Assembly: GCA_035221665.1 (NCBI GenBank)
Contig: CM069161.1
Location: forward strand, 2,666,001 to 2,730,000
Source of the DNA: Okamejei kenojei
Taxonomy: Eukaryota
Direction of reading: 5' to 3'
Length of the DNA stretch: 64,000 nt
Part shown: positions 1-64,000 of the stretch, in pieces
How the letters are laid out: each line of letters begins with the position of its first letter
How positions within the stretch are numbered: position 1 is the first letter of the stretch
Translations under genes and position numbers: made by a program
The notes under the pieces: model-generated
What the model was told of the DNA's origin: nothing
Databases searched by the model: none
Seen by the model: the letters and a program-made list of their open reading frames with translations, nothing else

Positions 1-611
1 TTATGTCATGAAAATTCCTGTTTTTCCTTTCATTTGAAGTCACTGAAATTTAATTGAGTGTCTTACAAGAGCAATCACCTAAAATGTCAAGTAACTAAAA
101 GAGCAAGTGAGAATGAGAATCCATTGTAGTACTATAAATGCATGTGTTCGCTACAGGTATTTACTATGTCATAGAACGTAGACAAATTATTTGCTATGGA
201 TGTAAAGTAAGAATTTTGAACTGGCAAAGATGCACCCCGTTAAAGTGCATACATATTGGTGTGCTCACTAAAGTAATATTCTTCGTGGTGCCAAGCAACG
301 GAGTTGATTTATGATCCACCTACTGTATCTGTATTAAAAGTTCATCATCTGAAGTCACAGATATTGAACATGTAAAAAAAAAATCTTTTTGTGTGTATGC
401 AATTTATATAGCATGAGTTTGTGTGATTGTTTGTGGAATGTGTTGTTGTACGTAAGCCTCCATTGGTTTTTAGCATTCAGATATGTTTATGTCTCATTCG
501 ACCTGCTGGACTTCTGGTGGCATCATTCCAAATCTACTTTTCCTACCAATGTCCTGCCGATGTGCATTCTAACAGTCCAGTGAAGCATCCAAATACTCTG
601 AAACTGCTCTT

Positions 612-1337
612 TACTGGAACTCTTCTACTGGATCCAGTAGGGATTCCTCCTGGTTCCAGTGTGATTAGCTACACTGGTCTTCTACTGGTTGTTGTAAAAA
701 TTCCTACTGGTTTCTACTGGTTCATATGGGAACTTAAATTGGTCTTTACTGGTTTCAGTAGGAATTCCAACTGGTTTCTACTGGTTCCTATGGGAATTTT
801 AATTGGTCTTTACTGGTTCCAGTAGGAATTCCAACTGGTTTCTACTGGTTTCAATGGCAGTTTGAATTAGTCTTTACTGGTTCCAGTAGGAAATCCAACT
901 GGTTTCTACTGGTTCCAGTAGGAATTCCATCTGGTTTCTACTGGTTCCATGAATAATTTGTACTGGTTTCTACTGGTTCCATGAAGATTTGTACTGGTTT
1001 CTACTGGTTCCATGAAGATTTGTACTGGTTTCTACTGGTTCCATGAAGATTTGTACTGGTTTCTACTGGTTCCAGTAGGAATTCCATCTGGTTTCTACTG
1101 GTTCCATGAATAATTTGTACTGGTTTCTACTGGTTCCATGAAGATTTGTACTGGTTTCTACTGGTTCCAAGAAGAATTTGTACTGGTCTGCTACATGGCT
1201 CCAGTAGGAAATCCCTATTGGTTTCTACTGGTATTATTTCACTTTCCATATTAAAACCAGTAGAGAATTGGACCAGTAGAAACCAGTAAGACTCTACTGG
1301 TTTTAGCTCTACTGGTTTCTATTGGAATTTCGACCGT
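612..1337. repeat. 31-32 bp tandem array, probable subterminal repeats of a CMC/EnSpm-like non-autonomous DNA transposon (one end)
   Basis: Repeated units CTGGTTTCTACTGGTTCCATGAAGATTTGTA and CTGGTTTCTACTGGTTCCAGTAGGAATTCCAT. The motif flips orientation (ACCAGTAGAAACCAG) near 1256-1290 and the array ends at ...GGAATTTCGACCGT. The array is seen directly; the transposon assignment is inference. Confidence 0.6.
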
Positions 1338-2790
1338 TGAAGAAATGGCATCTCTTTCACTTTCTACAGATGTTGCCTGGTCTGTTGAGTGTTTGTAGTA
1401 TTTCCATTTTGATTTCAATTGTTCTGGAGATGGCTTCACCAATCAGCCTTGTTCGCAGGATTGAGTGTAATCGAGACGATGAACAAAGGCTATAGAGCGT
1501 AGGAGAAGCTGTTACAGAACAGATGGGAAAGGACATCCGACAGCATGTCACATCCACTAAATCCCATAAAATCCATGGTTCAGTAAAGAGAACATTGCTA
1601 AAATATAATAACTGTTGCAGCACACCTTTTACCTCAGAGCAGCGAAAAATGTGAATGTTAGTGACTATGCAGGCAGCCACGGCTATGCACGTTGGCATAT
1701 GAGTCTTTTTAGACTGAATCTGAGAACATTAACACTATTTTGCAGCTTGCAATACATAATGGCATACAAAAGGACTCTGGGATTCTGTTCAAAGGGAGAT
1801 GACTTCATTTTCTCCCGCCAGAGAGAAGCAAGTGGCATGAAACGGGTGTCCAGGTTCAATGTTTACCAATGACTGCACACACGTTTCCTTGGGAGCATTC
1901 CCTTTCAAATCTGCTATGTACTGGAATCAAAAAGGGATTCTATTCCAAGTGTTCCTGGTATGGAAATATGTTCAGTGCATCAAGCAGGCCAGTACTAGTT
2001 GCCAGCAAATACAATGCATTCATTCCAAGGTAACTTTTTATGCCAGCGTTATTTAAAGTACATTAGCAAACCGAGATATAGCTGCTCGATGACATATCTT
2101 ATATTCCAACATCAGCTACTACTGGGTGATATTGTTTGCCTTTGAACAACGTGGCTCTGGTTCACAAATGCTATGGATGTACATGCTTGAGGAAGAGGAA
2201 GAGGAAGAAAAGCAGAACATAGTCAGCTCCTTTCTCTCTGGGTTGTATTTGAAGGATTAACGAATGCATTTTGATTTAAATGATTAATTGGGTGGGGTGA
2301 TATTAGCAATGCTACATTGGTCTTTGAGAAAGTAGTGCAGAGCCTGTTTCTTGAACGATTGGACTTCAGTGTTGTTTAAATTCACATTCCTTACTTGTGC
2401 CTCGTAAAAGATGGCTTTGGATAAAGTGACTGCAGGATACTCACCCTTTGACCAGCTATTGTAACCACAGCATTCAGCTGGCAATTTAATATTGATGGTC
2501 AAGGTTGAGATCGCAATATTACAAATCACCTTTGAGAGAGTTTGTTAATATATTGATGATGTTATATTATATCATCGCTCTGCTATATTTTATAATTCCC
2601 TTCTAAACATCCCAAACATTTAAACTCATGAATAATTCTGAGCTTAGCAGACCATGACAGTATCTGTAGCAAGAGAAACAGAGTAAAGGGCCTATCCTAC
2701 TTCGCGATTTTTCAGCGGACTGCAGGCGACTGTCAAGTTCGGGGCACTCACCTGAAAAACCGGGAACTGGAACGGCGACTGTCGGAGTGG

Positions 2791-2792
<2 letters not shown>

Positions 2793-2822
<30 letters not shown>
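2793..2822. repeat. (CA)n microsatellite
   Basis: Uninterrupted CA dinucleotide run. Confidence 0.95.
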
Positions 2823-2826
<4 letters not shown>

Positions 2827-2971
2827 AACACATCGCAAAGGCGGGGGCCAGGGAAAGCAGGGGAGCGCTGTCAGAAATTCACACGGAGCAAAGCCAAGAT
2901 GATACAGACACACACCGCGATGAACAGGAAGGTTAAGACGGCTAGCACAGTGTACGGTAAGTCCTTTAAAA

Positions 2972-3046
2972 GGGGGGGGGGGGGGAGAAGGGGGGAGAAG
3001 GGGGGAGAAGGGGGGAGAAGGGGGGAGAAGGGGGGAGAAGGGGGGG
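2972..3046 (+). repeat. (GGGGGGAGAA)n minisatellite, G-quadruplex-forming potential
   Basis: A long G run followed by six AGAA-G6/7 repeats. Confidence 0.9.
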
Positions 3047-4163
3047 TGAAGGATTGGAGACATTCTGAAAACTCATGCTTACGTTTTTTTCCCCAATGAG
3101 CCAATAAAAATGCCTGGTCAGCAAAGGCGATGAACTAAAACTACCTACGACTACCTCGACGACCCATAACTACATGGCGACCCCACTACAACTGCACCTA
3201 TGACTACAGGATTATCGATTTTCTCCATGGCGAGCAAATTTTCGTCGCAGAAAAATTTTCAACATGTTGAAATATTTGCTGCGACCATACTGAGGCCGCG
3301 ACTAGTTCCCAGAATGCGGGAACTCCTCGCGACCATGAATGAGACTCACCAGAGACCACCACCGAGCATGTGGCGACCATGTGGCCATCATGAGGCGAGC
3401 GCAGAGTCTCCTGCATTCGCATAAAAATTCACATAAGTGGGACAAGCCCTTTAATATCAAAGTTAACTTGTAAATGTTAACTGTCCATTATATAGGTTTA
3501 TAGTTGTGTTTCAAAAAAAGTCATCCTGCCATTTGATCTTTCAACATTCAGGGAGACAATAAATGCTCACATGCAGTCTAGTGATCTGTGCAAGACAACC
3601 AGTGAGGAACATATGAATGTAATTAATTACAAAATTAATGGTGAGACACTATCATGCCTTTGGATAGGATTATGATGGTGATAGCCAGGCCCAACCTCTG
3701 GCACTCAAAGCCATCCTCATTTCAGTACCATTGGGAAAAGTGCTTTCACTCTTTTGAAAGACCGATGTCAGGATTTGGAATCACAGATGATATAAGATTT
3801 ATTTTAATGCCTGTCATACTTTGATGATGAAGGATTACTGAATGTTTAAAAACACTATTACCTCCAACTGTTGACTACATATTTTACCCTAAAGCAATTT
3901 GGTATGTGCACGCCAGTTGTATTTGTTACACAAGGCAAGAAGCGAGGCAAACAATTGATCAATATTTCATGTGTTTGAGACAACTTGCTGTCAAACGAAA
4001 CATTTCTGATCTTGAGTGAGAGCTGAAAACAGGAATTATTAAAAGATATATTTCAAAGCAACTTTGCCAGAACTCCTTTGAGATGCCCGAGTTCGCAAAT
4101 TTATTGTCACCTTCAGAGTAGAAGATGCAGAAAACCAAAAGATGCGGCTGTGAATAGAATTGT

Positions 4164-4476
4164 GGGCGTTGCGGTGTCGCAATGGTAGAGTTCCTGTCTT
4201 TCAGCGTTTGCAACGCCGGAGACCCGGGTTCGATCCCAACTAAGGGTGCTATCTGTACGGAGTTTGTACGTTGTGCATGGGTTTACTACAAGATCTTCAG
4301 TTTCTATCCGCACTCCAAAGACGTAAAGGTATGTAGGTTAATCGGCTTGGTAAATGTAAAAATTGCCCCTAGTGTGTAGGATAGTGTTAATGTGTGGGTA
4401 TCACTGGTCGGCACAGACCCAGTGGGCTGAAGGGCCTGTTTCCGCGCTGTAAATCGAAACTAAACTAAACTAAAAT
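4164..4476 (+). mobile_element. tRNA-derived SINE (HE1/V-SINE-like)
   Basis: A-box-like TGTCGCAATGG, B-box GGTTCGATCCC, central body (GAGTTTGTACGTT...CACTCCAAAGACGT...GTAGGTTAAT), LINE-like 3' end GGGCTGAAGGGCCTGTTTCCGCGCTGT and a (TAAAC)n tail. Confidence 0.85.
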
Positions 4477-4940
4477 AAATTGTACAAGACAATAAATATC
4501 ATGACAAAATCTTTTGTTTAAATGTCTCCCTAAGAACAAGCCCCAGCTGCAGCAGGATAAGCAGGATTCAAACACTGCAATTATTATGGTGGCAGCAATA
4601 CACAGAAAAGAAAAACTCCTGCTAAGGGAAAACATTGTCAGCTGAGTGGAGAACTTCACCGTGTAAACTTTGTGTCAACTCATTTATCAGTGGTAACCCA
4701 ACTTGAAAATTGCATCCTCTCATGATTTTGCAGATACACAGTAAGATTTGCATAAAGTTCTTGATGAAATCCTCCCCACATCATCACATTTTCCTCTCAA
4801 ACCCACAATGTTGCTGATATAGATGTCGCTCATGCAGCCCGTCAAGGTGTCGAGAACTAAACACCTCGTAGGAGAAAAGGTACACTTCCCCGAGCAAATC
4901 ACCAAATGTTTAGCATGTCAAAAAACACAATGCCAAACAG

Positions 4941-5964
4941 TAGGTATGTTACACAACTTACCTTCAGCAGCGCTGCAGTTCTGCCACTGGCCGTGTGCGC
5001 GACTTTGGTGCCTTTGAGAGGGTGGCGGGTTTAAAATGCGGTTTATCTTCAGACTATTCAAATCGTTTTGAACAGGCTGTTTAGTTGCTGAAGAAAAATC
5101 GCTTTGACTGCCGTTTTATTAAGTTTATTAAAATTAGCGCTGGATAATTTTATAGCAGGAGTAAAATTAAAATCATCTTCTAATGCCTTCAATGCCGACA
5201 ACGGGACGGATGTCACGTAGGGGACAAGGCAAGGTACACCGTTTATTTTTTCATATAAACTTGCTTCTTACGATGCCTTTAATCAAAATTTCACATTGCG
5301 AATAGGTGACTTAGGACCCATACAAACTGGCAGTACTTTTCCTGCCGATATGGGGCTTAAATTCACCGCAACCGCAACGTTCCAAACTATCGCGTTCCAC
5401 AAAATCCCACTCGCAAGATGATTTAAATGGCCATTAATTTACGGGAATTAAACATTAAATTCCTTCCATTTGGCCTATAAATTCATGACAATGAGATTTA
5501 AAAATCATGTTATATTGTGAATTCTTGTGTGAATGTTTTAAAAATGTTAACCTTTTCTTAAAAAATGGATAGATGTTTGGATCTAGTAATTGAATTTTGT
5601 AATTAGCTACAATTAGGTAAGTAACTAATTATATGCGTTAATTTCAGGTCATCCAAGTAAGATTGTTTCATATTTGTTTCAGAATGCTTCACTCTATAAT
5701 AACTGAAAATTTCATTCAGTTCTCTTAATTTTTAAGAAAGCTATGGGCTTTTCACTGTCCTTGATCACAGCTTTTGTGTTAAGTCAATGGAAAAGCAATA
5801 GGGAACAGGATGCTAATTTCCGAGTATGAAAATGGCCATAACTTCTTTAATACTGAATATATGAAAGTGAATTATGTGTCAAATTAAACTTCTTTTTATG
5901 CTTTATCTGATAGGATAAATTGCAGACTTGATTTTTAAAGTCTCAAAATGTTGTAACATTGCTA
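4941..5964. mobile_element. Non-autonomous DNA transposon, TAG...CTA termini, 7-bp TSD
   Basis: 13-bp TIR TAGGTATGTTACA vs TAGCAATGTTACA (2 mismatches). CAAACAG is duplicated at 4934-4940 and 5965-5971. The interior is AT-rich and non-coding. Confidence 0.75.
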
Positions 5965-5999
5965 CAAACAGGCAAGAAATGATAAAAGCATCAGAGTAA

Positions 6000-6664
6000 C
6001 GCAATGGGCCCTGTGTTAACATGGTTATTAATTTTGCAGTTCTGCATTCTGATGGTTATTTGCTTGTAATTGTTGATGCCTACGGCAGATTCCCTGATGT
6101 GGAAATTGTCAGTGATGTATTCATGAAAGTTTTAATTCCAAAGATTCATTATGTCCTTGTGTTGCTTGTTGTTCTGCGGAAGCTGAGGATAGATACCATA
6201 CTGTATTTAACAGCAATGTCTCTCGCAAGTTTGCAACCTACACAAGGTTTCACTCATCGCAAGGTCATATCTTGCTGGCCACGTGCCAATGTTGAAGTGG
6301 AGAGATTTTGAGAACACTAAAGGAAGTCATCTGTACTGCTCATGCCGAAGGCAAATTATGGAAGCAAGAACTTTATCGCTTTTTACAGAGCAACATTGCA
6401 TTAGACAACAGGAATGCTGCCAGCAACTTTCGTTTCTGTGACCAAGTGTTTCAGAGATACTCCCCCAGATAGTTGATCACCATCTATGTGACCGTGACAA
6501 AGACAAGAAAAGCAGCATGAAGTTAATGCAGAAACACATGTAATTCAGATGCAGTGTTAATGCCAGAGGATACAGTTGTCGTGAAACACAACAACCGTAT
6601 AAACAATCAAGCACATAACATGTGGCCATTGCATGTGACATCATGAAAGGATCCATAATACAGC
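6000..6664 (+). pseudogene. Decayed Gypsy/Ty3 integrase fragment (continues after 8187)
   Basis: ORF 6021-6311 contains YLLVIVDAYGRFPDVEIV and HRKVISCWPRANVEVERF, recognisable rve integrase motifs. It is interrupted by the Penelope insertion. Confidence 0.75.
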
Positions 6665-8176
6665 CCCAGCTACGCTTGCCTCTCTGTCGGGTACGTCGAA
6701 CAATCCTTGTTCTCGGCGTACCAGGACCCCATCCCCAACCTCTACCTCCGTTACATCGATGACTGCTTTAGTGTCACCTCTTGCACCCACACACAACTGA
6801 CTGACTTCATCCATTTCACCACCAACTTCCATCCGGCACTCAAATACACTTGGACCATTTCCGACATTTCCCTCCATTCTTTGACCTCACCATCTCTATT
6901 GCAGGTGATACACTCCTGACCGACATCCACTACAAACCAACTGACTCCCACAGCTACCTGGACTACTCTTCCTCCCACCCTGCTTCCTGTAGGGACTCCA
7001 TCCCTATTCCCAATTCCTCTTCTACGCCGCATCTGCTCCCAGGATGAGGTGTTCCACAAACCAGGTCATCGCAAATGGCCTCATTCTTCAGAAAACGGGG
7101 ATTCCCCTCCCCCACTATAGATGAGGCTCGCACCAGGGTCTCCTCCGTACCCCCAACACTGCCCTCTCTCCCTCCCCCATTCCCCCCCCACTCACAAACA
7201 GGGCAGAGTCCCCCTGGTCCTCATCTTTCACCCCACCAGCCGGCAAATACAACACATAGTCCTCCGCCAGTTTCGCCACCTCCAACTGACCCCTCCTCTC
7301 GCCACATCTTCCCATCTCCCCCTCTTTCTGCCTTCTGCAAAGACTACTCCCTCCGCAACTCCCTTGTCAATTCTTCCCTTCCCTCCCACTCTACCCCTTC
7401 CCCGGGCACTTTCCCTTGCAACTGCAAGAAATGCTACACTTGTCCCTTCACCTCCTTCCTCCACTCCTTTCAGGGACCCAAGCAGTCCTTCCAGGTCCGA
7501 CAGAGGTTCACCTGCACCTCCTCCAACCTCATCTACTGAATCCGCTGCTCCAGATGCCAGATAATCTATATCGGTGAGACCAAGCGGAGGCTTGGCGATC
7601 GTTTCGCCGAACACCTCCGCTCAGTCCGCAATAACCAAGCCGACCTCCCGGTGGCTCAGCACTTCAACTCCCCCTCCCATTCCGTATCCGACCTCTCGGT
7701 CCTGGGCCTCCTCCACGGCCAGAGTGAGCAACACCGCAAGTTGGAGGAACAGCACCTCATATTCTGCTTGGGGAGTCTGCATCTTTGGGCTTGAACATTG
7801 AATTTTCTCAATTCTGTTAACCCTTGCTGTCTCCTCCCCTTCCCACCTCTCCCTCAGCCCTCGGGCCCTGGCATTCCCTCTCTCTCTATCTCCCTCCCCC
7901 ACCCTAGTCGCACTAGCTTCTCATTTTCACACCACAAACAGCTTACAATGGCTTGTTCCCTTTATCATCGATACTTTTTTGCATATCTTTCATTCATTGT
8001 TCTTTATCTCTCCACATCACCGTCTATTTCCCTGATTACTGACCAGTCTGAAGAAGGGTTTCGACCCGAAACGTCGCCTATCTCCTTCGCTCTTTAGATG
8101 CTGCTGCACCCGCTGTGTTTCTCCAGCCTTTTGTGTAACCTCGATTCTCCAGCATCTGCAGTTCCTTCTTTAACAA
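6665..8176 (+). mobile_element. 5'-truncated Penelope-like retroelement (RT C-terminal part, GIY-YIG endonuclease, pLTR with hammerhead motif)
   Basis: Frameshifted peptides LYLRYIDDCF (RT active site), TDIHYKPTDSHSYLDYSSSHP, FTCTSSNLIY and IYIGETKRRLGDRFAEH (GIY-YIG). 11-bp TSD CATAATACAGC at 6654-6664 and 8177-8187. Confidence 0.92.
8044..8080 (+). ncRNA. Minimal hammerhead ribozyme motif in Penelope pLTR
   Basis: CTGAAGA-A-GGGT(TTCG)ACCC-GAAAC-GTC: CUGANGA core, stem II, GAAA and a palindromic ACGT mini stem III. Penelope-like elements are known to carry such motifs. Stem I is weak in this subfamily. Confidence 0.65.
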
Positions 8177-9144
8177 CATAATACAGCATCATTTTGATTG
8201 CACTACATCCCACCAAACACATCATTCTTCAAAGTGCCTCCCACAGTTGATGAATTGAAAATAAAGTAGCTCAAGATCACAGAATAAAATCTGTAGTCCC
8301 AGATGATACAGTCAATGCCCTTACACCATGAAATCACTAAATTTTATCCAAAGCAAATGTGAATTACTCCCTCACATCTAAATTACTTTATTGTGAAGTA
8401 ATACAAGACAGAAACACAGATATAAAAGTAAGAAAATCAAAATGTTTCAATTAAAGTGAAGAGATTCAATGTTCAATTGTTGTGTAATGCTATTGTGCTG
8501 TATTTAAGGACACTATAGTTGAGAAAATAGATCAATTACTTCCTCCTTTCAAGCACAAGTCACGAAGGAGAAACAATTTAACTCAGGTTATATTCTACTA
8601 GTCATTATTTCCAGCCGAAATTGGGAAATTGGCCTGGGAACTTCCACAAACAGTTTGCTTTTTCCACCAATATACTGTACCGTGTTGCATTAGTGTCTAT
8701 TTACAGAGACACTGTGTTGACATCAGTAGACCTGACTAGGCAGATTAAGAACTTAATCAACTCCCAAGGTCTGCAGAGTGTGCTTAAACTAATATGGTTT
8801 CTTTTTCCAGAACTTAGCTGTTGAAAATCTAATTCAATGGGTGCCTTGTGAATACGGCTGACAGCGCGCCTTGAACAACCCCTCTAATTGAGGCAATGGC
8901 AAGATCTATGGTATTGCCAGCAGCAGTTATATCTGTGTCATTTATCTCTGCACAATGAGCGATGTTAGGAGTCTTAATTGAGGACTCACTTCAGTACTGC
9001 TAGTAGATTCAGAATCATTCTGGAGATAATTACATTATACAAACTTCAACAATCCTGACATTTTCCAGTGTGATTCAATGCCTAGTTCCTTTCCCATTTC
9101 ACTAGTTTATAAGTGGGGTTCAAAGCCCAAATATTACTTCCCAA

Positions 9145-9480
9145 TGCAGACACAAGGAAGAACAGATGCTGGCATCTTGCGTACAACACAAAAGGCTGGA
9201 GTAATTTAACAGGTCAGGTTGCATCTCTGGAGGCAATGGACAAGCAATGTTTTGGGTTGGGACCACTCTTCAGACTCTTTATGGTGAAGCGGTTCGAGAG
9301 GTGGTGCCTGGCCTCAGCACAGTAGAGGTCAGCCCATCAGGTTCCCTTATCAAAGGCTTTGATAACAATAACAAGAATTGTTACTGAATCTAAAGAAGGG
9401 TCCCAACCCAAAACATTGCCTGTCCATTCCCTGCAGAAATGCTGCCTGACCCGCCGAGTTTCTGCAGCATTATCTGTTCT
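9145..9480. mobile_element. Decayed inverted pair of Penelope pLTR-derived units
   Basis: Minus-orientation unit (...CTCTTCAGACT at ~9275) and plus-orientation unit (TCTAAAGAAGGGTCCCAACCCAAAAC...) facing apart. Confidence 0.7.
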
Positions 9481-9739
9481 ACTACTTCCCAATGGCCCTG
9501 TACCGTCTGGAGAGAAATACTTCTGTTTATCACCTCTGCGTCATCCTAAGCTATGTCTCTGTTATAAAATTTCCCCTAAGAGAAATAAATCCATCCTGTT
9601 TACCTCAATGAGGCCACTCGTTATTTTATATACCTCAATTTTATATAAATCAAGACCTCTGTTTGGATATTGTCAAGCCAAATAATGTTTAGTAGATCAA
9701 AACACCATAAATAACACTCTTTTCATGGTGAAAGGTTAT

Positions 9740-9890
9740 GACAAAGAAGACGGCTTGATTGCTTTTAAAATGATGCCATGGGATCTTCTTTATTTACACC
9801 AAATAATAAATAACTTATTTGGAAAGTGATACCTTGTCTGTGCAGCATTCTGTCAGTCCTCCACAGGTTTATCAATGTCAGGTCACGTTT
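9740..9890 (-). mobile_element. Ancient SacSINE1/Deu-domain SINE-like relic
   Basis: TGCCATGGGATCTT...GAAAGTGATACCTTGTCTGTGCAGCATTCTGTCAGT resembles the recalled Deu-SINE consensus. Highly diverged. Confidence 0.45.
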
Positions 9891-10362
9891 ACTGCCATAT
9901 GCACAAGGATGGCAAGGTTCACATATAATGACAATCTCGCTTGGAGCAACATTAAAGCACACACAAACACGTAAGTTATACATACATTCTGAAAGACCAT
10001 TAATTTATGATTTTATCTGTTAACAGGCTGTTGTCTAGCTTAGAGTGTGAATTCATCTCAGACAGACATAAAATGCTGGAGTAAATTAGCAGGTCAGGCA
10101 GCATCTCTGGAGAAAAGGAATAGGTAACATTTCGGGTTGAGACCCTTCTCCAGACTGAGAGTCAGGGAGGGAAATTCGAGGTACGGACCAGATCAGAGCC
10201 GGCACTGATGACCAAAAAGTCCACAATGGTCCACAATGTGAAAGAGGGGATAACAAGGTGACATGAACCGTAAAACCAGCAGGACGACTAGGTCGGAGAG
10301 ACAAGGATTGTAAGGGTTACTTGAAATTTCAGAAATCAATATTCATACCGCTGGGTTATAAG

Positions 10363-10531
10363 CTTCTTCTTATCGAGTCCACACACAAGATTAGAAGTTG
10401 GTCAGCCAGAGCTGACGCACCTCTCAGCATCTGCGCACAATGGCGTCTGTCTTGCGCTTGTGTTTCTTGCGCGTTGTGCTGGAAGATTGGTGAAAAGAGG
10501 GCCGCGACGTGAACGCTCTTTCCTCGACCCC
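10363..10531 (-). mobile_element. 169-bp non-autonomous retroposon (Vingi/Ingi/RTE-type) with 5' HDV-like ribozyme and (GAA)n tail
   Basis: Splits the Penelope sequence CTGGGTTGTAAG|CTGCCC. Imperfect TSD GGTTATAAG (10354-10362) / GGTTGTAGG (10532-10540). The minus strand starts GGGGTCGAGGAAAGAGCG and ends CTCGATAAGAAGAAG. Confidence 0.75.
10481..10531 (-). ncRNA. Compact HDV-like (CPEB3-type) self-cleaving ribozyme motif lacking P4
   Basis: GGGGUC-GAGGAAAGA-GCG-UUCACGU-CGC-GGCCCU-CUUUUCA-CCAA-UCUUCC. P1 is GGGGUC/GGCCCU with a G1.U wobble, P3 is GCG/CGC, L3 is UUCACGU, J4/2 contains a C, and P2 is GGAAAGA/UCUUCC with one bulge. Confidence 0.7.
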
Positions 10532-11439
10532 GGTTGTAGGCTGCCCTAGCGAAATATGAGGTGCTGTTCTTCCAATTAGCATGTGGCCTCACTCTGACGG
10601 TGGGGAAGGCCATACCAGCTGATTTCTTCACTTATCGCAAGTGCTATTTCACAACAGCCTTGGATTGCTCACAAAAAGTCTGGTGCCGTCTCAGCCCTTT
10701 TCAGTGAAATTCACAGCTCACCTTAAATCTGTCTGAAGGAAAATTCGTTTTCTGGGCTGCTGTCACATATATTCACCTTCAGTTGCCAGCGTCAACATTG
10801 CACTGTTCCATGAGGCAATTAAAAATGCTTTCCATCTGATGTAAGTCCTGAGGGTATCAAATCCGCAGTTGGCGCAATAATTTGTTCATTACCATGCCAC
10901 GTTCTGTAACACCTAGATTAGGAAGTTCTAGCAGTAAAATGAAATAAAATACAGGAAATTATTTGACAAATGTTTCTGGCCATTAAAACAAACTCCAGTT
11001 GAGTTATATGGTGTTGCTATTTTGCCTGACATTTAGTTTTTATGTGGATTTAATGCCATTTAGAAATGGTACTCCAGTAATTGGTTGGCATTTAGTCCTA
11101 TTCACAAATTTCATCACGGGCCTCCTGTCAAATGGAGACAAAACATTGATTGTCAACATTGATTGAATGCAGGATTGGTCTTGGATATTGCATTTAAGGG
11201 GAGATATGGCCTTGGAGGTGGTACCACATAATTTTACCGCAATTGGGGGTTAACATGTGAGAGCTGGTTATGTAACCTCCAGGGCATTACCTTGGATTTT
11301 GAAGATTAGCGGTTTATCAGACCAAAGAAAATATTACAGTGATTCAATGGTGTAGATGCAAAAAAACACTACTTCATCTGTTGAGAGAATAAGAATGAGA
11401 GGATTTAATTTTAGAAACAGAACTAGGACATTAGGGAGA

Positions 11440-11562
11440 CCCTGGAAAACTCTGTCACAGAGAGAATGTGCAAATTTCACACAGACAGCAGCCAAGGTCA
11501 GGATAAAACAAGGGATTCTGGCACCTTGAGGCAATAACTCTACCAGCTGCACCACTGGGCCA
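11440..11562 (-). mobile_element. tRNA SINE 5' fragment
   Basis: Reverse complement of the SINE head: GTGGTGCAGCTGGTAGAGTT...CCTGACCTTGGCTGCTGTCTGTGTG. Confidence 0.7.
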
Positions 11563-11789
11563 CCTACACTTGTATACTGGAAAACAATAGGAGCTTGCAA
11601 GACCGAAATCCTGTTTCTATATCCCTCGATTCCTGGCCTCTGTTGGGCAGTGCTCTCGGGTTTTTTGCACAACTGGAATTTAAAACCTAATTGTTAAACG
11701 TTTTCAGGAACTCCGGGTTCGCACAGTGTACTACCAACATTTACTAAAGTTCTCGAGGTTACAATGCACTGACATGCATCAACCACTTC

Positions 11790-12330
11790 CTCGGGATGCT
11801 ACAGTTTACATTTCCTTCTGAATCTACTCTCCTTATGATGGCAACATTTTTTGTAATGACAAAATATGCAAACACTTGCTCTTTTATCCCCCTTCTCATT
11901 GTCCAGAAGATAGGACCCTTTTTTGTGACAAAATGATTTTCTTACATTTATGTCGATGTAATGTACTACATCTGTTGCTCATGATGTGGTCTCCTCTTCA
12001 GTGGGGAATCTAAAGGTAGACAATGTAATTGCTTCACAGAACATTCCCATTCAATCTTGAACCACATATCACTTCAATTCTCTGTATCATTTGCACTTCA
12101 GCCTCCTGCACTATGCTCAACATAAGCTTTCACCTCCCCCTTTGACCTTGGTTATTAGGGACTTCCAGGCTCAATTGTTAATCAGCACTGCAATATTCTT
12201 ATTCCAGATTTCAATGTTTTATGTAAGTTCAGCCACATGCTCTACATTCTCACATTCTCCAGGCTTTTGCTATCTTGCATTATCACCTTTGTTTAACATT
12301 TTTTATTTTCTCTCATCATTCATTCTATCT
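11790..12330 (+). mobile_element. Highly decayed Penelope-like GIY-YIG region
   Basis: TACTACATCTGTTGCTCATGATGTGGTCTCCTCTTCAGTGGGGAATCTAAAGGTAGA resembles the YCIRCSRCGLLYIGETKRR coding block. Confidence 0.55.
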
Positions 12331-12689
12331 CTGATCTCCTTTCCTCCCTTTTATCATTTCTCAGCATCTTAATGAAGAAAAATGGCCTCTGTCCAATATT
12401 AAATTGAATGTTTAGACAATTGCTGATGGACTTGGCCTAATGTCTGGGGCTGAAAGCTGGACTTGTTACATGGGTTATGAATTTCCTCAGGTCATCTGAA
12501 GCTGCTTTACCAGAAATTAATTATTACAATTATTCATGAATGTGGCTGAAGGAGCTGCCAAATAATGGTAGCTCAAAAAGGAAATTTACCATTATTTATT
12601 CTGGGAGCTAATGAGGTTAGCTGCGCTCAAATCATTATGTCACCGAAAAAATCGTGTATGTGGGACAGGCCCTTGTGAGATAATGGTGA

Positions 12690-13070
12690 GAGGCTGAGGT
12701 GACCATAGAAGATTAAGAGGCAAAGAAAGGAGAGAGCGTAGGAGTATTTTCCTCATGGGAGGAATATCAAAAATATGAGCACATAGGTTTACCGTGAGAG
12801 GATAGAGTTTTAAAGGGGATCAGAGGGATAATTATTTTACAATGAGAGTGACTGATATTTGGAATGCATTGCCTGAGGAGTTGGTACACTTGTATATAAT
12901 CACTATCTTTATGAGATATTTAGACATACATTTCGATAGACAAGTAATGGAAGGCTATAGTCCCAATGTGGGCAAGTAGAATCAGTATAGCATTGCTGGG
13001 CAAAAAGGATGTCATGGATTTGGTGAGATGAAGGGTCCGTTTCTGTGCAGTACAACCATAAGACTATGAA
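12690..13070 (+). mobile_element. CR1 LINE 3' fragment (decayed)
   Basis: Resembles the CR1 ORF2 C-terminus (GAGAGGCTGAGGTGACC...TTTTACAATGAGAGTG...TGGAATGCATTGCCTGAGGAG) and 3' UTR. Confidence 0.7.
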
Positions 13071-13250
13071 TAGGCGAGCCTACTCCTGTTGTTTCCCACT
13101 ACTGTGACATTATTGTCAGGTTTGCCTTAACAAGACTATGGAAATGCAAAAGAAGACCCTAATTTTGTGAAACGTTGGGCATCCCTTTCAGTCTTATATA
13201 GAATTTTATGGACCCCATTAAAATGTTTAATCAGAAGTTTATTTTATTTT

Positions 13251-13640
13251 CAAGTCAAGTCAAGAGTGTTTATTGTCATGTGTCCCAGATAGGACAATGA
13301 AATTCTTGCATTGCTGCCGCACAACAGGATATTGTAGTCATAAATACAGATCAGATCAGTGCGTCCATATATATATAGACATCAATAAACAGATAAAGTG
13401 CAATAGGTTGTTATGGTCCAGATTTTGTTTGAAGCTGTGTTTAATAGTCTGATGACTGTGGGGAAGTAGCTGTTCCTGAACCTGGATGTTGCAGATTTCA
13501 GCAGAGAGATGAGTGTGTGGCCAGGATGGTGTGGGGCCTTAATGATGCCAGCAGCCTTTTTGAGGTAGCAACTGCGATAGATCCCTCGATGGTAGGGAGG
13601 TCAGAGCCGGTGATGGACTGGGCAGTGTTTACAACTTTTC
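13251..13640 (-). mobile_element. Rex1/Babar LINE 3' fragment
   Basis: Tail CAAGTCAAGTCAAGAGTGTTTATTGTC and reverse complement of a KAAGIIKAPHHPGHTLISA-like block. Confidence 0.8.
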
Positions 13641-15964
13641 ATTACTACATTGGAATTTCTAATACCAATTTCTAATACTGTTTGAACCCTCGGAGGGCCT
13701 ACTTTTTAATCTTTTCAGTGTTGCACTGATGTTTGTCTGGATGGAATTGCCATTTCCTCAGCTGTAACATTTGGCCCTGGTATTACTACCACCACAGTCA
13801 TCTTAAAGACCAGGAGCAGGCCACCTTGGAGAACATGCTCTGCCATTAAAACTTTCAGGAAAATCATTGGAAATTATCTCAATCTCCACAAGCTGAAGTG
13901 ACTTCAGCTTCTATATGTTTCAGGACTATAGGCAATAGTTGGCATTGCTGTGTGTTACTCTTCCAATATGTTATTTAAGCTTGAAAGCATGCACAGATTC
14001 AAAACAGGTTCTTCCTCTCTGTTATCAGGATCTTGAATGGACCTTTCATATGCTCAGGATACATTTACAATCTCCCAATCTATCTCATTTGGGCCCTTGT
14101 ATCTTTTTCTATTTGTGCTTTCTCTGAACCTCTATCATTATAATCTAAACTTTGTTTCCTTTCTCTTTTTGCACTACTCATGTATATATAGTATTAATCC
14201 TGTATGGTATGATTTGCATGGATAGTTTTTCACTATATCTTTATGCATATGACAATAATAAACCGCTACCAATACCAATAATTGAATCTGAGTTATACAT
14301 ATTGGTTCAGTAGCATGATATTTCTATGAATCCCAAAGTAAATAGTTATGAGAATGTAATGGGCATCTCATAACATCTGTAATTGTTAATACCATAATGT
14401 AGCAGTAATTGTTAATTCTGTTAAACCAGCAATATAGGGTAGTGCAAGTTTACATCATAAGAAACCCAATTTCCCTTTGGAAACAACTATTTCCCAGTAA
14501 GAACAAAAGTGTCAAAAGAAGAATGATTCATGACACTCTAATTGTCCGCGTCTCCTGTTTACTGATGATCATCTTGTTCTAAAAGCACAAGAGCAGCATT
14601 GATACAAGGTAACCTGTGAAGATCAGGTGAATGCAGAGTTTGCATGGCATTGCAGATACTTCAACTAGGTTAGTATTGGTAAGCTGACTTTCCATTAAAT
14701 CAGACACAATCTAAATCGTTATTCATCCCAAGCACCAGCAGCTTAACATTGGAATTTATCAGAAATCGTGGGGGTGAAGTTAACCTCCAAAGATCAGAGA
14801 CTTTGGATCAGATGTTTTTAATACTTCAAATACTAAGTAAATAGGCCCCAAATGCAGCCACTTATGGTTTTAATGGAAGAAAGCAAGGGCAAGAGACTAA
14901 TCCACTCGCAGGAAGCAAGTGATTGATAACAGCTCTTGAGAAGGTTGCATGCTTTCTGTTTCACATGCTTTCCATTTTTAACCATTGTTAGCTGGATTTT
15001 CTAGCCTCAGGAAATCTATTCAAGGGAGGCATGAGGAACTGGAACTAAGAGGTTCGTGCTTTGCACCATCCATTGTGGCGCAAAAGGAGAAGGACTAATT
15101 CCTCTTTGTCCAGGTAGATACCATGTAAATCACAACCACCTGTTTGAACAACTGCACCATTCTATGGTCATTGACACAATTGCCAAACACCACCATCTTA
15201 TCTGCTCCACCCCCATCACCAGCACTGACTCCATTACCCTCTCCTTCTGCAGGCTTTTCCACCCATCAGGCTCAATGCTGACAGAAACAAGAAGACAGAT
15301 TTAAAATGCATCTTGTAATTAAAAAATTGAGATCATTGGACTGACTCTTATTTCTAGGTTCCCCATCAACAAGCTACCCTTCTGAACACTCCCTCCTTCC
15401 AAACCTACTGCTCAGTAACAATTGGAACAACTGTATCTACAGTACATGGAGGAGGTCATTTAGCCCATTGTTCCAGCGCCATCTCTTTAACCGTTGTTAA
15501 ATTCCTGAAACCTCCACCTTTTTCATCAACCACAATTTTCTCTTTTCATTTACCTTCTTAGTCAGTAGTGAATTTGTGCGTTGACTGATTCAGTTTAAGC
15601 GGGCACTCCAGTTTAAAGGTTTCTCATCTCTCATACATTGGTTATCTTGAACCTCTATGTTTGATTACCAAGATTACCAGTGGGTTAAAATGGTTTTGTT
15701 TTATTTGCTCTCTGAAAATCAATCTTTCATTTCTTGCCTCTTTCCTCCACACAACTTTGCTTGTTGATATGGACCTGGTGACAACCCCCCAGATCTCCTC
15801 ATGCCACCATAGCAGCACTGACTCGGGCAACATCCTCGTATTGTTCCTCTGTCCATTGCCATGTTCTGACCCACTAGTTTCACGGTCTCTGCATCACGAT
15901 ACTTTGCAGCAATCCTCCCACTGTCACATGAGCTTCACTTTGAAATGGAATTTCTCAGGGAACA

Positions 15965-16527
15965 CCAAAGATAGACACAAAATGCTGGAGTAACACTGTA
16001 GGCCAGGCAGCATCTCTGGAGAGAAGCCATGGGTGACATTTCGGGTCGAGACCCTTCTTCAGACTTCAGAACCCATTCCTTCTCTCCAGAGATGCTGTCT
16101 GTCCCGCTGATTTACTCCAGCATTTTGTGTCTATCTTCAGTGTAAACTTGCATCTGCAGTTCGCTTGGGCAGCTTACAAGCCAAGGGTATGTATGTATGT
16201 AGGATATCTCTAACTTCAAGTAGCCTCTGCATTCCCTCTCTCTACATCCCTCCTCCACCCAAGTCACACCAGCTTTTTGTTCTCACCTAGAAAACAGCAA
16301 ACAATGGCCTGTTTCCTTTATCATTGTTACTTTTTTGCATATCTTTTATCAATTTGTTCTGTATCTTTCCACATCATCGTCTATATCTCTCGTTTCCCTT
16401 TTCCATGACATTCAGTCTGAAGAAGGGTCTCGATCCGAAACGTCACCCATTCCTTCCCTCCAGAGATGCTGCCGGTCCCACTGAATTACTCCAGGGTTTT
16501 GTGAATATCTGCAGTTTCTTCCTGCAC
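15965..16527. mobile_element. Penelope-derived composite: fold-back pLTR pair plus truncated 3' end with second pLTR
   Basis: Inverted pLTR arms at ~15970-16140. Hammerhead motif CTGAAGAAGGGTCTCGATCCGAAACGTC at ~16417-16444. 13-bp TSD TTCTCAGGGAACA at 15952-15964 and 16528-16540. Confidence 0.8.
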
Positions 16528-17853
16528 TTCTCAGGGAACAGCTTTATTCTGGTAGACATTTATTTTTGAGCTCCATGTGACTAATTAGTACTTTTAGAAA
16601 AGATTATTGCAGGTTGCTCAATAAACAAAATCTCACCAGGTGCTGGAAGTAAGAAAAATAGTGCCTTTAATTTCTCTCATTATGTCTATTGACTTGCTAA
16701 AATCACTTTGGGCATTTAGCCATCTTCTGTCTGTTATGATCATTCAGTTCCTTCTCTCTAGAGTCTGTTTATCTCCTTTACCCCCTTTGTTCTGTTCCTG
16801 TCGTAATGGCTTTCATCTGTCTAATTCTTTCAAAGGGATCACTCCTGAAACAGCTTGTCTGTTCCCTCCACAAATGGCGACTGACATGTTACAGTGCCTC
16901 AAGTTTCAAATTCACCACGTTTTCAGATGTGATCTTGAACTAAACAAACAGTTTAAAGGCTAAAAATATGACCACTTAAGTGACTTGTTTTACTGCATTA
17001 TCTAATTGAATATCTCTGTTACATTGTGGGCACATTGCGAACCTCAAGAACAGATACTAGGAACTGCAGATGGTGGAATCTCGAGCAAAACGTAAAATCT
17101 TGGAGGAACTCAGTGGGTCAGGCAGCTTCTGTGGAGGGAATGGACAGGTGATGTTTGAGGTTGGGAACCTTTTTCAAAACTCAATAAAATTAGCAGCTTC
17201 CTGGCATAATTCTTGTCGGCACCTTGTGTGCAATGGCATGCATCGATCTTCATGCAACCCTTCTTTTGCACCCATCCGAATGAAATTATGCAACATTTTC
17301 TCAATTCAGAAATCATGTGTGCCACACATCAGGAACCACATGTTTGCAGTGCTCCGTGTATTTAAAGGGGTGGCAAACCTCTTTCAATTTTGTTGGGACA
17401 TCTTTTACACCCATGTTTAGTGGCTGGTCAGAGCAATTGGATCGGAGTCAGAACAAGAATACTAAAACATCTTGCCTCATCATAAGAATAATGAAGCAGG
17501 AATTCCTGACATCAGGAACATTTGAAGCAGGGTCATCCAGCAGAAGATTATTGTTTGAGTACCTGCGTGCCTGAGTGCTGCTCACTGCTCAGATTCTGAC
17601 CTGCTTCTCTCAGGCTATTGGCAACAAACTCTCTCAGTCTACCTGGCATGTCACTGCAGTCCATTAGTGAGTCCTGAATAGTGCAATGTCTTATTTAATA
17701 GAACCAAATGGTACTCTCTGTCAATCCATGAGAACGTCTTGTCTTCCCAGATGCTGAACTTGTACATGTCAGAGGCCTGACACTGAAGTCAATGTCCTGT
17801 CAGAAATGACATCTCCAGCTAAATACCTGAAAAGCTGTCTCTTATCGTTACAA

Positions 17854-17951
17854 GGTAGACAAAAGTGCTGGAGAAACTCAGCGGGTGCAGCAGCATCTAT
17901 GGAGCAAAGGAAATAGGCAACATTTCAGGGGCGAAACCCTTCATCAGACTG
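17854..17951 (-). mobile_element. Solo Penelope pLTR-derived unit with CUGAUGA hammerhead core
   Basis: Minus strand CAGTCTGATGAAGGGTTTCGCCCCTGAAATGTTG. TSD ATCGTTACAA at 17844-17853 and 17952-17961. Confidence 0.8.
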
Positions 17952-19035
17952 ATCGTTACAAAACCCATGATGCCAGCGCAGTTTACCTGCCTGACATCTC
18001 AAATGGTCACCTTTTCAAAACAACTTAATTTATTATGCTAAATGGTCCCCGTTGAATAGGTCTTAATATAAATCATATCAGGAAAAAAATGAGCTTAGGA
18101 GTTAAGCATGGATTTGGTCCTTTTTCAGACTTGCACACCACATTTGGAATGCCATCGCAATGTTGTCAATCCACCAGACTCTTTCTAGTCACTGGATAGG
18201 TACACTTCCAAACCATTCTCAACTGGAAGGAGGTTACCTTGTCTCAAACGTATGTCAATAGGACCTTCAGAATAAATGCAAACCATGTGTCACATGTTGG
18301 ACTCACGCCCTTGGTCTATGCAACCAGATGGCTCTTAAACTCCACGCACTAGTGATGACATTGCACATTAATGCTGAAAGAGACTGTCGGATTCAATAAC
18401 ATCTACACCGGGAGCCCAGTGCTCTGGAAGGGCCGCTAATGCTGATGTTTTAAAGTTGGAATCATCCAGCAGCTGTTCACATGGGACACCAGAAGTATGG
18501 TACCTCTGATGCAATGGTCTGATCAAAGTGATTTCCTTCCACTGTGAAACCCACATGTCTCTGTTACAAAAGGCACAGCTCCCAAGAGAGTTAATTTTCC
18601 TACTGTGTTCAGACTCCGTAGGAGTGGAAGGAGAAAGTTCAGGCACATCCCGTTGATTTAAACATAATCAGTGAAAATTCTTCAAACTTAAATTCCAAAC
18701 TTCAAATAAAGGGAAATCTTGGCACCATCAATGACTACATCAGCGTGTTATACTTCAGTTATAGCCATCATTCTCATCACCAGTGCAGCTTAAGCCATTG
18801 AAGCTGGTATCCTGGGGTTCTTAAGAATAAAAGATTTAATGGACAGGAACAGGTGACATTGCAGAGCAATAGAGAATTACTAATTCCACAGTATGTTAAC
18901 TGTTCCCCCTCGTACTTTGTCTCTGTGGCAGTTTTTCATGTAGGTTTGTTGGCCATACAACTTTATCCCTGCCGGTGGAACACCAGTAATGGAAGGGACT
19001 CCTTTGCAATGGAAGAGTCAGGAGGATAGGTAGGA

Positions 19036-19265
19036 AGGAACTACAGACGCTGGTTTACACTGCAGTTGTACACAAAATGTAAACAAAATGCTGGAGTAAC
19101 TCAGCGGGACCGGCAGCATCTCTGGAGAGAAGGAATGGATGACGTTTTGGGTTGAGACCCCTTTGAGGTCTGAAGAAGAGCCTCGACCCAAAATATCACC
19201 CGTTCCATCTCTCCAGAGATGCTGCTTGTCACGCTGAGTTACCTCCAGCATTTTGTGTCTTTCTT
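19036..19265. mobile_element. Fold-back (palindromic) Penelope pLTR-derived element
   Basis: Arms ACAAAATGCTGGAGTAACTCAGCG...GACCC and GTCTGAAGAAGAGCCTCGACCC...CTCCAGCATTTTGTGT are reverse complements. 16-bp TSD AGGAGGATAGGTAGGA at 19020-19035 and 19266-19281. Confidence 0.85.
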
Positions 19266-19428
19266 AGGAGGATAGGTAGGATCCTTATCAATTCTGCAGA
19301 AGAACATGACTAAAATAAGGAGACGACAGTGGTTAGTGGACAGTTAAGGATAAGGGTCTTTGGCAGAGACAGAAGATAAAGTGCAATGGGGAGGTGTCTG
19401 AAAGTGACGATTAGCTACTATGAGTGAA

Positions 19429-19671
19429 GCCCACCGAGTTCACACCGACCAGCGATCCCGGCACATTAACATTGTCCCACACACACTAGGGACCATTTAC
19501 ACTTAAACCAAGTCAATTAACCTACAAACCTGTATGTCTTTGGAGTGTGGGAGGAAACCGAAGATCTCGGAGAAAACCCACGTGGTCATGGGGAGAACGT
19601 GCAAACTCCGTACAGACAGCACCCGTAGTCGGGATCGAACCTGCAGCAACTTTACTGCTGCATCACCCTGC
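19429..19671 (-). mobile_element. tRNA SINE (HE1/V-SINE-like)
   Basis: Reverse complement of the SINE body including the B-box GGTTCGATCCC. Confidence 0.85.
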
Positions 19672-20377
19672 CTCACCAGGCAACATCTAGGTGAAGGCGA
19701 CACAAGAAACTGCAGATTCTGGAATCTTGAGTAAAACACAGCATGCTGGAGGAACTTTGCTGGTCAGGCATGATGCAAATACAACAACACTAAAATAATC
19801 AGTCTGCAGATGGGTCCCTTCCCAAAATGTCACCTTTCCATGTTCTCCAGAGGTGATGCCTAACACGCTGAGTTACCCCATCACTCTGCATCTTTTTTTA
19901 TATAAACCTGAATCTGCAGTTCTATCTTTCTACTGATAATCTGGTATTTGACTATTCAGAAAACCCATTGGTGGGATATCCGATTCACTCATGAGTTTGG
20001 TGTGTGAGCCGAGGGTCTGAACTGTGGGCAGGGTGTGTGGCATGAGCTGGTGTCAGGAACACTAAGATCAGGAACGTCAATAGGTTTACAGGTGGAACCA
20101 AGCTCTGGAGTGTTTGTTGCTGGGTTCCATTTTCCGCTGTTTTACAAACAGCTGGAAGAACTCAGTGGGTCAGCCAGCATCTGTGGAGGAAAAGGGATCA
20201 TCTATGTGTCGATCAAGACTCTTCATCGGATAACCATTCTGATGCCTCAACTTGCTGCCTGACCTGCTGAACTCCACAAGCTTTTGCTTTTGCTCTGGAT
20301 TCCAGTATTTATGTGTCTCTTGTGTCTCCAGGTTGTTTTCAATTCCCTTCATATTTACTGGGGTTGGAACAGAGCGA

Positions 20378-20927
20378 GTGATCCCTTGCCAGTGATCGCC
20401 AGTTGGAGCTCTGGAGTGTTGGGCCAGCTGACGTTAACACCGTGGAGCTGTGGTCTGCGGAGCTTCTAGCCGCGGGCGGCGCTGACCTTAACATCGCGGA
20501 GGCCTGGGGTCCCTTGCCGGTGATCGCCAGTGTTGGAGCTCCGCCCAGCTCGGCCTGTGGACTTTGGAAGCCGCGGTCTCCGGTAGGAAGTGGCCGATTC
20601 GGAAACTCCAAGCCGCTGAGTGTGTTCTTCCGTTCAGATGTTGGAGCTCCGATCGTCCCGGCGAGAGGGCCTGTGCAACGGGCCGTCCGTAGCGGCGACT
20701 GCGGATGGCTCAAAGGCCCGGACTACCGGTGAACAATGAGGAAGATGACTGAACTTTATTGCCTTCGCTCACAGTGGGAAATATCGATTCCGCTGTGGAG
20801 GATGTTGATGTTAAATTCTATCGTGTATTGTGTTCTTTTTATTTGGATGGCTGTGGTAACTCAAATCTCACTGTACCAATTGGTGCATGTGACAATAAAC
20901 GTAACTTGAACGTGAACTTGAACTTGA
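20378..20927 (+). mobile_element. GC/CpG-rich non-autonomous retroelement with Rex1-type 3' tail
   Basis: Internal repeats (TCCCTTGCCRGTGATCGCCAG..TTGGAGCTC twice; GCTGACSTTAACAYCGYGGAG twice). Ends CACTGTACCAATTGGTGCATGTGACAATAAAC plus (TTGAAC)n, like the other Rex1 tails in the window. Confidence 0.6.
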
Positions 20928-22639
20928 GGTTCTCTTTCTTACTTCCTTTAAACTCAGCGAGCTCTTTGTTGATTTACCTCTCAACTCAAGGTCCACTGTT
21001 CCACTGTTCCAGTAACAGAGTACTGCCAGAGTGTCACTGCAGAGACTCCCACTGAACGCTATCCCAGCAGCTAAACACTCCAGTCGGCAGTCTGTTCAGA
21101 TGCTGCCCAGTTAACTCTCCTAATGTCAGCTGCGTACCTAAAAATAATGGAAGAAGACAACAACGCAGCCTGCCGCACTCCTAGTCTACTGTGGATGTTC
21201 AGACAACAGCTGCAACTGACACACAAAGGCTTGGGCCTATTGCAGCAGCAGCAGTGAAGGGTGCTGTGTGAACAATGATGGTGTCAGGTGCAGGCCTGAT
21301 GCGAGAAAGTGTCAGGCACACAAACATGAACCACAGTGGAAGTGCCCTGTATCCGGGCGAGTGTTATTTCTCTCTCAAATGACCACTGCAGCCATCCAAA
21401 TGTATTTCACATTTTCAATGTCTGCAGTTGGCTTTTATTTTTCACTCTCACAATCTAACCCTTTAGTACACAGAAAAACAGCTCCTAACATTTTACAGGC
21501 TAGAAAGTGTTTTTTTCTCGCTAGGTTTTCTCACTAAATAAACCAAAGGACATAGATTTAAGGTGAGAGAGGAAAGGTCTAGTAGGAACCTGAGGGGCAG
21601 CCTTTTCACAGTTTACAGTGTACATTAGGAGAGAATGCATACACTGGGAAGACAAGTATATTATCACATCATTTCCCTCTTAATTTGCAAATTATTTAAA
21701 TATAATTTAAATAATAAATTCGCAACCAACAAAACAATGGAAGAGCAGACATTTATTCTTTTGATTTTCTCTCCCGACAGTTGGAACATTTTTATCTTTA
21801 ACACAAATTCATAACTATGACTTATAGTGTTAGAAATTGCCCTCATTGTTCCAATGTTTGATTCCCAGAATAGTCATGATATAGTTTCCAGTCCAGTTGT
21901 TTGCATGGACAGCAGTGGAGTCAAAATAGTTCAAAATATATCTCTGTGACCGCCAACTCCTACTGTAAAAGTCCAAAGAAGATTTCATTTTCTTTGCTCA
22001 CTGTTTATTCTGGAGCAACGGCTTTTATGTTTTCACTAAAAACATTTTGAGAGTGATTGAATGCGCTTTTAGCAAAACCACCACTTCCTGGTGCAGTCAG
22101 ATACCTGGGAACAGCTGCAGGAAGTTTCAGAATTGGAAAACATTGTCGCATGCTGTTCGACTGACAATGTCACATGAGAATGCAATATTAATGTGCTGCG
22201 GCGTTATCTGCAAACAGTAGAATGTCCTGAAACACGACTTTCTCACACGTTTGGATATTTTTAATCAATTTACATCAAATACATCAAAGATCAAATAGCC
22301 CATAAATATGTGGCGGTGGGTTGGTATGACCTGCACAGTATCGATGTTCCCCATTTTCCAGGAGGTTATGCAATGTTTTACATTCACTGATGCTTCTGCT
22401 GCTTTACATTGCATGGTCTCACTGCCATTTGTAACAAAATTATCAGATGCTTTGCAGCACACACTGGATCAACTACATACACACATCTGCCTTTGTCCTG
22501 TGCAGCGCCACCTGCTACACGGAAGGAGCAACGGGTCCTCCCCCCCACACAGTCCACCAAACATCACACCCATGCGATAAATCACAGCACTGGTGTTCCA
22601 TAAGGATTTGTTCTCAGCACCTTACTACAAGAATACTCC

Positions 22640-23940
22640 CTCTACATGCATGCTCTGCAGCCAAACCTGGTTCTAACTCCATCTACAAATTTGAGGATTA
22701 CACCACGGTAGTGCCTCGAATAACAAAGTGACGGAGTACTGGAATGAGATAAAGAGCTTCGTAACATGGTGTCAAGACAATAACCTCTCCCTCATTATCA
22801 GCAAGATGAAGGAGCTAGTTATTGACTTCAGGAAGCGAGGTGGTGTACATCATCCAGTCAACTACCATGGTGCCATAGTGGATAGCTTCAAGTTCCCGGG
22901 CGTAAACATCACCAACAGAGAGGTTGAAAGTTTAGTTATGATGCACGTCAGTTCCAGCCTTAGTAAGGACCCGGACCCACTACAACTCGCCTGCTTCCAC
23001 AACAGATCAACAGAGGATGTGATGACGCTGGCTCTCCACTCTGTGGTGGACCACTTGTAAAATAAGAACACTTACGTCAGGTTATTGTTATTGAATGCAG
23101 CTCGGAATTCAATGACACCATCCCCTCCAAACTTATCATCAGACTCAGAGATCTGGGAATCTGATCAGCCAAATGTAATCGGATCCTCGACTTCCTCACT
23201 GGTAGACCGCCAGCAGTAAGAATTGACAACAACACTTCCCCCTTGATAACCATCAACACAGGTGCACCTCTCAGCTGCCTGCTGAGTCGCCTGCCCTACT
23301 CTCTCTGTTCTCCTGACTGTGTAGCCAGACACAGCTCCAACGACATCTTTATATTCACTAACGACACCACCGTTGTTGGACAAATAATGGGTAATGATGA
23401 GTCAGAGTACAGGAGGGAGATTGATAATCTGATTGAGTGGTGCCAGATCAACAACCTCACTCTCAATGTTAGCAAGACCTTGGAGCTGATTTTTGACTTA
23501 ATGAAGACATATCCAGGGATTTATGAATGTATCTTCATCGATGGGATGGCGGTGGAGCGAGTCATGTTCCTAGGCATTCATATCTCTGAAGATCTGTCGT
23601 GTGCCCCCCAGCACATTGATGCGATCACAAAGATAGCTCATAAAAGCAGATACAACCAGATTCAGGAATAGCTCTCCCCCACTCTTTATCAGAGTACTGA
23701 ACAGTCCTCTCAGAAGCTTAGGGGTGTACTTCCCCAATCTACCTCATTGTTGCCCTTTATATTTTTTTATCTGCACTTTCTTTGCAACTGTAACACTATG
23801 ATGCCGAAACCTTCTATTCTGTATTCTGGCATTTTTCTCTTTCTACTGCCTGTTGTATTCATGTATATAATGATTGGACTGGAGACCACACAAACAAAGA
23901 TTTTCATTGTACTCATACACATCACAATAATAAAGCTAAA
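22640..23940 (+). mobile_element. Scrambled, decayed Rex1/Babar RT fragments and 3' tail
   Basis: ORF fragments WCQDNNLSLIISKMKELVIDFRK, DPLQLACFHNRSTEDVMTLALH, ITINTGAPLSCLLSRLPYSL and FTNDTTVVGQIMGNDESEYRREI. Confidence 0.85.
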
Positions 23941-24207
23941 CCAATGTGAGGTGTTTGCTGCTCCAGGATGTTCAGCTGTCGAAAGACAACAGGTGACTGA
24001 CAAAAATACATCATCTCTCCCATTAAAGAATGATCAGCTCACTTGCAATAAGAATGTCCCTTTCTGCTGTTGACAACATTATGGATCTGCTTGGGATGCA
24101 AGGGGCTTTTCCTTTCTCGGAATCAGGCTTTGTGTGCAGAGCAGGCAGTAGTTGGCTGCAGTTGTCATGGTGACCACCAGGAAGACACCAACTAGATTCA
24201 CCAGATA

Positions 24208-24552
24208 AACATAGAAACATAGAAAATAGTTGCAGGAGTAGGCCATTCGACCCTTTGAGCTAGCACCACCATTAAATATGATCATGGCTGATCATCCAAA
24301 ATCAGTACCCCGTTCCTGCTTTCTCCCCATATCCCTTGATTCTGTTAGCCCTAAGAGCTATATCTAACTCTCTCTTGAATACATCCAGTGAATTGGCCTC
24401 CACTGCATTCTGTGGCAGAGAATTCTACAGATTCACAACTCTCTTGGTGAAGATCTTTTTCCTCCTCTCAGTCCTAAATGGCGTACCCCTTATTCTCAAA
24501 CTGTGACCCCAGGTTCTGGACTCCCCCAACATCGGGGACGTTTTTCCTGCAA
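24208..24552 (-). mobile_element. CR1 LINE 3' end
   Basis: (CATAGAAA)n tail. ORF fragment PMLGESRTWGHSLRIRGTPFRTERRKKIFTKRVVNL. Confidence 0.9.
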
Positions 24553-24724
24553 GCGACACTGTAACAAGCACGGCCTTCATTCCCATCTCCTGATCCTTTC
24601 TCACCTTGCTGTACTGCCTAACATAACAGCAGTAAAAATAACCTTGCATCTTGTTAGTGTTTCCTGCAAGGCCTGCCTCATGATCTTAATGTTAGCAGCT
24701 TCCTGAATAAACACTTACTCTTCC

Positions 24725-25390
24725 CCTTCTGAGGCAGTCCCTCAGAATGGAGAACTTGCGTCCACACAGACCTTGTGTGGCTGATGAAGTGGGAACAACA
24801 GGCTCATGCGCAGATGGGGTAGGCAATAACTAATAGAGTGGGATGGATGGGTGGGCTGTAAGTGGAAGTACTTCTCCTGCCACTGACATGCTCTTTATGC
24901 ATGGCCTCAAGGCTCTCCACGCCATCCCAAATGCTCCTTCTCCATGGTGATGGACATGGACCAGAAATTCCCAGGATCCGGTGGGAATGCATCTCCTCAA
25001 GGAGGTTTCTTTTCCCTCTGTCCATCTGCATATATTTCTCTACAGCAGAGCTTGGCATGAGTGTCTGTTTCGTGAGTCGGGTGTCAGCATCTGACTGAGT
25101 GTGTTTAAACCCTCAATATGTGGGATGATTTCCTGGGGCCGGGTGAGAGGTTGGGTTTTTTTTATCCTTCCAGTGAATTTGGAGATTTTTCCAGAGTCAT
25201 TGTTGGTGGCATTTTTCTGGTGTCTTGAAATACCTGTTGAAGTTACTCCTGGTGTCAAATCTATTGGAGACTAGAGACCAGGGACTGCTGCCCAGTGGAC
25301 TGTGAGTTCTATGCCAGATGTGCAGTGACGCCCGGGAACACATGGGCTTGATGACGATCTTCCAATACCTTTGTCCTCAGTCATCTCAAG
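24725..25390 (-). mobile_element. Decayed RTE/BovB-like LINE 3' fragment
   Basis: Reverse complement of an RTE-type 3' end (GGCAGTCCCTC...) and a WRRSIWDGVESLEA-like peptide in ORF 24804-25058. Confidence 0.6.
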
Positions 25391-25849
25391 TCAATACGGG
25401 TTTGTCAAACGCACAAGCGCAGGTGCAATGATAATCTTGCTTGCAGCAGCATTGCAGGCACATAGACTCAGCCAACGCACAAAACATCACTTATACTTAA
25501 ATTATGCAGGAGAGGAACAAGAAAAACAAGCGTAAAACTTAATGAGAAAACAAGCCGGGTGACCTTTGTTCAGGAGTGCAGTCGCAGTAGATTAAATCGC
25601 TCTGAAGTTGGAATGGGGACAACCTCGGCTGAGGTGAATTACTGCTGTCAGCAAATTTGAGGAGGGTGTTCTATTGTTCTCCCCAATTGTAAAGGATTTA
25701 AATGAAGTTGAAAATGAATGATGTTGTGATGCTGGTGCGACTTCCTGCATTGTTGTCGGAGCTGCACAACAAAGGTCATGTCCGTTGGTGTTTTCACCTG
25801 CGACAGTAGGAGGTGCAACACTGGCTCCGACACCTCCTCTCTCATTTTC

Positions 25850-26680
25850 AACTAGGGTGTGTCTCTCTGGGTCTTTCACATGCGTCTTCTCCAATCTCGT
25901 CTCGTGTTCCTGACACGGCCTCCTCTGCATCAGCGTCACCAAGCGCAGACTAGGTGGCCATGTTGTGGAACACCCACACTGTATCCACAGTGACCGTCCT
26001 GACCTCCTGGGTGCATGGCATTGCCACTCTCCTTCCCATTCCTACATCAGCTTTGTCCATTTCCAGGGTGAGGCCAAATGCAAAATAGAACAGCATCTCA
26101 CATTCTGCATGGGTAACTAACAACTCAATGGCATTAACATTGAATGTTCCAGATTCAAGTAAGCCACATTCCTTGTGTGTCTTTCTCTCATCATCTGGTT
26201 TGTTACCCCACACATTGTTACCCCTCACCCCCCCATCTAATATGGGAGTTTAGTTTCCCTCCCATATTAGATTCTATCTGCTCACACACCACACTTTCTG
26301 TTGGTCCTGACCCTTCCCCCAACTTATTCCATTTATTCATCATCCCTCCCTTATCTGGTTCCATTAATCGCCTTCCTTATTTCTCAGATTCCGCCATTTG
26401 CAGCCTCTTGTCTCCACTTACCATCTTCCAGCCTCTGTCTTTATCTCCACTTTCCCCTCCCTCCACTCGGCACCATCTGTCCATCATCTCTTTCCTCACC
26501 TGGTTCTACCTGGTGCCTGCCTGCTCCTACCTCTCCCCACCCTCTCGTCTCTCTTTACTGGACATTTGCCCTCTCAGTTCTGATGCAGGGTCTCGACCGG
26601 AAATGTTGACTATCACTTTGCCTCTACAGATGCTGCTTGACCTGCTGAGTTCCTCCAGCACTTTGCTTTATGTTTTTGTC
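25850..26680 (+). mobile_element. Old Penelope-like 3' fragment with hammerhead-derived pLTR
   Basis: GIY-YIG-like block (CTCCTCTGCATCAGCGTCACCAAGCGCAGACTAGG), C/T-rich spacer, then CAGTTCTGATGCAGGGTCTCGACCGGAAATGTTGACT. Confidence 0.7.
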
Positions 26681-26796
26681 CACTCTGTTCATGCCTCCAG
26701 ATGAATGGTATCCAAAATGATGCAGTCTGGCTGAAGCACATCCAATTTAATTCACACACACTCCAGCTCACCGAACACAACAACTTTATGGAGGAT

Positions 26797-27195
26797 GTTT
26801 AAGAAGGAACTGCAGATGCTGGAAAATCAAAGGTGGACAAAAATGCTGGAGAAGCTCAGCGGGTGAGGCAGCATCTATGGAGCGAAGGAAATAGGCAACC
26901 TTTCGGGTTGAAACCCTTCTTCAGACTCACGCTTTATGGAGGAGGTATCTCACTTCTGGGGGCTCCTTGGTCATCGTTACTTTTTTGCATATTTCATTTA
27001 TTTGTTCAATATCTCTCTATACCACCATCTATATTTCTTGTTTCCCTTTTCCCTGACTCTCAGTCTGAAGAAGGGTCTCCACCCGAAACGTCACCTATTC
27101 CTTTTCTCCAGAGATGCTGCCTGACCCGCTGAGTTACTCCAGCTTTTTGTGTCTATCTTCATTTCAAACCAGCAAACTGCAGTTCTTTCCTGCAC
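26797..27195. mobile_element. Inverted pair of Penelope pLTR-derived units
   Basis: Minus unit 26797-26928 and plus unit to ~27195 with CTGAAGAAGGGTCTCCACCCGAAACGTC. Confidence 0.8.
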
Positions 27196-29229
27196 TCTAT
27201 TCTGTGCCTGTTGTTTCAGATGTAACAATACCGATGACTGCATAAGCTTTAGCTTCTTCCTTTATCTCCGTGAAAAGCTTTACAAATACTGATGTTTCTC
27301 AGGCTGCTTTTTGACAGCCCGTTGTCAATGGTGTGTGGAGGATTGTCTGCTGAGCAGAATACTTCAGTCAGCTTTAAAAACCTTTATCTACCTCTGACTT
27401 TCGCTTCACAATGAAGCATCTAACCCAGTTTCTGCTGTTTTCCTTCTTTTGATTCACAAACCTATGCTCTATGTTTATGGAACAATGCCTCGGAATGATT
27501 TTCACAGTGTGGGGTATAGCCTTTAATACATGGTATTTTGGGATGCTGTACACACACTGTATTCACGCTACTATTTGTCATCTATCTCTTTTTGCCAGTG
27601 TTGGTGTCAAACGCTGCAACAAATTCCCCTTCGTATGTTCAGAATTCATAAACTCTGATGTAAAAATGATTTGTCTTAAAAGTCACAAGAGACCATCAAA
27701 ATGCATTAGCAATAATTTAGGTTTCATGACCCCCACGACTCAATCCTAACTTTACACTTTGGGACTTCATTCCAGTAATCCTTTGAAAAACTCTGGATCA
27801 ATTTTAACTTGCTATTTATAGTAAGCTGTTGGAAGGGATTATATTCTGCTTTCAGCAGGACATTTTAATTGAATATTGTAACTACAACATTTTAACAGGC
27901 AGCATCTCCGGAGAGAAGGAATGGGTGACGTTTCGGGTTGAGACCCTTCTTCAGAGTTTGTTTGATAATGCTCATTTGAAGCAACTAGGAAGATGTTATT
28001 GCGTTAAAGATGCTACATTACTGCAAGTTACAGAAATGTTTTGATGTCGATGATATGGTATCAGGAGATTTATACTGTGCCTCTTAATATGTCTGATAAC
28101 ATATGCAGGGGACTACAGTAACCAAATATTGATTCAGATCTTTCACATTTCTCTTAATTCACAAGCTTTCCTCCTCCTGCTTTTGCAGTGAGGGCGAATC
28201 CTTGTAGTGTGTCTCTATTGTTCTATTAGTGAAACCTGATCTTTTATCTTGGGGCTATTCTGTGAGGAACTGTTAAGAATTGCCATGTCACTAGGTCTTT
28301 GTGTGCGCGTGTGTGTGTTTCTATTTTCGTGCTTGTACCAAATGTTTCATTCTACCACCACTAGAATTCTTTTTGTTCTCTAAGGTAATGCTGCAGGGCC
28401 AAGTGACTAAAGCACTTCTTCATTGCTTTGAATTTATTGCAAGCAGATTAATGTTTTGCATTGTGCCTCTGTTCAGGTTTGTGCTTCAGCTGCTGGCACA
28501 CTTATGTCACTGAGTATTAACGCTTCCCTCAGAACGTAATATTTCCTGTACGGTATTGTTTGCATGTTGCCTTTTCTGCATTGGCTCCAAGTGGAATTGA
28601 CACTAAGTCCCTCAAACGTGGCTTGAAATGGGCGAAGTTAGGTCAAATAATGATGCGGGCCCTAAGGGGTTCTTCATGAGACAGAGCGAGCATTGGTTTT
28701 CTTGTCTGGCCAAAAGCCGAGTGGTGGTTAGATGCACTGTTTTGTATTCTGTTGGACGAGCTGAATCACTCCAACTTCAATGGCAGCATTAAATTTTCAA
28801 TCAGTTCCTCGGGTAGAGCACAACAGCTGCTGGTTCTGTGGCTCCATCTCCTGCGTTTCTTTACTGCTTGCGATCTTGCAACAGTACCACAAAGCAAATG
28901 TTTTAATCCGGGTTCATCTTAGCAGATGCCCGTAGTTTCCCGAGCATGCTGGTGAAGGGAGAAAAAAATAACAGAATGAAATTTGTAGCAATGTATAAGA
29001 CATGTCATCATTGCGTTAAAAGTAGAATGACATCATCATGGTAGCAAGGTGGGATTGCTCCTGCCCTAATTTATTTAATGCAGGATTGCAATCTTTGCAA
29101 TATTTGATTATGTTCATAGAGATGGGTATTACAGAGGTTCAAAATTATTTAAAGAAAAAAAATCATATTTTTGAAGAAGTCACCAAGACACTGGGCGACA
29201 GGAGCGCAGTCGGCACTTTTTTCTTCCCT

Positions 29230-29402
29230 TGTAACTCAGCGGGACAGGCAGCATCTCTGGAGAGAAGGAAATAGTGATGCTTCCCATTCCTTGGGAAACG
29301 TCACCCATTCCTTCTCTACAGAGATACTGCCTGTCCCGCTGAGTTACTCCAGCTTTTTTGTGTCTATCTTCAGTTTGAACCAGCATCTGCAGTTCCTTCC
29401 TA
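29230..29402. mobile_element. Fold-back pLTR-derived element with hammerhead centre deleted
   Basis: GTAACTCAGCGGGACAGGCAGCATCTCTGGAGAGAAGGAA and its reverse complement TTCCTTCTCTACAGAGATACTGCCTGTCCCGCTGAGTTAC. Confidence 0.8.
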
Positions 29403-29507
29403 AACTTTTTTCTTCTTTTTTTTACATGCAGTCAGATGGCAGCTAGGGCCCTGTTGAGCTCCTCATTGTAGGATGTATGATGTCAGGGGAAGCTCCCATG
29501 TCCCTAA

Positions 29508-29894
29508 AGCCCCTGTCCCACTTAGGAGACCTAAACAGCAACCTCTGGTGACCTTGCCCGCCACCCAAGGTTTCCATGAGGTTACCGGAGGTTTTGGTCA
29601 CTCTCCCTAATAAAAGTGGTTTCTGCGTGGTCGAGGCTTCATCTAGGTTGCTGGTATTTTTTCATCATGATTAAAACCGGCCTCGACTAAAAATAGGTTG
29701 CCGTTTTAAAAATGGATAATTTTTTAGTCGCAGGTCTAGTCGAAGCCTGTTTTCTTCATAGTCGACGGAGGTTTTCAACACATGCGTGGGAGGTGGTAGG
29801 GGGTTGCAGGTCACCTCCACCTTGAATTTGTTTTTGGGTGACGGGCAAGGTCACCAGTGGTTGCTGTTTAGGTCTCCTAAGTGGGACAGGGGCT
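29508..29894. mobile_element. PIF/Harbinger-like MITE
   Basis: ~58-bp near-perfect TIRs beginning AGCCCCTGTCCCACTTAGGAGACCTAAACAGCAACC. TAA TSD at 29505-29507 and 29895-29897. Confidence 0.92.
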
Positions 29895-31224
29895 TAAGGA
29901 CTTACACTGTGGGAAGCTCATCCAGCTGCAGCTCCCGAATGACCGCGTGACAGAACTGGAGCTGCAACTGGCCGACCTCAGGATCATCCGGGAAGCAGAG
30001 TGAAAGGTGCATGCGGTGGATGAGGGGGGAGCCGAGTAGATGAGAAGGGCGTGGGGGGTCGGGGGTGAATAATTATCTGCAATTGGAGAATTTAACGTTC
30101 ATGTCGTTGGGTAGATGAACAAAATATTGAATGGCAAAATACAGTGCCAGAGGAATTCAGCCAGTCAGAGCAGCATCTGAGGAGGATATAGACAGGTGAT
30201 GTTTTGGGTTGGGGCCCTTCTTCTGACTCACGCCTTCAGAACCTTATATGGAACAAACAATTTCCTCTTTAAATAAAAATGCTCCATCCATTTCCAGTTG
30301 CCAACCCAACAGCAAACTGAACAGAGGTGCTCATCACAGGAATCATTCAATCTCTGTTTAAAAGGGACCATACAGTAAGCTGTAAGTCCAATTAAAAGAA
30401 ATACAGATGAATCATTATTTTGTCATCAGCAAATTTCAGGGCAGGAGCAGAGAGTTGGACTGATACACTTGTCAATGTACCAGAGTAAGAGGTGAGGCCA
30501 GAATCAAAATAAAGAATATTCCGCATTTTTAGTAGAAATGGAAGAATAGTCAGGACCACAGAGATCCCCATAGCAACGTCTTTCTTTGACAGGAAGTGAA
30601 AGAAGTCAAGGGAGAAGTTATTGAAAGTGAGAACAATTGCAGCCAAGCAGAAAAGGGGAATTGTTGGAACATAGAAATGTAGAAACATGGAACTGCGGAT
30701 ACTGATTTGCAAAAGAAGAGATGGAGTCAGTGCTAAAGTAGCTCAGTGGATCAAGCAACACCTGACTGGAGTCTGAAGAAGGATCCCGACCCGAAACGTC
30801 AGCTGTCCATGTCTTCCTGAGATGCTGCTTGACCAGGGGAATTGTTGCACCTTCATTCAAGCAAGAAGCAGACCTTCATGCCAACTCTATGGGGGATGGA
30901 GATGTGAAGGAATTGTGTAATAGTAAATATGTTTTGGTCTGTAAACTTTTGGAAGCTTTGTGGATATAGCATTAGTATGGGTTTATTATTGCTGTTTACT
31001 GAAATACAGTGAAAAACTTGGGTTTGCATGCAATCAGGTAAATCATACCATGCATGACTATAGACAAACCATACTCAAGTACAACAGGTAATGCAAAGAA
31101 AAAAACATAGTGTAGAATCTAATGTGACAGTTAGAGAGAAAGTACGTACAGAAAAAGCACAAGGGGATCAACGAGGTAGGTTGGAAGATTGAGACTACAC
31201 CCATAGACTACACCCACTGTATTC

Positions 31225-31610
31225 CTTGCAGCATAGGAAGATGAGAGGTGATCGTATTGAGGTGTATAAGATCATGAGGGGAATAGACAGGGAAGATGCA
31301 CCATGTATTTTACCCAGAATAGGTGAATCAAGACCCAAGGACATAAGTGAGGGGGGATAGATTTAATAGGCATCTGAAGGGCAACATTTTTACATAGGTA
31401 GGTATATGGAATGAGCTGCCAAAGGAGGTAGTTGATGCAGAAACTATAACATTAAAAATACATTTGGGCAGGCACATCAATAGGAAAGGTTTAGAGGGAT
31501 AGAGGTCAAACACTGGCAGGTGGGACACGTGTAAATGGGGTATCTTGGTCGCAGGCAGAGCCGTAGGGCCTTTTTCCATGCTGTATGACTCTGTGACTAT
31601 CACTATGACT
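31225..31610 (+). mobile_element. CR1 LINE 3' fragment
   Basis: AGGAAGATGAGAGGTGATCGTATTGAGGTGTATAAGATCATGAGGGG and 3' end GGGCCTTTTTCCATGCTGTATGACTCT. Confidence 0.8.
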
Positions 31611-32694
31611 CTATGAGACAAGGGCAGGCAGAAATGATGTGTCTTTCCCAGTTGTAGATCTTGGGAAGGCAGTGGAAGAGACAGGGAACCACGAAGGGTC
31701 ACGTTTATGAGGGGTGGTTGGGGTGAGTGGAATTTCTAGTCATGATGAGATCAGTGACAAATTCAGGAAGTGATGGCTTGATGTTTGTTGATGAGGTTAC
31801 GTTGGGACCTCAGAGAAATTGTAAACATAGTGTAGAATCTAATGTGCCAGCTGGAGAGAAAGTGCGTACAAAAAAGTGTGAGGAGATCAATGAGGTAGGT
31901 TGGGAGATTGAGACTATGCCCATAGTTTATGAGTTCCACTAGAAATGTTCCAATGGTTATCGCAGGTCACAGCAGGATCTTGATCAGAGGGACGTGGGCG
32001 GAGGATTGGTTGATGCCGTTTAATGCTGGCTGATTGTAAGACAGACTGGAAGAGGCTTTGAAGCCAGGAGGTGTGTTGGAGGAGGGATCGAACAAGATGA
32101 TTGATAGAAAACATTTCAAAAAGAGAGGTGGGAAATAGGCAATAAGTAGGCAGCCACCCCACGAGCTCTGTCCTTTCTTTTGGAGCCGGGATGCAGTAAA
32201 ACAAACAACCTCCCCCATATTCTGCATGTGAGTGAGTGGGTGGCAGCGGGCGTAGCTGCAGGTTCCCAGCTGATACATTGCTGCTCCCACTACCTTCCTC
32301 TGTTTCCAGAGACCACTGCTAGGAAATTGACTCAAGGCAGAGGTTTGCAGAAGAAAATGCAATTGCCTATAACCGTTAGCTTTAGATGTAAGTGAAAATG
32401 AAAAATTACAGTTATGGTTATTGTTGCAATTGAAAATTGATCTTTTTCCCACAGTGAGCGCAATTACCAGCTTTTGTGGGTGATTTTCCATTACAACTAT
32501 GAGGATGAGTCTTCATTACATCTGGACTGAATCACTGTCTCAGGCACATGTGGGGTGACGTCATTCCATGTGCAATGGAAAATTGTGGGGCAACTTACAG
32601 GACATCACAGCGCTCCGAGAGTGGCCATCCGTGTTCAACCCGTGGGTCATCTCAGTGCACGACATCCGTCAGGTAAGCAAATTACTTCCCAACC

Positions 32695-32983
32695 TTTAGT
32701 TTTTAGAGATAAAGCGCGGAAACAGGCCCTTCGGCCCACCGAGTCCTGGTCGACCAGTGATCCCCGTACACTTACACTATCTTACACACACTAGGGACAA
32801 TTTACAATTATACCACGCCAATTAACATACAAACTTGTACGCCTTTGGAGTGTGGGTGGAAACCGGAACAACCGGGGCAAACCCTCATGGGGAGACTGTA
32901 CAAACTCCAAACAGACATCACCCATAGTCAGGATCAAACCCGGGTCTCTGGCGCTGTAAGGCAGTGTGTGCCACCGTGCTGCC
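32695..32983 (-). mobile_element. tRNA SINE (HE1/V-SINE-like)
   Basis: Full reverse-complement copy of the 4164 family. Confidence 0.85.
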
Positions 32984-33596
32984 TATCCCTTGATTTACGC
33001 ACACCTCTGGTTGCACTGTTCCATCCACCTCCTTGATCCCAACCTCCTGATGTTCCAGTTATCCTGAAAGTCTAGCACTGCCTCGCTGATCTGTTGCTCC
33101 TAACCCAGTGACAACCAGAGGCTGAGATGCCCAACCATCCACCACTGTCGGTCCTGGTTTGCCCATCCCCCCCCCACACTGCCAACATGAGCACAGTGCA
33201 CAACATCTCATCTAACCACTTCTCCAAAACGTTCATCAGTGCCAGGACCCAACATCCATCAGTGTCAGGCTCTAACGCCAGTTCGCAGGGCCTCAAGCTT
33301 ACGTAGACAGCTGAGAAACCAATGACCAAAACTCTTGAGTCACAACAAATATGGTCACCCATAGATAGAAGCCCATCTCCTTCACTCCATAGATGCTGCT
33401 GCACCCGCTGAGTTTCTCCAGTATCTTGTGTACCCTCAATTTTCCAGCATCTGCAGTTCCTTCTTTAACACGACATATCTGGTCACCCATTTTGGGAATG
33501 ATGGACATCTGGAATTATGTTCATTGAATTAGCTGGGGTAGGAAGCCGCTTCCTCTGCGTTACCTGGCAGGTCTACGTTGCAAGCATAATATCAGT

Positions 33597-33900
33597 GGGC
33601 AGCACAGTGGTGTATCTGGCAGAACTGCTGCCTCACAGCACCAGAGACCAGGGTTCAATCCTGACCTCGGCCATTGTCGGTGTGAAGTTTGCACGTTCTC
33701 TGGGTTTCCGCCGTGTGCTCCGGTTTCCTCCCACATCTTGAATGGTTTGCAGGTTTGTAGGTTAATTGGCCTCTGTAATTTGCCCCTAATTCGTAGACAG
33801 TTGGTGCGAGAGTGGAATAATGTAGGACAAGAGTGAACAGCTGATTGATGGTCGGTGAGGACCCGGTGGGCAAAACGGCCTGTTTCCGTGCTATATCTTT
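33597..33900 (+). mobile_element. tRNA SINE (HE1/V-SINE-like)
   Basis: GGGCAGCACAGTGGTGTATCTGG...GGTTCAATCCTGACC...GGCCTGTTTCCGTGCTATATCT. Confidence 0.85.
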
Positions 33901-34968
33901 CAGCCAATCATTCAGCACCTTCGGCAGCGGAGCAGATGTTATGAATAGAGTGTGGGCAGATGGCTAAGAAAGCATTATTGAATTGTGACATCGGGACATA
34001 GGTGCGCAAAGAAAACAAAGGAAGGAATATTTGCATCCATTGGCTTCATCATACTGCCAGGACATTGACAACCAAAGAAGTATGACTGAAGGGTTGTGAT
34101 AAACAGGAATATTTAAAAGAAAATGTAAAAAGCTGCAGGTGCTGGGAAAATTTAAAGAGGAACAGAAAATGATGGAAACACCCAGGACAGGAAGCATCAG
34201 GAGAAAGGGAACAAAGTCTGGGATCCTTCCTCAGAACTGGGAAAGAGTGTAAAACATTTTATTTTTCAGTAGAAGAGAATGTAGGGTTGGTATTGATTCG
34301 TAGTATTCAAGAATGTTAATACATTAAAGGTACACAATGGCAAATCTCTCTGATTGCAATGGCTGTCGTTGTGAGATAGTCCAGCTAATCTCAGAGATGT
34401 TCATAAAAAAACATGCTGGAAACACTCAGCAGGTCAGGCAGCATCTATGAAAAGAGAAAGCGAATTAATAATTCAGGTCAATGACTCCTTACATTTCAAC
34501 AGATGCTGCCTGACCTGCAGACTTTTTCCATCATTTTCTGTTTTTATTTCAGATTTAATTAACTGCAGTTTTTTTGCAATTCAACCTTTGCCATGTTTGT
34601 GCTGATATTTGCTTTGATGTAGCAAGATCCTGCAAAGTGGATCAGCATTGAATCTGTGAGCAGCAGGCTTACTGCGAAACAAGTTTTACTCGATGTGAGG
34701 AATCTGCCCACAATGCTCCGAGTGACTAATTAAAAATGTAATTAAGATGGAAATAGGGACTGCAAAGGTGCACACATAACATGACTTTGAAATTTGATGC
34801 CAGTGTACTTTTAAATAACTAATCTTCTTAGGTTGTCCTTGTGATTGAGGCTGACTGGCTTCCACTCCAGTTCTATAAGTTCTTGGATGGTTGATGTTGA
34901 GCCAACAGGTTCTGTCACAGGTGAAGTAGCAGTAATCAATCTGGAAATTAAAATATGAAAAAATAAAT

Positions 34969-35252
34969 AGTGGCGCAGCAGTGGAGCTTCTGCTGCACGG
35001 CACCAGAGAGCCGGGTTCGATCCTGACAGTATAGTTTGTATGTTCTCCCTGTGACCGCTTGGGTTTTTTCCTGGGTGCTCCGGTTTCCTCCCACACTCCA
35101 AAGATGTACAGGTTTGTAGGTTAATTGGCTTTGGTAATAATTGTAAGTTGTCCCTGGGGTGTAGGTTAGTGCTCGGGGTGATCACTGGTCGGTGCAGGCT
35201 CGGTGGGCTGCAGGGCCCGTTTCCATGCTGTATTCCTAAAGTTCAAAGTGTA
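34969..35252 (+). mobile_element. tRNA SINE (HE1/V-SINE-like)
   Basis: A-box TGGCGCAGCAGTGG, B-box GGTTCGATCC and the family body. Confidence 0.85.
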
Positions 35253-35402
35253 AAGGTGTCTGACACTGTCTGGGTGATTAGTTTAGGAGGTGCTGTCATC
35301 TTTTGGACTCAAGGTTCTCAATGTCAACGGGAATGCTACTTCTTAATTTTGAGAAGTGGATTAATTTATTGTTCTGGCCGAGCCCCGAGTGGAGTTTCTA
35401 TT

Positions 35403-36090
35403 GAAGTCAAATCGAGTTTAATGTCATCTGCACGTATGCTGGTGTACAGGTCCAATGACAATCTTGTTTGCAGGCACATAGACTCACGCAAACTCACAAA
35501 AACATTAATCATATGTACATTTCACGTAAAATTCTGCGAGACAGTAAAAAGAGAAATGATTGTAAATAACAAGATGCTAAGTACGAAACACAAATATAAA
35601 ACAAGTCCGTGGCAGTCAAAGAGGTGGTCCTCAGTGTTGTGTTGTCAAGGTAGGATTAAGTTTTGTAGTATCTTTAAGAACCTGATAACTTCAGGCCTTT
35701 TCCCTCCTGCCTGATGGTAGCAATGAGAAGAGGGCATGACTCAGATGGTGGGGACCTTTGACGATAGGTGCTGCCCTCTAGAGGCAACACCTCCTGTAGA
35801 TACTTTTGATGGAGGGCGGGCTTGCGTCTGTTAAGAACTGGGCTGAGTCCACAACTCTTAGCAGCCTCTTGCATTCATGTGTTGGAATTGCCTTACCAGG
35901 CAAGGATAGCTTCTACAGAGCATCTGTAGAAGTTGTCAATGTATTTGGTGACATGTCTTTGAACCTCTAAGTCGAGGTGAGGGCCAGCCTTCTTTGTTCT
36001 TTGCTACCCCATGTGCTGGGCTCAGGGTAGGTCGTCTGCGATGTTAACACGCTAGAATTTGAAGATGTCAATTCCCTCCATCACCAAACC
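35403..36090 (-). mobile_element. Rex1/Babar 3' fragment (decayed)
   Basis: Reverse complement of the Rex1 C-terminal block (…GCATCCATCAAAAGTATCTACAGGAGGTGTTGCCTC…-like) and tail. Confidence 0.7.
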
Positions 36091-36228
36091 ACCGTTGGAA
36101 ACTCTCCGGACTTCTGCTTTTTTGGAGTCAACGATCGTTTGGAGGATGGAGTCATGCCACTGATTAGATGGATGATTTTGCAGAGACAGTTTCAATTGTA
36201 TCTCAAAAACAAATCAAGGTAATATCAT

Positions 36229-36334
36229 AGGTAGACACAAAATGCTGGAGTAACTCAGTGGGACAGGCAGCATCCATGGAGAGAAGGAATGGGTGACGTT
36301 TCAGGTCGAGACCCTTCTTCAGACTGATGGCAAT
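36229..36334 (-). mobile_element. Solo pLTR/hammerhead unit
   Basis: Minus strand CAGTCTGAAGAAGGGTCTCGACCTGAAACGTC. 16-bp TSD ATCAAGGTAATATCAT at 36213-36228 and 36335-36350. Confidence 0.85.
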
Positions 36335-36744
36335 ATCAAGGTAATATCATGCTGTATTTCAGATGAGATGATAAATTAGTGTCTTCATTGTCTGCTCTGG
36401 TGGATGTAATTGAGTTAATGGCAAACAAGAGATGGCATTTTATCTTTAAGCTAATATCACGGAAAACTGATTATCTGGTCATCATCACATTTTTGTTCAT
36501 GGAATCTAGCTGCTCTGAAACTGCCTGCAGCATATCCTACATCATAACTGTGGTCGCATTTCAATAAAGTTTTGGACTCATTATACCAGGCACTCATGCC
36601 ACTCATGTGACCCCCCAGGGTGATATTGCTTCATAGACAGTATGTTGAGGTGTGAGAAGCACCATAAAAATGAAGAGATGTTTTTTTCTTTTGTATATGT
36701 TTAGCTGTTGTTGTTCTAATTACACAAAACTCCACCCTTCTTTG

Positions 36745-37750
36745 TTATGTGCCATTTCAATTCTCCTTCCCTCTCCCACACCGACTTGTCTGTCCTAAGC
36801 CTTCTTCAGGGTAGAAAACAGCACCTTGTATTCTGGTTGTGTAGTCTACAACCCTACAGTATGAAAATTGGGTCCTTTTCAATTATTTTTGATTGGCAAT
36901 GCCTGTCTCCGATCCAACATAATTCTTCCAACATCCTCACACCCGATCCCATCCTCCTGACACACAGTTTCATTTCCTTTCACCATCTGTTTTCAATCTG
37001 CCTGTAATCACTTCCCCCACACACACCTTAACCTGCCTGGTCTCCTCACCCTTCCTACTATTGTTTCCATCTGCCCATCATTCCTCCTTTCTCTGGTTCC
37101 ATTTATCACCTTACTCATCAGATATCAGCATCTGTAGTGTTTTATGTCTCCACGTTTCACCTTTTGTCACATCCTTCTCCGTCACCAACCCCTCCCCCAC
37201 TTGAAACCATCTCCTTTATTTCTCTTGAAGAAACAACAAACTGCAGATGCTGGTTTACAAAAAAAAGGCACAAAGTGCTGGAGTAACTCAGCAGGTCAGG
37301 CAGCAAGATAAGAGAACATGGATAAGTGATGTTTCAGGTTAGGAACCTTTTTTAAACCGATCTTCAATCTGAAGAAGGTTCCTGACCCGAAACGTCACCT
37401 ATCCATGATCACCAGGGATGTTGCCTGACCTATTGAGTTACCTCAGAACTATGTGCCCTTTTATTGCTCTTTCCTTATCTTTGTCTACATATCACCCAGC
37501 TATTGTGATCCACTTTCTCCGCCCCTCCCACGAGCCCACCTGGCACCATTATCCCTGCCCCTCACCTGGTTCCACCTAACATCTGCCAGCCCATGCCTCA
37601 TCTCTCTCTCTCTCTCTCTCTATACTGGCTATCTGCCCTCTCCATTCTTAGTCCTGTTGCAGGGTCTGGACCCAAAACGTTGAGCATCCCATGCCTTCCA
37701 CAGATAAAGACTATCCCACTGATTTTATCTTGCAGTTTGCTTTTTTACTT
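36745..37750 (+). mobile_element. Old Penelope 3' fragment with a nested fold-back pLTR element (~37230-37455)
   Basis: HFNSPSLSHTDLSVLSLL...KQHLVFWLCSLQPYSM peptide, C/T-rich spacer and a decayed hammerhead at ~37650-37685. Confidence 0.7.
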
Positions 37751-37819
37751 CCCCTTTATACTTTTCTCAGGCAGCAGGTAACTCAATTAGCTATTGGCAC
37801 AGATATGACTTTAGTTTAA

Positions 37820-38010
37820 GGGTACACAAAAGGCTGGAGAAACTCAGCGGGTGCAGCAGCATCTAAGGAGCGAAGGAGATAGGCGACGTTTCGGGTCGAG
37901 ACCCTTCTTCAGACTGGTCAGGGATCAGGGAAACGAGAGATATAGACGGTGATGTGGAGAGATAAAGAACAATGAATGAAAGACATGCAAAAAACTTTAA
38001 CAAAAAACAG
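37820..38010 (-). mobile_element. Penelope pLTR unit
   Basis: Minus strand CTGAAGAAGGGTCTCGACCCGAAACGTC. Flanking duplication GACTTTAGTTTAA. Confidence 0.85.
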
Positions 38011-38011
38011 A

Positions 38012-38326
38012 CTTTAGTTTAATTTAGTTTAGAGATACAGCACGGAAACAGGTCCTTCGGCCCACGGAGTCCGCACCAACCAGCGATCCCCGCACACTAA
38101 CACTATCCTACACACATTAGGGACAATTAATATACATACCAAGCCAATTAACCTACAAACCTGTACGCCTTTGGGGTGTGGGAGAGAACCGAAGATCTCT
38201 GAGAAATCCCACGCAGGTCACGGGGAGAATGTACAATCTCCTTACAGACAAGCACCCGTTGTCAGGATCGAACCCGGGTCTCTGGTGCTGTAAGGCACCA
38301 ACTGTACCGCTGCGTCATCGTGCTGC
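38012..38326 (-). mobile_element. tRNA SINE (HE1/V-SINE-like)
   Basis: Reverse-complement full copy with a (TTTAG)n tail. Confidence 0.85.
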
Positions 38327-38379
38327 CTGCTCAAGGTTGATTGAGTGAGGCTGTTTGCAGTAAAAGAATGTCTGGCGAG

Positions 38380-40330
38380 TGGGAGACTTCTAAAAGTGAG
38401 AAAGGAAGAATTCAAGGCCAGTATGTTCCTGTTAGAATGAAGGTCAAGGCTGACAAGATTAGAAAAAGGAGGCATATGTCAGCTACAGGCAGCTGGAACC
38501 AACCTAGATCCTTGAGGAGAGTAAAGGATGTCTGTGTACATTTAAGATGGATTTAGAAGGGCAAAAATAGTATAGTAAGAATAAAAGGATACCGAGGGAG
38601 AGAGCCGGTCCTTTAAGGATCAGAGTTGTAACCTCTGTGTAATGCCTGCCGGAAATAGCCGAGGTCTTAAATGAATATTTCTTGTCTATATTTTCCATGG
38701 GGAAGGGCATGGAACTACTGAGTTTAGAGGATGGAACAACAATATCCTGACGAATACCAACATTATGAAAGAGGAAGACCATACGATCACGCGATAGGAG
38801 CAGAATTAGGCCATTTGGCCCATCAACTCTACTCCACCATTCAATCATGGCTGCTCTATCTCTCCCTCCTAACCCCATTCTCCTGCATTCTTCCCATAAC
38901 CTCTGACACCTGTGCTGGTCTTGAAATGTATTACATTGGATAAATCCCTTGGGGCTGACCAGGCATGTCCTAGGATATTACAGAAAGCAAGGGAGGGGAT
39001 TGCTGGGGCCTTGGTAGAGGATGATAGCCACAGGTGTGCAACTGGTAGCCTCGAGGATGTTTAATGTCATGCCTTTATGTAAGCAGGGAATGAGGATAAG
39101 CCATGGAACTAAAGGCCAGTGAGCTTAACATTTAATTATGGCAGCAATCCTGAGAGACAGAATGTATTTGCATTTGGAAAAGCGAGGACTGATTAGAGGT
39201 TGCCAGCATGGCTTAATGCGTGGGAAATTATGTTTCCATTAATTTAATTGAGTGTTTTGAGGAGGAGACCGAGTGAATTGACAAATGCGGGTTGGTAGCC
39301 AGTGTTTACATGGACTTTAGCAAGGCCTTTTACAAGATCGTGCATGGTAGATTAGAATACATGGAATCCAGGATAACATAACAATTGGATGCAATTGGGG
39401 TGGAGGCAGATGGTGACAGTGGAGGGTTGTTTTTCGTATTGGAGGCATTTGCCGTAAAGATTAGTGCCGGTCCTCTGTTGTTTGTCTTATATATATGATT
39501 TGGATGAGAACAGACGAGACATTATTAATAAATTTACAGATCACATCAAAATTGGTGTTACGGTGAACAGTGAAGAAGGTTATCTATGGTTGCAACAAGA
39601 TCTCAATCAATTGGGAATGTTGGGAAGTAACTGGCAGATGCAATTTAACTCGAACAAGTGTGAAATATTTTTTTGGGGGAAATTAAACTAGGGCTGGACA
39701 TAAACAGTGAATGGCAGGGCCTTGAGCAATGTTGTTGAACAATGTGACTTTGGGGCACAATTCCTAGTTCCCTGAAAGTGGCAACGCAGGTAGACAGGGT
39801 GGTAAGGGAGGCTTGCGGAGGCAGTGAGGGCAAGAGTTGGGACAGCATTTTACAGTGGTACAAAACTTTGGTTAGGCCACACTTGAAGTATTGTGTGCAG
39901 TTCTGATTGTCAGAAAAGATGTGATCAAGCTAGAGAAGGCACAGGAAAGATTCACAACGTTATTACCCGGATTGGAGAGCTTGAATTATGAGAGATAGTC
40001 TGCCTCTAATTTCCCTGGAGCAAAGAAGGCTGAGAGGAAAATATATATATTTCCTCTCATCCTTCTTTGCTCCATATATATATAATATAACTAAGAGAGA
40101 CATAGAAAGGGTAGATGGCAAAAGTCTGTTTCCCATGGTAGGGGTGCCCAAAACTGGAGGGGATAGGGATACATAGAGGGAGAGAAGGTTTAAAGGAGAT
40201 CTGAGGAGTAAATTGTTTGCACAGTGTAGTTGGTATCTAGAACACCAGAGGTGGTGGAGGGGGCAGGAACAATAACAACATTTAAGAAGCATCTGGGCAG
40301 GCACTTGAAGGGTCCGTTTCTCTGCTCTAC
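38380..40330 (+). mobile_element. Old CR1 ORF2 remnant with a nested antisense CR1 tail (~38780-38910)
   Basis: Peptide remnants VYMDFSKAFYK, YIYDLDEN..INKFTDHIKIG, WQMQFNSNKCE and YKTLVRPHLKYCVQF, with many stops. Confidence 0.8.
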
Positions 40331-41523
40331 AGCTCCGTGACTCAACTGGTGAAAAGTTGATTTTGGTTACAAACAAGCACATCAAATAAGATCAATAAGG
40401 TGCAGCTTGATTTTAGTCGGCTAAAATCCTCAAACTATTTGTATCAAAGTAGGCAAATGGACTTGAGATACGGATTAGCTGTGATCTAAGTGGGAGGTGG
40501 AACAGGCGTGAAGAAGTAAAGGCCTCCATGGATATTGAGTGCTTTGGACTGTCGCCAATAGGAGCATTTCTGTTTTATTGCTGGAAGGAGCTGCTGATAC
40601 AAATGCATTGTAAAATATACATTTCACACTTGGTTTAGATATCCTGCATTGCCAGAAAGTGTCGGGTCAAATCAGATGTCAGAATTATTATGCTCTGTAT
40701 AATGTATTGACTGATGTGCGTGATTTCTCCGGTACGTGGCCGTGAATATGTGGCGTGTGTTGCTTGCAAATAATTCCTTTCAGGTTCCTGTCGGATCTTA
40801 CTGAGAATCAAACCCTAAAATAAATAATGGCTACAACTCTTCAGGACGAGCTGAATTCTCAGCGATCAGAATTGAATGCTCTGGAAATTTAAGTTGGTGT
40901 AATATTTACTCTCTACAAGAAGCATCCAATAAACTGAGCATAAATTGGAGGAGTTGTTTTTGAATGAGTTGCATTTTAAACCAATAAAATAGTCCCCTAC
41001 TGGTGAATGTCTGCCATTAATTTGACACTTTAATGGACGTTCCATGCATTTGAAATTCATATTTTGCTGACTTATTAGTTGAAATTCATTTATAATCCAT
41101 GCATTTTTTTTTACAGAATTTTGCAAAAGGAAAATACTTTTTAGGGCACACATAGGATTTACTACCAATGAAATGCTTTTAAATTTCAGTCTCTGTTGAG
41201 ATAAAGGAAACATTAGATTGTTTAATTAATAAATAAAATACTATCATTATCTTCGGCTGTGTGACTCTCACCTGTGTTTCTGGGGCACACAGCAGTTTAA
41301 GTGTAGCTTGCACTTTGCTGATTACTGCAATTATAATCAATGTCAGACATAAAATCATACAGTAGCTATTAAGGAAAGACATTGTTCAGTTTCCTCATTC
41401 ACATGTGACAGAGGCATCACATGAGAACCACTATAAAAATGTGAGAAGATATCACAGATTTTCTAATATATCCCAAAGTGGCTGTATTAACCGATGAAAA
41501 GCAATTAACCCTGAAATATTGCC

Positions 41524-43558
41524 CCTGTTTGGAGTCTGTAGACTGGGCAATGTTCAAGGACTCGGCAACGGACTTGAATGAATATGCCACAGTCGTTACT
41601 GACTTCATTAAGAAATGTGTGGAGGACTGCATCCCTACAAAAACATTCCGAGTGTTTCCCAATCAGAAACCTTGGATGAACTGTGAGATCCGCACTCTTC
41701 TGAAGACCAGACACCGGTCATTTATGTCTGATGATACAGTGGTCTATAAGAAGTCCAGATACGACCTTGGTAAGGCCATCAAAAAGGCCAAAAGGGAGTT
41801 CTGCTCCAAACTGGAGGATGAGACAGATGTTCGGCAGCTGTGGCGGGGACTGAATGCAATCACCTCCTACAAGGCGAAACCAGGAGGCAGCTCGGATGTC
41901 GGCGATACATCACTCCCTGAGGAGCTCAATGCATTTTACGCACGCTTTGATAGGGAGAACACCGATGTGCCTTCCCGAGCCCCCATTCGCTGTGGTGGTA
42001 TTTCAGTCTCAGTCACAGAGGCCGACGTCAGGAAATCCTTCAGAGGGGTGAACCCTCGAAAAGCGTCTGGACCTGATGGCATACCTGGTTGTGTTCTAAA
42101 AACCTGTGCGGACCAACTGGCTGGAGCTTTTACGGACATTTTCAACCTGTCACTTCTGAGGTCTGAGGTTCCCACCTGCCTCAAAAGGGCATCAATAATA
42201 CCGGTGCCCAAGAAGAGCAAGGTGACATGCCTCAATGACTATCGACCTGTGGCACTAACGCCTGTGGTGATGAAGTGCTTCGAGAGGTTGATCATGGCGC
42301 AAATCAACTCCTACCTCGACAAAAACCTGGACCCACTGCAGATCGCTTACCGCCACAACAGATCAACGGTGGACGCGATCTCGCTGGCCCTCCACTCCAC
42401 TCTGGACCACTTGGACAACAAAAACTCATATGTCAGGCTGTTATTCATTGACTACAGCTCGGCATTTAACACAATCATCCCCTCCAAGCTGGTTACCAAA
42501 CTCACAGAACTGGGTCTCTGCGCATCCCTCTGTTCAACCACAGTACAACCACAGTCTGTTCGTATTGGAGGAAATGTGTCAGACTCGATAACAATCAGCA
42601 CGGGAGCACCTCAAGGCTGCGTGCTCAGCCCCCTGCTGTACTCACTCTATACTCATGACTGTGTAGCCGGTCATAGTGCGAACTCCATCATCAAGTTCGC
42701 TGACGACACCACTGTTGTGGGACGTATCACTGATGGGGATGAGTCGGAGTACAGAAGAGAGATCGAGCGACTGTCCATATGGTGCCAGCACAATAACCTG
42801 GCCCTCAACACCAGCAAAACCAAGGAACTGATTGTGGACTTTGGAAGGAGTAGGATGGGGAGCCACAGTCCTGTTTATATCAATGGAATGAAAGGGTCAA
42901 GAGCTTCAAATTCCTGGGCGTGCACTTCTGTGAAGATCTTTCCTGGTCCGAGAACACAGATACAATTATTAAGAAAGCTCATCAGCGCCTCTACTTCCTG
43001 AGAAGATTAATGGAGTGTCGGTCTGTCAAGGAGGACTCTCTCTAACTTCTACAGGTGCACAGTAGAGAGCTTGCTGACCGGTTGCATCGTGGCTTGGTTC
43101 GGCAACTTGAGTGCCCTGGAGATGAAAAGACTACAAAAAGTAGTAAACACTGCCCAGTCCATCATCGGCTCTGACCTTCCTTCCATCGAGGGGATCTACC
43201 ACAGCCGTTACCTCAAAAAGGCTGGCAGCATCATCAAGGACCCACACCACCCTGGCCACACACTCATCTCCCTGCTACCTTCGGGTAGAAGGTACAGGAG
43301 CCTGAGAACTGCAACGACCCGGTTCAGGAATAGCTACTTCCCCACCGCCATCAGGCTATTAAACCTGGCTCGGACAAAACTCTGAACATTAATACCCCTC
43401 CATCTGTTATTTGCACTTTATTAATTTATTAATTAATGTGTGTATTTAAGTATATAATTGCAGTCAATGCCTACTATGTTCTGTTGTGCTGAAGCAAAGA
43501 AAGAATTTCATTGTCCCATCAGGGCCACACGACAATAAACTCTTTTGACTTTCACTTT
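41524..43558 (+). mobile_element. 5'-truncated Rex1/Babar non-LTR retrotransposon (RT domain largely open)
   Basis: ORF 41478-43001 carries KASGPDGI, NDYRPVALT, FIDYSSAFNTI, GAPQGCVLSPLLYSLY and KFADDTTVVG. Small deletion after LCASLC and frameshift at ~42890. C-terminus in ORF 43071-43385, tail ACAATAAACTC-TTGACT. Confidence 0.93.
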
Positions 43559-43626
43559 GTTCTTCTCTTCACCAGTGCTGCCCGACCCAATTATTAGTTC
43601 CACCATTTTCTGCTTTTGTACCAGAT

Positions 43627-43906
43627 GGGGCGGCACGTTAGTGCAGTGGAAGAGCTTCCTGCCTCAATGAGCCAGAGACCCGGGGTGCTGCCTGTGTGGT
43701 TGGCTCATTCTCACTGGGACCACGTGCGTTTTCTCCAGGTGCTCCAGTTTCCTCCCCCATTTTAAGGACGTATAGATTTGTAGGTTAATTGGCTTCTATA
43801 AATTGCCGCTAGAGTGTAGGATAGAACTGATGTACGGATTGACCGCTGGTCAGCACGGACTCGGTGGGCCGAAGGGCCTGTTTCCATGCTGTATCTCTAA
43901 ACTAAA
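43627..43906 (+). mobile_element. tRNA SINE (HE1/V-SINE-like)
   Basis: Family head and body, 3' GGGCCGAAGGGCCTGTTTCCATGCTGTATCTCTAAACTAAA. Confidence 0.85.
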
Positions 43907-44439
43907 GGAAAAGAAATTCCAGTATCTGCAGTATTTTGTTCTTGTGAACTTTTTTTGATGATCCAAGACTGGATATCATCAGTTATAGTCCCCAGAGATG
44001 GAGAAGTGAAGAGGGAATCATTTATAAATGGTGGATAAAGCCACCATTGCTGCATTGAACCATAAGAGACAACTAGTCCCAAATCTGTGGCCAATCAGCG
44101 ACTGCTTAGTGACATTGAATAAAAGCCCTGCAGATGCTGCAAATTTGAAATAAAATCTAAAAATGGTGGAATTCCACATAGGGGTTTTAATGTCGAGTGT
44201 GGGGCGATGCAGGGATTCAGATCTCTTTGTTTGACCAGAGTGGAGATAGGGGAGAGTATGTGGGGGTCCGAGCTCTGGCTGTGCTTCATGGTAGAAACTT
44301 CTCTGAGAACCGCTACCATGTCGTGGTGGGGAAGCTCACGAGAGCTCCTGGCACAGTCACCCATGGCAGGCAGGTCAAGGGAGAGGTTCCTGACGAAGCG
44401 CGGTCGAAGGAGAAGACCGCAACAGTAAACCCGGTGGAG

Positions 44440-44750
44440 CATGGTGACTGGCCAGCAGATGGAGCATCACGTCGGTCGCGAAGGCAGAAGAAAGCTGCAG
44501 TAGTGAGAGACTCCCAACTGTGGTGGAGTCCATGCGATTGGACCAGGGTCTGTCTCTGTCAAGGGCCAGTCTCACCGCATTGAAATCTATCACTGCAAGT
44601 GTCCACCTGGACATCCCATCTACACCTGCGATAAAGGCTGAGGCTCCAGGATTGAGATCTTCGGACATCTCTAGACCCACAGGAAGGAGCCACAAGGAGA
44701 ACAATCATACTCAACATCGAGTGACCACTGATGATGATGTTGATGATAAG
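44440..44750 (+). mobile_element. RTE-like LINE 3' remnant
   Basis: TCDKG*GSRIEIFGHL*TH resembles the RTE C-terminal C2H2-like motif, followed by a (GAT)n tail. Confidence 0.55.
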
Positions 44751-44989
44751 CATCCAATAGTCTGAGCATCCGAGCTCCAGTGTTCACAGCAGGGCAGAGA
44801 TGAGGCCTCCCGTGGTCCAAGTCCAAGCCAGGTTTAGGGAGTGTGTGCGGACCTGAGTTCTTGTAGGGATGTCTGGGTCTATGAAAATGTCCGTTGATTA
44901 TTTACAACAGCCCTATTTAGTTACCATCCTGAAACATGCCACACACAATGAGATTTTCTATAAGATATTTGGACAATCTTGCACACCCG

Positions 44990-45335
44990 ATTAGTTTTCC
45001 CTGGAATGTTGGTGGTTGAGGGGTAACCTCATAAAGGCATATAAAATCATGAGGGGCATACATAGGTGAAATGGACACATTTCAGTTGGGTTGGGGATTC
45101 TAAAGATAGAAGGCATATTATACCGGAGAGGACAAAGATTTAAAGCTGACCTGAGGGCAACTTCTCTCACAGAGAGTGGTGCTTACATGGAACGAGCTGC
45201 TGGACGATTGGCTACAATTACAATTTGTTAAAAGGCATTTAGACAGGTACATGGATAGGACAAATGGGACTGGCTCAGGTAGACAGTGATGAGTTGGGTC
45301 AAAGAGTCTGCTTTCATGCTGTATAACTGTATAGC
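44990..45335 (+). mobile_element. CR1 3' fragment (decayed)
   Basis: GGTTGAGGGGTAACCTCATAAAGGCATATAAAATCATGAGGGGCAT...CATGCTGTATAACT. Confidence 0.75.
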
Positions 45336-45344
45336 TCCATGATC

Positions 45345-45480
45345 CTGTCTAAAACAAGGCATCCTTGACAGTGCGGCACTCCCTTGGTACTGCTGAACAT
45401 CAGGCTAAATTATTGGCTTAACTGCTTGGAGTGCGACTTAAACTTCCGAACATGATTCAGGTTGGCAGTGTGATCACTAG
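45345..45480 (-). mobile_element. SacSINE1/Deu-like SINE relic
   Basis: GGCATCCTTGACAGTGCGGCACTCCCTTGGTACTGC...GGAGTGCGACTTAAAC matches the recalled Deu-SINE pattern. Confidence 0.55.
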
Positions 45481-46524
45481 GTAGAAGTCATTAAGAGGTC
45501 AGGAGTTTTATTGGCTGTTTCCCAAAAAACCCTCAAATGCATCTGGCATGGTGCTCTCTCCACTGGTGCAGTGTTTGTATGTTGTTCCATATGGCCAGGG
45601 CCTGTACTAATGATATACTAGCTGTGTTCTGGCACAACCTTAAATGTCAGAACAGTAGGAAATATTCTGCCTTCCATGCAAATATGTTCATCCATAACAC
45701 ACTGTTACGTTTCTTCATTCCAAAAATAGGATCATGGAGAACAGGCAATTTTCCACAGCCTGAGGGGGGTATTTAATATTTATGCTATTTTGCAAAGCTC
45801 ATTCAACAAGCAAATGTCAACCTGCTTCCATTTCTATTCTAAGTGATATTAATCAACTGGATGCACATGCTAAGTAAAGATCAATTTGTGAAGCAAGATG
45901 GTTAAGGACACCAGCTGTGTCTGTGCCCAGCCTCTTGCATCATACCGCCAGGCACAACAGTCCGTTTGCTTCCGGCTGTTCTGCTTCCAAAACCTTTGAT
46001 CTCACAAAAGCCTTCTAATCTGTCCACACCGGGGCATTGCGAATAATCCTCCTCAAATTTGGATGCTCTAAAATTTCGTCACCAACCTCGTCTACTTCAC
46101 GATGATGGGCAAGTTGTGATCATCATCAAGTGATCCACCAAAGAGCCAATCCAAGTGCGAACTAGGGTAGAGCAAGGTTATATCACCACCCCAATCCTCC
46201 TACACCATGCAAACAGGCCCTTCTGCCCACCGAGTCCATGCTTACCATCAATTACCTGTTTCTAAATTATCCCACTTTTGCATCCACTCCCTACACACTA
46301 TGAAATCTACAAACCTGCATGCCTTTGGGATGTAGAATGGACATTGGAGCACCCAGAGAAAACCCACGTGGTCACATAGACAATTCTGAGGAAGATCTGA
46401 GGAATGGTCTCGACCCAAAACATCACCTATTCTTTTGCTCCAGAGATGCCGCCTGACCTGCTGAATTACTCTAGTTTTTTTGTGTCTGACTTCGATGCAA
46501 ACTCTACCTTGAGGTCAAGAGATA

Positions 46525-47542
46525 TTTGAGTAGCATGGCAAGCAGTACCTGGTTCTTGTCGACTCGATATTCCGGCTGGTTTGACATCGATATTCTTAGT
46601 AGCCCCGCTTCTCACGGGGTGGTTCTAAAACTCGCTCGCCATTTTGCAGACCACGGAGCTCCTTGTCAACTGCTATCTGATAACGGCAGTCAATTTTACC
46701 AGCCAGCACTTCAACTAATTTGCTGCACGCTGGGGTTTTCTCCACATCACCAGCAGCCCTGAATATCCTCAGTCGAATGGACTGGCTGAACGGGCTGCCA
46801 GGAATGGGATGATCCCACAGAGGTAATTCCGATGTGTACCTGGACCTGCTCAACCTGCGCAACATCTCCAACGACCCGATCTTAGGTTCACCTACTCAAC
46901 GTTTATTATCACGACAGACCCGAGCCACAGTGCCTGTAGTAGATCAGGCGTTAATCCCGCAGGTGGTCCCACCACCAACATTCAAAAACAGTGGTATGAC
47001 AAAACAAGCAGACCGCTGCTACGATTAACCAAGGGGCTGGTGGTTCGTTTGCAAACCGACAAAGGTCATGACCGTATCGGTGTGATTTCAGAAACTGCCT
47101 CTGAGCCACGCCCATATTTGGTCAATGCTGATGGCGGCACCTGCAGACGTAGGAGGCAACATATCCTGCCTGTGACTGAGCCAGCTCCACCTCCGTACTA
47201 TCCCAACCGTACAAGCGTACTTCCATTCACGTCCCGCGGCATGGGCCCACCTGCACCAGCACAACAACCTGTTTCTGAAACGGTTACTTTGCCAATGGCG
47301 ACGCCTCCTCCGCCTGTACCAAAGTCCCCTGTTTCGTCACCAGGAATGCTGTTTCAATCTACGCCACCAATTATACCACCGACTCTGTCCCCGATGGTGA
47401 AGAACGGAAATGGTTTATATAGCACGTGCTGATTGTGCTGCAAGCCCACCGTAAAGTACCCGGGCTACGTTTGACTTTCCTCCAGCTTATTATCATTTAC
47501 TATGCATGCCTTATTTAGTCAATAGTTTTGTATTTATATTTC
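46525..47542 (+). pseudogene. Gypsy/Ty3 integrase C-terminal fragment and 3' UTR
   Basis: YSGWFDID, HFADHGAPCQLLSDNGSQF, SSPEYPQSNGLAERA, GSPTQRLLSRQTRATVPV and EPRPYLVNADGGTCRRRRQHILP. Confidence 0.88.
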
Positions 47543-49364
47543 TTTTTTTGTTTGTTGTTTGTTTATTTTTGTTAGAAGTAAGTACAATAGTATGGTACTT
47601 GAGTACCTAATACATACATACATATTTCCATTCTTGTTCAACTTCGTATTATTAATTTAATAATAAAAGAACAGTGAGAGAAAAAAGAAATAAAGAGTGT
47701 CGGAATAGATAGACAAGCGAGTAGAAACAGATAACAAAAGAAATAAAGGACAGAGATGAGAAGCTAAAAAGATTGAAAAAAAAGGAGAAAGTAGAGGAAA
47801 GAGAGATTAGGAGAGATCTACCTATTTCGTATTTTTGCCCATCCGTCGCCCGGTTCTAAACCATTTAATTTCTAAGGTTATGTTATGTTGCACCATCTAC
47901 TTGTAAAAAGTTGATAAAAGGAGACCAAGTCTTTAAGAATTGGTCTACTTTGCCTAGTAGGAGGAATCTCATTTCTTCAAGATATAGCATTTCCGACATA
48001 TTTGAAATCCACATGTTGAATGTTTGCGTGGTTGCGTTTTTCCAAAATTTGAGTATGATTTTTTTGCTGTTATTAAACCGTAATTAAGAAAAGCTTCTTG
48101 GAATATAGTTAGTTTACTTCCCTCTTCCATTGATCCAAATATAATCAGTTCTGTATTCGGGTTCAATTTTGTGTTAAATAGTTTTCTAAAAATTCCAAAA
48201 ATTTCATTCCAAAATTTATGCAGTTTTGTACAAGAGACAAAGGAATGTGCTATAGTGGCATTTTGAGTTTGACATTTATCACAGATGGGGGAAACATTTG
48301 AAAATATTTTAATCAGTCTAGTTTTCGAATAGTATAATCTATATAACATTTTAAATTGAATTAGGTTATGTCTTACATTAATTGAACATTTATTTACACA
48401 TAATAGATTTTTTTCCCATCTATCATTTGGAATTTTTATCAATAACTCTTGTTCCCAGTCCCTTCCAATTGCCTCTGTCGTTGGTGTTTCTATATTTCAA
48501 ATTATATCATATAAGTAAGATATTAAATTGCTTGATTCTGCCTTTCTATTCATTCCTTCCTCTAATAAATCTGGGGTTAAAGTTTGATATCCTTGTATAT
48601 ATTTTTTCAAATAATCTTGAATTTGAAGATATTTGAAATATTGATTACTTTTCAAATTATATTTTAGTTGTAATTGTTGGAATGATAAAAGTTTTCCCAT
48701 TTCATACATATCTCCCATCGTTTTAATTCCTATTCTTTCCCATTGATTAAATGTTTTATCAATAATAGATGGTTTGAATGAGGGATTATTAGTTATTGGA
48801 GAAAGAAGCGATAGTTTTCTTGATTTTAAAGTTAATTTTATTTGTTTCCAAATTCGTATTATACTGTGCATAATTGGATTTTTCTTATATATTATATTGT
48901 TCAGTTTCATCAGGGAAAGAAGGATTGCTCCTATGTTATAAGGGGAACAATCCTCTTTCGCCATTCTTATCCAATCTACCTGTGGGCAGAACTGCCCAAC
49001 CAGTAGATTATATTTTTAATATTCACTGCCCAATAGTAATACAATACGTTAGTGAGTGTCAATCCCCCTGATTCTTTAGATTTACACAAGTGTTTTCTTT
49101 GAATTCTGTGTGATTTATAATCCCATATGAAGTTTATAATATCAGAATCTAGTTTTTTAAAGAATTTCTTTGGTAAATATATTGGTATTGATTGAAATAG
49201 GTACAGTATTTGTGGTAAGAAGATCATTTTTATTGCATTTATTCTGCCTATTAAGGACATCGGCAGTGTTTTCCAAAATTTAATCAACCCCTTTAATTTA
49301 GTTAATAAAGGCATATAGTTTGCGTTAAGTAGTGATTTATATTTCCTAGTAATTTGGATGCCCA
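47543..49364 (-). mobile_element. 5'-truncated L1 LINE (ORF2 C-terminus, 3' UTR, A-rich tail) nested in the Gypsy 3' UTR
   Basis: KYMGIQIT, SLIGRINAIKMIFLPQILYLFQSIP, SKESGGL..YYWA and Cys motif ICDKC..ATIAHSFVSC. TSD TATATTTC at 47535-47542 and 49365-49372. Confidence 0.92.
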
Positions 49365-49379
49365 TATATTTCATTCTTT

Positions 49380-49572
49380 AAGAGGGAGGGTGTAGATCAG
49401 TGTCACTCATGTTATGGGTCATACTGTGGCTCTGCCCACAGGATTAAAATAAAGCCCCTTTCCCTTTCTCTCTTAATTTTGAGCTGTATGTTAAAATGAA
49501 GTTACCTATGCTGAATTGCTAATAAAATAATTTGGATCCTAATCACTGTGTGTGAGTAATGTCAATGCAACA
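49380..49572 (+). mobile_element. Gypsy polypurine tract and ~182-bp 3' LTR
   Basis: PPT AAGAGGGAGGG (49380-49390) directly followed by TGTAGATC. AATAAA inside, and the LTR ends TGCAACA at 49572. Confidence 0.7.
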
Positions 49573-49920
49573 ATATTGGATCCTGGCAGAATCTTTCTCT
49601 TGTAAATGGAAGGCTGGGGAGTGACTTGAAAGAGGTTGCAAAGTTAAGGAAACGTTTATTAAAGTAGAAATTAAAATGTCTGCACTTGAAGCTGAGACCA
49701 TAACTAGAGTTCATGGTTGTAAGACAGTTACACATGAATCTGAAAGAAAATTCAGGAGAAACTAATTTACTGAGATAGTGGGTGGAATGTAAAAGTCGCT
49801 ATCACAGAAAATTATTGAAGTAAATAGCAAGGATGTATTTAAGGACAATCTATGTAGAACATAGAACATGAACAAGCCCTTTGGCCACAATGTCTGCACT
49901 CAACATAATGCCAACAACAT

Positions 49921-52900
49921 CATAGAAACATAGAAACATAGAAATTAGGTGCAAGAGTAGGCCATTCAGCCCTTCGAGCCTGCACCGCCATTCAACATGA
50001 TCATGGCTGATCATCCAACTCAGTATCCCGTACCTGCCTTCTCTCCATACCCTCTGATCCCTTAGCCACAAGGGCCACATCCAACTCACTCTTAAATATA
50101 GCCAATGAACTGGCCTCAACTACCCTCTGTGGCAGAGAGTTCCAGAGACTCACCATTCTCTGTGTGAAAAAAGTCTTTTCTCATCTCGGTCTTAAAGGAT
50201 TTCCCCCTTATCCTTAAGCTGTGACCCCTTGTCCTGGACTTCCCCAACATCGGGAACAATCTTCCTGCATCTAGCCTGTCCAACCCCTTAAGAATTTTGT
50301 AAGTTTCTATAAGATCCCCTCTCAATTCTCCTAAATTCCAGAGAGTATAAACCGAGTCTATCCAGTCTTTCTTCATAAGACAGTCCTGACATCCCAGGAA
50401 TCAGTCTGGTGAACCTTCTCTGCACTCCCTCTATGGCAATAATGTCCTTCCTCAGATTTGGAGACCAAAACTGTACGCAATACTCCAGGTGTGGTCTCAC
50501 CAAGACCCTGTACAACTGAAGTAGAACCTCCCTGCTCCTGTACTCAAATCCTTTTGCTATGAAAGTTAACATACCATTCGCTTTTTTTTTCACTGCCTGC
50601 TGCACCTGCATGCCTACTTTCAATGACTGGTGTACCATGACACCCAGGTCTCGCTGCATCTCCCCTTTTCCTAATCGGCCACCATTTAAATAATAGTCTG
50701 CTTTCCTGTTTTTTTCCACCAAAGTGGATAAACCTCACATTTATCCACATTATACTGCATCTGCCAAACATTTGCCCACTCACCCAGCCTATCCAAGTCA
50801 CCTTGCAGTCTCCTAGCATCCTCCTCACAGCGAACACTGCCCCCCAGCTTAGTGTCATCCGCAAACTTGGAGATATTGCCTTCAATTCCCTCATCCAGAT
50901 CATTAATATATATTGTAAATAGCTGGGGTCCCAGCACTGAGCCCTGCGGTACCCCACTAGTTACTGCCCTGCCATTGTGAAAAGGACCCGTTTATTCCTA
51001 CTCTTTGCTTCCTGTTTGCCGGCCAGTTCTCTATCCACATCAATACTGAACCCCTAATACCGTATGCTTTAAGTTTGTATACTAATCTCTTATGTGGGAC
51101 CTTGTCGAAAGCCTTCTGGAAGTCCAGATATACCACATCCACTGGTTCTCCCTTATCCAAGCTACTAGTTACAATCCTTGAAAAATTCCACAAGATTCGT
51201 CAGACATGATTTACCTTTTGTAAATCCATGCTGACTTTGTCCAATGATTTCACCACTTTCCAAATGTGCTGCTATCCCATCTTTAATAACTGACTCTAGC
51301 AGTTTCCCCACTACCGATGTTAGACTAACTGTCTGTAATTCCCCGTTTTCTCTCTCCCTCCCTTCTTAAAAAGAGGGGTTACATTTGCTACCCGCCAATC
51401 CTCAGGAACTACTCCAGAATCTAAAGAGTTTTTGAAAGATTATCACTAATGCATCCACTATTTCCTGAGCTACTTCCTTAAGTACTCTGGGATGCAGTTT
51501 ATCTGGCCTGGGGATTTATCGGCCTTTAATCTATTCAATTTACCCAACACCACTTCCCGACTGACCTGGATTTCACTCAATTCCTCCTTTGACCCACAGT
51601 CCCCTGCTATTTCAGGCAGATTCTTTATGTCTTCCTTAGTGAAGACGGAACAAAGTAGTTATTCAATTGGTCCGCCATATCCTTGTTCCCATGATCAACT
51701 CACCTGTTTCTGACTGCAAGGGACCTACATTTGTTTTAACTAACCTCTTTCTCTTCACATATCTATAAAAACTTTTGCAGTCAGTTTTTATGTTCCCTGC
51801 CAGTTTTCTTTCATAATCTATTTTTCCTTTCCTAATTAAGCCCTTTGTCCTCCTCTGCTGGTCTCTGAATTCTCCCAGTCCTCTGGTATGCTGCTTTTTC
51901 TGGCTACTTTGTACGCATCATCCTTTGCTTTGATACTATCCCTGATTTCCCTTGTTATCCACGGATGCACTACCTTCCCCGATTTATTCTTTGGCAAACT
52001 GGGATGAACAATTTTTGTAGTTCATCCATGCAGTCTTTAAATGTCTTCCATTGTATATCCACCGTCAACCCTTTTAGAATTAACTGCCAGTCAATCTTGG
52101 CCAATTCTCGTCTCATACCCTCAAAGTTACCTTTCTTTAAGTTCAGAACCATTGTTTCTGAATTAACAATGTCACTCTCCATCCTAATGAAGAACTCAAC
52201 CATATTATGGTCACTCTTGCCCAAGGGGCACGTACAACAAGACGGCTAATTACCCCTTCCTCATTACTCAAAACCTAGTCTAAAATAGCCTGCTCTCTCG
52301 TTGGTTCCTCTACATGTTGATTTAGATAACTATCCGCATACATTCCAAAAAATCATCTTCCTCAGCACCCCTGCCAATTTGATTAACCCAATCTATATGT
52401 AGATTGAAGTCACCCATTATAACTGTTTTGCCTTTGTCGCACGCATTTCTAATTTCCTGTTTGATACCATCCCCAAACTTCTCTGCTACGTTAGGTGGCC
52501 TGTACACAACACCCACCAGCGTTTTCTGCCCCTTAGTGTTTTTAGCTCTACCCATACCGATTCCACATCCTCCAAGCTAATGTCCTTCCTTTCCATTGCG
52601 TTAATCTCCTCTCTAACCAGCAACGCTACCCCACCTCCTTTTCCTTTCTCTCTATCCCTCCTGAATATTGAATATCCCTGGATGTTCAGCTCCCAGCCTA
52701 CGTCACCCTGGAGCCATGTCTCCGTGATCCCAACTATATCATAATCATTAATATCTATCTGCACGTTCAACTCGTCCACCTTATTACGAATACTCCTTGC
52801 ATTGAGACACAAAGCCTTCAGGCTTGTCTTTACAACGCACTTACCCCTTATACAATTTTGCTGAAAAGTGGCCCTTTTTGATTTTTGCCCTGGTTTTGTC

Positions 52901-53097
52901 TGCCTGCCACTTTTACTTTTCACCTTGCTACCTAATGCTTCTACCCTCATTTTACACCCTCCTGCCTCTCTGCTCTTGTACCCATTCCCCCTGCCACATT
53001 AGTTTAAAATCCTCCCCGACAGCACTAGCAAACACTCCCCCAAAGACATTGGTTCCATTCCATTCCAGGTGCAAACCGTCCTGTTTGTACCGGTCCC
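49921..53097 (-). mobile_element. Young CR1 LINE: ORF1 esterase C-terminus, ORF2 (APE endonuclease and RT), 3' tail
   Basis: KQDGLHL (SGNH-like ORF1), CLNARSIRNK..VGITETWL, IMGDFN and GKSDHN (APE), [27 protein letters not shown] and [10 protein letters not shown] (RT), (CATAGAAA)n tail. Multiple frameshifts. Confidence 0.95.
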
Positions 53098-54588
53098 ACA
53101 AACAATCACTTGTCCACCTGCCCATAACCCATATCCCTCCATAAGATAAGAAAGAAAAGATGGAAGAATTATTTTGATGAGGAGAAACATTGCAAGGTCC
53201 TGAGTCAAATAGTCTCATCCTCATACCAAGTGTTACCAATTGTATTTTATGGCTGTTTGCGACATGATTGTTGTTAAACACCACTAAATTCTCAGTTCTG
53301 TACAAACTGTTGTTCAAATACATAAAAGATGCCTTTGAAAATGCATTTGTTTACAGTATTTGAAATGAATTTATACACAGGCCAAATACAATTATTAAAC
53401 AATTATTCATTCATTTATATGACCTTTCACAGATACCAAATAACATGCATTACATACAAATAAAAATATTATACAGAAATATATTAGTCCCACACAGCAG
53501 TGCCTTGCAAATAACGACTCAATGATTTGAAAATCCGATTCTTACTGTCCTTGAGACCAAGCAAGGAATCCTGACCATTGCACCAAAATTCCATTGACTA
53601 TAATATTTACTTGAAAGGGCATATGGGGTTTCCGTTTAAATGTAGTGCCAGTTTAGATTATGTATTTAAGCCTAGAATGGAGTCTGAACTTATAACCTAT
53701 GAGTCAGGAACCAGAGTGTTACCAGCTGAGTGTTTAAATATATATTTTTTTGGTTGTTATATTGTTCTAAAACATCTTTACATCTATCCCTTATGAAACA
53801 GGTACATGTATAGATTGGTGAGATTTATTTTCTAGCTTTTGAAAGGAAATGATTAAAGATGTTTTAAATGTATCAGGGGTGACGGGGTTATGGGGAGAAG
53901 GCAGGAGAATGAGGTTGAGGAGGAAAGATAGATCAGCCATGATTGAATGGCGGAGTAGACTTTGAATGGCCCAATTCTACTCCTAGAACCTATGAACCTA
54001 TTTCTTTACAGACTTTGAAATTAAGAATCTGTTGCAAGCTTAATCATTCCCAACCCTCATCACCGTCTCATCCTCAGCTAGTTTCAACATTATTTTGGGA
54101 CTCTTTGAATTTCTTTACATCCTTACATATCTCAGAGTTCACATGAATTAATACATTTGAGTGAGCATGGATGAGTACTCAATGTGTGCTAGACTGTGGG
54201 TACTTGTTATTACCAGACAATGCTGTCTCTTCATTCTTCTGTTGTAATATACTGCCTCCGAATTACCATCAGTGCTATTAATGTGTCATTCCATTGTTCA
54301 ATTTTAACATAAATGCAATGCATTTATCTTAAAGGGGTTAAGGTTGATGTTAAAATATTCAATAAATAAAGGTTACACAAATGTTGGTTTATTCAAATTG
54401 CTGAAAATGTTCAAGGCTGCATCTCAAAATGAGTCCTTGAATTACACAGATTTTTAAAAAGCTATCATTGCCCAAGTTATCAGATCAGAAAACCATTACC
54501 CACATTATCTGAACTTTGTGCCTATTTTATCTTTGGCTTTTGAAGCATTTGATTATACATGCTTTGTTATGTTTTTGAGACGGGGACG

Positions 54589-54878
54589 TTTTAGGTGTAG
54601 AGATACAACACGGAAACAGGCCCTTCAGCCCACCAAGTCCGCACTGACCAGCGATCCCCGCACATTAACACGCATTAGGGACAATTTTATACCAAGCTAG
54701 TTAACCTACAAACCTGTACGTCTTTGAAGTGTGCAAGAAAACTGAAGATCTCGGAGAAAACCCACGCTCACGGGGAGAACATCCAAACTCTGTACAGACA
54801 GCACCCGTAGTCGGGATCGAACCCAGGTCTCCGGAGCTGCAAGCGCTGTAAGGCAGCAACTCTACCGCTGTGCCACCC
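54589..54878 (-). mobile_element. tRNA SINE (HE1/V-SINE-like)
   Basis: Reverse-complement copy with B-box GGTTCGATCCC. Confidence 0.85.
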
Positions 54879-54989
54879 AAGTTGTTTTGCTTCCAAGGGT
54901 CGATTGGTGGCAACCTTCATTTTGGGTAAAGGCTCTGGTGAGGGTGTTGCCTTTTGGCTGACTTTAAAGAGAGGCTTTGTCTGAGGTAG

Positions 54990-55790
54990 ACAAGACCACT
55001 CTACATGGCTTTTCTCGACCTCACTCAATCCCTTGACTCCATCAACAGGGAAGAATTGTGGAACCTCGTCCTCGAATTCGGTTACTCGTAGAAATTCATT
55101 TCCTTCTAAACATTTGCATCATGTTGGCATGCCGGTCACAATTACATCCCCAACAGAGCTGATCTTCAGTGAAGGTCAGTGTCAAACAGGGCTGTGTTAT
55201 TGCCTGACACTATTTTTAATCTTTTTTGTTGCAAAGCTACGCTTCGCCTCCAATAGACTTCCTGTGGGAATTGAATTAATTTTGAGAACTAATGTGAAAC
55301 TTCAACCTACTGCAACTACACTCCAGAACCAAGGTCACCTGAATCTCAGTAGTAAAGCACTGAATGCCAACCCATTGCCAGTTTATTCACCTAGTATACG
55401 AGAGTATGGCCTTTACCGTCAACATCTGCAGGACAAATGTCTTTAACAATGTACCTCTGCTGTACAACACCACCATTAATAAAGCATTACAGAGAAACAC
55501 CCTCCCAAGTGAAGCCTCTTTGAAAATATGCAGTATCCCCACTAACTCCTGGGAAACCTCAGGCCGCTCAAAATGTAGAATATTGTGGATGGTATTAAGA
55601 ACCCGGCGTCCATGCATTGAATGCACAGAAATCATGCATGAATTGCCTGTAGGAATGCATCACTCATCCCATTTATAACAAAATCTGCTCTTCCCATTTA
55701 CCTTCATTGACCGCACCAGAAGCCATTGTACTGGATAGAAGATACCAAAGGAACACTTAAAGCAGAAACTCTGGTGGTTGAAGGGTGACA
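54990..55790 (+). mobile_element. Decayed RTE/BovB-like RT fragment
   Basis: Frameshifted FLDLTQSLDSINREELWNLVLEFG and VKQGCVIA.TLF blocks. Confidence 0.7.
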
Positions 55791-56199
55791 CTGGCTTTGA
55801 GATTGCTGACTGATTAAAGAGAGAGTCGAAAACTAGCACGTTGTTAAGTTGCAGAGAAGGCTGAGGGTTGGAGAGAACAAAAGGGATGTCTGCAGTTGGG
55901 TGGAGACAAAGAGACACAGTGATACAAATGATGGGGAACCTGCTGGGAGAGGGAGGGGATGGTTTAGTAGCAATAGTTGAAGTGTCTGGAAGAGGCGTAA
56001 ACAGGAAGGATTCGATGGAAACGTGGAGATGGAGAAAGAAAACAACCCTGAGAATTAAACTGCTGCTCTTTCAATTCTAAAGAGAGTAAATAAAAGCAAA
56101 TTCAGAGTTTACACCTTATTATGTGCTGGGTCAGGACAGGCACACGTTGACCCATTTGCCCAGCTGCCTTGGGTTTAGAAAAATACTTGTTTACAAGTT

Positions 56200-56465
56200 A
56201 CGTATTGCCTTATATAAGCCCAGCGCATCCCAAAGCACTTTAAAACATAAGGTGTAATTTCAAACTTTAGCTGGTGATGTAATGTAGGAATAATGAAAAA
56301 GGAAAGGTCAGTTGTATTGAGCAAAGTCCCACAAAGCCCATTGACCAGAACATCTATCCTATGATGTTGATTGAGGGATATACAGTTTATTGGCTAAAAC
56401 ACTGAACAAAATTCTCCTGCTTTGAAACAGCATCTTGGGATCATTTGCAATTATATCTGAGGCAT
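56200..56465 (-). mobile_element. SacSINE1/Deu-like SINE relic
   Basis: CATCCCAAAGCACTTT...GATGTTGATTGAGGGATA...TTCTCCTGCT...GGGATC pattern. Confidence 0.55.
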
Positions 56466-56497
56466 TGGTTCTAGAGGTGACTGAGCTCTTGATTTTT

Positions 56498-56684
56498 AGA
56501 AACATAGAAACATAGAAAATAGGTGCAGGAGTAGGCCATGCGGCCCTTCGAGCCTGCACTGCCATTCAATATGATCATGGCTGATCATCCAACTCAGTAT
56601 CCCACACCTGCCTTCTCTCCAGGTACGGGATACTGAGTTGGATGATCAGCCATGATCATATTGAATGGTGGTGCAGGCTCGAAG
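56498..56684 (-). mobile_element. CR1 3' tail with internal inverted duplication
   Basis: (CATAGAAA)n tail. 56546-56609 and 56621-56684 are reverse complements. Confidence 0.85.
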
Positions 56685-56705
56685 TTCCAGGGCAAAAGCT
56701 ATAGG

Positions 56706-56843
56706 CTTTAACTAGTCTGAAGAAGGGTTTCGGCCCGAAACATTGCCTATCTCCTTCGCTCGATAGATGCTGCTGCACCCGCTGAGTTTCTCCAGCATTT
56801 TGTGTACCCTCGATTTTCCAGCATCTGCAGTTCCTTCTTTAAC
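56706..56843 (+). mobile_element. Solo pLTR/hammerhead unit
   Basis: AGTCTGAAGAAGGGTTTCGGCCCGAAACATT. TSD AGCTATAGG at 56697-56705 and 56844-56852. Confidence 0.82.
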
Positions 56844-57114
56844 AGCTATAGGATAATATTGAAGGTGGATGATCACAGAGACAGTGGGTTTGTGGTTTAG
56901 TCCAGGGTCAGTGGCAAGCTGTTTGTGAGGTTCTACTACTACTGCTATCATATTTTTCTAAGGATGTCTTAATGTATTTTTTAGTCTCAAGTTCTGTGCA
57001 AGGAGTCTTATGAAAATGTTTGCTTTGAAGACCCTACATTTTACCCACAAACTTGTAATTTAATCCAGTGGGCCGCGATATCGCAATGCAAAAAACAAAC
57101 TGCTGGAAGAACTT

Positions 57115-57521
57115 TCAGGGACCCAAGCAGTCCTTCCAGGTCCGACAGAGGTTCACCTGCACCTCCTCCAACCTCATCTACTGCATCCGCTGCTCCAGAT
57201 GCCAGATGATCTATATCGGTGAGACCAAGCGGAGGCTTGGCGATCGCTTTGCCGAACACCTCCGCTCGGTCCGCAATAACCAACCCGACCTCCCGGTGGC
57301 TCAGCACTTCAACTCTCCCTCCCATTCCGCATCCGACCTCTCGGTCCTGGGCCTCCTCCACGGCCAGAGTGAGCAACACCGCAAGCTGGAGGAACAGCAC
57401 CTCATATTCTGCTTGGGGAGTCTGCATCCTTTGGGCTTGAACATTGAATTTTCTCAATTCTGTTAACCCTTGCTGTCTCCTCCCCTTCCCACCTCTCCCT
57501 CAGCCCTCAGGCCCTGGCATT

Positions 57522-57552
<31 letters not shown>

Positions 57553-57813
57553 ATCTCCCTCCCCCACCCCAGTCGCACCAGCTTCTCATTTTCACACCAC
57601 AAACAGCTTACAATGGCTTGTTCCCTTTATCATCGATACTTTTTTGCATATCTTTCATTCATTGTTCCTTATCTCTCCACATCACCGTCTATATCTCTCG
57701 TTTCCCTGATCCCTGACCAGTCTGAAGAAGGGTCTCGACCCGAAACGTCGCCTATCTCCTTCACTCCTTAGATGCTGCTGCACCCGCTGAGTTTCTCCAG
57801 CTTTTTGTGTACC
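57115..57813 (+). mobile_element. Young 5'-truncated Penelope element (open GIY-YIG domain plus pLTR hammerhead)
   Basis: ORF with FTCTSSNLIYCIRCSRCQMIYIGETKRRLGDRFAEHLRSV...RKLEEQHLIFCLGSLHPLGLN. 15-bp TSD CTGCTGGAAGAACTT at 57100-57114 and 57814-57828. Near-identical to 7470-8150. Confidence 0.93.
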
Positions 57814-58110
57814 CTGCTGGAAGAACTTAGTGAGTCGGATTTCGGGTCATGACCCTGCATCTGGACAAAGTCCTCAGTCCTGATGCACAGTTATAACCTG
57901 AAATGTTGACTGCCTTCTCAGATGCTGCTTAACCTGCTGAGCTCCTCCAGCAGTTCATTTTTGCTCCAGATTCCAGCATCTGCAGCCTCTTATGTCTCTA
58001 TTGTAAACAATTACTTGGATCCAGCACTCTATTTGCTTCTGACTATCCACAAAACCAATTGTTTGTCAAGTCTTTGATCAGAATGGCCTGATCTCAATCT
58101 CATAAGGTAC

Positions 58111-58525
58111 CTGTGTTGGAAGAAACTGCAGATGCTGGTTTAAACCGATGATAGACACAAATAACTGGAGTAGCTCAGCGGGGCAGACAGCATCTCTGGA
58201 GAGAACGAATGGGTGACGTTTCGGGTCGAGACCCTTCTTCAGACTAATCAGGGGAAAGGGAAATGAGAGATATAGACGATGATGTAGAGAGATAAAAAAT
58301 AATGAATGAAAGACATGCAAAAGGTTAACGATGATAAAGGAAACAGGCCATTGCTAGCTGTTTGTTGGGTGAAAACGAGAAGCTGGTGCGACTTGGGTGG
58401 GGGTGGGATGGAGAGAGAGGGAATGCTGAGGTTACTTGAAGTTAGAGAAATTAATATTCATACCACTGGGCTGTAAGCTGCCCAAGCGAAATATGAGATG
58501 CTGCTCCTCCAATTTACGTTTAAGA
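58111..58525 (-). mobile_element. Penelope 3' fragment with pLTR
   Basis: Reverse complement of the pLTR and hammerhead and of the GIY-YIG C-terminus. Confidence 0.88.
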
Positions 58526-58569
58526 CTCCTGACACTTCTGGCAAATGCAGGAGGGGTTGGTGCACTCTA

Positions 58570-59172
58570 TGGTTTATAGTTTATTGGTTTATTATCGTAT
58601 TGTGTACCGGAATACTGTGATAAACTTGGTTTTGCTTGCTATCCAGTCAAATCATACCCGACATGATTACTAATTACAAGTACAACAGGTAGTGCAAAGA
58701 GAAAGGTAATAAGAGTGTAGAATACATTGCCGCAACGTTACACCGTTAGAGCTCCAGAGAAAGTGCAGATAAAAAAGTGCAAGGGCCATAATGAGGTAGG
58801 TAGGTTGGGAGTTCAGGACTATTCCTCAGCTGATAAGAGGACTGTTCAGTAGTCTGATAATACCGATGCAAAATCTGGTGGGACGTGCTTTCCAACATGT
58901 GTATCATTTCTAGAGGGGAGAAGATGAGTGACTGGTGTGTAAGTAGTCCTGGATTATATTGGCTGCTTTTCCAAGGCAGTATGGGGTGTAGATAGAGTTG
59001 ATGAGGGAGTTAGGGGGGAGGGGGTGATGGTAGAAGCTGGCCTGTGTGGTGGACTGGGCTACATCCACAACTCTTTGCAATTTCTTGTGGTCTTGGGCAG
59101 AGTAGTTGCCACTCGAGCCATGATGCTTTCTATGGTGCATTGCAGAAATTGGTAAGGGCCTTTGGAGACATG
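58570..59172 (-). mobile_element. Rex1/Babar 3' fragment (decayed)
   Basis: GNYSAQDHKKLQRVVDVAQS...SIYTPYCLGKAANIIQDYLH peptide and tail. Confidence 0.8.
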
Positions 59173-60341
59173 GTGATAATTAAATACAACAGCAAATGCA
59201 ACCAGTGTGAAAACTGCAAACATTCTACTCCCTCATGGATTGCATTTATTTTACATGCTCTGATTTAATGCATTATTTATGACATTGCAGAGTTGCAAAA
59301 TCACTCGAAGCCTCATCTTTTAGCAAGCTTTTTTCGTGCGATCCCCGTGGAGTGGGCTAATTCATTATCTGATGATAGAAAGCAATTGATAATCCTGAAC
59401 AGTATAACTGAATGTGCTGTCACAAATATGTAGAATAAACTTTGCAGAGGCAAAAAAAGGGAGTCGAGAAAAATGCAGAGCCAAAGAAGCCAAATACTCG
59501 GGAGATTAAAGCTGCTAAACGTGTGAAAGTAACACTTTTGTTCTGTCCTTGTCCACTGAGGCGAAGTTGGCCAAATCCTGAGCTGAACTAGGTCATATTT
59601 GCTGAATAAAAAGACGTAGGAACACAAAATTATCACAAGTTAAAAATGTTGTTGAGCTACGCCAGCCAGAGTAGGAGGAAAAAATGTCAGGAAAAATACA
59701 AAAGCAGTAAAGTATCCCGGTTAATCCCAAGTCAATTACCTTACATTTTTGTTTCATTAAAAAATGTTACAAACAATAAAAATATAATATTACCAATAGG
59801 CAGGTGTGCGATAAAATAAATAAAATAGTTTAAATTAAAAAAATGTCAACTATTTATGTCTTTTTAAAACAGAAATATGTACAAAATAACATGTTAAACT
59901 CAAGAAAATAATTTGGGAGAAATAACTTGGATCGGTGTGATTTAACCACCCTAGGCGTGGTCCCAGTCCAACACTAGTTTTCAATCGTTACTCCATGGGT
60001 GGCGTGTTTACATCTGGGCCAGAGGTCGTTGGCTTCCAACTTCAGCCTTGGCAAAGATACAAATTCAATATCCAGACCATCAGCAAGACCATTCATCTTG
60101 AACCAAGTCCTTATCTCACCAATTACGCTCAATTTCCAGGCTCATGCCTGACTGCAGTGTTGATGGGGTACTGTGTAGGCACTGCCTGACTTACGTAATG
60201 GGCGACTTACATAAGCTCGCACCTACGTAAGGAATTCTTTAAGCCTACTTCTTTATTTCCGTGTTGTGTGTCTTGGTAGTCTCGGTAGCAGTGTGCTACT
60301 GAGCAAGCGGCTGTTTCTGCAATCCAGTCAGCTGTTTCAGT

Positions 60342-60557
60342 GGATGCTCCCACATGGTCTCCGCGTCAGAGCTCACTCACGGTCTCCACGTTGGAGCTTC
60401 CCACATGGTCTCAGCGTTGGAGCACCCCATGTGGTCTGCACATCAGAGCTCCCACATGGTCTTTTCATCAGAGCTCTTATTGGAGCTCCCGCATGGTCTC
60501 CACGTCGGAGCTCCCCATCTGGTCTCCGCGTTGGAGTTCCCATGTGGTCTCCACGTT
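60342..60557. repeat. ~25-bp minisatellite (GGAGCTCCCACATGGTCTCCRCGTT), about 8.5 copies
   Basis: Directly visible diverged tandem units with no spacers. Confidence 0.9.
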
Positions 60558-60931
60558 GAATAGTAAAGTTACGCATGCGCAGTAGCACTTTCCTTTCCGA
60601 CTTACGTGACGTCTTGGTGTGCCCTTTTATCAAAGAATCCCAGGGAAGAAGGCAGTAAATAGTAATGGAGCAGCATTCAGGATCCCATTTTTTTTTCAAT
60701 TATAAATTTGATTCAAAATATGTATACAAGGAATACAATTAGGAAATGTTTACCTCTATTCAAAAGGGGTATAAAAAGAGGTGAGTTGTGAAAATAGAAA
60801 AGGGAGAATGGATCAAATAAAGTGAGATAATATCACACACAGATGGATGACTGATGCAGAGAGAAATTAAGCTGTTTGAAGTTGATGAATTGGAGATTTG
60901 AGTCTGTAAGGCTGCATCATGTCCAGACTGA

Positions 60932-61228
60932 AGGGCCTGCCCCACTGTACGAGGTATTTCAAGAGTTCTCCCGAGTTTCCCCGATTCGAACTCGGAGAAT
61001 TACGGTAATAGCCGCTCGTAGGTACTCGGAGACACTCGCGGACACTCTCCGCACTGTTGAAAAAACTTCACGCACTTACCGCGTTTCATGCGTACCTGCC
61101 GTTAGCGTTATGAGCCGCTACGTGACATCCACGAGCTCCGACGTACCCGCTACGTACATTACACGAGCTTGAATCAGGGGAGAACTCGGGAGAACTCTTG
61201 AATTACCTCGTACAGTGGGACAGGCCCT
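60932..61228. mobile_element. PIF/Harbinger-like MITE
   Basis: TIRs AGGGCCTGCCCCACTGTACGAGGTATTTCAAGAGTTCTCCCGAG and CTCGGGAGAACTCTTGAATTACCTCGTACAGTGGGACAGGCCCT, flanked by TGA and TTA. Confidence 0.88.
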
Positions 61229-62937
61229 TTACACTGAGCCTCATTGTAACACTACCTGAGGCAACAGACAATTAAAAGAAAAACTTAATGGATGCATTTA
61301 TTTCCTTTATTTCCCCTTTCCCTCCCCTCCTCTACCTCCCTCTCTTATTTTCCTCTCCCCCAGTATCACATCATCTAACCTTTCCATGGCTGCCTTCTAT
61401 GCTGTTTGATTCGATTATGGCAGAGCCAAAATGTATCTGACAACCTTGCCTGCCAATTCTCCATTACAGCAATGTTGAACCTGTGGGAGAATATATTTTC
61501 ATTAATCGTCTTTGGATTATACAGGATCTGAGAGCTTTCAAACATCTGAGCAGTTTCAGAGAACAGGGAATCAATAATTAATTTAGTTACTTCAACCACA
61601 CCAAGTGTGTTTCATAAGTATTTATTATTCAGTTAATTTACACTGCAGTTTACACTTGGAAACAGCCAATTTGAGAGCTATGAGGTAGTGGTGTATGGTT
61701 CAGACACTGTCTGGGAATAACTGAGTCATTTATATTTGCTGTACTATAGATTTTTTTTGATGTATCTGACAATTGATATGGTTTGTTGTAACATAAATGA
61801 GTTATGACCAGCAAAAAAATAAATAAACGCTGAACCGTTTGTGATTATTGCAATATTCCAACTGTTTTGTTGATCTCTGACAGGTGAAGGGCAGGGTATA
61901 GCAGAGTGAATAATTTCCAGTTTGCTCCTGGACTCTAAAACCAACATGGGTCTGAAGCACATTGCACAAACAGTTTGGTTTGCCTACCAGTCAAACTCGG
62001 GAGCAAAAACCAAATGGCCACATCAGGTTTTACATTCAGGATTCTCATGGATAGAGCCAGGAATTCCTGTCGAGGTAAGCAGGGTGGGGGTTGGAGGGGG
62101 CGTTGTGTGTGCTGTGGGAGGCGGGGGGCAGGCCGCTACTTCTGACCATTTTCAACCGTTGCCGCAAACTCTTGTAACTCCATGACCAAAAAAGAGTTTA
62201 TAAAACATTGCCATTGGCTCTTTTATCCTGAGAGCTATTTTCTTCTGTCCAAATTATTTTACTATGACATGTGTGTAAACACAATAGGGTTGTAGTTGTC
62301 AAGGATCTTAACTTTCCCAATATTAACTAGGATTGCCTTAGAACAGGGGGCTTAGATGGGATGGGATCTGTAAAATACATTCAAGGGGGGTATTTAAAGC
62401 AGTATGCAGAGAGTCCTTCTAGGCTGGGATTGTGCTTGGCCGAGCATTAGCGATTGAGAATGAGCAAGTAGTGACCATAACTTGGTAAGTTTCAAGGTTG
62501 TCATTAAAAATATGCCGTTGGTCCAACGGGAGATAGGGTCTTAAAATGAGAGGTGACTATAATTTTGTTTATCAGATAATTAGGAACAGAGAGCTTAGAT
62601 AGTCCTTTTCCCAGGATGGGGGTGTCTGGAAGTAGAGTGTGCGAGGCGAGGGGAAGCAATTCAAAGGAGATCTTGAAGGATGTGAAGAGTCCCTTTAAAA
62701 GATTTCCATTCTAACTATAGAACTTTAGAAACCATTCAGTTACTAAAGCCTGCTTTGTCACATCATTGGATCACAACTAATCTGCAGCTTCATATCTACC
62801 CGTCCTAGCTCTTTATCCATTTTCTTCGCCATTTTCCATACCCCTATGGGTTTTGATCATTGAGGGATGCACATTTCTCTCCCCATTTACATGTAACAAA
62901 TCTTTCCTGATTTCACAACCAAGTAACCCAGACTTAG

Positions 62938-63407
62938 TCATAGAAACATAGAAACATAGGTGCAGGAGGAGGCCACTCGGCCCTTGGAGCCAGCACCGCC
63001 ATTCAATGTGATCGTGGCTGATCGTCCTCAATCAATAACCCGTGCCTGACTTCTCCCCATATCCCCTGATTCCACTAGCACCTAGAGCTCCATCTAACTC
63101 TCTCTTAAATCCATCCAGTGATTTGGCCTCCACTGCCCTCTGTGGCAGGGAATTCCACAAATTCATAACTCTCTGGGTGAAAAAGTTTTTTCTCACCTCA
63201 GTCTTAAATGGCCTCCCCTTTATTCTAAGACTGTGGCCCCTGGTTCTGGACTCACCCAACATTGGGAACATTTTTCCTGCATCTAGCTTGTCCAGTCCTT
63301 TTATAATTTTATATGTTTCTATAAGATTCCCCCTCATCCTTCTAAACTCCAGTGAATACAAGCCTAGTCTTTTCAACCTTTCCTCATATGACAGTCCCAC
63401 CATCCCT
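62938..63407 (-). mobile_element. CR1 LINE 3' end
   Basis: GLSYEERLKRLGLYSLEFRRMRGNLIETYKI...NFFTQRVMNLWNSLP and a (CATAGAAA)n tail. Confidence 0.93.
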
Positions 63408-63544
63408 ATTATGCCAAAAAAGAAATGGAAATCTGAGATAAAAACTGAAAGTGCTGAAAACATTCAGCTCAGGCAGCATCCGTGGAAAGGGAAATAGGAA
63501 ACGTTTAGCGTTTGATGATGGGTTGCATTTGGTATTCTTGTGTT

Positions 63545-64000
63545 CACGGTCCAAGGCATCGAGCGTAAGAGTTGGGATGGCATGTTGCAGCTGTACAAAA
63601 TATTCGTTAGACTGCATTTGAAGTCCTGCTTCCAATTCTGCAGGAAGGAGGTGGTAGCGATAGAGAGAGTGCAGAGGATATTCAGAAGGGTGTTGCCTGG
63701 GAAAGAGAGCAGTAGTCAAAAGGAGAGATTGGATATTGGGTAGGCTGAGTTTATTCCCATTGGAGCCGAGGAGGCTGAGAGTGACCTGGCAGAGGTTTAT
63801 AAAATGATAAGCGGCACGGATAGGATAAATAGTCAGATACCTTTTCCCAGGGCTGGGAAAACTTTAGAACTTTAGAAGGCACTGGTTTAAGGTGAGAGGG
63901 AGAAATTTAAGGGAGATCTGAGGGGTAAGAGAGAGTGGTAAATATCTGCTAAGAGCTGGCAGAGGGACGATGGGGGGGGGAGATATGGTTATAACATTTA
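63545..64000 (+). mobile_element. Older CR1 3' fragment (runs off the window)
   Basis: LQLYKIFVRLHLKSCFQF...IERVQRIFRRVLPG peptide. Confidence 0.8.

Follow-up and report, generated by a model that had tools for sequence, protein, structure and literature searches.

The window, a 64,000-nucleotide stretch of Okamejei kenojei DNA, contains a decayed retroposon of about 170 bp, likely of the Vingi type, which begins with a predicted HDV-like ribozyme, and the mammalian CPEB3 ribozyme probably derives from the P4-containing head of a sister lineage. On balance we also favour the wider reading that the CPEB3 ribozyme was domesticated from a Vingi 5′ end, in which case a single ribozyme lineage would extend across animals and would here have shrunk to a P4-less form of about 52 nt driving a 170-bp retroposon. 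The retroposon with this head of about 52 nt is estimated to have thousands of copies, and it has no Pol III head.

The window copy and its ribozyme head

The insertion belongs to a repeat family that we call family A. Its features, together with those of the flanking DNA, are listed below.

10365..10531, minus strand: whole copy of family A, a non-autonomous bipartite retroposon of likely Vingi type, 167 bp (end-to-end alignment from G1 to the tail)
10532..10542, minus strand: target-site duplication, 5′ copy, 11 bp
10354..10364, minus strand: target-site duplication, 3′ copy, with two mismatches
10060..10605, minus strand: host repeat split by the insertion (high copy in contigs; empty sites)
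10481..10531, minus strand: predicted P4-less HDV-like ribozyme head, decayed; 51 nt (intact copies, for example L015, have 52 nt)
10498..10531, minus strand: P1, J1/2, 5′ strand of P2, P3 and L3 (direct reading)
10531-10526 with 10503-10498, minus strand: P1, 6 bp, with the G1.U wobble
10523-10517 with 10486-10481, minus strand: P2
10516-10514 with 10506-10504, minus strand: P3
10513-10507, minus strand: L3
10490-10487, minus strand: J4/2, CCAA; C10490 is aligned to C57 of the CPEB3 ribozyme and C75 of the HDV ribozyme
10481..10486, minus strand: 3′ strand of P2, lacking one U of the 7-bp helix of family A
10497, minus strand: position 35, C here and G in family A; P1.1 partner of the L3 C
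10499..10517, minus strand: 19-nt stretch identical to the RF00622 consensus (central 13 nt, 10516-10504)
10391..10445, minus strand: remnant of a Vingi-type ORF, the last ~18 codons and the stop (10393-10391), frameshifted here
10365..10390, minus strand: 3′ UTR ending GGACTCGAT plus the (AAG)n tail, resembling the 3′ ends of long families

The 51-nt minus-strand sequence that the preliminary description gave for 10531 to 10481 is present letter for letter on direct reading, and the nested double pseudoknot proposed there, with its 6-bp P1 and G1.U, maps onto helices across 10531-10481. G1 is paired at the base of P1 as G10531.U10498, and the predicted cut site lies just 5′ of G10531. The first G had also been placed at the insertion boundary, and it is indeed the first base of a 167-bp insertion flanked by 11-bp target duplications; among the loci read, two other copies of the host repeat have empty sites with a single target copy, and empty-site joints occur in contigs too, skipping about 178–186 nt. 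The host repeat is presumably the 3′ end of a Penelope-like element, judging from a motif. At 10128-10153 on its minus strand, the same strand as the insertion, it displays a decayed hammerhead-like core which gave no Rfam match in the whole-window scan; most contigs have the canonical hammerhead letters at 10150 and 10129, and such a core fits the hammerheads known in Penelope-like elements (PMC4209133, available part). Elsewhere in the window, a long near-perfect inverted repeat at 56552-56682 apparently consists of two head-to-head pieces of a common repeat and reaches 63 bits with the MIR4227 model, under the cut-off of that model.

The window copy departs from family A at four places, of which two matter: G35C and a 1-nt deletion in P2. 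The C that follows the 3′ strand of P1 had been read as a possible sign of decay, and it is a change private to this copy, G standing there in 81 of the 89 family A copies that cover the position and at about 96–99% of contig depth at 10497 in four runs. With C at 10497 the P1.1 pair cannot form, and in terms of the modelled fold the change is likely to be inactivating. What had been described as a bulge in P2 is instead the deletion, again private to the window copy, in a helix that has 7 bp in family A. The J4/2 C is retained at the position of the nucleotide described as catalytic in the CPEB3 (C57) and HDV (C75) ribozymes (PMC9901934, available part), and the copy as a whole is decayed and likely inactive.

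The window has a single occurrence of the 18-mer core, and 100 shuffles have none at up to three mismatches. A run of the Rfam CPEB3 model, advised in the preliminary description, was only partly favourable: RF00622 is the best Rfam match in the 2 kb around the head (24.0 bits, E=0.0017; E=0.054 on the whole window), but the window copy lies under the gathering cut-off of 35 bits. A relaxed structure descriptor found the head as its sole match in the window and gave two matches in 100 shuffled windows, matches that are descriptive only since the descriptor was composed after the heads were known. Minimum-free-energy folding gave no signal (z of 0.46 for the window copy and 0.88 for the intact L015) and is uninformative because pseudoknots are outside its model. 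No tRNA, 5S or 7SL-type (Pol III RNA) Rfam match was found in 9500-11500 at E up to 10.

Family A as a bipartite retroposon

Other copies of the 51-nt head, which the earlier description had advised seeking, are abundant. There are 1,474 first-look candidates for the insertion in the genome, and the 40 of these that were scored were all full length (40/40) with 86–100% identity. Exact patterns matched 475 times for the head and 777 times for the body, with none for the reversed controls, which at 6–7% divergence points to a few thousand copies. The head is also deeply covered in contigs of three other organisms (organism codes B, C and E), so that relatives have family A as well.

We examined 90 copies, the first listed of the 777 body matches, on contigs C1-C2; choosing them by their 3′ part avoids a bias to intact heads. 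Seventy of them start at G1, 76 within one base of it and 86 within 7 nt, four being truncated, and the copies align from G1 to the tail while their flanks are unrelated. Target duplications of 8–15 nt, mostly 10–14, border 57 of 76 copies (shuffled mean 1.5), and a T precedes G1 in 49 of the 76. The commonest letters of the alignment columns pair at all P1, P2 and P3 positions. G1 is present in 70/70 copies aligned from position 1, the P1.1 partners C21 and G35 in 81/88 and 81/89 copies, respectively, and the J4/2 C, which is followed by N-A-A, in 81/89, while a G plus 6 nt before J4/2 stands in place of P4. The alignment and fold of family A thus uphold the original claim that a tiny retroposon begins exactly with a P4-less HDV-like head. 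A strict descriptor found 8 of the 90 copies intact and 15 with at most one mismatch.

Within family A, the helices of the 90 copies displayed no covariation but neutral decay with a CpG excess. Outside CpG sites the head has diverged by 5.4% and the body by 6.0%; paired positions of the head stand at 6.0% and unpaired ones at 4.7%. Given this neutral decay, selection is detectable between families only. Copies with a fourth C in the 3′ strand of P1 score 38.5–39.8 bits on RF00622, but these cluster near contig ends, perhaps as homopolymer errors, and were therefore not counted as a subfamily. Deletions of at least 5 nt affect the head in 13 of the 90 copies and a body stretch of similar length in three. 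Four of the 13 share the same loss, of J4/2 and the 3′ strand of P2, and if these form a sub-lineage then the ribozyme is dispensable for it. Head-deleted copies include L306, L309, L318, L322, L346, L347, L350, L363, L377 and L378, among others, and the deletions, several of which lie at short direct repeats, may be jumps of the reverse transcriptase across the pseudoknot.

The 3′ part of family A completes a bipartite LINE build, in which the 5′ and 3′ ends of a LINE are combined with a target duplication and a microsatellite tail. The same build is seen in families B (L094, L095), C (L062) and J (L142:7701). An A..CV..W....stop motif in family A is in register with families B and D and with L395, and did not appear in 20,000 shuffles, the motif having been selected after the sequences were known; a generic C-terminal HMM made from 107 homologues left the remnant unseen (best 3.6 bits, null top 9.3). 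The 3′ end then carries the motif GAC(A/T)CGA followed by the AAG tail. No autonomous parent with ends matching family A was found in 40 long loci and 30 of the 88 junction-pattern matches. Among the loci read, the commonest long family is E, whose 3′ end is like that of family A and whose head is different.

The Vingi build is given as a single ORF with APE and RT and without RNase H in the available part of PMC13708176. This domain build is found in the relatives of family A, family A itself being non-coding: L391, L395, P0001 and P0063 contain RVT_1 and Exo_endo_phos without RNase H, the intact ORFs of 983 and 985 aa comprise APE and RT, and long genome copies measure about 3.1–3.2 kb. None of the 120 homologues listed bears a Vingi name; the clade is therefore named from architecture and not from a named reference, and on this basis family A is likely to be Vingi-type.

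It is very likely that the family A head is an HDV-like ribozyme, as predicted from its fold. It is improbable, though the alternative deserves some weight, that the head is instead a relic with dead or negligible ribozyme function, kept as a promoter, a protein-binding site or a 5′-protecting fold, with transcription starting at G1. The 77-nt head of L1Tc (Pr77) is both promoter and ribozyme, and a G1 start would fit an internal promoter as well (PMC3383444, available part); moreover, the heads of families B, C, D and J and of contig L390 are far more alike than pairing needs, their reverse transcriptases being only about 43–58% identical. The same alternative would suit the loss of P4 from family A and the occurrence of head-deleted copies, yet despite losing P4 and one P1 pair the family kept G1.U, the P1.1 C and G, and the J4/2 C with its AA. 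Three P2 pairs have also changed on both sides in family A, and the resulting architecture is that of the phage minimal ribozymes, a class reported to cleave (PMC10879173, available part). A promoter or binding role can coexist with a ribozyme role, and a predicted ribozyme is the reading we retain for the head.

Sister families and the CPEB3 ribozyme

The 19-nt match to CPEB3 in the window copy, from which the preliminary description argued, is a real identity but insufficient for a link. Its central 13 nt are common to phage minimal ribozymes, with one free position, and for that reason the 19-nt identity alone is weak. The CPEB3 link rests on P4-containing sister families, which do support the suggested relevance to the origin of that ribozyme.

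A genome scan with RF00622 returned 42 matches from 59 scored candidates, of which 30 were at or above the cut-off (best 66.8 bits), and 24 of the 30, as read, are P4-containing heads of families B, C and D, outside family A. A further head family, J, is represented in L142 and L165. Identity to the RF00622 consensus, counted by eye on cmscan alignments from G1 to consensus position 67, amounts to 57/67 for L062 (44 within the first 46), 56/67 for L063, 50/57 for L067 and 54/67 for L061. Vingi-type ORF sequence lies within 1.5 kb of 15 of the 24 B, C and D heads by tblastn, 4 being in line and 11 inverted, and by eye three more heads are connected to an ORF end or a tail, in a sample that is biased to whole heads. 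The 5′-inverted heads (L063, L065, L067, L068, L069, L071, L075, L078, L079, L088 and L090, around 1500; 11 of 24) are ~90–110 nt long and point away from the 3′ part of the ORF, with a joint at most about 10 nt from G1, an arrangement that resembles twin priming immediately behind the pseudoknot. Lone or inverted heads of ~90–110 nt are common in the genome, and are the kind of insertion able to leave a bare ribozyme in an intron.

Covariation, a further check advised at the outset, appears across families but not within family A. Among 14 aligned heads, 9 of 21 pairs are changed on both sides and 94.6% of cells are paired, as opposed to 42–56% for slid control structures; because the alignment includes related copies, the shuffle count from it cannot be read as a probability. 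Sister heads share P1, P2 and P4-stem identity with CPEB3, and it is there that families F and H and the phage ribozymes differ. The HDV-like fold also opens families F and H, where different nucleotides make it up (descriptor), and families E and G have an HDV-like head by eye. Family F (L150, L151, L152, L153 and L160) is very young, with 98% identical copies of 3.2 kb and an intact HDV-like fold of a different sequence type in its head, and is the strongest candidate here for recent activity. Family I, which is Vingi-type and starts with a G run (L157 and L159, 5′ ends near 1575 and 1932), displays no HDV-like head by eye or by descriptor; its 5′ end may carry another structure.

The distribution of the CPEB3-type head was followed in metagenomes and in a tree of reverse transcriptases. 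A 22-nt head pattern matched 8 contigs in JGI metagenomes, 5 of which score 51.1–66.5 bits on RF00622, and an extended pattern matched 0 viral contigs. L391 and L395 contain a head and a whole open ORF, and L390 a head and the start of an ORF. Two pairs of contigs, L388/L394 (98% alike; heads at about 3972-4051) and L392/L393 (99% alike; about 3986-4064), have lone heads with no Vingi ORF adjoining. L392 agrees with 39/41 of the first and 13/14 of the last consensus positions and scores 66.5 bits on RF00622; these intact heads, very near to CPEB3, may represent a second domestication. In L391:1-110 and L395:90-200 a hairpin is seemingly inserted in the 5′ strand of P1 (31.0 and 30.5 bits), possibly a new structural variant. 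L389 was discarded as a CPEB3-type head, being a chance match in GC-rich unrelated DNA. In a quick maximum-likelihood tree of 40 reverse transcriptase rows (21 from loci and 19 of the 120 homologues; no bootstrap, partial rows included, three rows under 250 aa left out), families B, C, D and J and contigs L390, L391 and L395 form a subclade (SH-aLRT 95) with family E beside it and F, G, H and I apart. All 11 rows of the subclade are families or contigs with a CPEB3-type head.

Homology between the CPEB3 ribozyme and the sister-family heads is likely from these comparisons. That the element ribozyme is real but its CPEB3 likeness a convergence on a constrained HDV core, silent on the origin of CPEB3, strikes us as quite unlikely. 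The 13-nt P3-L3-P3 core does recur in phage ribozymes whose P1 and P2 are unrelated (18 of the 120 matches listed), G/C-rich P1 helices are favoured in any case, and the 22-nt head pattern hit one unrelated GC-rich contig by chance (L389, 1/8). The identity, however, runs through P1, J1/2, P2 and the P4 stem, which makes convergence hard since other heads vary freely there, and in CPEB3 mutations are tolerated better in P2 and P4 than in P1 (PMC9901934, available part). Other heads in the genome reach the same fold with different letters, while the CPEB3-type head tracks one reverse transcriptase subclade and its extended pattern is absent from the viral contigs. Common descent therefore remains the favoured account of the likeness, and heads up to about 85% identical in non-mammal elements suggest that the CPEB3 ribozyme likely began as the front end of an element.

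The 2.76-Gb vertebrate genome has five CPEB-type loci (C15:7.79 Mb, C1:82.2 Mb, C11:37.2 Mb, C38:11.6 Mb and C39:7.68 Mb), the C38 copy being the most diverged of four CPEB2/3/4-like last exons. CPEB genes usually number four, so that five loci are one more, and one of the five is presumably CPEB3. In a pattern-based comparison, none of the 53 head-pattern matches or the 42 RF00622 matches lies near the last exons of these loci, and the available part of PMC8233481 reports the CPEB3 ribozyme in mammals only. Both observations favour the direction from element to gene, as do the spread of the head over families only about 43–58% identical in protein and the retention in human DNA of a Vingi relic, X12_LINE (PMC5753468, available part). 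We consider it very improbable that the homology is real but its direction reversed or indirect, elements having captured an old CPEB3 host ribozyme or a third carrier having supplied both; the near-CPEB3 heads of L392/L393 without a Vingi ORF speak for it, as free-standing copies outside mammals, but several element families of deep divergence carry the head, contigs of other organisms have it too, and the absence of matches near the CPEB-type loci and the mammal-only record speak against this direction too. Two candidates were set aside along the way: MER6 is a Mariner and not a Vingi relic, and the sequence of drz-Spur-3 is not CPEB3-like. A lancelet HDV-like ribozyme may be CPEB3-like in sequence.

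Proposed route and relation to known systems

In the route that we propose, a master copy of family A would be read through from a host promoter. Its head would then fold, and C42 is predicted to cut the RNA just 5′ of G1, leaving a freed RNA that starts at G1. An autonomous Vingi APE and RT protein would bind the 3′ end, at the ORF remnant, the GAC(A/T)CGA motif and the AAG tail, and copy the RNA into a new site. New copies start at G1, carry 10–14-bp target duplications and decay neutrally. The CPEB3 ribozyme would have arisen when, in an early mammal, the head of a sister lineage inserted into the CPEB3 intron and was then retained. Read-through, self-cleavage and copying in trans are modelled on the HDV-like ribozymes of R2, RTE and L1Tc (PMC6765202, PMC8256844, available parts).

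A ribozyme at the head of a non-LTR element is already known. In the literature that the searches covered, we found no link between Vingi and a ribozyme or between the CPEB3 ribozyme and a retrotransposon lineage, and older HDV-like sequence sets, Repbase or Dfam may hold prior CPEB3-like examples. Vingi is absent from the six ribozyme-bearing clades listed in the available part of Kojima 2018 (PMC5786205). Vertebrate intronic ribozymes are said in general terms to be probably domesticated from mobile elements (PMC7761336, available part), and the accessible text of PMC10879173 calls the origin and function of minimal HDV ribozymes undetermined. If the present reading is true, the heads provide both an outgroup and a source for the CPEB3 ribozyme, in a clade with a human relic, and direct tests of where the best-studied human ribozyme came from become possible. 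Vingi would join the clades with 5′ ribozymes, its lineage having supplied mammals with the conserved ribozyme of a memory gene (CPEB3), and minimal HDV ribozymes would gain an example from eukaryotes whose job is clear and whose P4-containing ancestor can be traced. The reading would also matter for gene-writing platforms based on Vingi in which the native 5′ UTR is retained (PMC13708176, available part).

Among known systems, the CPEB3 ribozyme shows 19 nt identical in the window copy and 54–57 of 67 positions in sister heads, including P2 and the P4 stem. This mammalian ribozyme (Rfam RF00622) was reportedly described by Salehi-Ashtiani in 2006. Family A shares with it the nested double pseudoknot, G1.U, an identical P3/L3, a single C-G P1.1 and the J4/2 C (RF00622; Bendixsen 2021, PMC8233481, available part). 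Unlike the CPEB3 ribozyme, family A has a 6-bp P1, no P4 and another P2 sequence, and it forms the 5′ end of a high-copy retroposon near no CPEB gene rather than a single-copy intron element. A P1 of 6 or 7 bp is normal (PMC4908430, available part).

The head of family A, although apparently derived from a P4-containing head, resembles the minimal and theta ribozymes of gut phages in its 6-bp P1, 2-nt J1/2, GCG-UUCNCGU-CGC core, G plus 6–7-nt loop and CNAA. The minimal HDV-like ribozymes of gut phages were reportedly described by Riccitelli in 2014. Among the 120 phage matches listed to the core pattern, 18 fold with the family A architecture, which speaks for a viable fold; the shared 13-nt core reflects constraint and is no proof of kinship. 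Family A differs in residing in a vertebrate, on a retroposon, and its P1 and P2 are unrelated in sequence. Phages account for nearly 99% of the minimal ribozymes found, the eukaryote set comprising human, mouse and protists (PMC10879173, Kienbeck 2024, available part).

As in the L1Tc/ingi ribozyme (L1TcRz, Pr77) with NARTc, RIME and SIDER, an HDV-like fold makes up the first ~50–80 nt of an APE-type element and of its bipartite derivative, and target duplications of 11–12 bp are a further likeness. These elements belong to the trypanosomatid Ingi clade and have RNase H, in contrast to the animal elements without it. Bipartite non-autonomous Vingi elements are said to have been described by Kojima in 2011. 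Like these, family A keeps the 5′ and 3′ ends of a single-ORF APE and RT element (Kojima 2018, PMC5786205, available part).

The fold of family A is also that of a wider set of HDV-like ribozymes. Those of R2, RTE and Baggins and of lamprey, lancelet and sea urchin repeats are reportedly the work of Webb in 2009 and Ruminski in 2011. The same fold is documented for them in the available parts of PMC8256844 and PMC6765202, and by analogy with R2, RTE and Baggins the proposed role of the family A head would be shared with their ribozymes, namely the freeing of the element from a co-transcript.

Follow-up and report, generated by a model that had tools for sequence, protein, structure and literature searches.

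Bipartite LINE derivatives, among them SIDEs, NARTc and RIME, are an already known kind of retroposon, and the element described here is a new example of it. Like the internal-deletion derivatives of Vingi-1_EE, RIME (Ingi), NARTc (L1Tc), Bov-A and the RTESINEs, it consists of LINE ends alone, with no ORF and no small-RNA head (PMC5786205). The accessible text of that paper (Kojima 2018) counts Vingi as one of four clades said to produce bipartite non-autonomous LINEs, and names six clades with 5' ribozymes—R1, R2, R4, RTE, Ingi, together with LOA—with Vingi absent from the list and CPEB3 unmentioned.

As in the R2 SIDEs of Drosophila (PMC3414825) and in NARTc with its L1TcRz (PMC3185411), for which release from a co-transcript has been proposed, the element joins an HDV-like ribozyme to a LINE 3' end. 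Unlike SIDEs, which are site-specific for rDNA, and NARTc, which is trypanosomatid, it is dispersed in an animal genome, and its predicted ribozyme is 52 nt long and lacks P4. The absence of P4 and a catalytic C standing first in J4/2 are shared with the theta/minimal HDV-like ribozymes, nearly 99% of which, by the available account, are in phages, with none in the eukaryotic genomes searched there (PMC10879173); unlike the phage forms, the one described here heads a retroposon, has a P1 of 6 bp and is evidently derived from P4-bearing Vingi heads. With the mammalian CPEB3 ribozyme (RF00622; PMC8233481) it has in common a P3-L3-P3 segment identical over 13 nt, a single C-G pair as P1.1 and a G1-U wobble.

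The same ribozyme-like head is found in the Vingi 5' part of Vingi-2_Gav of the gharial and of SINE2-1_AMi of the alligator, the latter also sharing the GGACACGA-type tail (PMC5786205 supplement). Unlike the element, both keep P4, and SINE2-1_AMi is additionally headed by a tRNA; the accessible parts of PMC5786205 do not name the shared head a ribozyme. As a separate observation, the body of SINE2-1_AMi reads as a damaged CPEB3-like ribozyme behind a tRNA, and its 3' end, given there as 'unknown', resembles a Vingi tail. Our literature search, conducted apart from earlier closed papers, Repbase, Dfam and patents, where prior notice is possible, found in the text accessible to it no paper linking Vingi with an HDV-like ribozyme and no statement of a link between Vingi and the CPEB3 ribozyme.

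The insert and its repeat family

We analyzed a stretch of 64,000 nt from Okamejei kenojei (hereafter the window), in which an earlier note had claimed that a discrete insert splits an otherwise continuous Penelope sequence. This is borne out: positions 10363-10531 hold, on the minus strand, one copy of a non-autonomous bipartite Vingi derivative of ~165-175 bp, delimited by genome matches and its target-site duplication (TSD), and an uninterrupted Penelope relative at window 58410-58514 matches both flanks. Read from 10531 to 10363, the insert, whose coordinates are exact, starts with GGGGTC and ends in an (AAG)n tail, the simple-repeat tail that had been written as (GAA)n. Because the two flank matches to the uninterrupted relative overlap by 11 bp (58469-58479), we take the TSD to be 11 bp long, with copies that differ by two C/T mismatches, the 5' copy lying at 10532-10542 and the 3' copy, which carries the two mismatches and has two bases in common with the tail, at 10354-10364 (both minus strand). 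The imperfection of the duplication had thus been seen, and the 9 bp given for it earlier are part of these 11. A small hairpin near the 3' end, GTCAGC-TCTG-GCTGAC, is present as described at 10416-10401 (minus strand), with a 6-bp stem in the window copy and a 7-bp stem in the family (columns 109-128), where it overlaps the last codons of the LINE ORF; we infer for it a role in RT recognition.

The insert belongs to a large family. All 40 scored genome matches (of 1,474 candidates) are near full length, with identities of 87-100%, and the exact 18-nt tail occurs 1,509 times, compared with 0 for its reversed control, a count that is a lower bound for tail-bearing copies and includes some LINE tails. 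The tail-bearing family is dispersed in a 2.76-Gb genome. We fetched 113 distinct copies, 92 of them full length, and used 101 headed copies for counts at the 5' end. TSD scores reached at least 7 in 55 of the 92 full-length copies vs. 0 of 456 shuffled flank pairs, with TSD lengths of 7-14 bp and a mode of 11-12; many dispersed copies with such duplications are what independent retrotransposition leaves. The window copy carries 8.6% substitutions relative to the majority of the 92 copies, compared with a mean of 5.0% among copies most of which were picked by similarity.

The 5' ends are sharp. Among the first 30 tail matches on contig 1, picked without regard to the head, 23 come to within 5 nt of G1, the other 7 being shortened. 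Loose contig ends from a pair of public DNA runs of two organisms, one run possibly being the source sample, pile up at the G1 boundary (327 and 357 contigs, vs. 77 and 84 one base before); among public sequencing runs, no RNA run is listed as carrying the element, and pieces of it occur in two runs presumed to be RNA, which does not bear on expression. These tabulations of TSD length and 5'-end precision, which the earlier note had proposed, favor its reading: the sequence is multi-copy, its 5' ends are sharp at G1, and it is not a fragment of an unrelated repeat. We also observed that, of 101 copies, 56 have T before G1 and 8 have G, and that TSDs often begin with A, a bias that amounts to a mild target preference, with the G count blurred by the G run.

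Both ends of the element come from one LINE family

Searching for the partner among copies picked by head, by tail or by the whole element did not reveal it, as the mini-element swamped the lists; it came to light when the results of a protein search begun with a sister copy were intersected with the list of tail matches. Two 5'-truncated LINEs, L191 and L197 (L numbers denote fetched loci), match the element over their last 70 nt at 90% (E 1e-20) and 87%, respectively, and the tail of the element corresponds to the last codons, stop and 3' UTR of the L191-type ORF. In the window copy, these last ~70 nt of the partner LINE occupy 10363-10431 (minus strand) and comprise the final ORF codons, the stop at 10393-10391, a short 3' UTR and the (AAG)n tail. 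Most fetched copies of the partner family, L227 included, are 80-90% identical to the element over these 70 nt. Matches to the family numbered 47, out of 110 candidates with 40 scored; the element outnumbers its partner more than tenfold (1,509 exact tails vs. 110 candidates).

The 5' part is tied to the same LINE by L227 (G000:C2:137046896-137050334), which begins with the P4-less head of the element, continues with sequence from the APE end and the RT and closes with the same tail, all of it framed by an imperfect TSD. Its body aligns by tblastn to residues 213-948 of P0003; the copy is itself internally deleted, with a fragment of another repeat at the seam. Positions 1-97 of the family majority align to L227:45-129 with a 12-nt slip deletion, and the AC-rich leader of the window copy (10432-10480, minus strand), which follows the head and also derives from the 5' end of the partner, stops at the deletion junction, where a microhomology ATG.A stands on both sides of the deletion. 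Since L227 shares both head and tail, we read the element as positions 1-~95 of the LINE 5' end followed by its last ~70 nt, the 5' assignment resting on this one linking copy; two further searches for the 5' part of the family returned 9 and 6 matches, all headless. The autonomous partner sharing both termini that the earlier note had wished to see sought is thereby represented, and its proposal of an internally deleted Vingi/Ingi/RTE derivative is supported, with a Vingi-type partner in the same genome.

The clade of the partner is read in part from sister copies. One of these, L151, spans ~3.1 kb: a CPEB3-like head is followed by an APE-RT frame and a tail of the type GGAC...(AAG)n, a TSD flanks the element, and a single 963-aa homologue tiles it end to end. 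The 120 listed homologues of another sister family, that of L203, carry PF00078, PF14529 and PF03372 alone, with no RNase H. A compact single ORF with APE and RT and no RNase H is how the available text of PMC13708176 describes the Vingi clade; this architecture is present in the sister copies, the partner itself being decayed and tiled by tblastn alone. Pfam returned nothing in three short Vingi frames and RVT_1 alone in a frame of 776 aa, and a PDB search with a Vingi-type frame gave distant RTs alone. By eye, the LINE heads match the printed 5' end of Vingi-2_Gav, and the partner shows 41-61% identity in pieces to P0040, an Anolis protein that is not called Vingi by its source. Judged from the APE-RT frame of the sister family and the head match to Vingi-2_Gav, the partner LINE is Vingi-type.

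Other Vingi families were encountered along the way. The 776-aa frame just mentioned (L203:2223-4553; G000:C3, ~130.59 Mb) is 87% identical to the bony-fish protein P0001 and 82% to another, P0002, with the next match at 52%, an identity gap that we regard as a lead for possible horizontal transfer. A younger-looking family with near-identical 3' ends (L174, L178, L183-L185, L190, L201 and L205) bears a GCCAG-ATA-CTGGC hairpin over its last codons, and no CPEB3-like head was seen in its fetched stretches. Upstream of a LINE piece, L256 contains retroviral-type pol sequence that several stops and frameshifts have broken up.

The predicted ribozyme head and its likeness to CPEB3

The family majority folds as a 52-nt HDV-like nested double pseudoknot with P1 at 1-6/29-34, P2 at 9-15/46-52 (seven perfect pairs), P3 at 16-18/26-28 (three pairs), L3 at 19-25, a single P1.1 pair C21-G35 and a G1-U wobble, five unpaired bases taking the place of P4. 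The predicted catalytic C42, assigned by analogy with C57 of CPEB3, opens J4/2 and is retained by 84 of the 92 copies, among them that of the window; G35 is retained by 88 of 92. In the window, the predicted minimal HDV-like ribozyme spans 10481-10531 (minus strand), as placed by the Rfam CPEB3 model, column counts over the 92 copies and pair counts. This copy departs from the fold of the majority: it alone among the 92 has C at position 35 (window 10497), and it lacks one T of the P2 3' strand, which leaves P2 bulged and P1.1 broken. With G35 of P1.1 and one P2 base lost, its ribozyme is probably dead; the equivalent single P1.1 pair of CPEB3 is evident in the mutagenesis data reported in PMC9901934, as far as its text is available.

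Scored against the Rfam CPEB3 model, the window head reaches 24 bits (E 0.0042) and that of another copy, L004, 27.6 bits, below the gathering cut-off of 35 bits. Unlike CPEB3, the element has no P4 and has other P1 and P2 sequences, and we attribute the weak scores to a model that is without the pseudoknot helix and expects P4. Across the genome the same model exceeds its cut-off at 30 places, at up to 66.8 bits, compared with 0 in 14 prokaryotic control genomes; six of the places are other copies of the element (36-40 bits) and 24 are longer, LINE-type heads with P4 (35-67 bits). Minimum-free-energy folding, by a program blind to pseudoknots, gave the region no advantage over its shuffles (z -0.01).

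In an alignment of 22 distinct heads from four families, 90.9% of cells are paired, a fraction that 0 of 500 shuffles reached (slid controls, 40-51%), and 8 of 23 pairs change on both sides, including four of the seven in P2; these counts come from four related families with few independent events and from alignment boundaries chosen by hand. P1.1 scored just 15 of 22, because the P1 rows of the short family sit one column off. Between the element and its sister families, three to four of the seven P2 pairs differ and every change is compensated, which, together with the kept core and predicted catalytic C, is consistent with the fold having been under selection in the source lineage. After insertion, no selection on the ribozyme is seen, since head, middle and tail decay alike: non-CpG mismatches amount to 3.9% in the ribozyme vs. 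4.8% and 4.0% in the rest of the element. We also note at least three further Vingi families (L121-L141, L146, L148 and L150) with P4-bearing heads over the CPEB3 cut-off and compensated differences in P1, P2 and P4.

The main doubt about ribozyme activity concerns P1, which lacks one pair in the main subfamily. It has 6 bp there: 60 of the 101 headed copies show four G and three C, and 5 of 101 show a longer 3' strand, so that the 7-bp P1 of HDV and CPEB3 is absent from this subfamily; in the literature we found no tested ribozyme that combines a 6-bp P1 with the lack of P4. A minor subfamily (L142-L145 and L147; 5 of 101) has a 7-nt P1 3' strand and four G at the 5' end, and is perhaps the step before P1 was shortened.

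The LINE heads of the sister families are 81-85% identical to the CPEB3 ribozyme over 67 nt. Three of them—L121, L122 and L123—match the Rfam CPEB3 consensus by eye at 54, 57 and 56 of 67 positions, with freely variable helices included; Vingi-2_Gav matches at 46 of 48 positions outside P4, and the P4 stem of SINE2-1_AMi at all 14 bases (both by eye). The CPEB3 ribozyme is single-copy and intronic and, in the text available, stated to be absent outside mammals (PMC8233481), and the human genome retains traces of ancient Vingi activity, X12_LINE, according to the accessible part of PMC5753468. This pattern suggests that the ribozyme of mammalian CPEB3 arose by domestication of a Vingi 5' end, a descent made likely by shared stems that active-site convergence leaves unexplained. 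That the likeness instead reflects convergence on a constrained fold seems to us doubtful: the motif is just 67 nt long, and convergence of active-site sequence is documented for R2 ribozymes in the sources at hand, but the likeness covers helices of free sequence in all of L121-L123, Vingi-2_Gav and SINE2-1_AMi, and the model's 30 places in this genome have no counterpart in any of the 14 controls.

Our analysis also revealed that most of the P4-bearing heads are inverted. For 14 of the 24 LINE-type heads, a Vingi body on the opposite strand begins no more than 100 nt from the 5' end of the head; a fifteenth case is weak, four are direct and five show neither arrangement. In the inverted cases (~1500-1600 of each of L123, L125, L127, L128, L129, L131, L133, L134, L135, L137, L138, L139, L148 and L150) G1 adjoins a 5'-truncated Vingi body of the other strand, and TSDs frame the whole inverted unit in four of eight tested (L125, L133, L134 and L139). 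By their layout these inversions look like the products of twin priming, which would have begun 15-45 nt past the ribozyme with the loss of most of the ORF; no report of twin priming with Vingi was found in the literature. As a further observation, L136:1511-1605 consists of a head followed almost directly by a Vingi-type tail, ~95 nt in all, and is possibly a still smaller two-ended element. Matches of Rfam miRNA families in the fetched loci were below cut-off and lay on inverted repeat pairs, and we discounted them.

Taken together, we think it likely that the CPEB3 ribozyme is a domesticated Vingi 5' end, that the vertebrate Vingi ribozyme family spans forms from the full CPEB3-like one to the 52-nt form with a 6-bp P1 and no P4, and that the 5' module is held at the insertion site during reverse transcription. 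Such holding would explain both the 14 inverted heads and the repeated rise of two-ended mini-elements. If so, the 52-nt form without P4 would be small enough to power a promoter-less retroposon, and Vingi heads would be an outgroup and probable source for the CPEB3 ribozyme, a conserved RNA of a mammalian brain gene, an origin that trees, synteny and cleavage assays could test. The predicted head would also rank among the smallest natural HDV-like ribozymes, in a form so far reported mainly from phages. Gene writing employs Vingi-1 together with templates bearing its 5' and 3' UTRs (PMC13708176, in the part available), so that a 5' ribozyme, a natural minimal template of 165 nt and a tendency to 5' inversion would bear on template design.

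Mobilization, alternatives and the Penelope setting

The sequences show a two-part origin, a head and tail in common with the LINE, TSDs, sharp 5' ends, and compensatory changes between families in the ribozyme helices. With considerable confidence we explain the element as a two-ended Vingi derivative in which a predicted minimal HDV-like ribozyme would cut a read-through transcript exactly at G1 and which the LINE protein likely inserts by way of the tail. A source copy without a promoter of its own would be transcribed by read-through; the head would cut just before G1 and release the element RNA, by analogy with SIDEs and NARTc; the LINE protein would bind the 3' ~70 nt with the 7-bp hairpin, a mobilization in trans that the shared ends point to; and target-primed reverse transcription would insert the RNA, leaving TSDs of 9-14 bp. 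The window copy landed in a Penelope remnant and has since lost P1.1 and one P2 base. Elsewhere, HDV-like ribozymes without P4 are active in vitro (PMC10879173, accessible text), and SIDEs (PMC3414825) and NARTc (PMC3185411) are described, in the portions available, as using an HDV-like ribozyme and a LINE 3' end in this way.

An alternative with the same origin would trace the sharp 5' end to an RNA polymerase II promoter that lies internally, within the first ~60 bases, the shortened ribozyme being a relic or no more than a protective fold. Such a promoter would likewise yield sharp 5' ends; Pr77 of L1Tc/NARTc is both promoter and ribozyme in the accessible accounts (PMC3185411, PMC3383444), and, compared with the sister families, P4 and one pair of P1 are gone from the head. 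We nevertheless judge this alternative improbable as a replacement for cleavage, given that the P2 changes are all compensated and the core and predicted catalytic C are kept; the two roles are compatible and could coexist.

A functional role for the nesting fares far worse. The host is the decayed 3' end of a Penelope-like ORF, the C-terminal motif after the GIY-YIG domain, with in-frame stops (10317-10611, minus strand, split by the insert), recognized by translation and by matches to 58410-58514 and 7705-7781. In L157, a frame of 158 aa closes with this C-terminal motif as well, and its weak Pfam GIY-YIG match (E 0.00097) is below cut-off. The pLTR of the host follows, with a minimal-hammerhead motif (10126-10153, minus strand) of the type described in PMC4209133, so that the order of a GIY-YIG-type ORF end and a hammerhead-bearing pLTR is present in the host, with the Pfam match weak and on a sister copy. 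By motif comparison its core, CUGGAGA, is broken, just as had been noted from sequence, at least 12 other copies in the window reading CUGAAGA; the same-strand position ~200-400 nt downstream also holds, at 210 nt from the 3' end of the element and ~380 nt from its 5' end.

From this strand and spacing one could imagine that the HDV-like head and the hammerhead cut a single transcript into unit-length or circular RNA, or that the element targets Penelope, and we rate either as very improbable. Of 91 other insertion sites, a single one touches the Penelope-type repeat in question, which makes up 5.5% of flank bases and is abundant, its pLTR part standing in 13-19 copies in the window; we rejected targeting and a two-ribozyme circle. 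Both motifs are broken at this locus, and single minimal hammerheads of PLEs are without cleavage in vitro in the available text of PMC4209133. The nesting is best read as chance, most likely an insertion, without preference, into an already common Penelope remnant: the observation is real and its Penelope setting incidental.

That the element is an ordinary Pol III SINE with an unrecognized small-RNA head, or a chance fragment, is scarcely credible, its SINE-like size, TSD and simple-repeat tail notwithstanding, as two LINE ends account for its whole length and searches for a tRNA-, 5S- or 7SL-type head with Pol III boxes found none. ARAGORN placed no tRNA over the element in any of eight loci, its sole call, in L007, lying ~800 bases off, in keeping with the tRNA-less head described earlier, and Rfam gave no match at E ≤ 1 in window 8000-13000 besides CPEB3. 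Scanned with consensus A-box and B-box motifs, the element has no A box within 1 mismatch and two B-box-like 9-mers at 1 mismatch each without an A-box partner; the earlier statement that Pol III boxes are lacking therefore stands for the A box and not strictly for the B box.

The window is rich in other repeats. At 7467-8175, 57112-57849 and 57542-58422 lie Penelope-type copies that are young, agreeing at 97% over 300 bp, as well as inverted pairs of pLTRs; at least 12 minimal-hammerhead motifs of the form CUGAAGA...GAAA occur in all, and a tandem array with a unit of 31-32 bp in ~16 copies occupies 623-1178.
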